Part shown: positions 1 to 64,000 of the stretch, one piece after another | Layout of the letters: the number at the start of each line of letters is the position of its first letter | Numbering within the stretch: position 1 is the first letter of the stretch | Source of the DNA: Vermamoeba vermiformis | Lineage: Eukaryota | Length of the DNA stretch: 64,000 nt | Assembly (NCBI GenBank): GCA_045837725.1 | Contig: JBEWZL010000076.1 | Span: 372,001 to 436,000, forward strand | Reading direction: 5' to 3' | Translations under genes and position numbers: made by a program | The notes under the pieces: generated by a model | Seen by the model: the letters and a program-made list of their open reading frames with translations, nothing else | What the model was told of the DNA's origin: nothing | Database searches by the model: none

Positions 1-2546
1 CGTAAAGATTGGATCTCCGAGTGCCTGATATTTACCTCGTTAATCATATGCCATGTGATATGTAGGATGATAGACTTACGTCAAAACTCTCCTTGGAACA
101 GCCGCTGAACAGATCTCCCGTTGTTTCTGCGAGCACGATGTAGTCTTGCGCGCTTTGCTGTAATAATCGAAATTAGCGTCACTCGCTGACATTATATATA
201 TAAGTAACAGGTGCCTACCTCAGTACAACTAGGGTAGTTACATTGACTTTTGATGCTATCGGAGTTAATGGCGTAGCTCGTGACAGGTGCTTGCACATCG
301 CGTGGAACACAGCACATTGTGTCTTGAAGACTACAAAACTGTTAATGACATGCATAATGTGATTGTCTATAATATATAAGTGCACTTACGCTGGGTTGCA
401 GCAAGGATCGGTCAAGTATTCTTCGGATGTGCTGTTGGTCGCGTAACAAGATCTTGTTTGATTGATGTATTGCATGGATACCGAGCTCGTCAATAGACCT
501 GTTTGAACCATTTCAACGCACCCGAGCCATGCATTGCTAATCGTGTAAGCAACGGCCTAAAAGAGCGGATCAATTAAAGTTCAATAGAAGATTCATGATC
601 TAAAGCCAATCAACAGTATCGTCGATGCCGCTACTGTAAACGTAAATATATATAAGAGTCAACATACTCTAAACAGATAGTCATCTACGTCTGAGAGCAG
701 TTCTGTATTCGATTGCTTCAAAGATGTAACCACATCCGAAATGCCTTTCAATACCTAGTAAGTATCTTGTCGTTTATATTGTATAATCTCCGTACCTCGA
801 GTAGTTACTTCGAAACTTTGCTTCGAGCAAGTTAAAGGACGCTTAGTAAATGGTGCAGTGTTCGCTACGACCTGTACACGAAGAAGATCCGCTTTAGTTG
901 ACTATAAAAGCTATTCATAGTAATTTGATTGTGCGTTACCTCGCCTCGACTATTGATGACGTAAGGAAATGAGACTAAACAGCTTGGATCCGACAAAAGC
1001 TCGCCAGGGAATGGAAAGGTAGTTACAGATCGCTAAAACAGCAGTAATATTATTAATAATCGTCGCATTATCAACTATGTAACGTACATTCTCGGACTTG
1101 AGGGTCACCAGCTTTGTTACTAAGCCAATGCTAAGCTGTTTTGGGTTGTAGTCGATCTCGGTTTTCAAAAGCCTAAGCAAATTAGCTTTGAATCACATTT
1201 GTATGGTATACTTACGTAATAGTCGCTAAATATGAGAACAGAGGGTCATTTGAAGGCGTAAAAAACATGCAAAAGCCAGTATCGCATTCATTAGCTGAAA
1301 ACGACCTGTTGCTGTTCGGGCAAGTGATTTGTAAAGGGCCTAGTGAGGTTAATATACATATGTGGCACGTGCATATAACTTACTGAGCCAATAGAAGTCC
1401 GTTAAACTCAGCAATGAAGCATCATCTAAAAATATTAGCCGAGATCAACATCCGTTACAAAAGACATACCAAAAAGCGCTACATCGTAAGAAGTATCCGT
1501 AAACGATGCTACAGTAATATATACAGTGCCATTCCACGCAGGATTATCGTTTAGAATCGTGCTGCAACACTTTAAAAATGCTTCAGATCCGACAGCTACA
1601 AAAATAATTGTTATAAACATTGAATTTTATATTTTATCGCATGACTTACTCTCAGATTTGTAATTGCTGCCATCCACACGAGGATTTGGATTGTCAAACT
1701 GAATTGAGACGTAAATGTCCGGATCTCCTGCCCAAGTACGCGCCAAAAATACGACAGAATCGCATGTTTGATAATTATCTACGCGAAATTCATATGTCCT
1801 CGATTGGTCAGCTGCATAAATAAATTTTAGTATGTAGCCGTTACATAATTTTAAAAATTAATGAATTTTCTCGGGATCAAGTAATTCAACAAAGTACTAT
1901 CTCATAGTACTAATTATCATACGTACTAGTTAAGTTTTCTCGTTTAATATTCGTAGTTGAATCCACGCACACGTGGTCAGCGCCAACAGGTGTGTAGCAG
2001 TCTGTTTGGATCTCGCTTGTGCAGCAGCGTTGGTAAATGGTCTTATTGCCTCCATCGCATGAAGCACTTGTATATATATCTTGATCGAATGTTGCTGTAT
2101 AAAATGAAGTTAATTTAACAGCTGATCAAAAAATTTTCTCCGAGCCGACCAAGGAGAGTTTGGGATAATTATTTTCCTTATTATGATTATTAAATATGTA
2201 GGCTTCAAAATGATATAATAAATACTCGAAAATGATTTGATTTGGTGCGTATTTTCGTCAGAAATTTACCCTCTCGATCGAGTAACCGAGACGACAAATC
2301 TGACTCGTATTATACTAGCGCGTATTATCATAATAATTTCATGATTATAGCAGCAACATAAATATGATTTGAAGGCTAAATTTTCAAATCTGAGTTTTTA
2401 CCTGTCAAAATGGCGACTTGCCGGCCAGTAGTCAATGTTTGGTATTCTTTAACGTGAAAATCTACATTTAATATTGTTGGAGGATCTGTTTTGATGAAGG
2501 TAATGATGAACACCAACAAAATCCAACAGATCGATACAACTTTCAT
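1..2546 (-). CDS. Multi-exon secreted/surface cysteine-rich protein, truncated by the left window edge
   Basis: ATG at 2546 opens a signal-peptide-like exon (MKVVSICWILLVFIITFIKT). Downstream GT-AG-bounded exons read SASCDGGNKTIYQRCC, WAGDPDIYVS (PPC-like motif) and YLTDPCCNP. The full exon chain was not resolved. Confidence 0.6.
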
Positions 2547-3216
2547 TCCGCTGTGTTATTCAAGCTTGCATATTCCACCGTTGTATCACGTTAAGTAAAA
2601 TGTGTTGTTGCACACGCACAATTGTTGAATGATTCGCGTGTCACTCCCCTCTGAGTTTTTGACACGCGACTGTGACATGAAGTCAACAACAGCTCGCAGA
2701 ACCAAATCACCCTAAAGATTCTTTCAGGTCCAGAAACCTAGATTGGCAAGTGATTCAATATTATAATTAAACTTACCTGGCGTCTGCCCTGCGCAAACCC
2801 CCGCCCCCGCTCGCTTTCTCATAAACTCGTGATCTGGATAAAGAAGGACCTAAAAGTTATGTTGTTTAATGTCTTCTACCAATTAAAGCCGACCCTGTGT
2901 ACGGAGGTCGCTTAATGGTAGAAAAAACGAGGATTTTTTGTAGGTTCGCCTAACGGAAAACACAAATCATTCTGAAGGTGTAAATATAATTTATAATTAT
3001 CGAATGACATATGTAGCACACCGAAGCTAACTACTTGCAATCATGGAGAAGGATCAGCACGCTGATCGAAAGAAAAATAAGGACAGAGCCAATAAATCCG
3101 CGTCAAACCTAAATGACCAGGTATAAATTGAAATGTAATATTATTTCATCCCACAGCGTAATTAGAATTAATTGTTGAATTAGATTTTAAATTATTTATT
3201 TGCTTTTTTGTAAATT

Positions 3217-3911
3217 GAGGGATTGGCGGAAAAAAAATAATGTGATAACTCGTCGGACTTAAAACGCCCGAAGTTATGTTATAACAACCGCCAAAAAAAC
3301 TTGTCTCATTTACAATTATAACTTTTATTAACTACTCAAAATATTTACAAAATGCAGCATAAATTCAGATATAATATTGTTTTAATTTGCGTTGATGGTG
3401 TTCGTTAATTATTTGAAAAAAGAAGTGCTGCATCTAATTGATCTTCGATAAACTCTTTCCGAACAATGCCAAATCATTGCCCCTAATGATGGATCGACTC
3501 ATATATGATATATAAATATTATCATGGTGTTATGTGGTCTTTGGACAAGCGAGGGTATGCAAAATGACGCGACGGAGTTTTGGTCATTTGTCGCCGCTCT
3601 CGCCTTACAACAACCACAAACCATTAAAATAAGCTTGCGCATAATCATATGGCATTATATGCATATTTTAGAAATAATTGCAGCCAAAATAATGCAGTTT
3701 TAAGCTCGATCAGGTGTTAATCCGAAAATTTCAAAAAGACGCGCCAATGATGGGACTAATCATCGCTTCGCGTTCTATATTTGTCTTGTTATTTTTCCTA
3801 ATTTTGAGTTGCTAATTTGAGTTATAAATGTGAGTTATAATTATAAACGAGACAAGTTTTTTGGCGTCATAAGTAAATTTATGTTATAACGGACTATTTC
3901 GCCAAACCCTC
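3217..3911. mobile_element. MITE (non-autonomous TIR element) in intron 1 of LRR copy 1
   Basis: Termini GAGGGATTGGCG / CGCCAAACCCTC are imperfect inverted repeats. An inner inverted pair is CGCCAAAAAAACTTGTCTCATTTACAATTATAACT vs AGTTATAATTATAAACGAGACAAGTTTTTTGGCG. ATT flanks both ends (3214-3216, 3912-3914). The host intron is 846 nt versus ~140 nt in the paralogs. Confidence 0.8.
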
Positions 3912-4253
3912 ATTAATTATGTTTGAACGAGCAGCGGCTTTATCGGTTAATATCGTTATTAACTAGGGTGCGCTCAAAGAAATTGTAACCATCGCAGATG
4001 ACATAGCTCTAACAACAGCCGTTATGTCGAACACGCCCTTTGTATTGGCTGAAAAATACGATACGATGAGTATTCCGCACTCATCGCACATACCAATAGC
4101 ACCTATTATGGAAGCACTGCATAAGAACATGACAGTTAAGAACTTATTAATCAACAACCGGATTTGGGATCAAAAAGAACTTAGAGAGTTTGTTAGGTGC
4201 CTGGCAAGCGTTAATAGAGGCATTACGAAGATAGTTTTACAATCACATGATTT

Positions 4254-4676
4254 AAGACGAATTATGGTAAAAGAAGGGGGGAAAATATAATTAAGGCATA
4301 AGTGTAGAAGTAATAATTATATAGTAGTTTATAGCTGTACTTAAAAGAAAATAACTTTTTTATAGAGAAGAAAATAAAAGAATTTTTAATAAAATTTTTA
4401 ATTTTTTAATTAGATGCGCAAAGCCCTTCGCACGCCCGCGATCCTCGCGCACCTGTAGCGACTTCGTCGATAGGACTACAAGACTAGCAGGCGGACGCCG
4501 CTGTGACCGGATATATGACTCATGTGTGCCTGCGGACCGGTCTACACCCACAGCATTCTAGTTCCTATATTTTGATTACCAGATATCCTGTTGTTAATTT
4601 GCCAATAAACTTGTATATATATTTCAGTATAAAACTTTTTCCCTCCATGCGCTGTCGTTTTACCATAAAATGTGTT
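4254..4676. mobile_element. 423-bp TIR insertion in exon 2 of LRR copy 1
   Basis: ATTT direct repeat at 4250-4253 and 4677-4680, with inverted core TTATGGTAAAA / TTTTACCATAA near the ends. Removing the element plus one ATTT restores HDFEPNFIEAL, matching NDFNPNFVEAL in the paralogs. Confidence 0.85.
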
Positions 4677-6271
4677 ATTTCGAACCCAATTTTATCGAAG
4701 CATTAGTGAAGATCTTGAAATTAAATCGACAGATCAAAACGATTGAAATTACAAGCAATTCAACGCAACAATTTCATGAAAAAGGATTCATTAGATTGTG
4801 CGCTGGCATGGAATATTATCATTTCGAAGAAATATTTGCCTGGTACGCCAGACTTTCAGCGGATCTTTACAAACTATGGTTTGAATCGTTGAGATACAAT
4901 CAATCTATCAAACGTATCCGTATTCTTGGCGAAGAAGTATCTGGAGCTCCAATGATATCACTTTGCAACACTTTAGTAGCGAATCCAACGATCACCGATC
5001 TACGGTTTGTCGGTTGTAAATTGAACCAAGAAGACTTTAAACACTTCAAACAAGTCCTCAAAATCAATTATATTAAACAGTTAATGTTCCGAGAAACAAA
5101 ATTTACAAAGGACATATTAAAATTGATCGCAGAAGAATTGGTAGCAAACACATCCATCACCGAGTTGAGACTGGAATGGTGCGAATCAGATTGGAAGTTA
5201 TTAGGAGAGATATTAAGTGCTAATAAGACGATAAAGAAGCTCGATATTAGCGAAAATTCAATCAGCGATAGAAACCTCAAGTACTTAAAACTTGGATCGA
5301 ACACTACTTTGACAGATCTGAATTTGATTAATTGCCGTCATCTCACCGATCATAAAGCATTGTTCGTTCAATTAATGGACAATAAGACATTAAAGAAACT
5401 TGCTATCGGTCACAGCACTGCAAATCCGGATCCAAAAATGCTCGAGCAATTTATTTCTACGAATAATTCAGTGACTGAACTTACATTACATACCGATTAT
5501 AATCCGTATAAAGACGAAGTATTACAAGCACTAGCTGATGGTCTTGCAGTAAACAGATCCATAAGAAAATTTACGATGCTTCTCATGCGGATTCGATACA
5601 GCACATTTATCAACTTAATCGAAGCATTGAAAGCGAAGCAATACGCTATTAGAGCTACATACGACTAAACTTGGCAGAATTACTTTGGATCGCAGGCCTG
5701 CAAACGGTTCTGACATTGACGATGTAATTTTGGATCTGCTCAAAACGAACCAATCGCTGCGGTACATTACTGGCGCAGAAGATTATCCGTACCTCGAAGC
5801 ACGACTGAAAGAGAACAGAGACACGCAAGACAAGATCATTCGCGACACTTGCACATTGATCAACATGATTGTCACCAAACCACAGTCGTTCATCTTGCCC
5901 ATCGAGCTGTGGCTTCATATATTCAAATTTGTATCGTATTCATTCGTGCATTTTGATTTTGAACAGTACTTCAACTCTCGTGTACAATATTAAACTCCGA
6001 ATCCTTTGAGTATTGAAACTTTTTATTTTAGCCGAGGTATTTTATTAGCACCTGATTCTGTGAATGCTAGTAATATTATTGCCTATCGCGTAACTGTAAC
6101 CAGGATCTGCCCTAAAACTGACTCAATATTTATGGGTCTAATGCCCGAAATCTCGATCTCGTGTCACGCAAGGAACACGAGATCCATTTTTACTTCCTTT
6201 CAAACTTATCGCAATAACATAAGTGTAGCTTATTATTATTGCGTACTTATTAATATTATTACCGTACAACA

Positions 6272-8106
6272 ATGGAGAAGCACAAAGACAAAAATAGATC
6301 TGATAAAAAGAATAAAGGCAAAACCAAGTCGAAGCGCGCTGCTACGGAGGTATTAAATTACAAAAATGATAATAGAATATTGTCAATTAATAAATTTATC
6401 CGCGAATTATATAAAGTTTTTTCAATTTTTCGCTCCGCATAAGAAATTACGTCACGTATATTATTAAAATATTGAATTTTTTGAAGAAATATAGAGCACC
6501 TCCCACCCCTACAGTCGTTGCGGACGATATGGCCTTGATTAATGCGGTCATGACCAACACACCCTTTGAATTCGGCATTGCTTACACCCAAATGAATCTC
6601 CCGACCTCGTTATACGTATCAATAGCACCTATTATGGAAGCATTGGCGAATAATACGACAGTCCAAGAATTAGTCGTCGTGCCGCGGATGTGGGAGCCAA
6701 AAGACCTTAAAGAATTCGTTGCATGTCTTTCAAGCGCCAATAAGGGCATCAAGAAGATAAAGCTGCTTAATAACGATTTTAATCCCAACTTTGTGGAAGC
6801 ATTGACGAAGATCTTGAAAACGAATCTGCAGATCAAAACAATTGAAATTTCAGGTCGTCCAACGCCCACACGCAGTGTAGAAGGATTCGAACGGTTCTGC
6901 GATGGCATGGATTACTATTATTTCGAGGAATTAGTTCTAACAAATGACTCGATTGGACTGGCGAGCTACAACACTCTTTTTGAATCATTAAAATACAATC
7001 AGTCGATCAAAATCTTAAAGCTTAATGGCAACAATGTATTGTTGGGAGGGCCTATTAAAACTCTATGCAGCACTCTGATTGCAAATCCAACAATAACAGA
7101 ACTGAGTTTTAACAACAGCGGACTGATGCTTTTGACAGCAGACGGCTTCAAACTATTCAACGACATGCTCAAAGCTAATTACCTTAAGAAACTCACGCTG
7201 TTGAAAACAACGCTGCTGACAGATGACTTGGCCGGAGTAGCGGAAGAATTAAAAAACAACACCTCCATCACGGATTTGACCGTAAAACATTCGCTAGTGG
7301 ATTGGAAACTATTTGGAGAGATTATATCATCTAATAAGACTATAACAAGATTAAATATCGCATCAAATAGCATTAAGTCACAGGATATTCAGTACTTTAA
7401 TTTTGGATCGAACGTGGCTTTGAAAGAATTACTTATGGAGCGATGCTGGGACCTAGGCGATTACAAAACATTATTGCCTGAAATAGAAGGAAACAATTCA
7501 CTCAAACGATTGGCTATTAGCGTTAATGATGTTAATTTTGATCCGATCCAGCTTGAACAATTTATTTCCACGAATAAGTCGTTGACGGATTTAAAATTGC
7601 GCGGCGAGTATTACCCACTCAAAACCAAGACGTTGAAGGCTATATCGAATGGTCTTAAAGTCAATAATACACTAAGAAAATTTGACATCAATCTACCGAC
7701 AGTTAAATACGAAGATTTTAACTACTTTGTCAACGTGCTCCATGATAATAATACACTACGAGAGCTGCATATGACTAAATTATCTCAAGTACATTTCAAG
7801 AAGAAGCCTTATTATGCTCACAGCACCAACATTGACGATTTAATCTTGGATCTGCTCAAAACAAACAAATCTCTGCGGTACATTACTGGCGCAGAAGATT
7901 ATCCGTACCTCGAAGCACGATTGAAAGAGAACAGAGACACGCAAGACAAGATCATTCGCGACACTTGCACATTGATCAACATGATCGTCACCAAACCACA
8001 CTCGTTCATCTTGCCCATTGAGCTGTGGCTTCATATATTCAAATTTGTATCGCATTCATTCGTACATTTTGATTTTGAACGGTACCTCAACTCTCGTGTA
8101 CAATAA
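6272..8106 (+). CDS. RNI-like LRR protein with Lys-rich N-terminus and C-terminal F-box-like motif, copy 2
   Basis: Exon 1 is 6272-6349 (MEKHKDKNRSDKKNKGK...), followed by a phase-0 intron 6350-6486 and one long exon. It has repeated L..N.(S/T)(I/L)..L.L units and ends in FILPIELWLHIFKFV. Confidence 0.85.
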
Positions 8107-8454
8107 TAAACTCCGGATCCAAATTTGATAAATGTTCCTAGATAGTTTAAGCACTCGATTCTCATCTAGCAGTTGTTGTCATATCCGTTGATAATCAATG
8201 GTAAAAATGCTTCTGAGGATAAATCAACGTAAGGTTCAAAACGATATCTCATTTTTTTCTCGCGTTTGAACAAACTACCACAAACCATCCGCGACTTTAT
8301 TTTGCCTTTCCGATAAGGTGAGTGCTGAATAATAATTTTTATTGCTCTTTTTCTTGTCACGTACGAGTTGAAGTTTGAGAAGTATCGGAGAAGATTGGAT
8401 CTAGCCCAAAAACTTATTAAATATTTTTAATAATTATAGGAATATCACCACTCA

Positions 8455-9699
8455 ATGTCATACAAGTCTAATACCACTACAACTCTTCCCAGCATCCCGT
8501 TTGAATTAATTGACAATTTAATTATTCCCAACTTGGCAGTGCCGTGGTTGCGCGTCTCGAAAAAATACAACGCACTCGCAATTAAACACGTAGTAAATTA
8601 TCCAGCATTCTTAAACGATCCAAACTTCACTGTAGTAAGCGCAACGTACAACAAAAATTATTCGATGTTGGATGCGCTATTATCAGACCCGAGATACTCT
8701 AGTCCTTATATACCCAGCAATGCTATTAATATCTGCTCATCGGATCGAACAGCCAATTTGTTATTTCTCAAACATTTTTTTGATCAGACCAAAGACAGAG
8801 CTCTTTCACGAGCAGTCACTTACGATTGGCTGGACGTCGCAGATTATATATTAAATCGCGAAGATAAGAGGACTATACGTATGTCATTTGGCTGCATGTC
8901 TGAAACAATGTTTGAACGCGTGATCTACCATCCAAAACTTGCGTGGACGGATGCCTGCATCAAAAACCTCGCAAAAAATACTCAAATACCAGTATCGACC
9001 AAAGCAAAGATATTAGACGTGCCCAATATCAAGATGGAAGCCATTATGTATACTTTTTCCGATGACATTTTTGTGGATGCGTTCATCGCAGATCAGCGAG
9101 TAATAGCGTCAGTAGAGCTGCAGAAGCGATTATGGGAGATTATAATTGGCGAAAGATTTTATGATAGACCAGCGTGTACCAACCCTGTCATGAAAGTACA
9201 AAGAATATTAACAGAAAAAAAATTGGATCCGGCCTTCAATTTCAATCTCCCGCTGAGATTAACACTAAAACAGAAAGAATTCACTGAAGAAAACAAAATA
9301 ATCGCACAGTTGCTATTAGACGACGATAGAGTGATATTGAACCTCGAACCCTTTGATAAAAACGTCATAATTACCATTCTCAAGGCTTCGCATTCGGAAG
9401 AAATTTCAGCAAAGATTAAATTCATATTGAACCAGCCCAAATTCAAGCGAGAATGGTTTGAATCAACGATGTATTACTTGTTATTCACGCAATTAGAAGA
9501 ATGCACTAACTATTATAATGGTGACCTCATAGACCCCGAAATGATCTTCAAAGAGCATCAATTCGACGAGTATTTGAGCGATGAAATTCGTGCAAAGTAT
9601 CCACGTGCCATGAAACAGCTGTTTAAGGCGTTGGCTGAGCAAGAAGGCCATTATAATGAATACTATAACAGAATGGCCGAGCAACCTGACGATGATTAA
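8455..9699 (+). CDS. Intronless protein with N-terminal F-box-like motif and degenerate ankyrin-like repeats
   Basis: 414-aa ORF. IPFELIDNLII...WLRVSKKYN is F-box-like. MLDALLSDPR, LDPAFNFNLPLR and IAQLLLDDDRV resemble the LL.DPRVDP ankyrin-type repeat. Confidence 0.65.
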   Translation: MSYKSNTTTTLPSIPFELIDNLIIPNLAVPWLRVSKKYNALAIKHVVNYPAFLNDPNFTVVSATYNKNYSMLDALLSDPRYSSPYIPSNAINICSSDRTANLLFLKHFFDQTKDRALSRAVTYDWLDVADYILNREDKRTIRMSFGCMSETMFERVIYHPKLAWTDACIKNLAKNTQIPVSTKAKILDVPNIKMEAIMYTFSDDIFVDAFIADQRVIASVELQKRLWEIIIGERFYDRPACTNPVMKVQRILTEKKLDPAFNFNLPLRLTLKQKEFTEENKIIAQLLLDDDRVILNLEPFDKNVIITILKASHSEEISAKIKFILNQPKFKREWFESTMYYLLFTQLEECTNYYNGDLIDPEMIFKEHQFDEYLSDEIRAKYPRAMKQLFKALAEQEGHYNEYYNRMAEQPDDD

Positions 9700-9748
9700 G
9701 CAAAATACGAATAATAAACAAAAGTTGAATTCTTGCTAAAATTGTTCA

Positions 9749-9773
9749 GATCCGATCCGATCCGATCCGATCC
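9749..9773. repeat. (GATCC)5 pentanucleotide microsatellite
   Basis: gatccgatccgatccgatccgatcc read directly from the sequence. Confidence 0.85.
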
Positions 9774-10006
9774 AATGCCTTGGCCACTTCTCGATTATTT
9801 TTAGATAAATAACTACAACAAAGCTCGATATCCGATATGCTATTTGCCAGCGTTTACAGGTGCCCGAAATCTCGATTCTCATTTCGCCTAACGGCGAGCA
9901 CGTGATCCAATTTTTTTTACTCAGTTTACTTTATTAACGCGGATCGCAATAACCGAAGTATAGAGCTTATTATTATTGCTTGTTTATTAATTATTACCGG
10001 ACAACA

Positions 10007-11838
10007 ATGGAGAAGCACAAAGCCAAAAATAAAACGGATAAAAAGAATAAAGATAAAAAAAATAAATCGAAGCAGGCTGATCCGCAGGTATTAAATTACG
10101 ATAATTATATACAATATTGTTAAGAATAAATACTTCATAGGGGAATTAATTTAATTATTTTATCATCTTTTCAAGCCTAAATCGAATTAAATTCCGTTAT
10201 TTATTATTAAAATAATTAATTATTTTGCAGCCCTATAGAGCACCTCCCTCCCCTACAGTCGTTGCGGATGATATGGCCTTGATTAATGCGGTCATGACCA
10301 ACACACCCTTTGAATTCGGCATTACTTACACCCAAATGAATCTCCCGACCTCATTTTACGTATCAATAGCACCTATTATGGAGGCATTGGCGAATAATAC
10401 GACAGTCCAGGAATTAGTCATCGTGCCGCGGCAGTGGGATCCAAAAGACCTTAAAGAATTCGTGGCATGCCTGTCAAGCGCTAATAAGGGCATAAAGAAG
10501 ATATCTCTGATTAATAACGATTTTAATCCCAACTTTGTGGAAGCATTGACGAAGATCTTGAAAACGAATCTGCAGATCAAAAAAATTGAAATTCAGGGTC
10601 GTCCGATGCATAAATTCAGCGTAGAAGGATTTGAGCGGTTCTGTGGCAGCATGGAATATTATAATTTCGAGGAATTAGTCATAACAAATATCGAGGCCGG
10701 ACTGGCGGGTTTCAACGCTCTTTTTGAATCGTTAAAGTACAATCAATCGATCAAATCATTAAGTATGAATGGCAATGTAGTGTTGGGAGCCCCTATTGAA
10801 ACTCTATGCAGCACTCTGGTTGCAAATCCAACACTAACAGATCTGACTTTTAACTGCAACGGACTTACAGCAGAAAGCTTCAAATTCTTCAAAGAAGTAC
10901 TCAAAGCTAATTACATTAAGAAATTCACTCTGTTGCATACAACGCTACTGACAGGTTATTTGGCCGAGATTGCGGAAGAATTGAAAAACAACACATCCAT
11001 CACGGATTTGGCCGTACAATATTCGCAAGTGGATTGGAAACTATTTGGAGAGATTATATCAACCAACAAGACTATAACAAGATTAAATATCAGTGCAAAT
11101 AGCATCACTTCAACGGATATTCAGTACTTTAATTTTGGATCGAACGTCACTTTGAAAGAATTAATTATGGAGCAATGCTGGCAACTAGGCGATTACAAAA
11201 CATTATTTCCCGAAATAGAAGGAAATAATTCACTCAAACGATTGGCTATTAGTGTTAATGATGTTGATTTTGATTCGATCCAGCTCGAACAATTTATTTC
11301 CACGAATAAGTCGTTGACGGATTTAAAATTGCGCGGCGAGTATTATGCACTCAAATCCGAGGCGTTGAAGGCTATATCGAATGGTCTTAAAGTCAATAAG
11401 ACGCTAAGAAAACTAGACATCAATTTGGCGACAGTAGACTACGAAGATTTTAACTACTTTGTCAACGCGCTCCATGACAATAATACACTACGAGAGCTGC
11501 ATATGACAAAATTATCTCAAGTGTATTTCAATAAGAAGCCTTATTACGCTCACAGCACCAACATTGACGATTTAATTTTGTACCTGCTCCAAAAGAACAA
11601 GACTTTGCGGTACATTACTGGCGCAGAAGATTATCCGTACCTCGAAGCACGATTGAAAGAGAACAGAGACACACAAGACAAGATCATTCGCGACACTTGC
11701 ACGTGGATCAACATGATTGTCGCCAAACCACACTCGTTCATCTTGCCCATCGAGATCTGGGTTAATGTAGCCAAATACATATCGTATTCGTTCGGGGCAT
11801 ATGATTTTGAACGATATTTTCGCTCCTATTTAAAATAA
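10007..11838 (+). CDS. RNI-like LRR protein with C-terminal F-box-like motif, copy 3
   Basis: Exon 1 is 10007-10087 (MEKHKAKNKTDKKNK...), intron 10088-10230. The long exon is closely similar to copy 2 and ends FILPIEIWVNVAKYI. Upstream DNA at ~9860-10100 is duplicated from ~6140-6360. Confidence 0.85.
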
Positions 11839-11863
11839 ATTTATTTCGGAATAGTACGGATCT

Positions 11864-14800
11864 TTACGCAAAGGTTTCAGGGAAGGAAACCAATGCTTGT
11901 TTCCTGTAATATTTAGCGGCTTCATTCATGCCTGCTTGTTCTAATAAGGCTACAACCGTCGACAAGGCTTCTTTGTTCTGTTCATAAAAGAGAAAAATAA
12001 AGTTAATAAAATTTCAATGCCAGGCAGTCACTTACGATTGGTGAATTCCATTTCTTCAACAAGACTACCATTGCATTGAACAAGCGGCCGTTGAACTTTT
12101 CACTGAACACGACGAACTTGGCGTACTTGCTGTCACTCTCCAAAGTCGGGAATTGTTTCTTCAACGTGTCGTACAGCTTGCCGTAGGTCTCTTTGTCCTC
12201 ATTGGTCAATTCGTTTTGCTTCTCTTTGGCTACCAACGTCTCCAACAACGCATTGGCCTTCTGGTAAAGCGCATCCGTGTAGACCTGCCAAAAGTGTCAA
12301 AAAAAAAGATCGGATGTGTACTTTCGCTAGTGACTTACGGTATCAGTCAAGGCCCACAACTTGGCGTCAAATCCAGCGAGAGCAGGGTCCTTGGCGTTCT
12401 TGTAGGCCGCGAGCTTGGTCGTGTCCACAGCAGCAATTAGTTCATCAGCAGCGCTAATGACGGCTTCGTTCTTCTTCTCTTCAACGGCCACTTTAACGAG
12501 TGCGTGCAAGTAGGTCAAGTAGAGCCCTGGTTGAGTATCTTTGTTGAGCTTGAGACCGCTTAAAACTTCTCTGGCACCATTGAAGTCCTTCTCGGAGCTA
12601 AGTCTCAGCGCGTAGGCCATTGATTGGTTGGCCAAGAAATCAGCGTGATTTTCAGCCGCTGACTTCTTCGTGTCAGGCACGAACTTTTGTGCGGCAGACG
12701 AGCTGCTGCTTGGCTTGGGACTGACTGGGTAAGTGAATGACAATGCAGTTTCGCCTTCGTGGAAATTTATGCCTTGGCTGCCGTTCATCGCAGGTTCTTC
12801 GCCCTGAAGGTCATGCACTGGTTAGCACTACTAAATTAGGCAAAGGTTTCACGTACCTCAAGTTTCTTCCAGCTGACGCGGCCCAGCAATAAATCACCTT
12901 TTTCGGCATTCAACGCGCTCACAGCACTGTCTTCAGGTGCTTTGAACCACATCGTGTTCACGCGTCCCTTGGCCATTTTGACGGTCTTGACTTTAGATCC
13001 GCCAGTCAACGCCCCGTCAAAAGTGTTGAAAATGTCCACTGATACTTGCTTGTCTTTGGGGACTTGAATGTCAACGAACAAGGGCCAGTCTTTCATGGAC
13101 TCCAAAGTCTTCGAGGAGTTGGATCTCATTTGCACACGCACAGTGTACGTGCCTAATGCACCGTTAGTACTAGTATATGCATACGAAAGCTTAGTCTTAC
13201 CTTTAGCGGGCACTGAGAAGGCCTTGGGCCATGCATCACCCTTGGCAATGAGCTTCTTGTTCTGGTCAAACACGGTCCAGAACTGGGCCTCGTGCGGGGA
13301 CTCGTACAAGTACTCGCTCAAGCCAACCACACGTGTGATTACCTTGTACGAAGTTTCGTTGACGTGCTCGTACGTGTAAGTCAATGTCATCTCGTAGATT
13401 TGTTGACCGTCCATGTCAATGTCACGCTTTGAACGGATGTCAGTGAGATTCATGAACGATCGCTGCGGTACTTACATCAGGGCAACCAGTTCTGATTTGA
13501 CTTGAGGTCGGTCTCAAAGTCTTGCGAATGACACCTAACTTGGCAGTAGGTGCGAGTTCTTCCTCTCGCAAATGCGTGCTAGTAAGGAATGAGTAAGGCA
13601 AATACTGAAGAAAACATGACTTACGCAACATCACAGCGCACCAGTTTATCACCAGGACCCAAGTGAAGTTGAGGAGGAACGTTGATTCCATGGAACTCGA
13701 CCTTGAAAGTCACGTCGCCGGACGAGCCGATCGAAGACCAGCTCTGACCAATGTCTAGTTCGAGTGGCTGACCTCCGTGGACTCTAATGGGCCAGACGTA
13801 TTTCTCCTCGCCTTGGATCCAGAAGTACGTCTCATCCACGTGCCGAGAGCTCCATTGTTTCAAGTAAGGCTGTCATTATGTTAATAAAGGAATACTAATA
13901 ATGACAATATATACTTACATAAGCCACGATCAACATTAATCTGTTGTTCTCAAACTTGTTGGCTTGCACAGTAACTTCAGCCCAAGTAGCGTGTTCAGGC
14001 ACGTGAATAAATCTTCGTTCCACGTGACCAGGCGTGAACTTGATAGGCACGCTGGATTGAATGGTGTGCTCCTTGATAGTCCTGTAACAAGCTCGTGAGC
14101 ACGTGTTTGACGGTAAATATAAGAGTACGTACATTGGCTTAATGAAAGTGAGAGGCACGCGCAACAAGGGACCGTGCTCGGGGTGATCGCTGTCAGTGAA
14201 CAGAACTTCACCGTGGACAAGCTTGCCTTCAGGGAACAACGAAGGATCAGCACTGACCTTCATCGAACGAGCTGAATTACATCGTCAATATCAACACAAA
14301 AACACTAATTAAAAATTATCTTACGTTCAGCCATCAAGACGAGGTGCTCGGCAAGTTTGATGCCAGGAATGGTGCACTTGACGTTCAATTTCATTTCGAA
14401 TTGAACTTTGTCAGTGTTCGAGATCGTCTTGGAAAAGATGGGCAAGATCTCCATGTTCTTTTCGATCAGTGAATTGAACTCCCAAGCGTCACGAACGTAG
14501 AGACCACGTGCGTTGTTACGTTGAGGAAATTTCACGTCCAATCTCAAGTGCGAGATTTCAGCGGTCTTCTTCGAGTACTCAAAAGACTCGTTGACTTGAA
14601 TCAAACCGTAACCTTGAGCCAATCGCTCGACATTTTCAATTTGACGAGCAGTATTTTCAATCGCTCTCTTCAAGCTGAATGGCGTGAATGGGATCTTCTG
14701 GTGTTTGAGTGCTGAAATTACTAATGCCAAGCAACCGCAAGCATTAGGGCTAGACATGGAAGTACCGTTCATCAATTGTTTCTTTTTCAACTGATAGTTG

Positions 14801-16553
14801 GGCACGGGGGCAATAGCTCCTCCTGTTATAAGAATTAGGAGGGGTTAAAAGTGTGATTATAACCGTACCAGGAGCGCTGATGCTAACACCCAAAGAGCCG
14901 TCCTCAGAAGGACCGCGTGAGGACCAAGTGTATTGAGTCTCGGGTAGGGTCTCGTACATTGAATAGGCAACGTCCATCATGCCCGGAGTGACCATCGCAC
15001 CGACACCAATCAGGTTGGCTGCATTGCCACCAGGTGCGCCCTAACAATGTTAATGTCGGACAAGTATTACTTTTTAATTTATCCTTACTGTGGTAGTGTA
15101 AGCAGGACCGTTGTTGCCAGCGCTAGAAACAAAAGTAACGCCGTGGAGCTCGACGAGTTGATTGGCCAGTTCCATCACACGACCAGCATTGGCACGTGCA
15201 CTGGGCTCACCATAGGACATGTTGATCAAGTCAGGCTTGGACTTGCTCATGGCAAGGATAGCTCGTACGAGGGCCGTACCTGTCTCCATAGTGCCTAACC
15301 GAGAATCACCGATTTTAACGGCAACAATTTGAGCACCAGGAGCGACACCATTCAAAGCTGGTTCTTCGGGGTAATTAGCTGCAACAATGCCAGCAACGTG
15401 AGTACCTACAATGCATAGTCAGTTACGCACTTATAAGCTCATTTAATATGATTGTCAAGTGACGTACCGTGAGATCCGGAGTTTGCAACAATGCTCAAAA
15501 CATTGCCGTTGTCGTAAATCTTCACAGAATAGTTCAACAAATCCTCTTTGCTGAATGTATCGTACTCAAATTCAACAGCGTAGTCAGCGAGCACTTTCGC
15601 GTTAGTCAAATCACCGCTCTCTTCTTTGTCAATCACCGCGCGCCACGTGCCTTTGCTGTCTTGGAACAACAAGCAGTCGTACACCGGTCCCAAATCTGAC
15701 CAGCTCTTGCCAACCTCGGTCAAGAGGTCTTTCTTGGCCTCGAGTTCTAATATATAGGAACATTAACGAACCGTAAAAAGTCATGTTCTTCCGCGGGATC
15801 TGAAATAAAAACTAATCACGTACCTTTCTTTTCAGTAGGCGAATTAGTATTTTCGAGTGCCTTAGTCACTTCGTCGACAGCAATGCGATGTTTTTTATCC
15901 CATGCTGATTTACGCTCGCCTTTCAAACGTTCAACGAGATCTTGTGGAAAGAAATCGTATGCAGCCTTAAGACCGAGGCGATAAGTGCCTGTAGGATTAT
16001 CCCACTGACCTAATTTCAATTTTCTGCCAGACAAGCCCTAAAATAAATTACAGAATTAAATTAGATTTTTTGGAAACTTTTTCTTCGGATCTTACCTCAA
16101 CATAACCATCAACGGCTGCTCTAGTAACGGACATATCTACGTCGCTGCCTCCAGACGCGTCAATGATATCAATAATTTTTCGCTTTCCGTCTGAAGTTGT
16201 CTGTGACAGAATAATAATTATTACGTGTTAAATTTTAAAAAATTACCCACAATCAAATCATTGATTTATTATAAATTTCGAAGTCATATTCAATTGGCTA
16301 AATTAACCTAATTTTTCTGATTAAATTTCTAAAGACTTACTTGCAAGCCAGGAGCACCTGGATCGACACCAGAGTCAAAAATAGCCACAACTACACCGCG
16401 ACCATCATATTCAGGATATTTGCGAACAAAATCAGCGGCTTGTGTCTCTTCCTTAGGTAAAATACCAGATGTAGGAAAGGCTGAACTTTGCGTCTACGCT
16501 TATTTTAATATGGGCGTCTATTTTCATTTATTTATTATAATTACCTTCTCCAT
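11864..16553 (-). CDS. TPP2: Tripeptidyl-peptidase II (subtilase S8), multi-exon
   Basis: PKEETQA...[64 protein letters not shown] and [14 protein letters not shown] (catalytic D/H/S). Confidence 0.95.
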
Positions 16554-16672
16554 TTGTGGCGTTACTTTGAAAAAATTGTAAAAATATCACGTTTCCGTCA
16601 ACCAAACAAAAAGTTCTTTTCTGGCCCGAAGGAGTTGAAACCAATAATTTACACTTTTATACAACTAACTCG

Positions 16673-19600
16673 CTACTTTTTCTTCGTCCAACCAAAAAGG
16701 ATCGCAATTTGTTTGCCAAAATTGTTGCTCTTTGAGTTACGCGGACTTGGAGCCGTAGAATTGCTCGGGCTCTTTTTTCCACCGTTATTTTTTCTCGCTT
16801 CTAATTGCAACGACATTTGATAGATTTGAGTGTCATCTATCGTCGTTAAATTCATCAAATAGTCCTGGATCTGCTGCACTGGGCGAATACTGTACTGACA
16901 CATTTGACTCCTACAATAACGCGCGTCAAAACCAGATCCAGATCTGCACAACTTTCCTAATTAGGAATAACGTACCTTTGAATCGTATTAATGACCTTGA
17001 GTATTTTGTAGTTTTTAGAGAAGTTTAGCATGCCGAGACTATCGTTCGGTGTTGTAGACATTTTTCCCGCCTCTTCGATGAAGATCAAATCTGTCAAATA
17101 CATGCCCAAAAAAGGAATAGATGGTAAGGACGCTGAGCTCATGGCTGCCTTGCACGCGTCAGGAGAGTCAAAGAACTTGAGCAGTTCAGTGAATTTTGCT
17201 TTTTTCTCGTCAGTGACGTACTTCCAACTCTCTTCCAAACGATGCACGGCACAGTTTGACAAACCGGAAATAATTTGCATGGTGCTGCTGTAGTTCTGCA
17301 AATTGAATGTTTCCTAAGGTAATTACACGTTAATATCAAGAGGCAAGACACCACTATTAGTCTTACTGTTGCAATATCAATGAATCGACTAATTAATCCT
17401 CCGCGCAATTGAGCTTGCTTTGGCCGTACAATGTAGGACGAGGTCCATGCACTTGTCTATAAACAAAGTGTCAGTAAATCACCTTCAATGTGATATCCCC
17501 TTAGCCGTACCATATTAAATCGTTGAGTAATGCTATTGATTCCAGGTGCCTTTTCGAGTTTGTCTTTTTTCGTCCAAGCGCCGTTCAAAAACTCTTTCAA
17601 ATGGATATTTTTCAAAAGACGTAATTCAATGAGCTACAAGATATCATTCGTTAGGTGGAATTAATGTTATTTTCCCGTATCTTACCGTCAGCTGTCTGGC
17701 GACTTCGATCGGATCCAGATCGAAGAAATCAAAACTGCCGGACTCGAATATACTAGGGACTATCGATGTTGGTGCATTATTCACTGAATATTCGATGTAG
17801 TATGACTGTTCAAGCTATTTCACAAGGTTAATGAATATACATGTAGGAAGTTATTTGTAGCACGCACCTTCTTTTTGAACATATCAGACCACTTAGGCCT
17901 CGACACATTAGTGCTTTGCGCTGTGTTTTCTTCGCCTCCACTAGGCTCTAATGAGACTAATGTTTGCGCGAGGCGATCGAACTGCATGACATTCGCGTCG
18001 AGTAGTTCTAACACGTCATCACGCATTGCTTTGTCGGCGATAAGATCGTGCGGATAAAAATCAATCCACGTGGTCAACACGAGCAATATCCTAAATTAGA
18101 CAATAAATATACAGTTCCGAAATAGGCAAGTCTTAGTCGTACCTCGCTTTGATCTTGTGTTCCTTCTCTTTGTTCATTCCTGCTTTTAAAAATTGCACGG
18201 CCAGTTGTTTGACGAGTACGTCCGGTGAAGTAAACGAATGAAAACTGACCAGGAACGCCTTGATGAAATTTGGATCTGAGTGTCGAATGTCAGTTGAGGT
18301 GCCTTAAAGATCGGCGTATGAGTTCATACCGCTGTAATCAGGATCAAACAGCTTCTGAATTAGCTTTGGCATCGTGGCTGCTTTAATAGTGCCATCTTCG
18401 TTCCACATGATCTGATCCGGTGTGTCGGGCACATCGCTGCAAATGTTGTAAGTCCCAAGATTTAGTATTGTACAACGTACTTAGCGAAGTCAATCATGGA
18501 AGTTTTCGACACATCAGTTCGCCTCCTGAATGAAGAGCCTATAAAATGAACGGATGTTAACAAATATAGGTCGCTTATGAGTTAGAATCACTTACCGCGA
18601 GGACCAGCAGCAATAGCATCTGTTGGTCGCGGACTTGTCGTCAAAGTACTCGTCATTGTTTCGCTCATTGTACCGCGCATATCTTGCTGACTGTCTCCAG
18701 CCACTACTGCATCTCTATTATTAGCCTCGCCCTCTGATGAGTCCTCCGTCTCATCTTTCAAGTGCTGTCAAAAGTGTCAGATCTACATCGATTAAAAGTT
18801 TGATTATATTTACCTCGATATAAGCCAAGTATTGATCATTCATCGGATCAGCTTTCATACGCGATTGACGAAGTTTAATAACCCAGTCCTAAAATAGATT
18901 AATAAAGCACGTGGCCAGAAAATCTGTTGCCAATTAATCGGATAGGATTCTGTACCTTCATATCTTCCTCGGTATCGGTATATAATATCTTGCTCTTAGT
19001 GCCCATTGATATTTCAAAATGACACTTGTCTTTTTTGTTCGGGACTACTTCCACTCTTGCGCAGGTCAAATCCAGGATCTGCCGCGGCTCCGAGGACTAT
19101 TGCAACATTAGCCATATGTGATTAATATATGATATAATGTTATTGCTATAGTTTTACCTTATCTGTTTCATAATAGTACAATTGACTGCCTTGAAGAATG
19201 TAGTATCTTTTGTAGACTTTAGGAACTGTAACTCCACCGATCGATTTGCTGCCTATTTGTAGAAATAATAATATGTTATAAATATGATATATGGATCATA
19301 TCATCGATCTTACTTAGTTTGTTCAAGTAGCCTTTTTTCGCGGCATCCGTTAAAGTCATCGCAGGTCGCTTCAAAATACTTAGTATTGCGTTGAAATAAG
19401 CTCATGTGATATCGTACCTTAGCATTGGGGTCCAAAAAGTTCAATAAGTACTCTAATAGCTCTGGATTTTCTACTATTTTCGTGGATCCGCATAAAGCGT
19501 TCAAGTAAATTTGTAGCTGACTTTGCCTCGTTTGCAAAAACTCTTCGGATAGATTATCGACGAGTATATCTATCGTTTTAGATGGAAAATGCGGAAATTC

Positions 19601-20416
19601 TTTCGATAGGTGCGGCTCCAGCTTTAAGATTTTTGTTAGTCGGATCCGATCTCGTAAACAGTTAAAATAATAATACTCTAAATTGCGTGGCAAATAATTT
19701 TGCATGTACTATCGTTCGAATGATTCAGTATGAGAATTGAACGGCGGATCCACAACCGTTAATGAATGAAATTTATGAGTTTTTGTGTTGTACCTTTTTA
19801 TGAAGCTCGTATAATTGCGAATATCGTCGCATTACCATCCAAGAACCATGGGGAGCTTGTACTTGAATATGAAAGAACTAAACTAGCTATTAGAAATGTG
19901 ATTTATCGGTATCAATTCAAATTCAGTATTGGCACGCAAGATTGCAACTTTAACTGATAATTAATTTCATAAAATAACAAAATTAGTCATAATTTTTATT
20001 CTTACCGTATATGGTTTTTTGTCCTGGATCGTTTCATACCGAAGGATCGTTAATTTTAATTTACTCATTAACGTTGAAACTCTCTTCCTATTTTTCTCCG
20101 AAGAAATATCTGCCGTATTTAATCCACGCACTTCCGATTGGTCATCATCATTATTGAGAGGTTGAGCTGGATTTGTAATCTTTTGAGCACTGGATCCCGC
20201 ACTCTCCGCAATTGTTATTTGTGGAATAGAAACTACATTCTGCTTTGGTATTGGCGGCAGCGGTTTTTGAGGTACAGTCATCGATCCGCCTCGTGGTTTG
20301 GTTGGCGGGATTGGTTTAGGTGGCAGTGACCGTGTGCCGTCTAGCCCTTCTTTATCTTCATTAATATTAATATCATCATTATTAATATTTGAATTATTAA
20401 TATGTGCTTGATTCAT
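16673..20416 (-). CDS. PX-PH-REM-RasGEF (CDC25) protein, multi-exon
   Basis: PX: FPHFPSKT...EEFLQTRQSQLQIYLNAL. PH-like exons at 18890-19250. REM: IKAATMPKLIQKL...FLVSFHSFTSP. CDC25: QNYSSTMQIISGL...HRL, SIPFLGMYLTDLIFIEE, LNFSK. Confidence 0.9.
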
Positions 20417-20637
20417 CGTTCAATAAGGGCAAATGGAAAAAGCGGAGCACAACTTCATTAACAGTGACGACAACGGAACACAACTACAATATTTAGAGCA
20501 ATATATCAAGATAACACATTTATTAATAATGAGAGTATTATTGCATTATTGGCAAAGTATCTGCGAGGTAAAAATAGCCGCAGTTTTTGCGCGCTTCTTG
20601 TGATCTTGAAGAAACACGCACAAACACATCTTACAAC

Positions 20638-21839
20638 ATGTTATTGAGAAATATTATATCAAGAAGCTCTATAATACGCTTTGCCAAGGCGAAGAACGTC
20701 GGCCAAGTTTGTCGCGCGACGGATCTTTTCTTTGTGCAAAAAAATTGTCGTAGATACTCTACTGAAGAGCCTAAAAATACAGAACAAGCTGAGTAAGTAT
20801 TTGTCTCTCCGTATGAGCCGGTATACATTGCAATACTCAATTACTGAATTTTTAAAATTTATTTAGACAAAAAGAAGTCAAGCGTGTCCGCATCTACACT
20901 AAAACAGGAGACAAAGGTACAATAATATCATCACTGCGCTTATTAACTTACCATAAATGGCAGGCAAATCAAGTTTATTCGACGGAACTCGACGAAAGAA
21001 AGATGACGCGGTATTTCAAGCATTAGGAACAGTTGATGAACTCAATGCGCATATTGGGTACGTAATATTATCTTTTATAGATCTTGTAACGTATTCTAAT
21101 GCTTGTTAATCACTAGAGTCGCGTACGAGTTCAGCAAGCAGGCATCCAACGGCTTGTCCGAGTATCTAGAGGAGGTAAGACTATCAATAAGGCGTATCAT
21201 TATGCACAGTGTCTTATATATCTATTCGATCCAGGTTCAATCGCGCTTGCTCGACGTTGGAGCGTGTGTAGCGACTCCGTTGAACTCACAGAACCAGAAG
21301 GCTGTAGGTGCGTACAAAATAGGCTTTATCAATCATCAGTTATGCGATAATGATACCTTTATTATTAGAGGCTACCAGATTCAATAGTGCGAACACTCAG
21401 CTGCTCGAACAGTGGATTGATCAACTGGATGCGAAATTGCCTGCTTTGAGAAATTTTATATTGCCGGTAAGACTCGTACTAATAACACACCTTATTTAAT
21501 CAATGAAATTGACGAGGGCTGAATTTCAATCCTCCCGAAACTAGTTTTTTAATCCCTATGCTCTAGATCGCGATGCCAGATCGAGCAATGCGCTCTCTTC
21601 GTTGTACTAACAATGCTACATTATAGTCCGGAGGCCTATCGAGTGCTCAACTCCACGTAGCACGAGCAGTATGCCGCAGAGCTGAGCGAAGTCTGGTGCC
21701 GCTGTTGGAGAGCGAGCAGATCAGCCTCGAAGTGTATCAATATTTGAATCGTCTTAGCGACTTCTTATTCGTTAGCGCTCGATACGCTGCGATGCGCGAA
21801 GGAAAGAAAGAAGTCGTGTATACACAACAAAAGAAGTAA
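20638..21839 (+). CDS. MMAB: PduO-type ATP:cob(I)alamin adenosyltransferase, probably mitochondrial
   Basis: [41 protein letters not shown] and [10 protein letters not shown]; Arg/Ser-rich presequence-like N-terminus. Confidence 0.95.
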
Positions 21840-21915
21840 ATAAAAATAGTAACTCGTAACATTTGTGTTATTTGTTCGTCCAAGTATCCACTACTGCACC
21901 ACATATATAAATAAA

Positions 21916-24900
21916 ATGTCAACATTTTATGGAACCCCGCTTGGAGGTCAAAAGCGAAAGCGGGACGCTGATGAGGTATCCGAATCTGAATCCTCAGAAG
22001 AGAATGGCAAACCAAAAGCTAAAAGGATAAAGAAAAACCCTCGTATATGGTAATAAAATAGTAATGCTAATTTTCTAATCGCTTTGAAAAAAAAAAATCC
22101 GATCCTGCAAGTACGATTATTCCCTTAGAAAGGCATATATTTAATCGTTAATTATGAATTTAGATTATTTAATATTATTGTTATATAGTAACACAGCGGA
22201 AGAAGTTTATCAAGCGCATCTCGGAACAGGAGCTTTTATTCTGGCCTCTGAACTGCGAGAATTGTCCTTATCCTTCACAGGTAATTATAATTACTGAGCA
22301 CAGTTTTATTGGTTTTAACTGTTGTTTCAGAGACTCCTCCAGCAACTGGTCGTCATGCGTGTCGGAGATTAGCGTCTGCACTGAGGCATGAGAACAATAG
22401 GCTCACTAAACTTGAGTTGGATGAAGCTTCACCAGATGGCCTTCGACACATGCTTAATGCTCTTCGTGAAAACAAAACGATCAAACAACTTGCAATAATC
22501 GGTATGAAATAACCTTTATGAATATGACTGACGCTCTTTGAAGGGACGCAAATTAAAAGTTGTATCACTGAACTGAAGAAGTTTTTAGAGAATGATACTG
22601 CTACAACTCTAAACCTTGATGGTAAGTCAAACTGAAGATTAATTAAGGTAACTAATTATTGCAGATTGTGTCACTACAGATGATCTGGAGGAATTACAAG
22701 ACACCTTTAAGTCGTCCAAATCATTAACCACTCTCTCTTTATTTGGTAAATATCCCCAATATTAGCAATCATCATTTAATAGTTCTTTAAGGCAACTCCC
22801 TTGAAAGCGATTTCATTGTTGAATTGATTGCCAACCTGCCAGCTTCTGTTAAAAGAGTTGATCTGCTCCATACAATGAAAGATGCAGATAGAACACTTGA
22901 TATAAGCAAACAGCTGTCTCTAAAGACACTGGAAATCTGTGGTATGTTCCATTCATTGATCTTAATCCTCTAATTTAGTTAAACTAAAAGGTGCTGACTC
23001 AACACATTCTTTCAAAACACTTCTACCAACCAATTTGAAGCATAATCAAACACTAAAACAATTATATTTGGGTAAGATTGAACTTTTGATTAGTCTGACC
23101 TGACTATTTATTTATTTGTACAGTTGAGATTGGATTCAGCTTGCAAATGCTGGAACATTAACAGAAATATTACAAGAAAACTCCTCCATCACCAGTTTAT
23201 ATATCAAAAACTCCCAACTTGATGCTGATGCAATCTCCATTTTGGCTAGAGGACTCCCTTCAAATAGAACTTTACAAATTCTTGACTTAAGTGGCATGTA
23301 TCCAAATGTTTTAATCAACTAATTTATTACAGACAATAATATTGGAGACAAAGGAATGCAATTGCTAGCAGAGGTTCTGGTGAAGAATTCCTCTATTCGC
23401 TGCCTTAACCTGTCAAAGAATCAATTCAAAACACCAGGACTTCAATTCTTAGTAAATGCTTTACAAACCAACAAAACATTACAGAAACTCTTACTCAAAG
23501 GTAGGGTAGATTTTATGCAAACTCTTGGTGATTGTTGTTTCACTAGACATGGACTTGAGCAAGGATGCACAATCTCTCTTCTCAATTGATACTTTAAATG
23601 CAAACAAGACTATTACTTGCATTGAATTAGGTAAGATTACTGCTTTAAAATTTATCTAAACAACCTTTAGGCACAACCCAACCTGTTTGTGTTGTCCAAT
23701 ATTTGGAAAGAAACAAGTCCATCATAGCAGAGAACTCCACCAATTTAACTCAACACATTCTGAATAATAATTGGGATGAAGTACAACAGGCAATGGAAAA
23801 ACAGTCTAAATTTCAAATAGATCATATGATAGCACATGAAGAATTGACATTGGATAAGTTGTGCGAGTTGAACAAGTTTGCATGCAATACATTAGATAAA
23901 AAGATAGCAAAACTCAAGGAACAAATTGATAATGCAGCCCAACAAAAGAACCTGGCTAGTAGTAAAGCACATGATTTGTACCAACAAAAGAGAATCTTAG
24001 AAGAGCAGCTACAAACAGTACAAAGTAACATATTAAGACAAGAAGAGAGTCAGAGAAGTTGGCACCAGAAACTTACAGCAGCCACAAACTTAGAGAGACA
24101 GCTACGGCAAACCCTTTATGCCACCAAGAAAACTCTGGCTAAGCATGAAGAGGAGCTTGCCACATGGAAGAAAATTCAAGACATCAAGCTCAGCGAGTGG
24201 ACCAAAGAAGATGTTGTGCTATTGCTGCAAGAGATCAAGTTGAGAAAGTTCAGCCAGTTGTTCCTTAACTCATCAATCAATGGCAGCATTTTAATTCATT
24301 TGACATCATCTGAGTTCATTGACTTTGGAATGTCATTTAAAGAAGTAAAGCAGCTTCAAAAGGCAATATTTCAGCTTCAGTGCTTCCAAAACTTGACAGC
24401 AGCACCTGATGCACTGGGTTGGACCTCAGATGAAGTGAAGAAGTGGCTGGAAGACAATGGTTTCAAGCAGATTATTCCAAAGGTTGATGAACTGAAGGTA
24501 AATGAATGAAATAATTGATCAATTAATTCTAATCATATTTAGATTACTGGTGGAGATTTGTTGTTTATGGATCGGCATGATTTGACGCAACAGCTACAAA
24601 TTACGTTGTTGGCTGATAAAGTCAAACTTGAGCAAGCCATTAAAGACCTCAAAGAGCAAATACTTAAGAAGTACATGAAAGTTAAGGTGAAAAAAGAAGA
24701 CAAGAACGCCAGTGTGGAAGAAGCCGATGATGTTGACAGCATTTACAAGTGTCCGTTAACCAAAGCAATTATGACTGAACCTGTAACAGCAGATGATGGC
24801 TACACTTATGAGCGCAAGGCCATTGAAGAGTGGATCGATCAGCACGGCACATCGCCACAAACTAACGAACCACTTAGCAGATCCGCGCTACGAAATTCAC

Positions 24901-24950
24901 TGTCGATGAAGAAAGCTATCGAACGGTTCTTGCACACTAAGAATATGTAA
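21916..24950 (+). CDS. RNI-like LRR - coiled coil - SAM - SAM - U-box E3 ubiquitin ligase
   Basis: Short LRR exons (LPSNRTLQILDLS, NNIGDKGMQLLAEVL), a coiled coil, SAMs (WTKEDVVLLL...INGSILIHL; WTSDEVKKWL...ITGGDLL) and a U-box (YKCPLTKAIMTEPVTADDGYTYERKAIEEWI...TSPQTNEPL). Confidence 0.85.
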
Positions 24951-25472
24951 CACTCGTCGCTGCTGACTTGTTCGTGGCCGTAGATTAGGCAGAATAAATT
25001 TCAATTTTGATTTCATTGTTTTTATTTATTTGTCCTGCACAAACATGAGAGATATAATTCATTGCAGTAGATACACGCTCATAATTATCGTTCGACAAAT
25101 GAATTCATGGTATGTTGTTAGAATAGTTTGTAAACGCGGCGGATCGACTTCGCATTTTATTTAATTTTTTCATCAAATTAGCAGCCTAAACACAAAAGAT
25201 CAGCATTTCCTAACTTATTATTAACGAATTTTGGCAAGGAATAATTTTAGGGCAATTTGCTAGCAAAATTAAATTTAATTCCTGTTGCGAGTTCATCAGG
25301 TTCAAAATCGTTTACCTTTTTTCTTTACGGCGAATATCAGCCGCACTTAATCTAAATTATGAGTATTCTGCTTTATAGCAAGGTAGAATAGTACGCGCCA
25401 TCTTCGGAGCAAAAATAGTTACGTAAAGATTAATTTTATCACTATTAGTATATATAAGGCATATTCTGACCG

Positions 25473-25545
25473 TTTTGAAGTATACTTGAAACGTTAATTA
25501 AGCTCGTAAACCGAAAAATAGCTCGATTTCAAGTATACTTCAAAA
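25473..25545. repeat. 19-bp perfect inverted repeat upstream of the GPCR gene
   Basis: TTTTGAAGTATACTTGAAA (25473-25491) and TTTCAAGTATACTTCAAAA (25527-25545). Confidence 0.8.
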
Positions 25546-25700
25546 AGTTACTAGTAACGCGTGAACGGATAAATTCGGAGCTGAAACAAAGTAGAATAAG
25601 TTTACAGTGTAAATACATTAACAACTAACACCTTGCCTATCCTTTTATTATTTATTTGTACATTAGTCTCGATACTAGCTCGTTGCAGATCTAACCCGAA

Positions 25701-28700
25701 ATGTACCGAAGCTGCGTCTTATTTATTGTAGTCTTTATCGCTATTACTAATGGGCAATCGTACCCGTCTTCAGAACGACAATCGTGTCTTAATCTTCCTA
25801 AAGCTGACGGTAAGCTAGAATAAAAAAAACTTTTGCCACATCCACTCATTGCGTTACACACAGGCTACGAAGAAAGAGATCATGCGAACATTGCCCTAAT
25901 CAACTATGCGACAGCTGATATTCATTCGTACATCGTTAGCATCTTGCTGGACGAAGTAGTAGGCGTTCAAAATAACTTGGTAGTCACAGATGCGGAATCG
26001 ATGTGGCCAGAAATCGCTGCGGGACGTATTCATGCGAGTCTGGAGTATTGGTACGTAGCAGGATAATATATTAAAAACTCAACGAACTAATTAATTGTGG
26101 ATGCAGGCCGACCACTCGTGTAGCGGAAGAACAAAAATACTTTTACGAAACCGTTACAAATTCCGTAGTCCGCGTTACTGATTGTTAAATTTAATCTCGT
26201 AGGGTGGTTCATACCTCGCTATGTGCTAGACGATGTTCCGACTGCTCTTGCTGCTGACTTTAAAAATCCGGATGTGGCTGCGTACTTCAACTACACTTTT
26301 ACCGTTGGTGATGCGAGCTGGAGCGGACCAGAGAAGCTCATTATTAAGGAAAACAATTACTCGCTGAACGTAGAAATATTGAGCGGAGCAGTTGAGTTCG
26401 CGACTTTGTTAGCCGATCGCTATGCGAAGAAAGAACCGCTTTTGTTCTTCATGTGGAAGCCCAATCCCCTGCTTAGTATGTACGACTTGGTTAGAGTAAC
26501 GCTCCCTAATGGCGGTAAGTCTATTAACACTTCTGTGCAAGATCTAATTTTTTAACTTTTTCAAATCCAGCGCAAGATTACTATCCAGCCGAAATTTTGA
26601 GCAAATTAATGTGGACAGATTTTGACGAAGATCTCCCCGAGGCAGCTTACCTAGTCCAAGCCTACTCTATGAACACAGCGGAGATTCAAAGCATGATCGA
26701 CGAAATGGTTTTTTTCGGCTGCGCTCGGTCAAAATTGGCTGGAAAAAACCGGGATTTTTCTCGGCAGCAGTCTACTGCCTGGAAAAAAGCGAAATTTCAT
26801 TTTTTTCCAGGCAGTACCGTACTTTTTGGCTTTTTTTTCCAGGCACTTCCTTATTAGGAAGGTGATGTTCGTGCGTGGCTATGTGTTTGCTTGAACTCGT
26901 TACTCGTTCAAGCAAACAAATAGCAAACAATACAATAGGAACGACTGGTTTGCGTCGACGAAATTCATTTTGGTGGTTGAAATCAAAAAAATGGATGCGA
27001 ATCCACACGGATTAGCTTCTCGCGCGCCGAAAAAATATCATTCCAGACTCACCTCCACCTTTACCGCTTTTCCGCTCGTTACCGGCTCGAACTACGTCTC
27101 GCCGGTAATTGTCTCGCTGGGAAAAGCGGTAAATTTTGGAGGTTCGTCGGAAAATAGCTATGAACGGCACATCTGCTTTCGAGTTGGCTTGTCGATGGAT
27201 TCAAAATAACGAAGACAAGTGGCAGAATTGGATTAGTCCATGTAAATACCCTTTGCTTCATCTTTAAGCAAACCTATTCAATTTTGTAGCAACATTTGAC
27301 GCGGTCGAATTTGATATGCAGCTAGCTATGTGGATTCTAACTGGCTTCTGTATATTATGCACGCTGTTTTATATCGTCGTGGTCCTCCGATTGTAAGTAC
27401 ACATGCCCATTCTAAAACAACTACATATTGAGCGGAGCGGATCCGACCTTAACCATCGTTCTTCGAATCACCTATTAATTTTATATATATACAGCCGCAG
27501 ATCTAAGGTCATTATAGCGTCTAGTGGCGTATTCTTAATCTCCATGTGCGTCGGAGGACTGTTAATGTTCGGATCTGTTGCTGCTTTTGCTACAAACACC
27601 ACGATTGGCTGCAACGTATTTATATGGTTGTTGCCTATTGGATTTGCTCTATTATTCGGGTACGTTATAATGAATCGTTATTATTAAAACAATCATTTTC
27701 AGCTGGTACATCCGGTACACGAGATCCATTAATCTACTACCAATGCTTCTTTTATTATAATATTAGTATATTATAATCCAATAGATGTATTTTACTAATA
27801 TTTGTCAATTAGGTCGCTGTTCGCGAAGACTGGTCGCATCTACTTGCTGTTCTCGAATAAGTCGCTGCAGATCGTCAAGTACACTGACCGCGATGTAGCA
27901 CTGTGCGTAGCAGTGGTACTAGTAGGTGAAATAGTCGTATTGTCGGTGATGACTGGCTTACAACCCGCTGAGTTTGTGTTTCAACACGAAGATCTGATCG
28001 AGTACACTTTTTGTCGATTTCATGTAGCTACCGGCATCACTTTATTGGCTTATAATGCAAGTATTGTCTTATTATATCAGTTAATTTATACAATTCCCTC
28101 TTGAATTAATTCTGATTTATTTTTATTCGAATTTCAGGGCTTAATTATCATCTTTGGCATTATCATCGCTGCACTTGTTAGTAAACTAAGATTAACGCTA
28201 TATAACGAATCAAAATACATCGCGTTATCCGTATGTACCAATACAATACCTACAGAGCTATTGGATCCGACTCGCTAACCGGATTTAGACGTACAACTTC
28301 GCCTTTGTAGTTATATTCGTCGTGGTCATATTCCTCGTAGACGACGCACCTGTTCGCTTTGCCCTAGTCTGCCTGTGCATATTATTCATTGGCCTAGTCT
28401 CGCTGAGCATTCTCTTCATTCCGAAAATCATTCTATTGTTCGGCTACAACGAAGAAGAATTGCAAGAAATGAACGAGTCGCAGTTACAAGCTGTTATTCG
28501 CTCTTATACAAAGAAGTTTGGGTCATCGAGCGATCAAAAAACATCGACCAACAAAGGCGGCAATAGTTCGTACAAAAGTCAAACTGGATCTACTTGCGAA
28601 GATGAAATGGCGAACTTGGCGAGTAGTGTTAAAGGTCTTAGCAATCAACTAGACGAGCTTAAGAAAGAGAATAAGAAACTACGCGAGACTTCGCCGAACG

Positions 28701-28825
28701 AGTACCGAGATCTGTATGAAAAATATTATCACGAGAACATGGTCCTGAAGAATAGGATATTCGAGCTTGAAGGGAGATTACGAAAATTGGAACAAATGCC
28801 ACTAACTACCACCACTGAGAACTAA
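25701..28825 (+). CDS. Class C (GABA-B-like) GPCR with ProX/OpuAC-like solute-binding ectodomain and coiled-coil tail; possibly disrupted
   Basis: Signal peptide. Ectodomain motifs IAAGRIHASLEYW, GWFIPRY, EPLLFFMWKP and LACRWIQNNEDKWQNW. 7tm_3 motifs GFALLFG, LFAKTGRI, NESKYIALS and LFIPKI. Confidence 0.8.
26708..27157. mobile_element. ~450-bp palindrome-rich insertion or atypical intron within the GPCR ectodomain
   Basis: It separates SMIDEM from AMNGTSAFELACRW, contains three long hairpins, and has imperfect inverted ends. Confidence 0.55.
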
Positions 28826-29258
28826 ATCAGGGAAAATTGTAAACATCGTTAGAATGAGAGCGTCCCTTGTAAAATAGCATCAAATCATCATCTATTTATA
28901 AGTAAAATGTCCAGTAATAACTACAACCTGTTCTTCATCACGTTAGCTAGTGGTTGAACCATGTGTCGATACAGTGGACCTTGCTTGAAAGTGCCGTCAA
29001 CAAACTCCGCACTTGGACCAATGGTCAAGTGCCTTTAGTCTGCAACAACTAAGCCGAGACCTCATTGAAATCCTCTTTCGTCGCGCTGTTTAGCACTCCT
29101 CGTGTGAAGATCCTGCTTGGTCTTTCCCTCTCGTGATGTAACTGTCATTTAATTTAATGTCAGAGTTGTCAGATTGAACGAAACGGAGCGGAAAGAGATT
29201 TCAATGTTAAGGCGGCCCGTCTTTGATTATTTTCTTTTTTATCTTTTAAAGCAACACA

Positions 29259-30525
29259 ATGATATGGTATATTTGTGGCTTGTTGCTATTTGGCTATTTG
29301 TTGCTGGTGCTGCGAACATACAAATCTGTCAAACTAACTCCGCGCGTGCAAGACTGGTTAACCAGCGGAGCTTACTATAATTATGCAAATAATATTCGTA
29401 TATTTTACCGAGAATACAGAACAGCTTTGAAGAATCAGCCTCGAAAAAAAATTCTATTGCTGCTTCACGGATTTCCTTCTAGTTCTTGGGACTGGCACCG
29501 AATATGGCAGCCATTATGTGATAAGTACGAATTTTTTAGATTTAATTGAATTAATTCTAATTTGCAATTAGTTTCGACCAGATTATTGCGCCAGACTTCA
29601 TTGGCTTTGGGTTCTCAGACAAGCCTTCGTCCTTTAACTATTCGATTATGGCACAAACAGACATGGTCATTGATGTGCTATCCAAGCTGGTGGACACAAA
29701 TCGACTGAACAGGTACCTTTTTTAATTTAATCTGTGCTTATCGGATCTGATCCACTGGCAGCATTGAAGTGTTGAGCCACGACTACGGCGTCAGTGTTGC
29801 GCAAGAACTCATCGCACGTAATGACGAAGGGTCTTTGCCTCAGTGTAAGTGCGATTGTTTGACACGTGTCACTGCTCACCACATTGTTCAGGGCTCAGCA
29901 TTCACAGAACGGCGTTCTTGAATGGAGGATTGATAGCCGCACTGCATCGACCACGCTTGATACAACGAATACTCCACAGCCCCCTCGGTGAAGGTACGGC
30001 ACTGTCAACCCTCGCTCCACACTCACTGCTCTTGTAGTATTCAAGTATTTGATCACACAACGCAGCTTTGCACGCAGTTTCAATAAGATCATCGGCGACA
30101 ACAAGCTGTCGTCAACTGAGCTCGCTGAGGTACGTGCTTTGCTGCCGATGATTGTCTAACATTGTAACAGTACTGGTCACTGAATTGTTACAACGGAGGA
30201 CTGCGCATTGTGAACAAGTTGCTGCACTACATGAGTGACAGACGAGTGCACGGTGAGCGCTGGGTCAATGCACTGCATTCGAAGAAAGTGCAAGTGCTCG
30301 TGCTGAATGGCCCTGCTGATCCTGTCAGGTACGAACTCGTTCTTTGAGAACTCACGCTAACTCAAGCCGTTTAGCGGCGCCCATCTGGCCGACGCAGTTC
30401 GTTGTCAAGTGCCGACTGCGCGAGTGATGCCATTGGCTGAAGAGATCGGACATTATCCGCAGCTAGAGTGCCCGCAAGAAGTGTTGCATTATTGTTTGGA
30501 GTTCTTTAACTCCTCAACCAAGTAA
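29259..30525 (+). CDS. MEST-like alpha/beta hydrolase (epoxide hydrolase family)
   Basis: LLLHGFPSSSWDW, APDFIGFGFSDKP, SHDYGVSVAQEL and IGHYPQLE; N-terminal TM segment. Confidence 0.9.
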
Positions 30526-30623
30526 CCAACCAGATGCTTGGTGTTGGCAGTGTACAAAAACTTAGTTAATTTTTTAAAACCTGCAAGGGGCTGATTTTAT
30601 TACTACTACTACTGTGGCAATTA

Positions 30624-33473
30624 TTACTTGGGCTTGTCCTTAGACTCCTTGAGCGAAACGGTGCGGTTGAATACGTAGTGACCACCATCCTTAGTGTCAG
30701 GATCAACACAGAAGTAGCCGTGACGCTCGAACTGCAACTTGGAACCAACATTGAGGCCAACAAGGGCGTGAGGATCAATGAACACATCGTGAACGTCGAC
30801 ACGGGACTGAGGGTTCAAGTCACCGAGCCAGTCGTCCAAAGAGCCAGGGTTCTTGCTCTTGAACAGCTTGTCGTACAATCGAACCTCAATCTTAGCGGGT
30901 TCTTTGCCAGGCTCGGGCTGAGCGACCCAGTGCAAGTGACCCTTCAACTTCATCTTGGCAATCGCGTCCTTGTCCTTCTCGCAAATGGCCATCAATTCGA
31001 CAATATTGCCGTTGGCGTCCTTCTTAGCGTCGGTGATAGCAATGGGATAAGCGTACTTCAAACCGACCCACTTGGGCTTGTTGTCAGCAGTCTTCAGAGC
31101 CAAACCGAAGAAGTTCTTGACGTCCTCTTCTTTGAAATCTGATCGTTCAATGTAGACAACGTTGGACAAAGGAACGGTGTGCGTGCCGTGCTCGGGCTTG
31201 CCAGGGAAGTTCAAAACATCGATCTTCTCGACACCACCGGTCCAGTTGGTGATGGTGACCTTGAGGGGCTCCATAACAGCCATGACACGAGGGGCCAACT
31301 GTCAAACAGCAACGTCAGTACGAAATCCACAATAGAAGTAGCGTGATACTTACAATGTTGAGGTGCTCTCGGACGTGGTTCTCGAGCACTTCGAAGTCGA
31401 TGGTGACAGTAGTGTTACGAGTGACACCAATGTCCTCGCAGAAAGTGTTGATGGCTTCAGGAGTGAAACCACGGCGACGGTAACCGACAATGGTGGGCAT
31501 ACGTGGATCATCCCAGCCAGAGACGTACTTGTCCTCCACCAGCCTGATCAGACGGCGCTTGCTGAGCACGCAGTTGGTCAAGTTCAAGCGACCGTACTCC
31601 CAGACAACAGGCTTGTAAATGCCGAGTTCTTCGAGCAACCAGAAGTAGGACTGACGACGAACTTCAAACTCGAGTGTGCACAACGAGTGAGTGATGTCTT
31701 CGAGCGAGTCGTTGATGCAGTGAGTGTAGTCGTATGAAGGATAGATGCACCACTTCTCGCCAATGTGAGGGTGAGGAACGTACTTGATACGATAAGCAAT
31801 CAAGTCGCGCATGACGGTGTTCTCGTGGTTCATGTCCATCTTCAAACGCAGAGTGGCAGCACCTTCCTCGAACTTGCCCTTCTTCATGTCCTCGAACAAC
31901 TTCAACGACTCTTCAATGGGACGATCTCTCCAAGGACTGGGGATCTTCTCAGCTCTGCATCGCTTAATTTCTTCGGGGGTCTGGTGGCACACGAAAGCCT
32001 TGTCTTTCTTAATCAACTCCACAGCAAAGTCGTACAACTGGTCCAAGTAGTCGGAAGCATACGTGATCTTCCAGGGCTTGTGACCCATCCAACCAACGGT
32101 CTAACGAATGTTAATATTGCACGCAGTAAAGTAATATACGATACATACATCGATGATTGAGTTGATATATTCAACGCTCTCCTTCTCGGGATTGGTGTCA
32201 TCAAATCGCAAGTAGCACTTGCCGCCCATCTTCTTGGCATAGCCAAAGCTGAGGTTCATAGCCTTAGCGTGACCAATGTGCAAGTAACCCTAAAATCACA
32301 GGTTAGCGCGCTGTGTTTGTGTCATAATCAACAACTTACGTTAGGCTCGGGAGGGAAACGAGTGACAACCACGCCACCAGTGCGTGCCAAGTGCTCCTTG
32401 AGCAACTCTTCTTTGTCCTGCTTGTTGTCGTGAGGATCCGGGAAAGTAATGGTCTCGGCAATCTTGGGCTTTTCTTCGTCCTTCAAGCGAGTGGACAACT
32501 AAGAACGCATGAGTAAGGTGCTCATTGGTGCACGATCAACTAATGAGACTTACATCAGCCTTGGGAGCCTTGGTCTGTTTTGGCTTAACAGTTTTGTTAA
32601 TTTCAGCGTCACGCGGACCCAAAACAGCCAAAATCTGTTCATCAAAGTGCTTTCTCAACAAAGCACTACGAGGGAATATTATTAATAAAGAGTACGTAAA
32701 AAGAATTTCAAAAAATTACCCGTCAGCGAAGGGCAACTTGGCCTTGAGAATGCTCATTACAGGGGTGTAAGCCTGGTATCTCTTTTCGTTGAGCTCGTCA
32801 GTGTTAGCAGCAATAGCGGCCTTGACTTCGTTAATAATGTCGGCTTCAGTGACTTCAACGCCTATTCAATGCACGATCACGTCAATTTCAGATCTATTGA
32901 ATGAAAATTTTTGGAGAGTTGATTTGCTATTGCATATTTTTCATTATTATCGTTCATTTGTTTACTTACCAACACCAGAATCCTTCTCGAAGGCCTCGAT
33001 CGAGATTTCAGAATCTTTGTTGGCCTTCAAATGCTTAACTGCAGCTTCGAACTGAGCAGGTGATTTGATTTTGCTCGTGGCAATATATTTAGCGAGCAAA
33101 GGTCGGTGTTTAATAGCTTCTTTCGGGAACTTGCTGCCCGCAGTGTCAGCCAAAAGGGCTCTAACAGACTTCTCTGTCTTTGTAGAAACTCCAGCCTATT
33201 TTAAGAATTAATTAAATAACATGGTCGCTATCAACTTTATGATTATTAATTTTTAGACCGCTTGCTAAATTTTAAATTAAAAACGGATGGTTGATGCGAT
33301 CTTGTCAATAGCAAACCATTTGTGTATATTAAATTATAGATCGCTATAAATACCTCTCTTAAGACTTTAACGAGCTCCTCTGTTAATTTCTTGTTCTTCA
33401 GAATATCGGTGAGGTTCTGTCCCTCATATCCGACTTCTTTCAATAAAATTTCGTTTGCGCTAGGTTCAGTCAT
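30624..33473 (-). CDS. QARS1: Cytosolic glutaminyl-tRNA synthetase
   Basis: [56 protein letters not shown] and QFERHGYF; eukaryotic N-terminal extension. Confidence 0.97.
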
Positions 33474-33645
33474 TGTGTATGAATGTAACTTGTAAACAAA
33501 CAAAACTAACGCTAGTATGATAAACCTGCGCTTCTGTTAATTTTATCAAAATTATTTTATGTTGCGTTTCCCGCGCTGTTTGAACGTTGCGATTTTTGAA
33601 AATCAAGTTCTTTTATCGTTTATGTATTAAAGAGGCTAATCCATC

Positions 33646-34729
33646 ATGTACAAATTAATTAGGCAATCAAAAACAGAAACGAAAGAAATTGATCTTCCGT
33701 TTGATCGCCTTTCTGAGATCTTTATTGGAAGGTGCGTTTGAGCTTTTCGATGTCGACTCATAATTAACATATTAAATAGCACCCCCGAATGCCTTATTCA
33801 GCTTCCCAAGCTCAACGACTGCGCTGAGAAAGTCTGCTCCCTTGAATTGTTAGACGATCGAGTAAGCTTTGTTAGATAACTGCGCTAATAATTCCATACT
33901 AATATTTTAATAGGTTTGGGTTATTAAAAATCCATCCTTTAAAGGCGATGTACAATGCAATACTCAATCGATCTCGGACAAAATATTTTTAAAAAAAGGA
34001 GACCTGCTCACAATTGCTCTGGGCACAAAGAAAATGTCATTTGCTTTCGATCAAAGGTGCGTACTATTTTCTGACAACTCGCGTGGTGACATTGGTGGAT
34101 TTTTGAGCATGTACTACGAATGGCTCCGTGCGTAATCACTAACACCGTCTCTTTATAGTGATACTCCACTAAGGAAGAAGCACGCACGTTCGTTGACTCC
34201 AGGCAAGCGGAGTGACGATAAAGAAAATTCGAGCCCGAACGTCCAAAAGCCAAACAAAGAACGAACAGACAAGAAAGCAAAGAAAACAGAGGACGATGTG
34301 CAAACTCATTACTTGTTAATTCAGAAGTTTATTCTTGAGCAAAATGAATTTGTTTTGGTACGAGCAGTAGATTCGATTAGATCGCACGCTAACATAACTT
34401 CTATAGCAATTAAAATCAGAAAACGAACGGCTAAAAGAGGAAACGAAACGATTTTTACCAGAACACGTCGGCACGCTCTCGATCCGCGAAGTTGAACAGA
34501 TCGAAAACCAACTACAAAAGCTGCTACGCGAAATTGAAAAGATTAGAGTGAGTATTTTTTAAATAATTTTCTAGGCGTCAATATTAATCATTATTAAAAG
34601 AACGAGAAGGAAATTGAGGCGCAAAAGTGCCACTTATGTCGGCAAAAACCTAAAAGTCGAATGGTTTTCCTCGGATCCAAGTGCCTCTGTGAGTCCTGTT
34701 CAGATAATAATATGCTGACCTTCTTTTAA
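33646..34729 (+). CDS. FHA-like domain, coiled coil and degenerate C-terminal RING-like finger protein
   Basis: Spliced N-terminus EIFIGSTPECLIQL...FLKKGDLLTI is FHA-like, but the phospho-binding residues are not obvious. C-terminus is CHLCRQKPK...CLCESC. Confidence 0.5.
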
Positions 34730-35120
34730 ATTGTATTATAATATAAATAGCAAATCTAATTTATTCTCATTTTCATGAATTTCTCGATCCCTGCAACCAA
34801 AATTTGTCCGCTTATAAGGATTGAACGATAAGTAATATATTATAAGCTACTGAATACGCCTTGCAACTGGTACAAGGCAACTAACCAAATCCCCGATTCA
34901 CACCCAAAAGCACCGCGTGACTACGGAGTTGGTCTCGCGGACACAACCAAAAACAGTTCGAGAAACTATTGTTATTTTAACAACATTGCTTCTGTTGGTT
35001 ACAACATATTGCAAAACGTAAGTCAGTGTTTTCTATGTCATCGAGATCTTCTGGAAGATCCACCAGCCCCCTCGTTTCGAAAAGGAATAACTGACTTGTT
35101 TTTGCAGAAACACATCAATA

Positions 35121-36393
35121 ATGAGCTCAGATAACTTTCAACCCGCTATTCTCACCGGTGTCGACGGTCACGGAGTCTTTCTGACCGGTAATTTACCTCA
35201 TCCCACGCAGATGGACGGCTGCACGCACGTCCTCCAACTTCTGCACAGCGAAAACATAAGACTCATAATTGACATTGATATTCTTAGTTCATCTCCACAA
35301 TGAAGCGATCTCGGATCCGTATTACAAATACGTCGCAGGCGTTTTTCCGACCCTCGTTAACAAAATAGTAACTCAGGTACATACAAATATTAATTAATAT
35401 TATCATTATTAACTAGCATTATAGTACAAGCTCAACAATGAAGAGGCCAAGTTACAGGGAACTATCGGCTTTGGTGTCAGACTGACCGAAAAATTCTTCA
35501 AACAACCCACAGAACTCAGCACTTCTTCATACGAATCCGTTGTTAGCAGCGCTAAATATTTCCCAGGTAAACTCACCAGATCCGCATGTTTTGATGCACA
35601 ACTAACGAATCGACATTCAGCCACTGGTGGTGACATCTTCGTTCACATTAAGTCTGCTCGTCGTGACGCTTGCTTCTTGTTGACCCAAGAATTCTACTCG
35701 CTCTTGCCCAAGAAGCACATTAAGCATATCGATGAGGTCGACGGCTGGGTATTTTTGAACAGCCAAGATCTTTCGGGATTCGAAGACGGCGCCGCAAATC
35801 CGAAGGGCAGTGCAAAGAAACTCGCCGCCGTTGTGGACGAGCGCACTGTAAGTTGGTTCAAGATGCTTTTATTTGACCCGAGCTAACCCGCTGCTAAAGG
35901 ATAAGAACCATCTTGGTGGATCGTACGCCATTGGTCAAAAATGGATCCACGATTTGGACCAATTGAACAAAATGCCTCTTAAAGCTCAAGAAGCCATGGT
36001 CGGTCGTACCAAGGTTGAGAATATGAAGATTATCGATCGCCCTGAGACCTCTCACGTCTCCAGAATGACTGTCGACGGCGAAGATATGAAGATCCATCGC
36101 CAATCAATGCCTTTTGGCAATATTTTGGTAAGCCGCTATATTATGCTCATAATTTAGACCAAGAGCGCTTCTAACGCTCGCTACTGCAGGAACACGGTTT
36201 GTTCTTCATCGGCTACTCAAACACCATTTACAAGTTCAAGCGCATGTTGCAGCGCATGGACGGCAGTGAAGACAAGCGAAAAGACGCCATTATTAGCTAC
36301 TCCAAGCCCGTTGCTGGAAACTTCTGGTACATGCCCTCACTCGATGAGCTCAAGCAGCTGCTCGCTGAAAACCCGAGCCCCTCCAAATTGTAA
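35121..36393 (+). CDS. Dye-decolorizing (DyP-type, YfeX-like) heme peroxidase
   Basis: TGGDIFVHI, DLSGFEDGAANP (GXXDG), GGSYAIGQKWIHDL, SHVSR, IHRQSMPFG, GLFFIGY and FWYMPS. Confidence 0.92.
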
Positions 36394-36494
36394 ACATATA
36401 GATGTAGTGCCCTTGTAATAAATATCATAATTTAAATGCTTCGAGTCAATGAGAGTTTATTGTTTTCTGGATCCAAGTTGAGACAACAAATCAA

Positions 36495-37779
36495 ATGTTC
36501 AAAACTGTTACAAACACCGTATGCTGCACCGCACGCAATGTGTTGCAGACTAGCGCCAAAAAAAGTTTGAATAAGACGAATGTATTTGCAAATCTGAATC
36601 AAGCCCAAAAAAAACGCAATTTCGCCTCCAAAGGCAGCAATATTTTTTCCCCTATGTTAGATAAATTACACGACATCGGAAAGGTAATAATAAATCTTTA
36701 GAGACGTACTAGAATTTTTCTATTATTTTTGTTACTAATTATTAATTTGCAGCGTGAACCTTCAGTCAACGCTTTGATCCCATATGTATTAGAAACAACG
36801 TCACATGGCGAACGAGCTTACGATATATTTTCTCGATTAATGAAGGAGCGCATTATCTTACTTTCAGGCGAGGTAAATAGTTGCCGTTCAACTAGCCCAA
36901 TCGTTACTGACGAGACCGTACTGATAGGTCGAAGATAATATGGCTTCTATTATCGTAGCGCAATTGCTGTTTTTGGAAAATCAAGGAAGCAATAAGCCGA
37001 TCCATATTTACATCAACAGTCCTGGTGGTGGTAAGGCTTGTCAATGAATTTCTCTAAATATATCGATCGCTGCGATATCTATATGAGATTGTTTGATGAT
37101 ACGAAGAGATTGCATGGTGAACTCATTACTAACCCGCATCTAGTTGTCACGTCTGGTCTCGCCATTTATGACACGATGCAATACATTCAATCGCCCGTAT
37201 CAACGCTGTGCCTTGGTCAAGCCTGTTCAATGGCCTCGCTATTATTAGCAGCTGGATCACCTGTATGTATCATACTCCGGAATTCTGGACTTGATTGTAA
37301 ACATTAGGAACTCACGACTCATTGATAGGGTCTGCGACGAGCTCTTCCTAACAGTCGCGTCATGTTACATCAACCTCTCGGCGGTTTTTCTGTGAGTCAG
37401 ACTTTTAATTAAATTGAAGGGTTGGCACTTTGACTGACAAACCTTACTTACTCCTACCTAACTATTCAGGGCCAAGCTAGCGACATTGAAATCCACGCAC
37501 GTGAGATATTGGAAATCAAGAAACGATTGAACTTGTTGTACGTCAAGCACACGGGCAGACCTTTGGCTGAGATCGGTTAGTACTCACTACCTGCGTCAAT
37601 CTGATGCTTTGGTGCTAATACTTATCATGCTTCCAACAGAAAAAGTCACTGATCGTGACTACTGGCTGTCAGCTGAAGACGCTAAGAATTTTGGAATTGT
37701 GGATGCCGTTATTACAAAGCGAACTGGCGATGTTTCGGCATTGCGACCTGATGCAACCGCAGCGAAGACAGACAACTAA
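36495..37779 (+). CDS. CLPP: Mitochondrial ATP-dependent Clp protease proteolytic subunit
   Basis: [59 protein letters not shown] and [11 protein letters not shown]; presequence-like N-terminus. Confidence 0.96.
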
Positions 37780-38116
37780 TAAACACGCGAAGTATTAACA
37801 TATCTCGCGTCAATAGGACTGCATACTCGTCCGGTTGGTTGTGCCGAGGATCCAAACGACTTCGTGAATGGAACCCGCTCGTCATCATGGAACGGTACGT
37901 TCAATTAATTATTAAGAAAGGTATATTCCGACAGTTCTTATGTATTACTTAACGCTTTATGCAATAAGGCAAAATTTAAATGTTTAACGTTGTGAATTTA
38001 TGGGCGTATTACGCCGTGCCCACCAAAATCTGAATTCCTTGCTCATTAATTAACGAGTTAAATTTATATATTTATGGAAAGGTTAAATTTGGTTGCATTT
38101 TTAGTCGCGTAGTGAT

Positions 38117-38793
38117 CTCAATTGTTGCGGACATGACGTTTGTCATTTTCTGTCCCGTCCTAAACCAAATCCAGCTAAAAATCACCTATATGTTTCCTGA
38201 TCACCTTTCTTTTGAGCTGTTTCTCTCTATTTTTTTCTGCATGCACGTCATATTCGAAGACAGACTTCAGCACCGCTTTACGCTCGGAGGTCAGGCTTTG
38301 TTCAATCCGGTCGAGGATCTGCGCTCTCATCGACGGCTCTTGCGACATCTTCATAGTTCGTCTTTTTACTCTTAAATTGAGTCCTCTATTAGCGAGACAA
38401 AGTTAGTTTTCCTAACGTTTAAGATAATCTCGATTTTTTGCTAGCGATAATTAATTAATTAAACGCCAGTACGTGACCTTTGTCAAGGCGTTCTAGTCGC
38501 TTTAATTCTATATAATCGGTACGTACTGCGCGGAAATAAAATTTCTACGCTGAATTTTCGCCGAGAAACTCGTGCCTTGTGCTTTGTCCGATTCGCCGGA
38601 TCCAGTGTTCGTGGATTTATACTCCTTCGAAATGGATTCTGCCTCCCGGCAATTTACTACGGGCTCTATATCGTCCGACCATTTCTCTCTTAATTGATTG
38701 TTCAATTTAATCGCTCTGGCAACGTCGATACTCGAATTCTGCTTCGGATTAGTAAGCTAAGACTTTTCGCGCCTTTACCTTGCTATGGTCCAT
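38117..38793 (-). CDS. Small multi-exon hypothetical protein
   Basis: ATG at 38793 and in-phase GT-AG joins give MDHSK/NSSIDVARAIKLNNQLREKW...FISAQ/GLNLRVKRRTMK...KQLKRK/DGTENDKRHVRNN. Confidence 0.5.
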
Positions 38794-39134
38794 CTCTTCG
38801 AGTTGGTATTAGTCAATTATGTTGCTCAGATGGTAAACAATCGCGTAAACGCAGAATTGCGCAAACCATGTAAAGGACACGAAAACGGAGAAAATGATGT
38901 TACGCGATATTGCGTGTACTAACGGTCAATTCCATAATTAGTGTATTTAACTGCCGTGTAGGGCACGCTCGCTTTATTATCGTATACACAGTGGAAGAAA
39001 TCTTTAAGAAAGATCTGACATTTTGCTGCGGATTTGACAAAATTGGTAAGTTTACGGCAATTATACCTTTATTTACATGTTTTTTCTATACAATAAATAC
39101 AATTTACGATCTTAACAAAATTGCAACGTAGGGC

Positions 39135-39947
39135 TTAGCAAACGTTGCCAAAGATCTGGTTTAGACTGAACTGAGCCCAGTCATCCGCTAAGTACTCGCT
39201 CGTTAGAACGTTCTGTTCATAATGCAAAAAGCCACCAAAATTGTTGAAAATAGCGATAGGTTCGCCAAGTTCTACTTCGCTCGTCGCAATTTCGGAGCGC
39301 GGGCTTTCGAGTTGCTCATCTTCTGAACTTTCAGGCTCGGGAAAATCGACATGTATATTACCGAGCTTGGTTTGGATAGTCTCTTCGAGTTTCTTCCATC
39401 CTCGATGTTTGGCACGTCGATTGAGGAAGTGACTTAGCTTTGTTTGGCTGAAAAGAAACGGAGTTAGTACTTTGATCACGGATGGCGAACAAAACGATTG
39501 GTAAGCGCAAAAAGATAATATGATATCTTACCTAATACCGAGCATTTTAGCTGCACTCCTTTGGTTTAACTTCTTTTCTTTCATATAGTATGCTAACCGC
39601 AGCACTGATCTTTCATCTGGCACTATCGTAGATTTGCTAAGAGGGCCACCTAGTCTTGAGTCTGTCCTCGACGGCCTCGCTGATCGTGGCATATATAAAT
39701 CGTCTTCATCTCTTCTCTGCCTTGATCTTTTGTTGCTGGAAGGTCTTGAGAGTTCCTCCATGTCAGATTCGTATGAACTATGGAAAATAAGACAAGGTAA
39801 GCACCAATGGTCTATTTTATATCTATCGCGACTGTGGCGAGTCATTCTGCCGCTCTGCGCGTGTTAGACGTACCTCTCATAGCTATTATAAGCTGAGCTT
39901 GAGGACTCGTCTCGCATTTCACTATCCGTTCTTTGTTGGTCTTCCAT
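39135..39947 (-). CDS. Small nuclear protein with Cro/C1-like helix-turn-helix
   Basis: Spliced reading LRLAYYMKEKKLNQRSAAKMLGIS/QTKLSHFLN fits the xre HTH pattern; flanks are acidic and Ser-rich. Confidence 0.65.
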
Positions 39948-40772
39948 TATATTAACCGATGATAGGCGTTAGCCTTGTGTGTTTATCACAGAGATAATTT
40001 TGCAACAATGACCCCGACAAAGTCGATTTTATGTTTGGCGCGGCTGTCATCCTTGTCACCAATTCACCCTTTACACTTTTACGGTAAAACTTCACCGGAA
40101 AAGGGTGCCGCTTCGAAGAATGGTCTATACTACGAGCATAAGCGCATTGGCAATGATAACATGCATCGTAAAATGCTGGAACATCCGAGGGCACTTTTTT
40201 ATCTCGCCTGAAGATTAATTACCAAATTAAGAACTCGGTTTTGATACTCGTGAAATTGTGTATACTATTATTAATAAGTTTAATCCACTCCCTTCATTAT
40301 CATTAATTAATCGATATTGACACAGTTCGATTAACGGACTATTGTGAGCCTGCAATATAGTTATCTCGCCTGACTTGAGATTGACAGGAGCTAATCTTGG
40401 TACGCGGAGGTAACGAACACTTCTCCCTCTCTTGAAGACGGAGCAGGTTCATTAATCGCTTTCGTGAAAACCACGCCTCCTTGTAAATTTTTGTGCGTGG
40501 TGTCAAATCCAGATCGCGGAGAAATGAGTTCGATAACCTTAATACAAGCATTGTTTATGCAATTAGTGGATGATGCAGCCATAACTAATATTGCTTAAAT
40601 TTGTTTCATCCAAACAACCGAAATGGGATTGAAGGATGGAACACGGCGGATTGTGTAAGTGTTTGTTTTATATTATACAATACAGCGCAACTGAAACGAT
40701 TGGCCGACAATATGCCAACTATTTAAAGTTGTCATTATCATCTAGACCAAAAACAAAATTATGTACATTTAC

Positions 40773-42290
40773 TTAGTTCTGGGCTCCGGTTTCCTTCTTC
40801 TCGGGAACCTTCACGTACTTCTTGATCCAAGGGTGCGCGATGACTTCATCCAATGAAATACGCTTTTCGGAATCCTTGACCAGCAATTTTGAAATTAGAT
40901 CTCGTGCCTCTTCGGAGACGTGCGAAGGGAAGCTCAAGTCAACCTTCAAGATCTTGCGGTAGGTTTCATTTGTGTCTTCGTTCTCGAATGGAGGGCTGAT
41001 CAATAGAAGATACGGTTAATAAGAGTGTGCACAGTAAAGATTTTTTTGTCTCATGTTCCTGGTAGTTCACAACGAATTTTCCATTAATAGCAAATTTTAA
41101 CTTAGGTGAACCGCAAAATCAATGAGAATGGATAATTACTTACAATCCGCACAAGAACTCGTAGGTCAAGACACCAAGTGACCAGATATCAACGGAGTGA
41201 TCGTGCTTCTTTCGTTCAATCATCTCGGGGGGCAAGTAGTCCAAGGTACCGCACAAAGTTTCACGACGAGCAGAGGGCGCGTGCACTGACCAACCAAAGT
41301 CAGCAATCTTTACTTCACCCTTGATCGACAACAACAAGTTTTCAGGCTTGATGTCACGATGGATCACGTGTTTCTTGTGCAGGTACTTCAAGGCGTGCGC
41401 AATGGAGTGAATGTACTAGTCAATAAATGTACAATTAATATCCGATCTTACAAGAAGTTATTTATAGGACTTACGTTCGCTGCTGTTTGTTCACTGAAGT
41501 GGTTCTCGGATTTGAGTTTCTTGTAGACTTCACCACCAGCAGCGTACTCCAAAATTAAGTACACTCTGCTTTGGTCGTAGAAGTAGCCGTACAGACGAAG
41601 AATGTTCGGGTGTCTATGAAGATTAAATAATTTAGAATCCGATCCGAATGCGAAAGGCAGCTGAAGAAACTTACCTCAAATGCGATTGAATTTCGATTTC
41701 TCGTCGCAATTGATGCTCCACACCGTTCTTAGCAAGTTGTTCCTTGAACAACACCTTCAAGGCAACGATGAACTTGCTCTTCTTTTCCCTCGCCAAGTAG
41801 ACGTTACCAAACTTGCCTTTGCCGAGAGGCTTGCCAATATCGAAGTGACCGAGAGACCATCGCTCGAAAGACTGCTTTTGGGCCACCTGAATTTGCGTTG
41901 AAGGCATTTGATAGGCGTTGGGCGCGACTGTTGGTGGATTTTGAGCTGCGGTGGTATTATTGCTAGGGGGAGCCGGCAAGGGTTTCTTGTTTGCTAATTG
42001 TGTATTTCCAGCAAGTAAATTCGAGGAGCTAGTAGCAGCGACTGGGGCTGTAGGCTTCGTGGCAGGATTGGATGCGGCGGTAGGCGAGGTGCGGGAACTC
42101 GCTTAGGAGCAGCCTTGGCAGCATTCAACTGTATTTATTATTAATATATTAATTATTTTGAAGCATTAATAATTATTTCTACCTTCGCATCTTGAATTTT
42201 TGTCTCGGGCTTTTGGTTCTTCGAGTTCTCCTTGTTAATTGATAGACCAGACATCTGAGAGGTCATCTTATTTAACTTAGAAGTAGCCAT
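40773..42290 (-). CDS. Aurora kinase (apparent 1-nt frameshift near 42092)
   Basis: [56 protein letters not shown] and [28 protein letters not shown]. Confidence 0.95.
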
Positions 42291-42480
42291 TAACTTGGCA
42301 GCAGCGTTGTTGTGCTTTGGAACGAAAGTGACTAATAAATAAATGTTTCGTAACGACTAAGTTTTTAAATTTCAACAGGCGGGAAACGAATTTTTGCAAC
42401 GGTCATATGGAAAATAAGGGAGGAAATTGGTTCTTGCCTTCCAGCAGAGCCTTCTACGTCATTCTTGTTGCTTGTTCGGG

Positions 42481-44958
42481 ATGGACGTCCTTAAATCAAC
42501 GTTAGCTCAACGCGGCAAGATCCACCACTTCAAAGGTATAAGATTTGGTGTATTGTTTTCATTACTGACCGTGTCTTGCAGAACGTGGTATTGTACCACC
42601 AGAACCTGTATCCGAGAGCTTGGTGCACGGCGAATTGACGCTTGGCGAGTTGTATTTTGAGCTCTGTAAGTCGATCATAAAAATTATGTTAGTTTTACTC
42701 ACAGCAATTTTAGTAACCATCAAAAATAATAATGACCCCAACATTTCTCGGTTTGTCAACGCGGAGGTAATATTATTTTTTTCTAGAATTTATTGGTGCA
42801 TTTATTTACTATTTTTGATTGGATCCAGGGTGTCATTTACCCTAATATTATAATCCCTCAAGAAATACCTTATGTAAAGCCACCACAAGCAATATCAGTG
42901 CGAGGAGCATCAGGAGGGCTCTTGACATCGATTCAAAGACTGTAAGTTCGTGTAGATCAATTGTTAATTTTATAATTCGCTCACTTTGCTTAGTCTCGGT
43001 AATACGGACAGTCAATTCGATGGACAAAGATACGGCAAAAAGATTACACGAGAAGATAGACGCCCCAAAGATGATCAAGAACCAGCTTATAAATCTTATT
43101 TGAGATCAGCCTTCGACTTTGTATTGCGAAGCTTTAATCTCAAACACGTAAGTAGCCGGGTTTAATGACTATTAGTACGTGCTAAATATGAATAGGAGCC
43201 TTTATTTCACCTTATACCCGATTCTCTGCGCCTATCCGCAACTGCTCCTGCCAACTTGTTTGCTTGGCATCCTTATCAACAAAGGTACTATATATCGCGT
43301 TCATAATCTATACTACCCCGCTTAACACCATTCATAGATTTGCTGTTGCATTACGTAATGACCACATTAGAATGTTTGATTTAAACTTGCAAGGTACGGA
43401 TGGTTCGCGCTATGTTATCCTCGCTAACCCTTTCTTAGCGTGGAGTTCATTAGCACTATCGCACGAATTTCAACGCGATATCTGTTGTATGCAGTGGAAG
43501 CCGTTGTCCGGCAACACATTGGCAGTGGGCTGTCGATATGGTGTGTGCGTATGGTCGATTGTGAGCAAGAAAGTCCAGCGACCAAATATAGCGATTAAAG
43601 AAGGCGAAAGCGACACGAACTCGTACCAGGAACAGTCAGCGTGGATGACTTACTTGAAGTACGTCATTTACTTCGAGCATTATTACGTGTAGAACTAACT
43701 TGGCGTTAAAAGGTATCCGGGTCATGCACCTGTCAATTGTCTCGCGTGGTCTCCTTGTGAAAAGTAAGCAGCTAATCTTAAGCCATTTGCGTATTATAAT
43801 GCTTATGCTAACTTATCTAGCTTACTGGCCACGGGATCTGTCTCGTCGCATCGTGTAATCATTTGGGACACGGCACTGGACCAGCCAATTCCCCTCAACG
43901 AAATAACGTTGGGAGCTGGTATTACCATGCTCAAGTGGTCTCCGAACGGGCACTATTTGTTCGCTGCTACAACGTAAGTAACTGAAACGTACGCTTGAAG
44001 CTGTGCTCACCTTAACCACAGTAAATCGACATTCCACATTTGGGAGACCAAGACTTGGCGATGCGAAAAATGGAGCAATCTCAAGACCTATGTTCAGGTG
44101 AGATAAACAAAGATAAAATTGTTTGGAAATTCTCCATTAAGGCCGGATCAATCTAACGCAATCTCCTATCAATTTTAGACAGCGGCTTGGAGCTCCGACA
44201 GTAGATACCTTGCTATAGCCGCGAGCGGTGATAGCTCAATCCATTTTATCGAGTTCCCAGCTCACCCACCTCAAATTGGTACGTTGCGTATTTGCGAAGT
44301 TTTATTTCAGAAATCGAAATTCTAAATTTAAGTTTAGCCGCGCAATACATCGGAACTGAAGACATTGGACTTTACTCAGTGACACTAGGCAGTGGCCGCG
44401 AAGTGACAGTCGGCGGAAACATTAAGGAGATTGCCTGGGATATGACTGGTCAACGACTCGTCGTGTCTTTCCTCGATGACGGTCAGGGCAAGAAGGACAA
44501 CTCTGACCGAGCTCACGCTGGAACTGGCTTGGAAGCTGTTAAAAAACGACTATTCACCGATGACGATGGCGAAAATAGCGCAGGAACGGGAGAACAAGGT
44601 GACACTTGTCACTCGTTGTTTGCCCTTTTTGCAACCAGGAGTACTCCGGTGGTAAATTTAGAGCCTATGTAAGTTTACATTGTATACTTGGTCTTGAATA
44701 TAACGCTAACGTGACAATAGGGGTTTCATTCGAGGACCGCCAAGCAGTTCTTCGCCTCTGCAGATGAGCTTTAGACCAAATTTTCCAAAGGGCGCCTTGT
44801 TGACAGCGGTAAGTTTATTTTGCTTAAAATCGAGTTCTGTGTAGGCTCGTATCTTCATGGACCGAAATAGTGCACATGTACTAATTTTTTCGTTGTTATT
44901 GCAGGTTTGGTCTAGCGGCAAGATCTCGTTCTTCCCATTGTACTTCAAAACCGATTAA
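42481..44958 (+). CDS. AAAS: Aladin WD40 nucleoporin
   Basis: FAWHPYQQRFAVALRND, LSHEFQRDICCMQWKPLSGNTLAVGC..GVCVW, PGHAPVNCLAWSP, LKWSPNG, FHIWET.TWRCEKW, GFIRGP and GKISFFPLYF. Confidence 0.9.
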
Positions 44959-45077
44959 ATGTCGTATTTGAAATAGCGAAGGCAGAAGTATCTTTTTGAT
45001 ATGTTCCCTATTTTGTGTATTGTCAATATCCGAAGTTACGAGGTGGTAATCTTGCGGATCTGAGATTATTTCTGGAG

Positions 45078-45960
45078 CTATTTTTGTCCATTATTTAATT
45101 GTGATTCGTCATCTCCTTCTTGTGAGATGGAATCGCTCGTATCTTCATCTTCGTCGCTACTGAACTCGGAATCGCTACTGCTATCGCTCTCGCTTTCTTC
45201 ACCTGCGTACAATTCTTTCTTGTCGTCATGAAGTTGCTCGCGGATCTGGTCGGCGTTTTCCGCGGCTCGTTTCATATCTACGGGATCGAATTAGAGGGCA
45301 CTAAAAGTATTACGTAAGTTCATCTTTCTTATACCTTCGGCAACTGGCTTCATCAAATAGAGCAGGTATTCTTGCAAGACAATTCCTAAAATAGCAATTT
45401 ATCGGTAATTAGTTTACGTCCGCAATACGAAAGAATCGATTTCAGTTTACCTGAAGCAAGAAGAGCAGAGGGTAATAGCGTTTGATACATCTCTGGATGG
45501 TCTTTGGCTAAATTCGTACCAACACGATGGATCAAGTCTAAAACTTCCTTGCTAGGCATTTCGACATCCTCTAATGAATGGGTCAGGTATGCCGATTAGT
45601 TGATTTTTATCCACATACTATTAGGAAATTCGCTGCGGTAAGACAAGTTTGTCAATTGCAAATCAGGCCGGGCAATAAGATCTCTGCAATACGATATCAA
45701 TAACAAATTATTATATTTACAAATTATTTCTATTACCTTCTTTCCGCAACACGGTTCTGCACAGTTATTTGAGGGTTTAATCGCCGCTTTTTTCTATTTT
45801 AATTCTGTTAGCGGCGCCAAATTATCATAGAAACTTGAACGAAACACACAATGCCAATGCTCGTATATTAAATATAATTTACGCTTTAAAATTAATTGTA
45901 AAATTTATTTTGATCCGGATCATCTGGATTCTATTACCTGACCGCGGAAGCGTTTTCCAT
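45078..45960 (-). CDS. Small acidic-tailed protein, possibly UAF subunit Rrn10-like
   Basis: Spliced core MPSKEVLDLIHRVG...MYQTLLPSALLASGIVLQEY recalls the Rrn10 pattern P.S.LL..IH...ALLA.GI..EE (recalled from memory, not searched). Confidence 0.45.
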
Positions 45961-46996
45961 ATCGATGCAAATTACTGAATTTTAGGTTGGTCTTGAAGAA
46001 CACATATGGCAGTTATGGTGCGGTTTAGGTACTCAACAAGCGATCTGTTTTTCAAAATTCACGAGCTCACACACAGCCCGTTCTTGGATGTCGAACCCTT
46101 TGCGCGAAAGACAGCCTAAGAAAAGTGTTACTGCACGTGTTTGGACCGTCAAACGGAGTTTAAAGCACGTTTTTCCGGTGGATGTGTCTTTGTACACACT
46201 GCAGTGCGATGTGCTTCGTTACCAATTCTAGGTAAGAAACAGACCTAATAGTTTAAGTACCAATTGTTTGGCCGAGAATACCACCTTCGCAAGAACTGGA
46301 GAAAATCTTCTAGCGGATACAGCCTTGAGAGCTATATAATAGCATTTTGGAGTTAGATCAGCGTAGTAGTTGCTCGTATGAGGTTATTACTGCGAGGCGA
46401 TGTTAAGTATCTTTTCGCCAAATATAGGAGAAGATAATAGTGGACAGAAAGATGCCACATGAACGTAAATCGGTTCAAAGGGTCTGAAACTCGTTAATTA
46501 TAGTCCTAGTATTGTATTTATATGAAAATAGCGTTTGATTTTGATAGTGTACCAGATCAGGTTTCAAATTTAGCTTGTTACGCTTTTGCAATATTAGTTT
46601 TGCTCGAAGTCGGTAGTTGGTGGCGTATAATGAATTGTCATATTAAATTTCCCTTAAATAGGTCTTTAGTCTTTTTTTGTCAAGTTCGATTTAGCGTTCA
46701 CTGGTCGGTACATCCACACACGAAAAGTGTTCGGAAGGGTTTCCGATCCTTTGTTCGTGCTCTGCTAACAAAACCATATTATAGGGACGTCTTTATATGT
46801 TATTTAGTGTAGCGGGGTTTCGTAGGTCAACAAAATGTCAATTTGAACGGGACGCGTCATGATTTTTTTTCCGTCTATCTCGCGCGCCGCAACTTGGATC
46901 ACCACAACTAGTATCTTGATACTATTGTGCATTCATTGTATATTTTTGTATTATATTTTATAGTTGTGACATGCTATTGATCCCAATCTGAAGACA

Positions 46997-49900
46997 ATGA
47001 ACCAGACGATTTCTTTGAAGATTAGCTTTCCAGAGCTGGAGAAGGAAATATATTACAATTTTCCTCGCAATATTACTGCAGGCCAATTGCTTGAAATTCT
47101 AGCGCAGCAGGGGATCATTGCTGATAGACGTCTGCTAGCTGAATATCATATTTTCGTGCCTTGGAGCGGTATTTGGCTTAACAAACAACGTCTAATTGAT
47201 AGCTACGCACTCGTAGAAGAGGTAGGTTCGGTTAAAATAGTAAACAAATAACAATTGTCTTGGATTGGCAATACATTTTGCTTCTCCGAGCGTTATTTTT
47301 CTATAACAGCATCTATAATGTAAATCAAATAGTAGTTTTCTTTTGTTTAATTTTGGTTTTGCCTAATAACGTTTTTTCGGTTCGGTTTGTCGAACCCCGT
47401 TCGGATGTCAGTCACATTTCAACCCTTATTGATTATAATGTTATGATTACACTAAAATTTTATAATTTATGTAATGAATTTAAATTGCCGATAAATTTTG
47501 GTTTGACGTGCGAAATTCTAATGGATCCATTTTTGATCTAGGAACCCTTGGAATTATGGGCCAAGCCAACATTTCCAAAAGACTTCATTTTAATACACGT
47601 GCCCGATTTGGAAATAACAGAGAAGATAGCTTTCTTCCCAAATTTCACGAACGGTCGAGGTAAAACTCCATCCGCAATCAAAATTAATTATTTAAATTAA
47701 ACACGTGCGTTTGGGACGGGTTCGAAAATCCCGATATCGCAAATTAAGAGTTAATATTTCAATATAATTATATTAAATTCATTCAATAACTTCATTCCAC
47801 CGCACGACCAAATGACAGTAATTCCGACACGGTTGTGTTTTGTTTTCCTAACTTTTGTCGATAAATTGCAATGACAGTTGGACATTATAAATGACATTAG
47901 GAATAAATGAATGAGAGACAGCTATTGACATTGAGATCTGTACATACAGGAGCTATTCAAGCATTGGAAGCTAAAGAGCGATTAAATATTGAAATGTATG
48001 GCTTATATGACCCTGAAAAAGGCGCTTGGATCGAAATTAACGAGCCACTGACGAATTACGGCTTTGTTAACGGCGTACGTAATTTCAATTAAACAGTTCG
48101 TTATTGTCAGCTAACGTTATCTCCAATACAGAGCTATTTGGAATATGTCATGTATTCAGAAGAGGTTGCCGATGCTCGTAAACGAGCATTTCAAGCTAAA
48201 CAGCAACAAAAACAGCAGCTCGAAATGCATTCGGTACGATTTTTTCAAGTGTCAAAGTGTCATGTTCTGACATCTGCCTAATCTAGCGACAAAGCTCTGG
48301 CGGAGGTCCAGCACCTCTTTCACCGCGTCAGTCTGATGCAAAATATAGACGGCCAACAGCCTCATTGCACGTCACAGCCCCGTTCTTTCAAAACAAAACA
48401 CTGCTGTCATTCAGCACTTCTGACACGGCAGCTGGTGTTGTGTCGAAAGTCAAATGGTTTGGCAATCAGCAAAGTGACACACAAGGCTACGATGTGCGTG
48501 TCTTGTATCGCGATGGCTCGTCGAATGCCATGGACGATCTTTCACCGTTGTCCTTTTACGAGACAAACTTCGCAGGCGAGCCTTATATCTGCCTGGAGCT
48601 AGTTCCCAACGGCACTGTTGTATCTCCTGCTTCGCCGCGAGAATCACCCCGACAGCCTCAAAGCAACGGTCCTGCCACAATTGGTACTTACAGCGCAGTT
48701 CAGCCAATCGAACAGAACAACGCGCCGTACCAAAACAGTGCTCTCAGCAGAAGTCAGCCAGCGAGTCAACCAGCAATGATTAACCAATCGAATAATACCA
48801 CGAACCATACTCCCAGGGAATCCAATCACAGCACACCAGCAATGTCACCGATGAACAGCCCGATCAATCATCGAGTAGCAGAGTTGCAAGGCCAGTCCTC
48901 GGGCAGCTCATCAAACAGTTCATCGAGTACACCTTTCGGCTCGCCAATGTCAAATGGCATGATGACTCCGACCTCTAACCCCGGCACTCCTGAGGTTGCT
49001 CGAGCGAGTGTGTCCAACGGCGAAAACATCATGTTGAAGATCGAAGTACCTAACTTACAGATCGGAAAAATGATTAAGTGCACATGGAATGACACCCCGC
49101 AAGATATTCTAACCAAGTTACGCGAGAAGAAAGTGTTCGTTGATGACAGGTACGGTTGACACGTGTCAAGTTGATTTGTTTAGCGAATCTTTACTGAACT
49201 TAAATTTCGTACTTTAGTTATACTTTGGTCATCCCGAAGAATAAGAAGTTGAAGTTAAATACAATTATCCTCGAAGGGAACTCGCCGTTGTCTGCTTACA
49301 GATCCACTGGCCGTATAAAGGCCTCAGAGGCTCTGTATTTGTTAGACGAGAAAGAGGCTCAGAAGCTTAAAGACAAAGGAGGATATGAAGGCGGTCCTTC
49401 GGGTCAAAAAGTTCCAAAACGAGGCTCGATCTCCAATGTCCTTAACAAAGTCAAACACAACTTGCCCGTAGTTTTCAAAAAAGGTTCCGTAACAAACAAT
49501 GCCAGCAAAGCAGAGGAGAAGCCGGCTACTGAAACAGTCATCCCTTACAAGTTCCCTGTGCTCAAGCAGCTTGTTGATTTCTTGGAAACTCGTGCGTTTA
49601 TGGACGAAGGAATTTTCAGGATCTCCAGTAACATGGATCTGATCAACCAATATTACCCAATTTTGGCTAGCTGTAAGTACTGATGACATATTGTATTGCA
49701 CAGTCGAATAATGGAAGGTTATAGTGCCTGACATTAGCAAAATGAAGAACCACGACGTCGCGTCTTTGTTGAAAAAGTACTTGCGTGACATGCCCGAGTC
49801 ATTGATTCCGCGCAGCAGATTTGACACCTTCGTGGAGGCCCAAAAAGGTTAGTACACGAATTGACTTAGTAAGATTTTTTCTAACGTCTTATTAGCTACA

Positions 49901-51888
49901 TCTTCTGATGAGCGCACGAAGGGTTTGAGGAACGCAATTAGTTCTTTGCCCGAGGATAACAAGAACGGTCTTAAGATTCTATTCAAATTGTTGCACAAAA
50001 TCCACGAGAACAGCAATAGTAACAAGATGACGAGCTCTAATCTTGCAATTGTAAGTTGAACGGGTGATTGTTTTTGACACCAAACTAACAGTCATAAGAT
50101 CTTCGGTCCTATTCTCCTCCGTTCTTCAACCGAGGATTCAATGGCCGCCATGGTCTCTAGCACGCAGTTCCAAACCAATGTCGTGCAAACGATGATCGTG
50201 AATTACAACATTTTGTTCGAGGTAGCGGAGGTGTCAAAGTTCACGAACATTTTCAGAACCTCGGACTCGGGTCCTACATCGAACAACGCTGCGCCAGTGA
50301 AACCAATGAACGGAGTGCCGGAAGAACAAATGACGTCGACGCACAACGCGGCCACGGCACAGATTTTAAACAGTTACAATAACATGTATAATATGAATCC
50401 TGGTGGCAACATGTCAACCCTGGCCCCGAACGTCAATGCGGTGCCCACCAATATGACTGCAGCTCCACCAATTGAGCCGACTAAATTTGACGAGTTCGAT
50501 GACAACACAATGACCAGTACATTTGGCATGCACTTGAATGAAGAGACATTGAATCCATTCAACGACGTGCCTTTTGACAACCCGTTCGATGACATTCCGA
50601 GCAATAATCCAGGCCAAACACGATCACCAAAGGGCTCTGCATCCGGTCAGCCAGGCTACAATCCCTCGCAAACCAGATCGCCGAAAGGATCTGCTTCAGG
50701 GTACGATCAAGGCCAACGTCGATCACCTAATGGCTCTGCTTCAGCGCAACCCAATGGCATGCAAAACAATTCTACGACACCTCGAACAGGTCACGTAAAC
50801 ATTTTGGCTGGAGGAAATACCCAACAAACCAATTACTTTAATATGAATGGTAATAGCAACACTATGAATGGTACGAGCCCTAGAAATCCCCAACAGCCAC
50901 AGTACAGCAACAGTCCGCCAAAGAACGCTGGATTTGCTCAAAACATGCAACAACCGCAGTTGAGCGCGAGTCCACCTAAGAACCAAGGATGGGCCCAGCC
51001 ACAACTAAATATCAACACCAATCTACAGCCTCGTCAGCAACCAGAGCAGCCGCAACCTGGTCCTCAAAACAACTGCGCCAATGGTCCGCTGTCGCCGCGT
51101 CAGCAAGAGCCGGGATCACCTAAGGGCGGTCAACCAAAGGGCCCTCGTCCTGGCTTGCAGTCAGCAGCTAGCCAGCCCAAGCTCGGTCACAACAAACTGC
51201 AGTCGAACAATTCTCTCGCTCCACCAACATCACCTCGCCGTGGTAACTCCACCACTGCCCTCAATGGCACTAATACAGCACAGCCGCAACAACAGCCACA
51301 ATCAAATCTGTTTGACAGCAGCACGCCGCTCTCGCGTCCAGCTCTTGGTTCAGCAGGTCCCAAACGTGCCGCTATGCCAGTGAAGCGACTAGACATTCAA
51401 ACACCCGCCCCTACCGAGCCTGCACCCACTGGCAATACCTCGCCCTCACAGCTGTCGCCGCGCAACTACGTTCCTGTTGGTCGCGATGGTTCTCAATACA
51501 ATCCGACGCCGCGGCCCGTGCCCACAACGGCAAACGGAGCGCCGCCAAAAGGTTACGTGAAGACCGGTACATCTCCTGTTGCTCCTCCTAGAAGTGCCTC
51601 GCCGAGTGTCGGATCACGCAGCGGCGAAGTCGGTGATTTGGCAGTTGTAGTCTCAGCTCTATTGTCTGGCTCGGCACCTCCGCAGGTCAAAACTCAGTAC
51701 GCCGTCAAACTGGCGAATTACTTGTCAACCGGTACGTGACACATAATTATTAGAATAGGCCTCATTTTCTAACTGGGAGTTATTCAGACGGAGATTATGT
51801 CCGAACCTATTTGAAGGACAAGGTCGGCATTGACAACGCCATCAAATTGATCGAGTCATTGGCCACTGTCATCAAAGCAAGGAATTAA
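46997..51888 (+). CDS. RhoGAP with several N-terminal ubiquitin-like (FERM F0-like) units and a long Pro/Gln/Asn-rich tail
   Basis: Repeats ISLKISFPEL..., FILIHVPDL... and IMLKIEVPNL.... GAP domain EGIFRISS, HDVASLLKKYLRDMPESLIP and NKMTSSNLAIIFGPILLR. Confidence 0.9.
50614..50745 (+). repeat. Three coding repeats of Q(T/R)RSP(K/N)GSAS in the RhoGAP tail
   Basis: QTRSPKGSASG, QTRSPKGSASG and QRRSPNGSASA in ORF 50141-51739. Confidence 0.75.
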
Positions 51889-51995
51889 TTCGGTTTGTTC
51901 ATTGTTCATTTGTGAAAAAGTGTAATTTTATTAATCCAATCAGCTTCAAGCGGCACGTGTTAGTAGACGTGCGGCACTCGAGAAATAAATGTTTG

Positions 51996-54900
51996 TTATT
52001 TTGTAAAGCGATGCAAATTGGTGATGCTTTTTTCGATATCGTGCTGCAGTTTGCTACCGTACTCGAGGTCTGCGACAATGACCAGAAAAGCGTCAATGTC
52101 TTCTTGTGTCCAGTTTTGAAGCATGAACGGAATGCCAGCAGGCAAAAAATCTAGTTTAACTCTGCTGGCGATATCTTGATAGTGAATGCTGCCGACGACC
52201 TTCCACAACGCTATCATGTTATCGACGCTCCACTTGATGGGCTCATTGCCGGTACTAAGAGCAACAAACAGTTGTTGACACGATCGCAAGTCCAGCAACG
52301 AGTACCATTCGTCTCTCACGCCAATGCGCATGTTGACCGCAAGGTTCATCCAAGAAATCAAGCGCGACAGTTGAGTGTTATCCAACTTGATGCCGTTTAA
52401 GAAGTCAAGGATAATCTTCGCTGCGGCTAGGTGAGGTTCTGATCGATCAAAATACTGGCGGTGCCGAGGGTCATTGCCAGGCAGCGCCTCGGGGATGGAA
52501 GGACATACGACCGTTCGGAATTGTTCCGCGATGTGCTCCAGCAGCTGTAGAGCAGGCTCAACGGTTTTTACTGAGTTATCATTGTTAGAACGTTGGGTCT
52601 TTACACGCTTCATTATGAGCTCACCATAGTATGGCATGTAATAGCGTTGTAACAGAATTGCTTGTGCTTGAGTAATAGGTCCGCTACAAAAAGATTGAAT
52701 GTAATTCTCTATTGACGCCGCCTCGTAATCAACTTGGCCAATTCTGAAGCGGGTTGGTGGTAGTTTGGGCAGCAAATCAAAAAAGCGTTTTTGCTCTTCT
52801 GTCAGCTGTTGAAGTTGAGCCACGGCACTGATGCAAGTCCTGACACTTTTAATATCGTACTGTTCAAGTAGGTATTGCGACTGATAAAAAGCAGCGGGAT
52901 CTTGGTAAATACTGGCCAGTCGGTCTATTTGTGCAGACGACAGTTTCACTTGAGCTCTCGTTAGCACACGTTTTGCAATAAGATAGGTCTTAAAATAATC
53001 AAACAATCCAAAAAATTTGTCATAGCATTCTTGCGTCTCGTCGACTATTCGTTCAAAAGCTTGCATAATCTCTGTCCACAGGAGACTATCACACTGCAGT
53101 GCTAATCTTAGCAAGTCATCGAACACTGCAAGGGGAAGTGTCTTTGGCAGCGCAGTAATTACTCGTTGTTGCTCTTCGCTGGGTTTGATCATGCGAATCA
53201 TCCTCTGGACACGATCAAGACGGAGTGTTGGGAAGAAGCTGAAGACTATCATTGCCGAGGCTTGAATAGCTACATCCTCCGTATTTGCCAAACGTTCCAA
53301 TAAGAATTCAAAACAACAATCTTCTTTAAAGACATCAGTAAATATTTCATAAATTGCCCTTCTGATGGGGTGGTCGACAAGTTCTACTGCACATTTTGAC
53401 GATAGTCTTTGGAATAATCTTTCCATCAGCACCTGATCATTGAAATCTGAATGGAGATGAATATGTCTGATCATCGAAATCAGCTCCTTTGGCACGCGCT
53501 TCTCGTTGCTTTCAAATTTCTTGATGACGAGGTCCACAAATTCTTGATCGCGGTTTCGTGGTGTGATTTCCTTCAAAAATAACGAAAAGGGCTTGTACTG
53601 GTTAATGTCATCAAAAAACAATTGTCCGGTGATTGGTTGTCCAAATAACTTGAGTGCCAAGTCAAAACATAACGAAGTCAGCTGATCAGTTTCATTCAGT
53701 TGTGGTGCTTCTTTAATCTTCTTCTTTTGGTGTGTTTCAGAAGCAGGGTGGATGCTTTTGGTTGAAGCGTTGTACAAACACGACACGACCAACTTGATAA
53801 AGGCCGGAGAACGGGCAGTGACATCGCGATTCCTTGGATGCTTGAGCACATCTGAAATCCATTCAATGGCTTGCTGTTCGTCATATCCCTTCATAGTAGT
53901 GATGAGTTGCATCACCGATAAAGCATCGGCCACCAAGTGCAAGGGCTGCGTCCATTCAGAGTATTCCAAAGCAGTCAATTCCACGAATTTCTGCCAGTTG
54001 AACTTAAGAGTGTCATGTAGGGCTAATTGAGCCAATAGCGATGGATAATTCTTCTTAATAATCGTTTTGACGATAAAATCGGCTGTTAAATAGTCCCAAA
54101 TGATTTGATGGTCAAACTTAATGAATCCATCAGCCTCGTCGTATGAGTCCCAGTCAGCGTAGTGACAAAACTGATACACGGGCAGGAGTTTCTTAATTAT
54201 CGCTCCACTGGCTCGATAGAATGAAAGAGGAAAGTTGCTCGTTATAATGAGCGATGACAAGTAGGGCTCTATTTCCGTCACTCGAGTGGTTCCAAGCACT
54301 TTTGCAAGATAGGCAATGAGGGCAGCTACTTGGAGCAGTGCAGTAGGGTCTTCTTCGAGGAGTTCGCGTTGATCTTCATCGAGACTAACTTTCTTCTGTT
54401 GAGTAACTTTGATAGACTGTAACAACAAGCCACCAAGAAAATCAAACTGAGAGCTTGCTAAATGCTTGCGAGGATCGATGGTACGCGCCTCGATTACAAG
54501 TAGCGAGTACCAAAATAAAGTTTGCGGAAATCTGAAGTTTTGTTGCAGGGCTTTTGCTTGTTCGAATGCTGAGTCATCTGCGCAAAGCGTCCTCAGTGTG
54601 GTATTCGAGTCTTTGATTTTTCGCATTTTGAGTGTTGTCCATGTAACACTATCATTGAACGAAGGCAGTGTTACACCGGGTCTTGACGACACCACTAAAG
54701 CAACGATGTTGACATCTTGAACTGGTCCTGAGCACTGTTGTTAGTAACTTGTCTACGGATGATTAGGAGCTGCTTACCGGGGATGGTAGGCAACATGTTA
54801 TCTATGTAATGCAAGAATTCTTCACGCTCTAAAGTCTTCATTTCATCAACAGCGTCTATCAACAGTATCACATGAGAACCTTGTTGAATGACACGTGTCA

Positions 54901-56211
54901 AAGACTCTCGCCATTCTTGTTGTCTTGATTGGTCTCGAATGTCAGCGGTGATCATGCTACTGTTCACTAGGCAGTCAATCATTGACATCGAGTTAGCATT
55001 CTCTCGCCAAAAGTATTCGGCTGTAACGATAGAACTTAGCGCCTTGAAATCGATAAAGCAATTGCTTTCGACTTTACCTTTACACATCACTGGCACCACA
55101 TCTCTCCGGTCTAGATCTAAACTCTTGGCGAGTTGAAACATTGCCATTGTTTTGCCCGTTCCCGCTGATGATTTGAGATGCACGAATTTGCGAGCAGTAA
55201 TGAATTCAAAGCTGTTGTTCGTCAAGTCCTTGATGCTTAAAGACGGAGTTGTGACTTCTTCTGTTTCGGAATTGACGTCGTGTACACTCGGCTTTGTTTT
55301 GAACTTGAACAACTCTTCGTGCACGTGTATAGGGGCGTTAAAGAATCTCTTCTGCGCAATACTTTCATCCAACAACTTGTAGTACATGTGTGCCGGGATG
55401 TTGGGCAGCAAATCGTCTTGCATAGCATTGGATGGATGAACGTCTGGCTCTAGAACAACTTGTGGGTTGGCCGACGGTGTGCCAATCAAGTCGAAGTGGT
55501 CAAAATTATCGTGCAAGATGAACTCTTCGGGCACGAGCTCGCTGTCTGCGGGCAAAGTCTCACCATCGAGAATGGCCTCATTTTGTTCAAGGACGTGTTG
55601 CCAATCAGTCATAGTAATATCTGGTTGGTGTGGTTCATAAGATAGTTGTTGGTCGAGTGCCAAGTGCGTCGGTTCCAACGGTGCAATGTCACCAGTCATA
55701 ACGCTCTCAATTTGACCTTGGTCGTCGTCTTGTTTTGTTTGAGAGTTTTTCAGTGCGTAGTGGTGCAGTACGGTCCATGTATTATCTTCTGAATCGATCA
55801 CGTACTCCCACAAAGAGTATGGTCTATCTGGTGCGGTCAATGTACGCTTGCTTATCGACATTCCGTTGTGAATTTTGACTAGAACTTTGCCGTTTTGCTT
55901 GAACTGAAGCTTTTGGTTGTTCTCATCAACTTTTCTGGGCAAAGAAGGTAAGTCATACTTGCTGGCCTTCTTGTTAAATTCTTTTTTGACTTTGAATACA
56001 TAAATCTGGTATATTAAATAGCCGATATCGCCTGAAAATTTTATAAATTAAACGGGGCACCCCTAAATTTGAATAATTTACCAGGTTTAAAGTCAGATAC
56101 TCTTTCAAGCGGAACCAGATGTGTGAGGTTTTGACCAATCAAGTCATAATAATAGTTATCATTCTGTCTATATTCTACTCCAGTATGCAAGATAAAGATC
56201 TGGTGTTCCAT
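51996..56211 (-). CDS. NACHT/STAND-type P-loop NTPase with long C-terminal helical region (NLR-like), ~1,370 aa, 3 exons
   Basis: Exons are 56211-56082, 56031-54778 and 54727-51996. Walker A SSAGTGKT, Walker B ILLIDAVDE, and the sensor-1-like LVVSSRP are joined by a 50-nt intron (GTAAGC...ACTAAC...CTCAG). Confidence 0.8.
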
Positions 56212-56285
56212 TGATTGAAAATGCGTCAAACAATCGAACGTCAAAGTTTTAGTTTTATTTTTAATATTTTGCTGAACGACGAACC

Positions 56286-58297
56286 ATGCATCGCTCGTTC
56301 CGCTGTATATCATTCTTGTTATGGGCACTCGTTGCCTCTACATTAGCAACAGAGCGAATATTGGTTTTCAGATCTGGCTCGGCGGAAATTGAAACATTGG
56401 AGAACAATAACTTGGGCTGGAAAACAAATAGTGGATCTGACGATTTATTTGCCGTTCAGTATTTTAGAGAAAACGCCGCAAACGTAAGAAAAAAGTATTT
56501 TTAAAAAATAAGGGCAGTCACGAGATAGGATGCAAGAAATCATTAGTCAAAATTAAATAGCAAATTTATTGTGTAAACTATAAACTTTTTAAAAGATTTT
56601 TTGGGTGATCCCGCGATCTTTTAAATAACGAGAACTAATTCGAGTCTTCTTCAGTCAGAATTAGCCGATAAAATATCCAAATTGATCGTATGCGACCAAA
56701 CAGCACGCAATCGATCAATTATCAGTCCACATCCGCTAGCAGCGCGAAATCGGCCTGGTGTCACATTGTTGGTCGAAATACACTTAGAGAAAGACGAAGT
56801 TAATGTCTTAAGAAGCATTACTACACTAGAGAGGTACAATATTTTTGAAGTATTAAGACTTGATTTTAACGTCTGCAGGTCGAAATTGGATGTGATCCGT
56901 CAGCGAATTGCCAAGGCACTGAAGGACAATCTAGACATCGAAAGCATATCAATCGATGGTATTAGTGTTGAAGGGACTATTGATCTGTCAAAGATGGCTG
57001 TGCTAAGTGATGCACCGCTGTTGCTGCCTCCGTTCTACGCGTTTGATCTGGTTGTGGACAAAGCATTTGACTTGCAGCGAGACATTAGCAGCCTTTATCT
57101 CTATGTTTATTTGCCCAACACTCACGTATCACTTCTCAAAGACGGACAACCGAACTCTTTGAAGTCACTATTGGACAACGTTGAAATTCATGAACAATGC
57201 GTCCTTCTTTCCAAAAATAGACAAGTCACCATCGAAACAGGTGTTGCAAAGTCGAAGCACGTGACGTTGAAGGTCCCCTCGAACACTGAGGTACACGTGA
57301 TTGAGGACTGCACACGAGGTGACTTGTGCAAATCACGTGCGTTAACAGTTGCACCAACAAGTGCTAGCGAGCCAGTCCGAACATTGACACCTGTCAGCAT
57401 GTCAATGACTCGTTCTCTGCACAAGATCGGCTTTCATCGTGACTTGGAGACAAGAATTCAATTGTTGAACTTGAAGGTACCAAACTGTAACACCTCGTTG
57501 TGGGAAGTACTTGTAATTAACGCACTGTTATTTGGTCAATAGGACTTTGATATTGATCCAGAACAATGTGCGCTAGTGCTCGTTGAAACGCTGTCAGAAG
57601 ATTATTACATCGACCGCGATGAAGTTGAAGGTACCTGCATACACTCATTGCCGATGTCTTTGAAGGAGCTGACTGTTAAACAATTTTAGGCCTCGAGAGA
57701 TTACAGCGCAACAATCACTTTGATTTTTTCACGCAAGGCATTGACATTGAACGACCTGCCTACACGAGTACTCAACACGTAGTCGTTGTCACATCGAATC
57801 ACAAGCTCACGTGAGTCATATTTGAACGACTGACGCACTGCATGCATTGTTTAACAAAGTTCTGTAGTCGAGATGAGACAGCTGTTTACACCATCACCTA
57901 TCCAGTCCATATGCGCTATCAAATGCCTACACCCACCGATGAAACACACCGCAAGACCTATATTAACGCGCCACTAGTCTATTTGAAGTGCCGCAATGAC
58001 GCAGCGAATGATGGCCCGTGCAATGTACCTCCCCGCATCGACCAGAAATTTTCACCAATGACCAACGAAGTCCAATCTAATTCACTCGGCACGTGCTCGA
58101 AAGTCACGTGGACGCCTGTGGAGGTCAATCACGTGACTGAGCCATTGGTTGCTTTAATTCCGCTCGGACAACTTCAGCACAGTTGGCTCGGCACGCTCGT
58201 GACTTTGGGCACTACATTCTTAGCAGTGAGCATGCTCGCTGGATTTGTATATAAAACTACGTCCTCCAAGTGCCTGGAAAAACAAAAAGATGAATAA
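56286..58297 (+). CDS. PIGX: PIG-X/PBN1 family GPI mannosyltransferase I subunit
   Basis: Signal peptide; GFHRDL, LVETLSEDYYID, IDIERPAY, PVHMRYQ and IPLG followed by a C-terminal TM helix. Confidence 0.85.
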
Positions 58298-58323
58298 ATT
58301 ATGCAGCAAAAACGTGCAAGAAC

Positions 58324-59831
58324 ATGGAACACTTCTCCTCAGTATGTCTTGCTTATTAATTGTAGCTAGATGTTAATATTATTTGAAGGATTTGCCTGTG
58401 GAAATTATTGAGCTTATTCTAGCTTTTGTATTTGATTCTTACGTACTTGAAGATGAGCGGATCCAGGACAGAATAATTCAATATTTGCTCAAAAAGTCTC
58501 CATTAAAGAAAGAGTCGCATATAAAATTGGAATCAGTATTTAAACGGCAAGCAGATATTTATAAGTGCGCAGCTAATTTAAGCACCGTCTGTAAACCTTA
58601 GTAAGCCACACAACCGTGCTTGAAGTCCCTCATAATTAATAATAATTATTCAGCTGGAAGGCGATGCGGGAATCTAACATCATATGGAGCCGTATCTTTA
58701 GCCTGACGATTGGAGCCAGATCGTGGCTGTCAAAAGCACCTTATATCTTCGAAAAGAGATTTAATTCAAGTTACAAACAAATGTGCAAGTTTTTAATGAC
58801 ATTCGGAGACAAATTGACCGATATAAAGTTTGAAAAGCTGGATTTGGGCTTGCGCGGCAGTGTCGAAAAAGTCGGTCCTCGTGCGTTTATATGCGCAGGA
58901 AATGATTCCAAATTATCAAGATACGATTTTTCAACGGGCGAAGTAACATTATTGACCAGCACACAAGAGACTGACGGGTTACTACGCGACAAATACCTTA
59001 TTACATTCGACGTTCAATTTAACGTCCAAATGTTGTCGATGAAAATATACGACTATGAAGAGGACAAGTTATTGCAAAGCTACGATGATGTAATCAATTT
59101 ACAGACTGAACACGGACCTGTTTCTCGATGGGTCACAAGACGTGAGTACTTTGCTCGATATTGCAATTCATAATATATTGTCATGAAAATAGACATATTA
59201 CGCATGATAGGCGGAACTCTGTTTTCCTACACTCTATTTTAATGATTATTATTGCAGATGCAGGTGATTGGATTGAATTGACGGCTGAAGTGGGCAACAT
59301 GCGATGTGAAGCACTGGTCCACGTACTAGCGCGCATATCACAGCACCAAGTAGTGGTGGTACCACCCTACGAGAGGTGTACTGTAGTGACACTGAAAGAG
59401 GCTGGCAAGTCGTTTTGTTGCTCAGTCAAGGACAAAACGATGGTGCAGGACAGATATCGCGTTAAAATCCTCAAAATAGAGCACAATAGGTAAGGGTACC
59501 TTTAGTACTAATACTTTAATCAAAAATATTATTCTAACTCAAGTCCTACAACGAGTACAGAGAGTTATTTTCGGCGACAGAACGTGATCCGTTTACCAAC
59601 AAGGTGTTGTCCACGCTGCCGTTCAGGCGGTGCAGATTACTAGGCAATTACGCGCTATCTAAAACATCGACTATGCTCTACGCAGTGAGCACTTCAATAC
59701 GCGCTGGCAAGCAGATTTCAGCAACGAATGCTGCGCGTTATTATATTCGAGGCGATTGTCTATACTATGTAGAAAAGGGTGATATATATGTGCACGTACT
59801 GGAGTATTCAGGCACCAGCGGATCCGAATAA
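58324..59831 (+). CDS. F-box protein with beta-rich C-terminal region
   Basis: Spliced start MEHFSS/DLPVEIIELILAFV, later LSTVCKP.WK; several GT-AG introns. Confidence 0.65.
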
Positions 59832-60036
59832 AAAAAATGCGACAACTCCAATGCCATACTTCATGATTCGGATCAAATTTGAATAGTATAAGGGAACTTA
59901 AGTAGCGGTAAGATTTGGAAATTGAAAAGTCTGGTAGGAAATTGAGGCACATAAATCTAGACCTTTGAAACTGAAACAATATGAGAAGATTCAGCTGAAA
60001 ATACTACGACAACAAGCACAATACTTACACGTAACA

Positions 60037-61093
60037 ATGGAGGGGTCTAAAGGCAGTGATGAGACGATTGTTGTGCACCTGAATGTTGGTGGTGTTTATT
60101 TTTCGACTTACAAGAGCACTCTTTGCAAATATCGAGGTAAAAATATACTTAATTGACTATAAATGTCATATTATATTTGTGATTATTCACCGCAATATTT
60201 TTCAATTATTTATTTTTGATATTAATTTCGGATCGAGCAGGAACGATGCTTGAAGCAATGTTTAGTGGTCGGCATGCGTTAATCAAGGATGGTGAAGGCC
60301 GATACTTTATTGATCGACCTCCAAAACCATTCAGATCCATTCTGACATTCTTGCAAACGGATAAAATCTATTGGCCTACTAAATACGAAGACAAGAAGTT
60401 GCTCGAAGATGAAATTGATTATTTTGGACTCAATGATGTGCTTAATATGGCCTCGCACTTTGGTGTCGATGAATCCCTACTAATAACAGAAAATGTCAGT
60501 TTATTGTTCGCGGAGGGAGGCCTTAAATACGGAAACTTGCTTTATCGAGGTAAGTATCTGTTATCATTCGCAATTATATCATACATGGTGATAATTTTTT
60601 GTAAGGTTCGAGAGATGGCTTTGATTTGAAGACATTTCACAAAAAGTGTGACAGCGCCGGATCTACATTGACTGTAATTAAGAACTCCAATGGTGTATTA
60701 ATTGGTGGGTATACTGAACAGCCATGGTCGAGACAAGCGGTGAAATTATCATCGAATCAAGACGTTAAATCTACATCATGGCTATTTGTAGCCGGCTTTT
60801 CCCAGCCAGTCAGGTACAAGGCCAGATCTACTGCCAGCACCAGCAGTGCGAATAACAAAGGTCCTTGGTTCGGTAATAAACTAGGCGACTATGATATATG
60901 TAAGTAGAGAACATTGCAAGTCAAACCGGTTGCTAACAGTAGTGGATTAGTTGTCGATCTTGACCTGAAGCTTTGTTACATCTCTGGAACTAATGGATAT
61001 GAAGCACCATTGTACTTCAGCCTGGGAGTCTCTAGCTTTCAAATAGCTGATATTGAAGTGTTTGCTGTTAATTCTAGCATTAAAAATAAGTAG
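60037..61093 (+). CDS. KCTD-type BTB/POZ plus TLDc domain protein
   Basis: VHLNVGGVYFSTYKSTL, MLEAMFSGRH and YFIDR (BTB). LLYRGSRDGF...FHKKCD.AGSTLTVIK, IGGYT, GPWFG and DIEVF (TLDc). Confidence 0.9.
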
Positions 61094-61132
61094 GATCCGA
61101 TAAATTGTTGCAATTTTCTTTTATTGTCGCAA

Positions 61133-63735
61133 TTAATTGTTGTTTTTCTTGGTAAATCTGCCAAGAGCAGTCTTAGGAATCTTATCTTCAATGCTCGGAA
61201 CAATGCCCTCTTCTTTCTCTTTCAGTTCTCGCTCGCGTTTCTCCATCAATCGTTGTCTGTTCTCATCGCTCTTCAGGGCTCGTTTAGCCTCCTTAATATT
61301 CTCGCGCTTCTTCTTCTCTTTGCGCACCTTGCCCTTCTTCTCAGCCTTGTGCTCGTCGTACGTCTTGTCGGTGTTGTTGTTCGCTTCGAACTCTGCCTTC
61401 AATTGCTTTTCGTAGCTCTGTAAAACATAAAGTTAATTAATCACCAGCCAAATATCCTTATTGTTATTGCTACGTACCTCCTTGGTGTCCTTGGTGACAG
61501 TGCCAATCAAGTTGGTATCCAAGTTGATCATGGTCGGCTGAATCTTCTCCAACAATCTGACCACTGTAGTCTCACGACGTTGTTTCTTCGTCTCGAACGG
61601 ATTGGCCTCGAAGGTGTCAAAGTTAGGCTCGCCAGAACCAGGCACAAGAATTTGCGAGAATCCCTATTGAGATGTCAATAAGTGTCCGTCACAGCGTTAT
61701 ATTTGACAAGTGTCATTGAGCAACAGTTGCAGTCGACCAATGCTCGTGACACGTGTCAATTGCAAGCTCTTACCTTCATGTGTCCAATGCCCAATGTATC
61801 ATCGAATGGTGTGAAATGCAAGTCAAAAATTCTGCCACCAGTTGACAGATCATGAGTCATGTAAGGCTTCTGTGCCTTAGAAGTGATGTAATCGCGCCAA
61901 ATGTGCACGTGAGGACCGAATCCAGTGGCTAAAATGCCAAGCTGTGAAATGTCGAGACAATCGACTGGCTTGTTGAGCATGTACATCTGCTGCTCTTTGT
62001 ACGTGCGCAAGTCCCACACTTTCAACTTGCGATCAGCGCCGGCAGTGACCATTGTACTAATTAGGAAATAAGTTAGTCAAGTGCTTCATGCGCGCAATAA
62101 AATGGTCGAAACAAGAGCGATCAGTGGAGGGTCAGCAGGTCATTAACATCATTCAGTCAGAAATAGAACAACGCATTTTGACACAATTTCATCATTCACT
62201 GAATATCTCTATCCAAATAAGGCAAGTCAAATCGTATGACTTACTATCCAGTGGGATCGACAGCGAGTGCATTGACAGGGCCTTTGTGGCACAACATCTT
62301 GACGAGTGGTGTGCCCATGTTGGGACTCCACAGCGTTACAACGCCTGAGCAGCAGATTAGACGAGGATAGCCTAATAAGGAATAACTATGACGTACCTGT
62401 GTGGTGACCGAGGTGCAGAATAGCATTGCGCGGGTTCTGTCGCATCACGTGACACGCGCCCATATGCGTGCGGAAATCAGCGACGATGGCACCCGTGGAT
62501 GTGTCTTGGTAGTGCAAACTGCCGCTCTTGTCCTAATTAGGAAGTGTCAGAAACTATTGCAAAGCTACCGCGAGGCATTGAATAAGTGACGTACAGTGCT
62601 GGCCAACAAGAAGTGATAGGGCAAGAATTCGAGTCGCAAGGGCTCAGGGTGGTTTTTGAGTCGATGGATCTCGACACCTTGCTTGTCATATATATACACA
62701 AACCGCTTCTGAGCTACGGCGAACATTGTCTCGTTATGTAACATGCTGCAGTAATGTTAGTATTAATTCATTCCGAGAAAAACAAGTCTAGATCTGACGC
62801 ACCAAACATCTCGGACGGTTTCGTTCAAATGCATCTCAGTCATTAATTTGCTCTTGGTGCAGTCCATCAGTGCCACGTGACCTTTTTCGCCGCCCAACAC
62901 CATGTAACGGCCTGATCGCGCGTAGTCGAATGAATAGGGACCAAATTTATCGAGTGTCAAGTCGAAGATCTGGTTGTAACGATCGAGCAGTTAGCTTCAA
63001 GCAGATAAATAGTATTTAATATTAATATTGATAATTTTTACCTTGCTAGCAGCTTGCTGATCCACCGCCTCTTTAATGTCGCGTTGTTTGAATTTGTATG
63101 TGTCTTCGATCGGGCCGTCAGCTTCCAAATAACTGCGAGACAATTTTCATTAATAAGGATTTGTATATTTGTATATTTTTGAGACTTACCCAACCTCATC
63201 GGGCAACAAGATCTCCGCTCTGGCAGCTTTATCTCTCGACTCTTTATAAACCTTTTCTGCCTCTGTCAATCTCCTCTTCAATTTTTTATCTTCAATGTCC
63301 TATTAAAATTGCGGAAATTAGAGGGTATTATCATTTTGAAAACAGATCGTGATCGTGATCTGATCAGATTTACGCTCAATTTAATACTTTTCGGACGTTA
63401 ACATAATAATAAATGTATTATAACCTGTTATGCCGATCATTAAAGTTAGCCGTTATTATAATTCATTTCAAGATCGCATCGCATAAAATTATTAAAAAAA
63501 GTTAGTAAAAAGTTGTAATTAATACCTGCATCCCGGGACCACTGCCACGCGAATATTTCTTTGATTTAGCATATATTTGTTTGTTATGCTCGATTTCTGC
63601 TTTCGTCTTTGGTCGTTTCTTTTTCTTCGTCTCGTGCGAATCCTCCAATCCTCCACCAAGTTCATCGCGCTTTCGTTTCTTATTCTCATTCTTATGGGCT
63701 ACCTCAGCCATATGGCCGTTTTGTTTAGCGGACAT
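61133..63735 (-). CDS. WDR46: WDR46/Utp7 SSU processome subunit
   Basis: [42 protein letters not shown] and [24 protein letters not shown] (BING4CT domain). Confidence 0.95.
62121..62202 (-). ncRNA. Candidate intronic box C/D snoRNA
   Basis: On the minus strand: TCAGTG stem, box C ATGATGA (62195-62189), D' CTGA (62160-62157), C' ATGATGT (62152-62146), D CTGA (62135-62132) and closing CACTGA, all inside an enlarged WDR46 intron. Confidence 0.7.
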
Positions 63736-64000
63736 GATTGGTGCTTGGTTCAAGGTCAACAATTAAAATAAGATTTACTACAGAGAACAACACAGCAACT
63801 CATTGTTTACCCAATTAATTTGTTATTAATAACATTTGACGTATTCGAGGGAGCTAATCTCCTTACAGACAGCAAGGAAAGGCAAGATTTTTGTTATTGG
63901 CGATCCGTCGTCTTTTGAATTGGTTCTGTAGCTTCCATGTAATATTATTCACGTAATCAGAATAACCCTGCAATGAAGTGCGTAAATTCCCTTTTTTAAA

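Follow-up and report, generated by a model that had tools for sequence, protein, structure and literature searches.

Exonic insertions of the maize elements Ds and dSpm are reportedly spliced out in part by way of sites at the element ends, as Wessler and colleagues are said to have described between the late 1980s and 1992. Duplications of 4 bp at the point of insertion are made by Sola1 transposons and by other superfamilies too. In PMC3845634, a 4-bp AWWT duplication is termed "a hallmark of the Sola1 transposons", with Bao et al. 2009 cited for it, and insect Sola1_NA elements are listed there at sizes of 194-709 bp. Introners follow a model, set out in PMC11282704, in which one of the two splice sites is contributed by the terminus of the element and its partner comes from the duplication or the exon, such that the insertion is itself an intron. 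Transposon-derived introns are presented as widespread in excerpts of two sources (PMC11282704 and PMC12130899), the second of which, within the same excerpt, has introners arising from many transposon orders.

The window analysed here, a 64-kb stretch of Vermamoeba vermiformis DNA, carries a 423-bp element (4254-4676) that splits an otherwise continuous open reading frame (ORF). [quoted passage not shown] The transposon half of that proposal is borne out by an empty site, by the paralogs of the gene and by contigs that share the right end of the element, while the intron gain half is not: the splice sites are weak and no RNA read spans them. We hypothesize that the element is a recent, non-autonomous, MITE-like insertion at ATTT in one member of a tandem, intronless array of RNI-type LRR-like genes, a reading to which we assign a probability of about 0.85. 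The positions of the element, of its parts and of the genes around it are collected in Table 1.

Table 1. Positions of the element, of its parts and of the tandem genes in the window.
Feature	Position	Strand	Remarks
Interrupted paralog, RNI-type LRR-like family	3967..5990	+	Disrupted twice: element insertion and 1-nt frameshift
Left TSD copy, ATTT	4250..4253	.	From the sequence; at the empty-site joint 4 letters fit either side
Element, non-autonomous, MITE-like	4254..4676	+	423 bp
Left TIR	4254..4272	+	15/19 bases match the right end; carries the donor-like GT at 4267
Hypothetical intron of the sequence-only reading	4267..4627	+	In frame and stop-free; not supported
First in-frame stop for the upstream ORF, TAA	4288..4290	+	Inside the element, 12 codons in
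GC-rich core of the element, 58% GC	4410..4560	.	From base composition
Right TIR	4658..4676	-	Inverted-repeat match; 3 contigs of DNA run X1 match to 4677, then diverge
Right TSD copy, ATTT	4677..4680	.	From the sequence
Extra base causing the downstream frameshift	5633..5633	+	Absent from the only X1 contig covering the place
Intact tandem paralog, single open frame	6415..8106	+	Uninterrupted at the homologous site
Third tandem paralog, single open frame	10228..11838	+	Protein 81% identical to the second; uninterrupted

The element is bounded by a perfect 4-bp TSD: the left junction reads ...CATG ATTT followed by the start of the element (AAGACGAATTATGGTAAAAG), and at the right junction the end of the element (CGTTTTACCATAAAATGTGTT) is followed by ATTT CGAACCC... 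in turn. The TIRs are imperfect, matching at 15 of 19 terminal bases (binomial P=3.3e-6 at the element's base composition), with 4 mismatches in the outermost 8 positions and a core that is perfect over 11 bases (4262-4272 against 4658-4668). A repeat search recovered the arms as an inverted pair (I1, 20 nt, 80%) and, further in, a G-rich/C-rich inverted pair (I13, 10 nt, 90%). Chance would hardly produce such TIRs with such a TSD. Both arms are rich in AT (20% and 30% GC), and the longest stop-to-stop frame inside the element, by the ORF list, is 68 aa. As in MITEs, the TIRs lie at the exact ends of the insertion, the TSD has a single-copy counterpart at an empty site, and the element is small and has no transposase gene. 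Among the 11 ORFs of at least 200 aa that were scanned in the window, no transposase-like family was found.

The GC-rich core could be a captured fragment. When folded on each strand, it did no better than its shuffles (z of 0.06 and 0.04), and the DNA fold of the whole element, at a z of -1.53, was equalled by 5 of 100 shuffles. Neither the element nor its core had an Rfam match above the gathering score; the lone Rfam match, which spans 4628-4835 and so lies mainly in the downstream flank and clear of the core, had 16.6 bits where the gathering score is 60 (E 0.64), and was taken as chance. A tRNA search of the element found none, and blastn of the element against plasmid and phage collections gave no match.

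The effect of the insertion on the gene can be read directly from the frames. The upstream ORF (from 3967) enters the element and ends at the TAA at 4288, so that the product would be cut short at about 107 residues; the frame downstream of the insertion opens at 4598. Further along, ORF 4598..5668 shares its end with the start of ORF 5631..5993, which is in another frame, so that the separate downstream frameshift pointed out in the sequence-only reading is real in the window. With the empty site in place and base 5633 left out, both as in X1 (a DNA run filed under the same species label), the gene becomes a 532-aa open frame collinear with the intact paralog; the two are identical in 287 of the 529 columns and nearly so throughout the last 80 residues. 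The window allele is thereby separated from an intact allele by two disabling differences, of which the 1-nt difference at 5633 could be an assembly error instead.

As for the family to which the gene belongs, Pfam gave no family for it at E<=0.01 and only noise at E<=10. Searched against PDB, the intact paralog gave weak matches of the RNI-type LRR kind (LRRC34, an NLRP LRR domain and RNase-inhibitor-like proteins, with E of 1e-4 to 1e-2), and its homologues at E<=1e-3 were 8 proteins: four at 40-45% identity to the paralog and four at 23-26%, three of the latter four carrying LRR families. The label "LRR exon" would on these matches be a reasonable one, if weakly founded. Across the three paralogs the last ~80 residues are nearly identical (5750-5990, 7870-8106 and the end of 10228-11838), and the remainder of the first is 46-54% identical to that of the second; the near-identity of the C-terminal part suggests gene conversion or strong constraint, and by eye this part looks F-box-like. 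Elsewhere in the window (51996-56047, minus strand), a 450-aa frame with matches to NPHP3_N / AAA_22 (NACHT-like NTPase) adjoins a 914-aa frame without a Pfam family, and the two may belong to one large STAND/NLR-like gene. These frames and the LRR-like array hint at a region rich in fast-evolving repeat proteins.

An allele without the element is found in X1. One contig of that run joins 4249 directly to 4677, which is an empty site with a single ATTT: 427 nt are skipped, four letters fit either side of the joint, 30 letters lie beyond it, and the depth of the contig (419.9, or about 420) is equal to that of the flanking contigs. The paralogs give the same picture. In a DNA alignment, the one at 6415-8106 is without exactly the stretch between the two ATTT copies and has one copy of the site (it reads NDF-NPNF there, against HD[insert]F-EPNF in the broken gene), and the one at 10228-11838 has no interruption at the homologous site. 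The empty-site allele and the uninterrupted paralogs therefore argue for a recent, polymorphic insertion and not for an old intron. At several places, 5002 and 7815 among them, X1 shows only the letter that the window does not have, and X1 is therefore another genotype; the insertion is accordingly polymorphic for presence and absence.

The filled allele was not seen in X1. No contig of the run lies over 4250-4571, the depth is 0 in the bin 4370-4523 (contigs cannot prove absence), and the depth of 92.7 in the bin 4216-4369 equals 34/154 of the depth of the empty-site contig. It is therefore from the window's assembly alone that the insertion is known. The run has 0.74 of the sampled words of 3950-5700, which is about what remains of that stretch without the element.

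Just upstream of the broken gene, at 3600-3915, the depth of X1 is 861-1535, compared with about 420 in the gene, and at 3833, 3862/3865 and 3912/3915 contigs of X1, and likewise of a water-metagenome run (X5), break off with loose ends. The stretch thus behaves like a repeat or like a break between haplotypes; it may represent a second mobile element, or haplotypes that differ in structure. Contigs of X5 are 95-99% alike to parts of 3600-8200, with many substitutions, from which it follows that a close relative inhabits fresh water. Over 4216-4677 the depth of X5 is nil, and the run is hence uninformative on the insertion.

Three further contigs of X1 match the right end of the element (from about 4572 to 4677) and then run into unlike flanks after 4677, and one contig of this kind diverges before 4572. 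Related copies are therefore present at other loci, and the right boundary of the element is independently confirmed. The flanks that follow the right ends of these other copies would give a consensus of A+ATT, a mere hint at the AWWT type, the agreement being only 0.6. Within the window, a search for a second copy by blastn at word size 7 returned only the element itself (the next best match is 14 nt, E 0.22), and the 11-base TIR core with at most one mismatch has 4 matches against 2.53 expected, two of the four being the element's own ends. A 21-base pattern of the right end had 0 matches in the metagenome, prokaryote-genome and viral contig collections. A two-anchor pattern of the TIR core picked out 10 metagenome loci, which were taken as chance: nothing beyond the anchors is common with the element, and the best blastn match among the ten (25 nt, E 1.7e-4) falls on an AT-rich stretch away from the pattern match. 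No second full copy was recovered from the window or from the public collections, and for a putative multi-copy status of the element we therefore rely on the X1 contig ends only.

The splice-like signals proposed for the element consist of a donor-like GT at 4267-4268 (in the context ATG/GTAAAAGA, the slash marking the cut) and an acceptor-like AG at 4626-4627 (TTTCAG/TAT). The earlier claim that removal of 4267-4627 would be in frame and stop-free, with a scar of 22 residues, was reproduced: 361 nt are taken out, and 66 extra nt (22 codons) are left, which would place the scar within a repeat unit. This is the only in-frame, stop-free GT..AG pair inside the element, and its donor-like GGTAAAA lies inside the perfectly conserved TIR core. 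The GT and the AG are situated 13 nt and 49 nt inside the element ends, not at the ends, and ATTT holds neither GT nor AG, such that an AWWT duplication cannot supply either. On the opposite strand of the element the TIR core offers a GT, but there is no AG near the far end. The element was shuffled 2000 times with its dinucleotide composition kept, and each shuffle was set into the same site: 395 shuffles contained at least one GT..AG pair that was in frame and stop-free, 125 contained a GTA..YAG pair of this kind, and in 40 there was a pair whose scores equalled or exceeded the observed ones at both sites. The observed pair is somewhat out of the ordinary (2-6%), though chosen post hoc; its GT and AG are most likely incidental, with some doubt left by the shuffle counts.

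Host introns provide a yardstick for these signals. We mapped 16 introns of the window by homology, in the genes for GlnRS (by comparison with P0009, 95% identical) and TPPII (by comparison with P0129, 84% identical), and they make a useful splice model for the genome. The GlnRS gene (30627-33473, minus strand) has 7 introns, and the TPPII gene (11870-14730, minus strand) has 9 mapped introns; the best named relatives of the GlnRS, 64-66% identical, are from plants, green algae and a dictyostelid. Fourteen of the 16 introns are 46-58 nt in length, and the others are 108 and 158 nt; the putative intron, at 361 nt, is outside this range of 46-158 nt. All 16 host donors begin with GTA, 14 have G at +5, and nine read GTAAGT. 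The putative donor, GTAAAA, has A at +5, and its score of 2.4 bits is below those of all 16 real donors (5.7-12.8) and close to the weakest leave-one-out score (2.1). A YTRAC branch motif is located 10-25 nt before the acceptor in 11 of the 16 host introns; within 40 nt of the putative AG there is none, only a TTAAT at 30 nt, in agreement with the weak branch point that the sequence-only reading had listed among its own caveats. Host acceptors are TAG (8), CAG (7) and AAG (1), and the putative CAG acceptor is normal among them. The acceptor weight matrix (from the 16 introns) is overfitted, with leave-one-out scores of -3.6 to 6.2, and the acceptor score is non-discriminating; we therefore relied on donor, branch motif and length. 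The splice signals of the putative intron do not fit host introns.

Junction reads at 4266/4628, named earlier as the check on splicing, were looked for in the raw reads of two RNA-seq runs under that species label (X20 and X22, about 1.85 billion letters each), and none were found. Across both runs, for which there is no control gene, no read fell on the exons of the broken gene, on either junction between element and exon, or on 4266/4628. Three reads of the 12,966,262 records of X20 were recovered, all of them partly on the A/T-rich stretch from 4371 and with A/T-rich loose ends; three of the 12,953,743 records of X22 were recovered as well, all on the conserved C-terminal part of the intact paralog (7920-8065), where they fit two places. 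The loose ends of these X22 reads point to a further expressed family member elsewhere. The intact neighbour paralog is equally uncovered in the two runs. The locus looks silent in these libraries, or the libraries may come from a mismatched strain, there being no positive control for the strain match. A silent locus is one of the outcomes that the sequence-only reading had itself named as refuting it. An index search listed no RNA run among the indexed runs, an outcome that counts for neither side.

The earlier proposal, by which an introner-like element is spliced via 4267/4627, leaves a 22-residue in-frame insert and represents an intron being born, is in our view very unlikely. It draws on a GT and an AG that exist, in frame and stop-free, as the sole such pair in the element; on the small share of shuffles (40/2000) that gave a pair scoring as well on both sites; on a GGTAAAA donor in a conserved TIR core and on CAG acceptors that are normal here (7/16); and on the widespread occurrence of transposon-derived introns, as found in the excerpts of PMC11282704 and PMC12130899. 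Against these points, the donor is weak (2.4 bits against 5.7-12.8, with A at +5), there is no YTRAC, and the length of 361 nt compares with a maximum of 158 in host introns; the sites are inside the element and not at its ends, the AWWT duplication gives neither GT nor AG, the opposite strand is without an AG near the far end, and the allele carries a further frameshift. The absence of RNA reads on the junction or the gene in two runs weighs on the same side, weakly, since the intact neighbour is silent too and no control gene is available. A more general version would be a long shot of the same order: a MITE family in which the TIR core GGTAAAA serves as a weak 5' splice site, partly rescuing exonic sense insertions via an internal AG. 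If true, it would represent an early and imperfect stage of intron birth, with a 22-codon scar and with presence and absence still segregating, in a host with short introns, a microbial eukaryote whose lineage is not known for introners.

That the 427 nt come from a chimeric read or a misassembly and are absent from the real chromosome at this place is highly improbable, even with a single DNA run examined (X1) that shows the empty site, has no contig over 4250-4571 and holds 0.74 of the sampled words of 3950-5700, and with a difference at 5633 that could be an assembly error: a perfect 4-bp duplication flanking inverted-repeat ends is not what a chimera would produce, the right end coincides exactly with the point at which three independent contigs from other loci break off, rare variants are lost in contigs, and X1 and the window have further differences elsewhere (5002, 7815). 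The notion of an ordinary, old spliceosomal intron of this paralog that merely resembles a transposon is scarcely credible. A GT..AG pair is present and in frame, as that notion would have it, but an empty-site allele exists within the species label, both paralogs are without the insert, the difference is an exact 427 nt bounded by a 4-bp duplication and TIRs, and GT..AG removal would leave 22 extra codons, with the paralog-like sequence not restored.

We return, then, to a recent MITE-like insertion and to how it might have come about. On this reading a small cut-and-paste DNA transposon without coding capacity inserted at ATTT, duplicating 4 target bases; it would have been moved in trans by a transposase presumably encoded elsewhere in the genome. 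The window allele, with its truncated product and its second, 1-nt frameshift, would be a null or pseudogene allele, tolerated perhaps thanks to the paralogs and the intact allele. The locus shows, on this account, nothing surprising: a MITE-type insertion allele of the ordinary sort, in a gene family that is redundant and apparently silent. Its value is that of a clear case, in which a MITE-type insertion that is recent and still polymorphic disables one member of a redundant tandem family. It also points to a cut-and-paste transposon, with a 4-bp target of the AWWT type, that is still active here or was so until recently. Should the element be spliced after all, the locus would gain in interest: segregating intron gains with both filled and empty alleles are rare, and such a locus would allow a direct test of the path from insertion to intron.

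Comparison with the known systems places the locus as follows. With maize Ds and dSpm it would share, in the scenario proposed earlier, imperfect removal via cryptic sites in the element terminus that leaves a few extra codons behind; the maize cases were shown by cDNA, whereas here no RNA read of the two runs supports the scenario. With introners (of Micromonas, Aureococcus, dinoflagellates, fungi and others) it shares a TIR and TSD element in a coding exon, a GT inside the element terminus and an in-frame way out. It departs from the introner model, as given in the excerpt of PMC11282704, in that its sites are 13 and 49 nt inside the element and 66 nt are left behind, and it differs from introners also in signals that are weak for the host, in that no splicing is seen, and in having no known family of intron copies. 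The resemblance to Sola1, which the sequence-only reading had pointed out, agrees in part with PMC3845634: ATTT fits the AWWT hallmark, as a single duplication, and the size of 423 bp is similar to those of the insect Sola1_NA elements listed there, whereas the start of the TIR bears no resemblance by eye to the insect Sola1_NA TIRs printed there. Sola1 may accordingly be named as a lead to the superfamily, a tentative one with about one chance in four. Two traits set the element apart from the typical picture of a MITE, namely outer end bases that differ at 4 of 8 places and a core of 58% GC between AT-rich arms. In the remaining traits compared it is like MITEs: it is 423 bp long, with TIRs, a short TSD, no coding capacity and AT-rich arms, it shows presence/absence polymorphism, and it has related ends at other loci.
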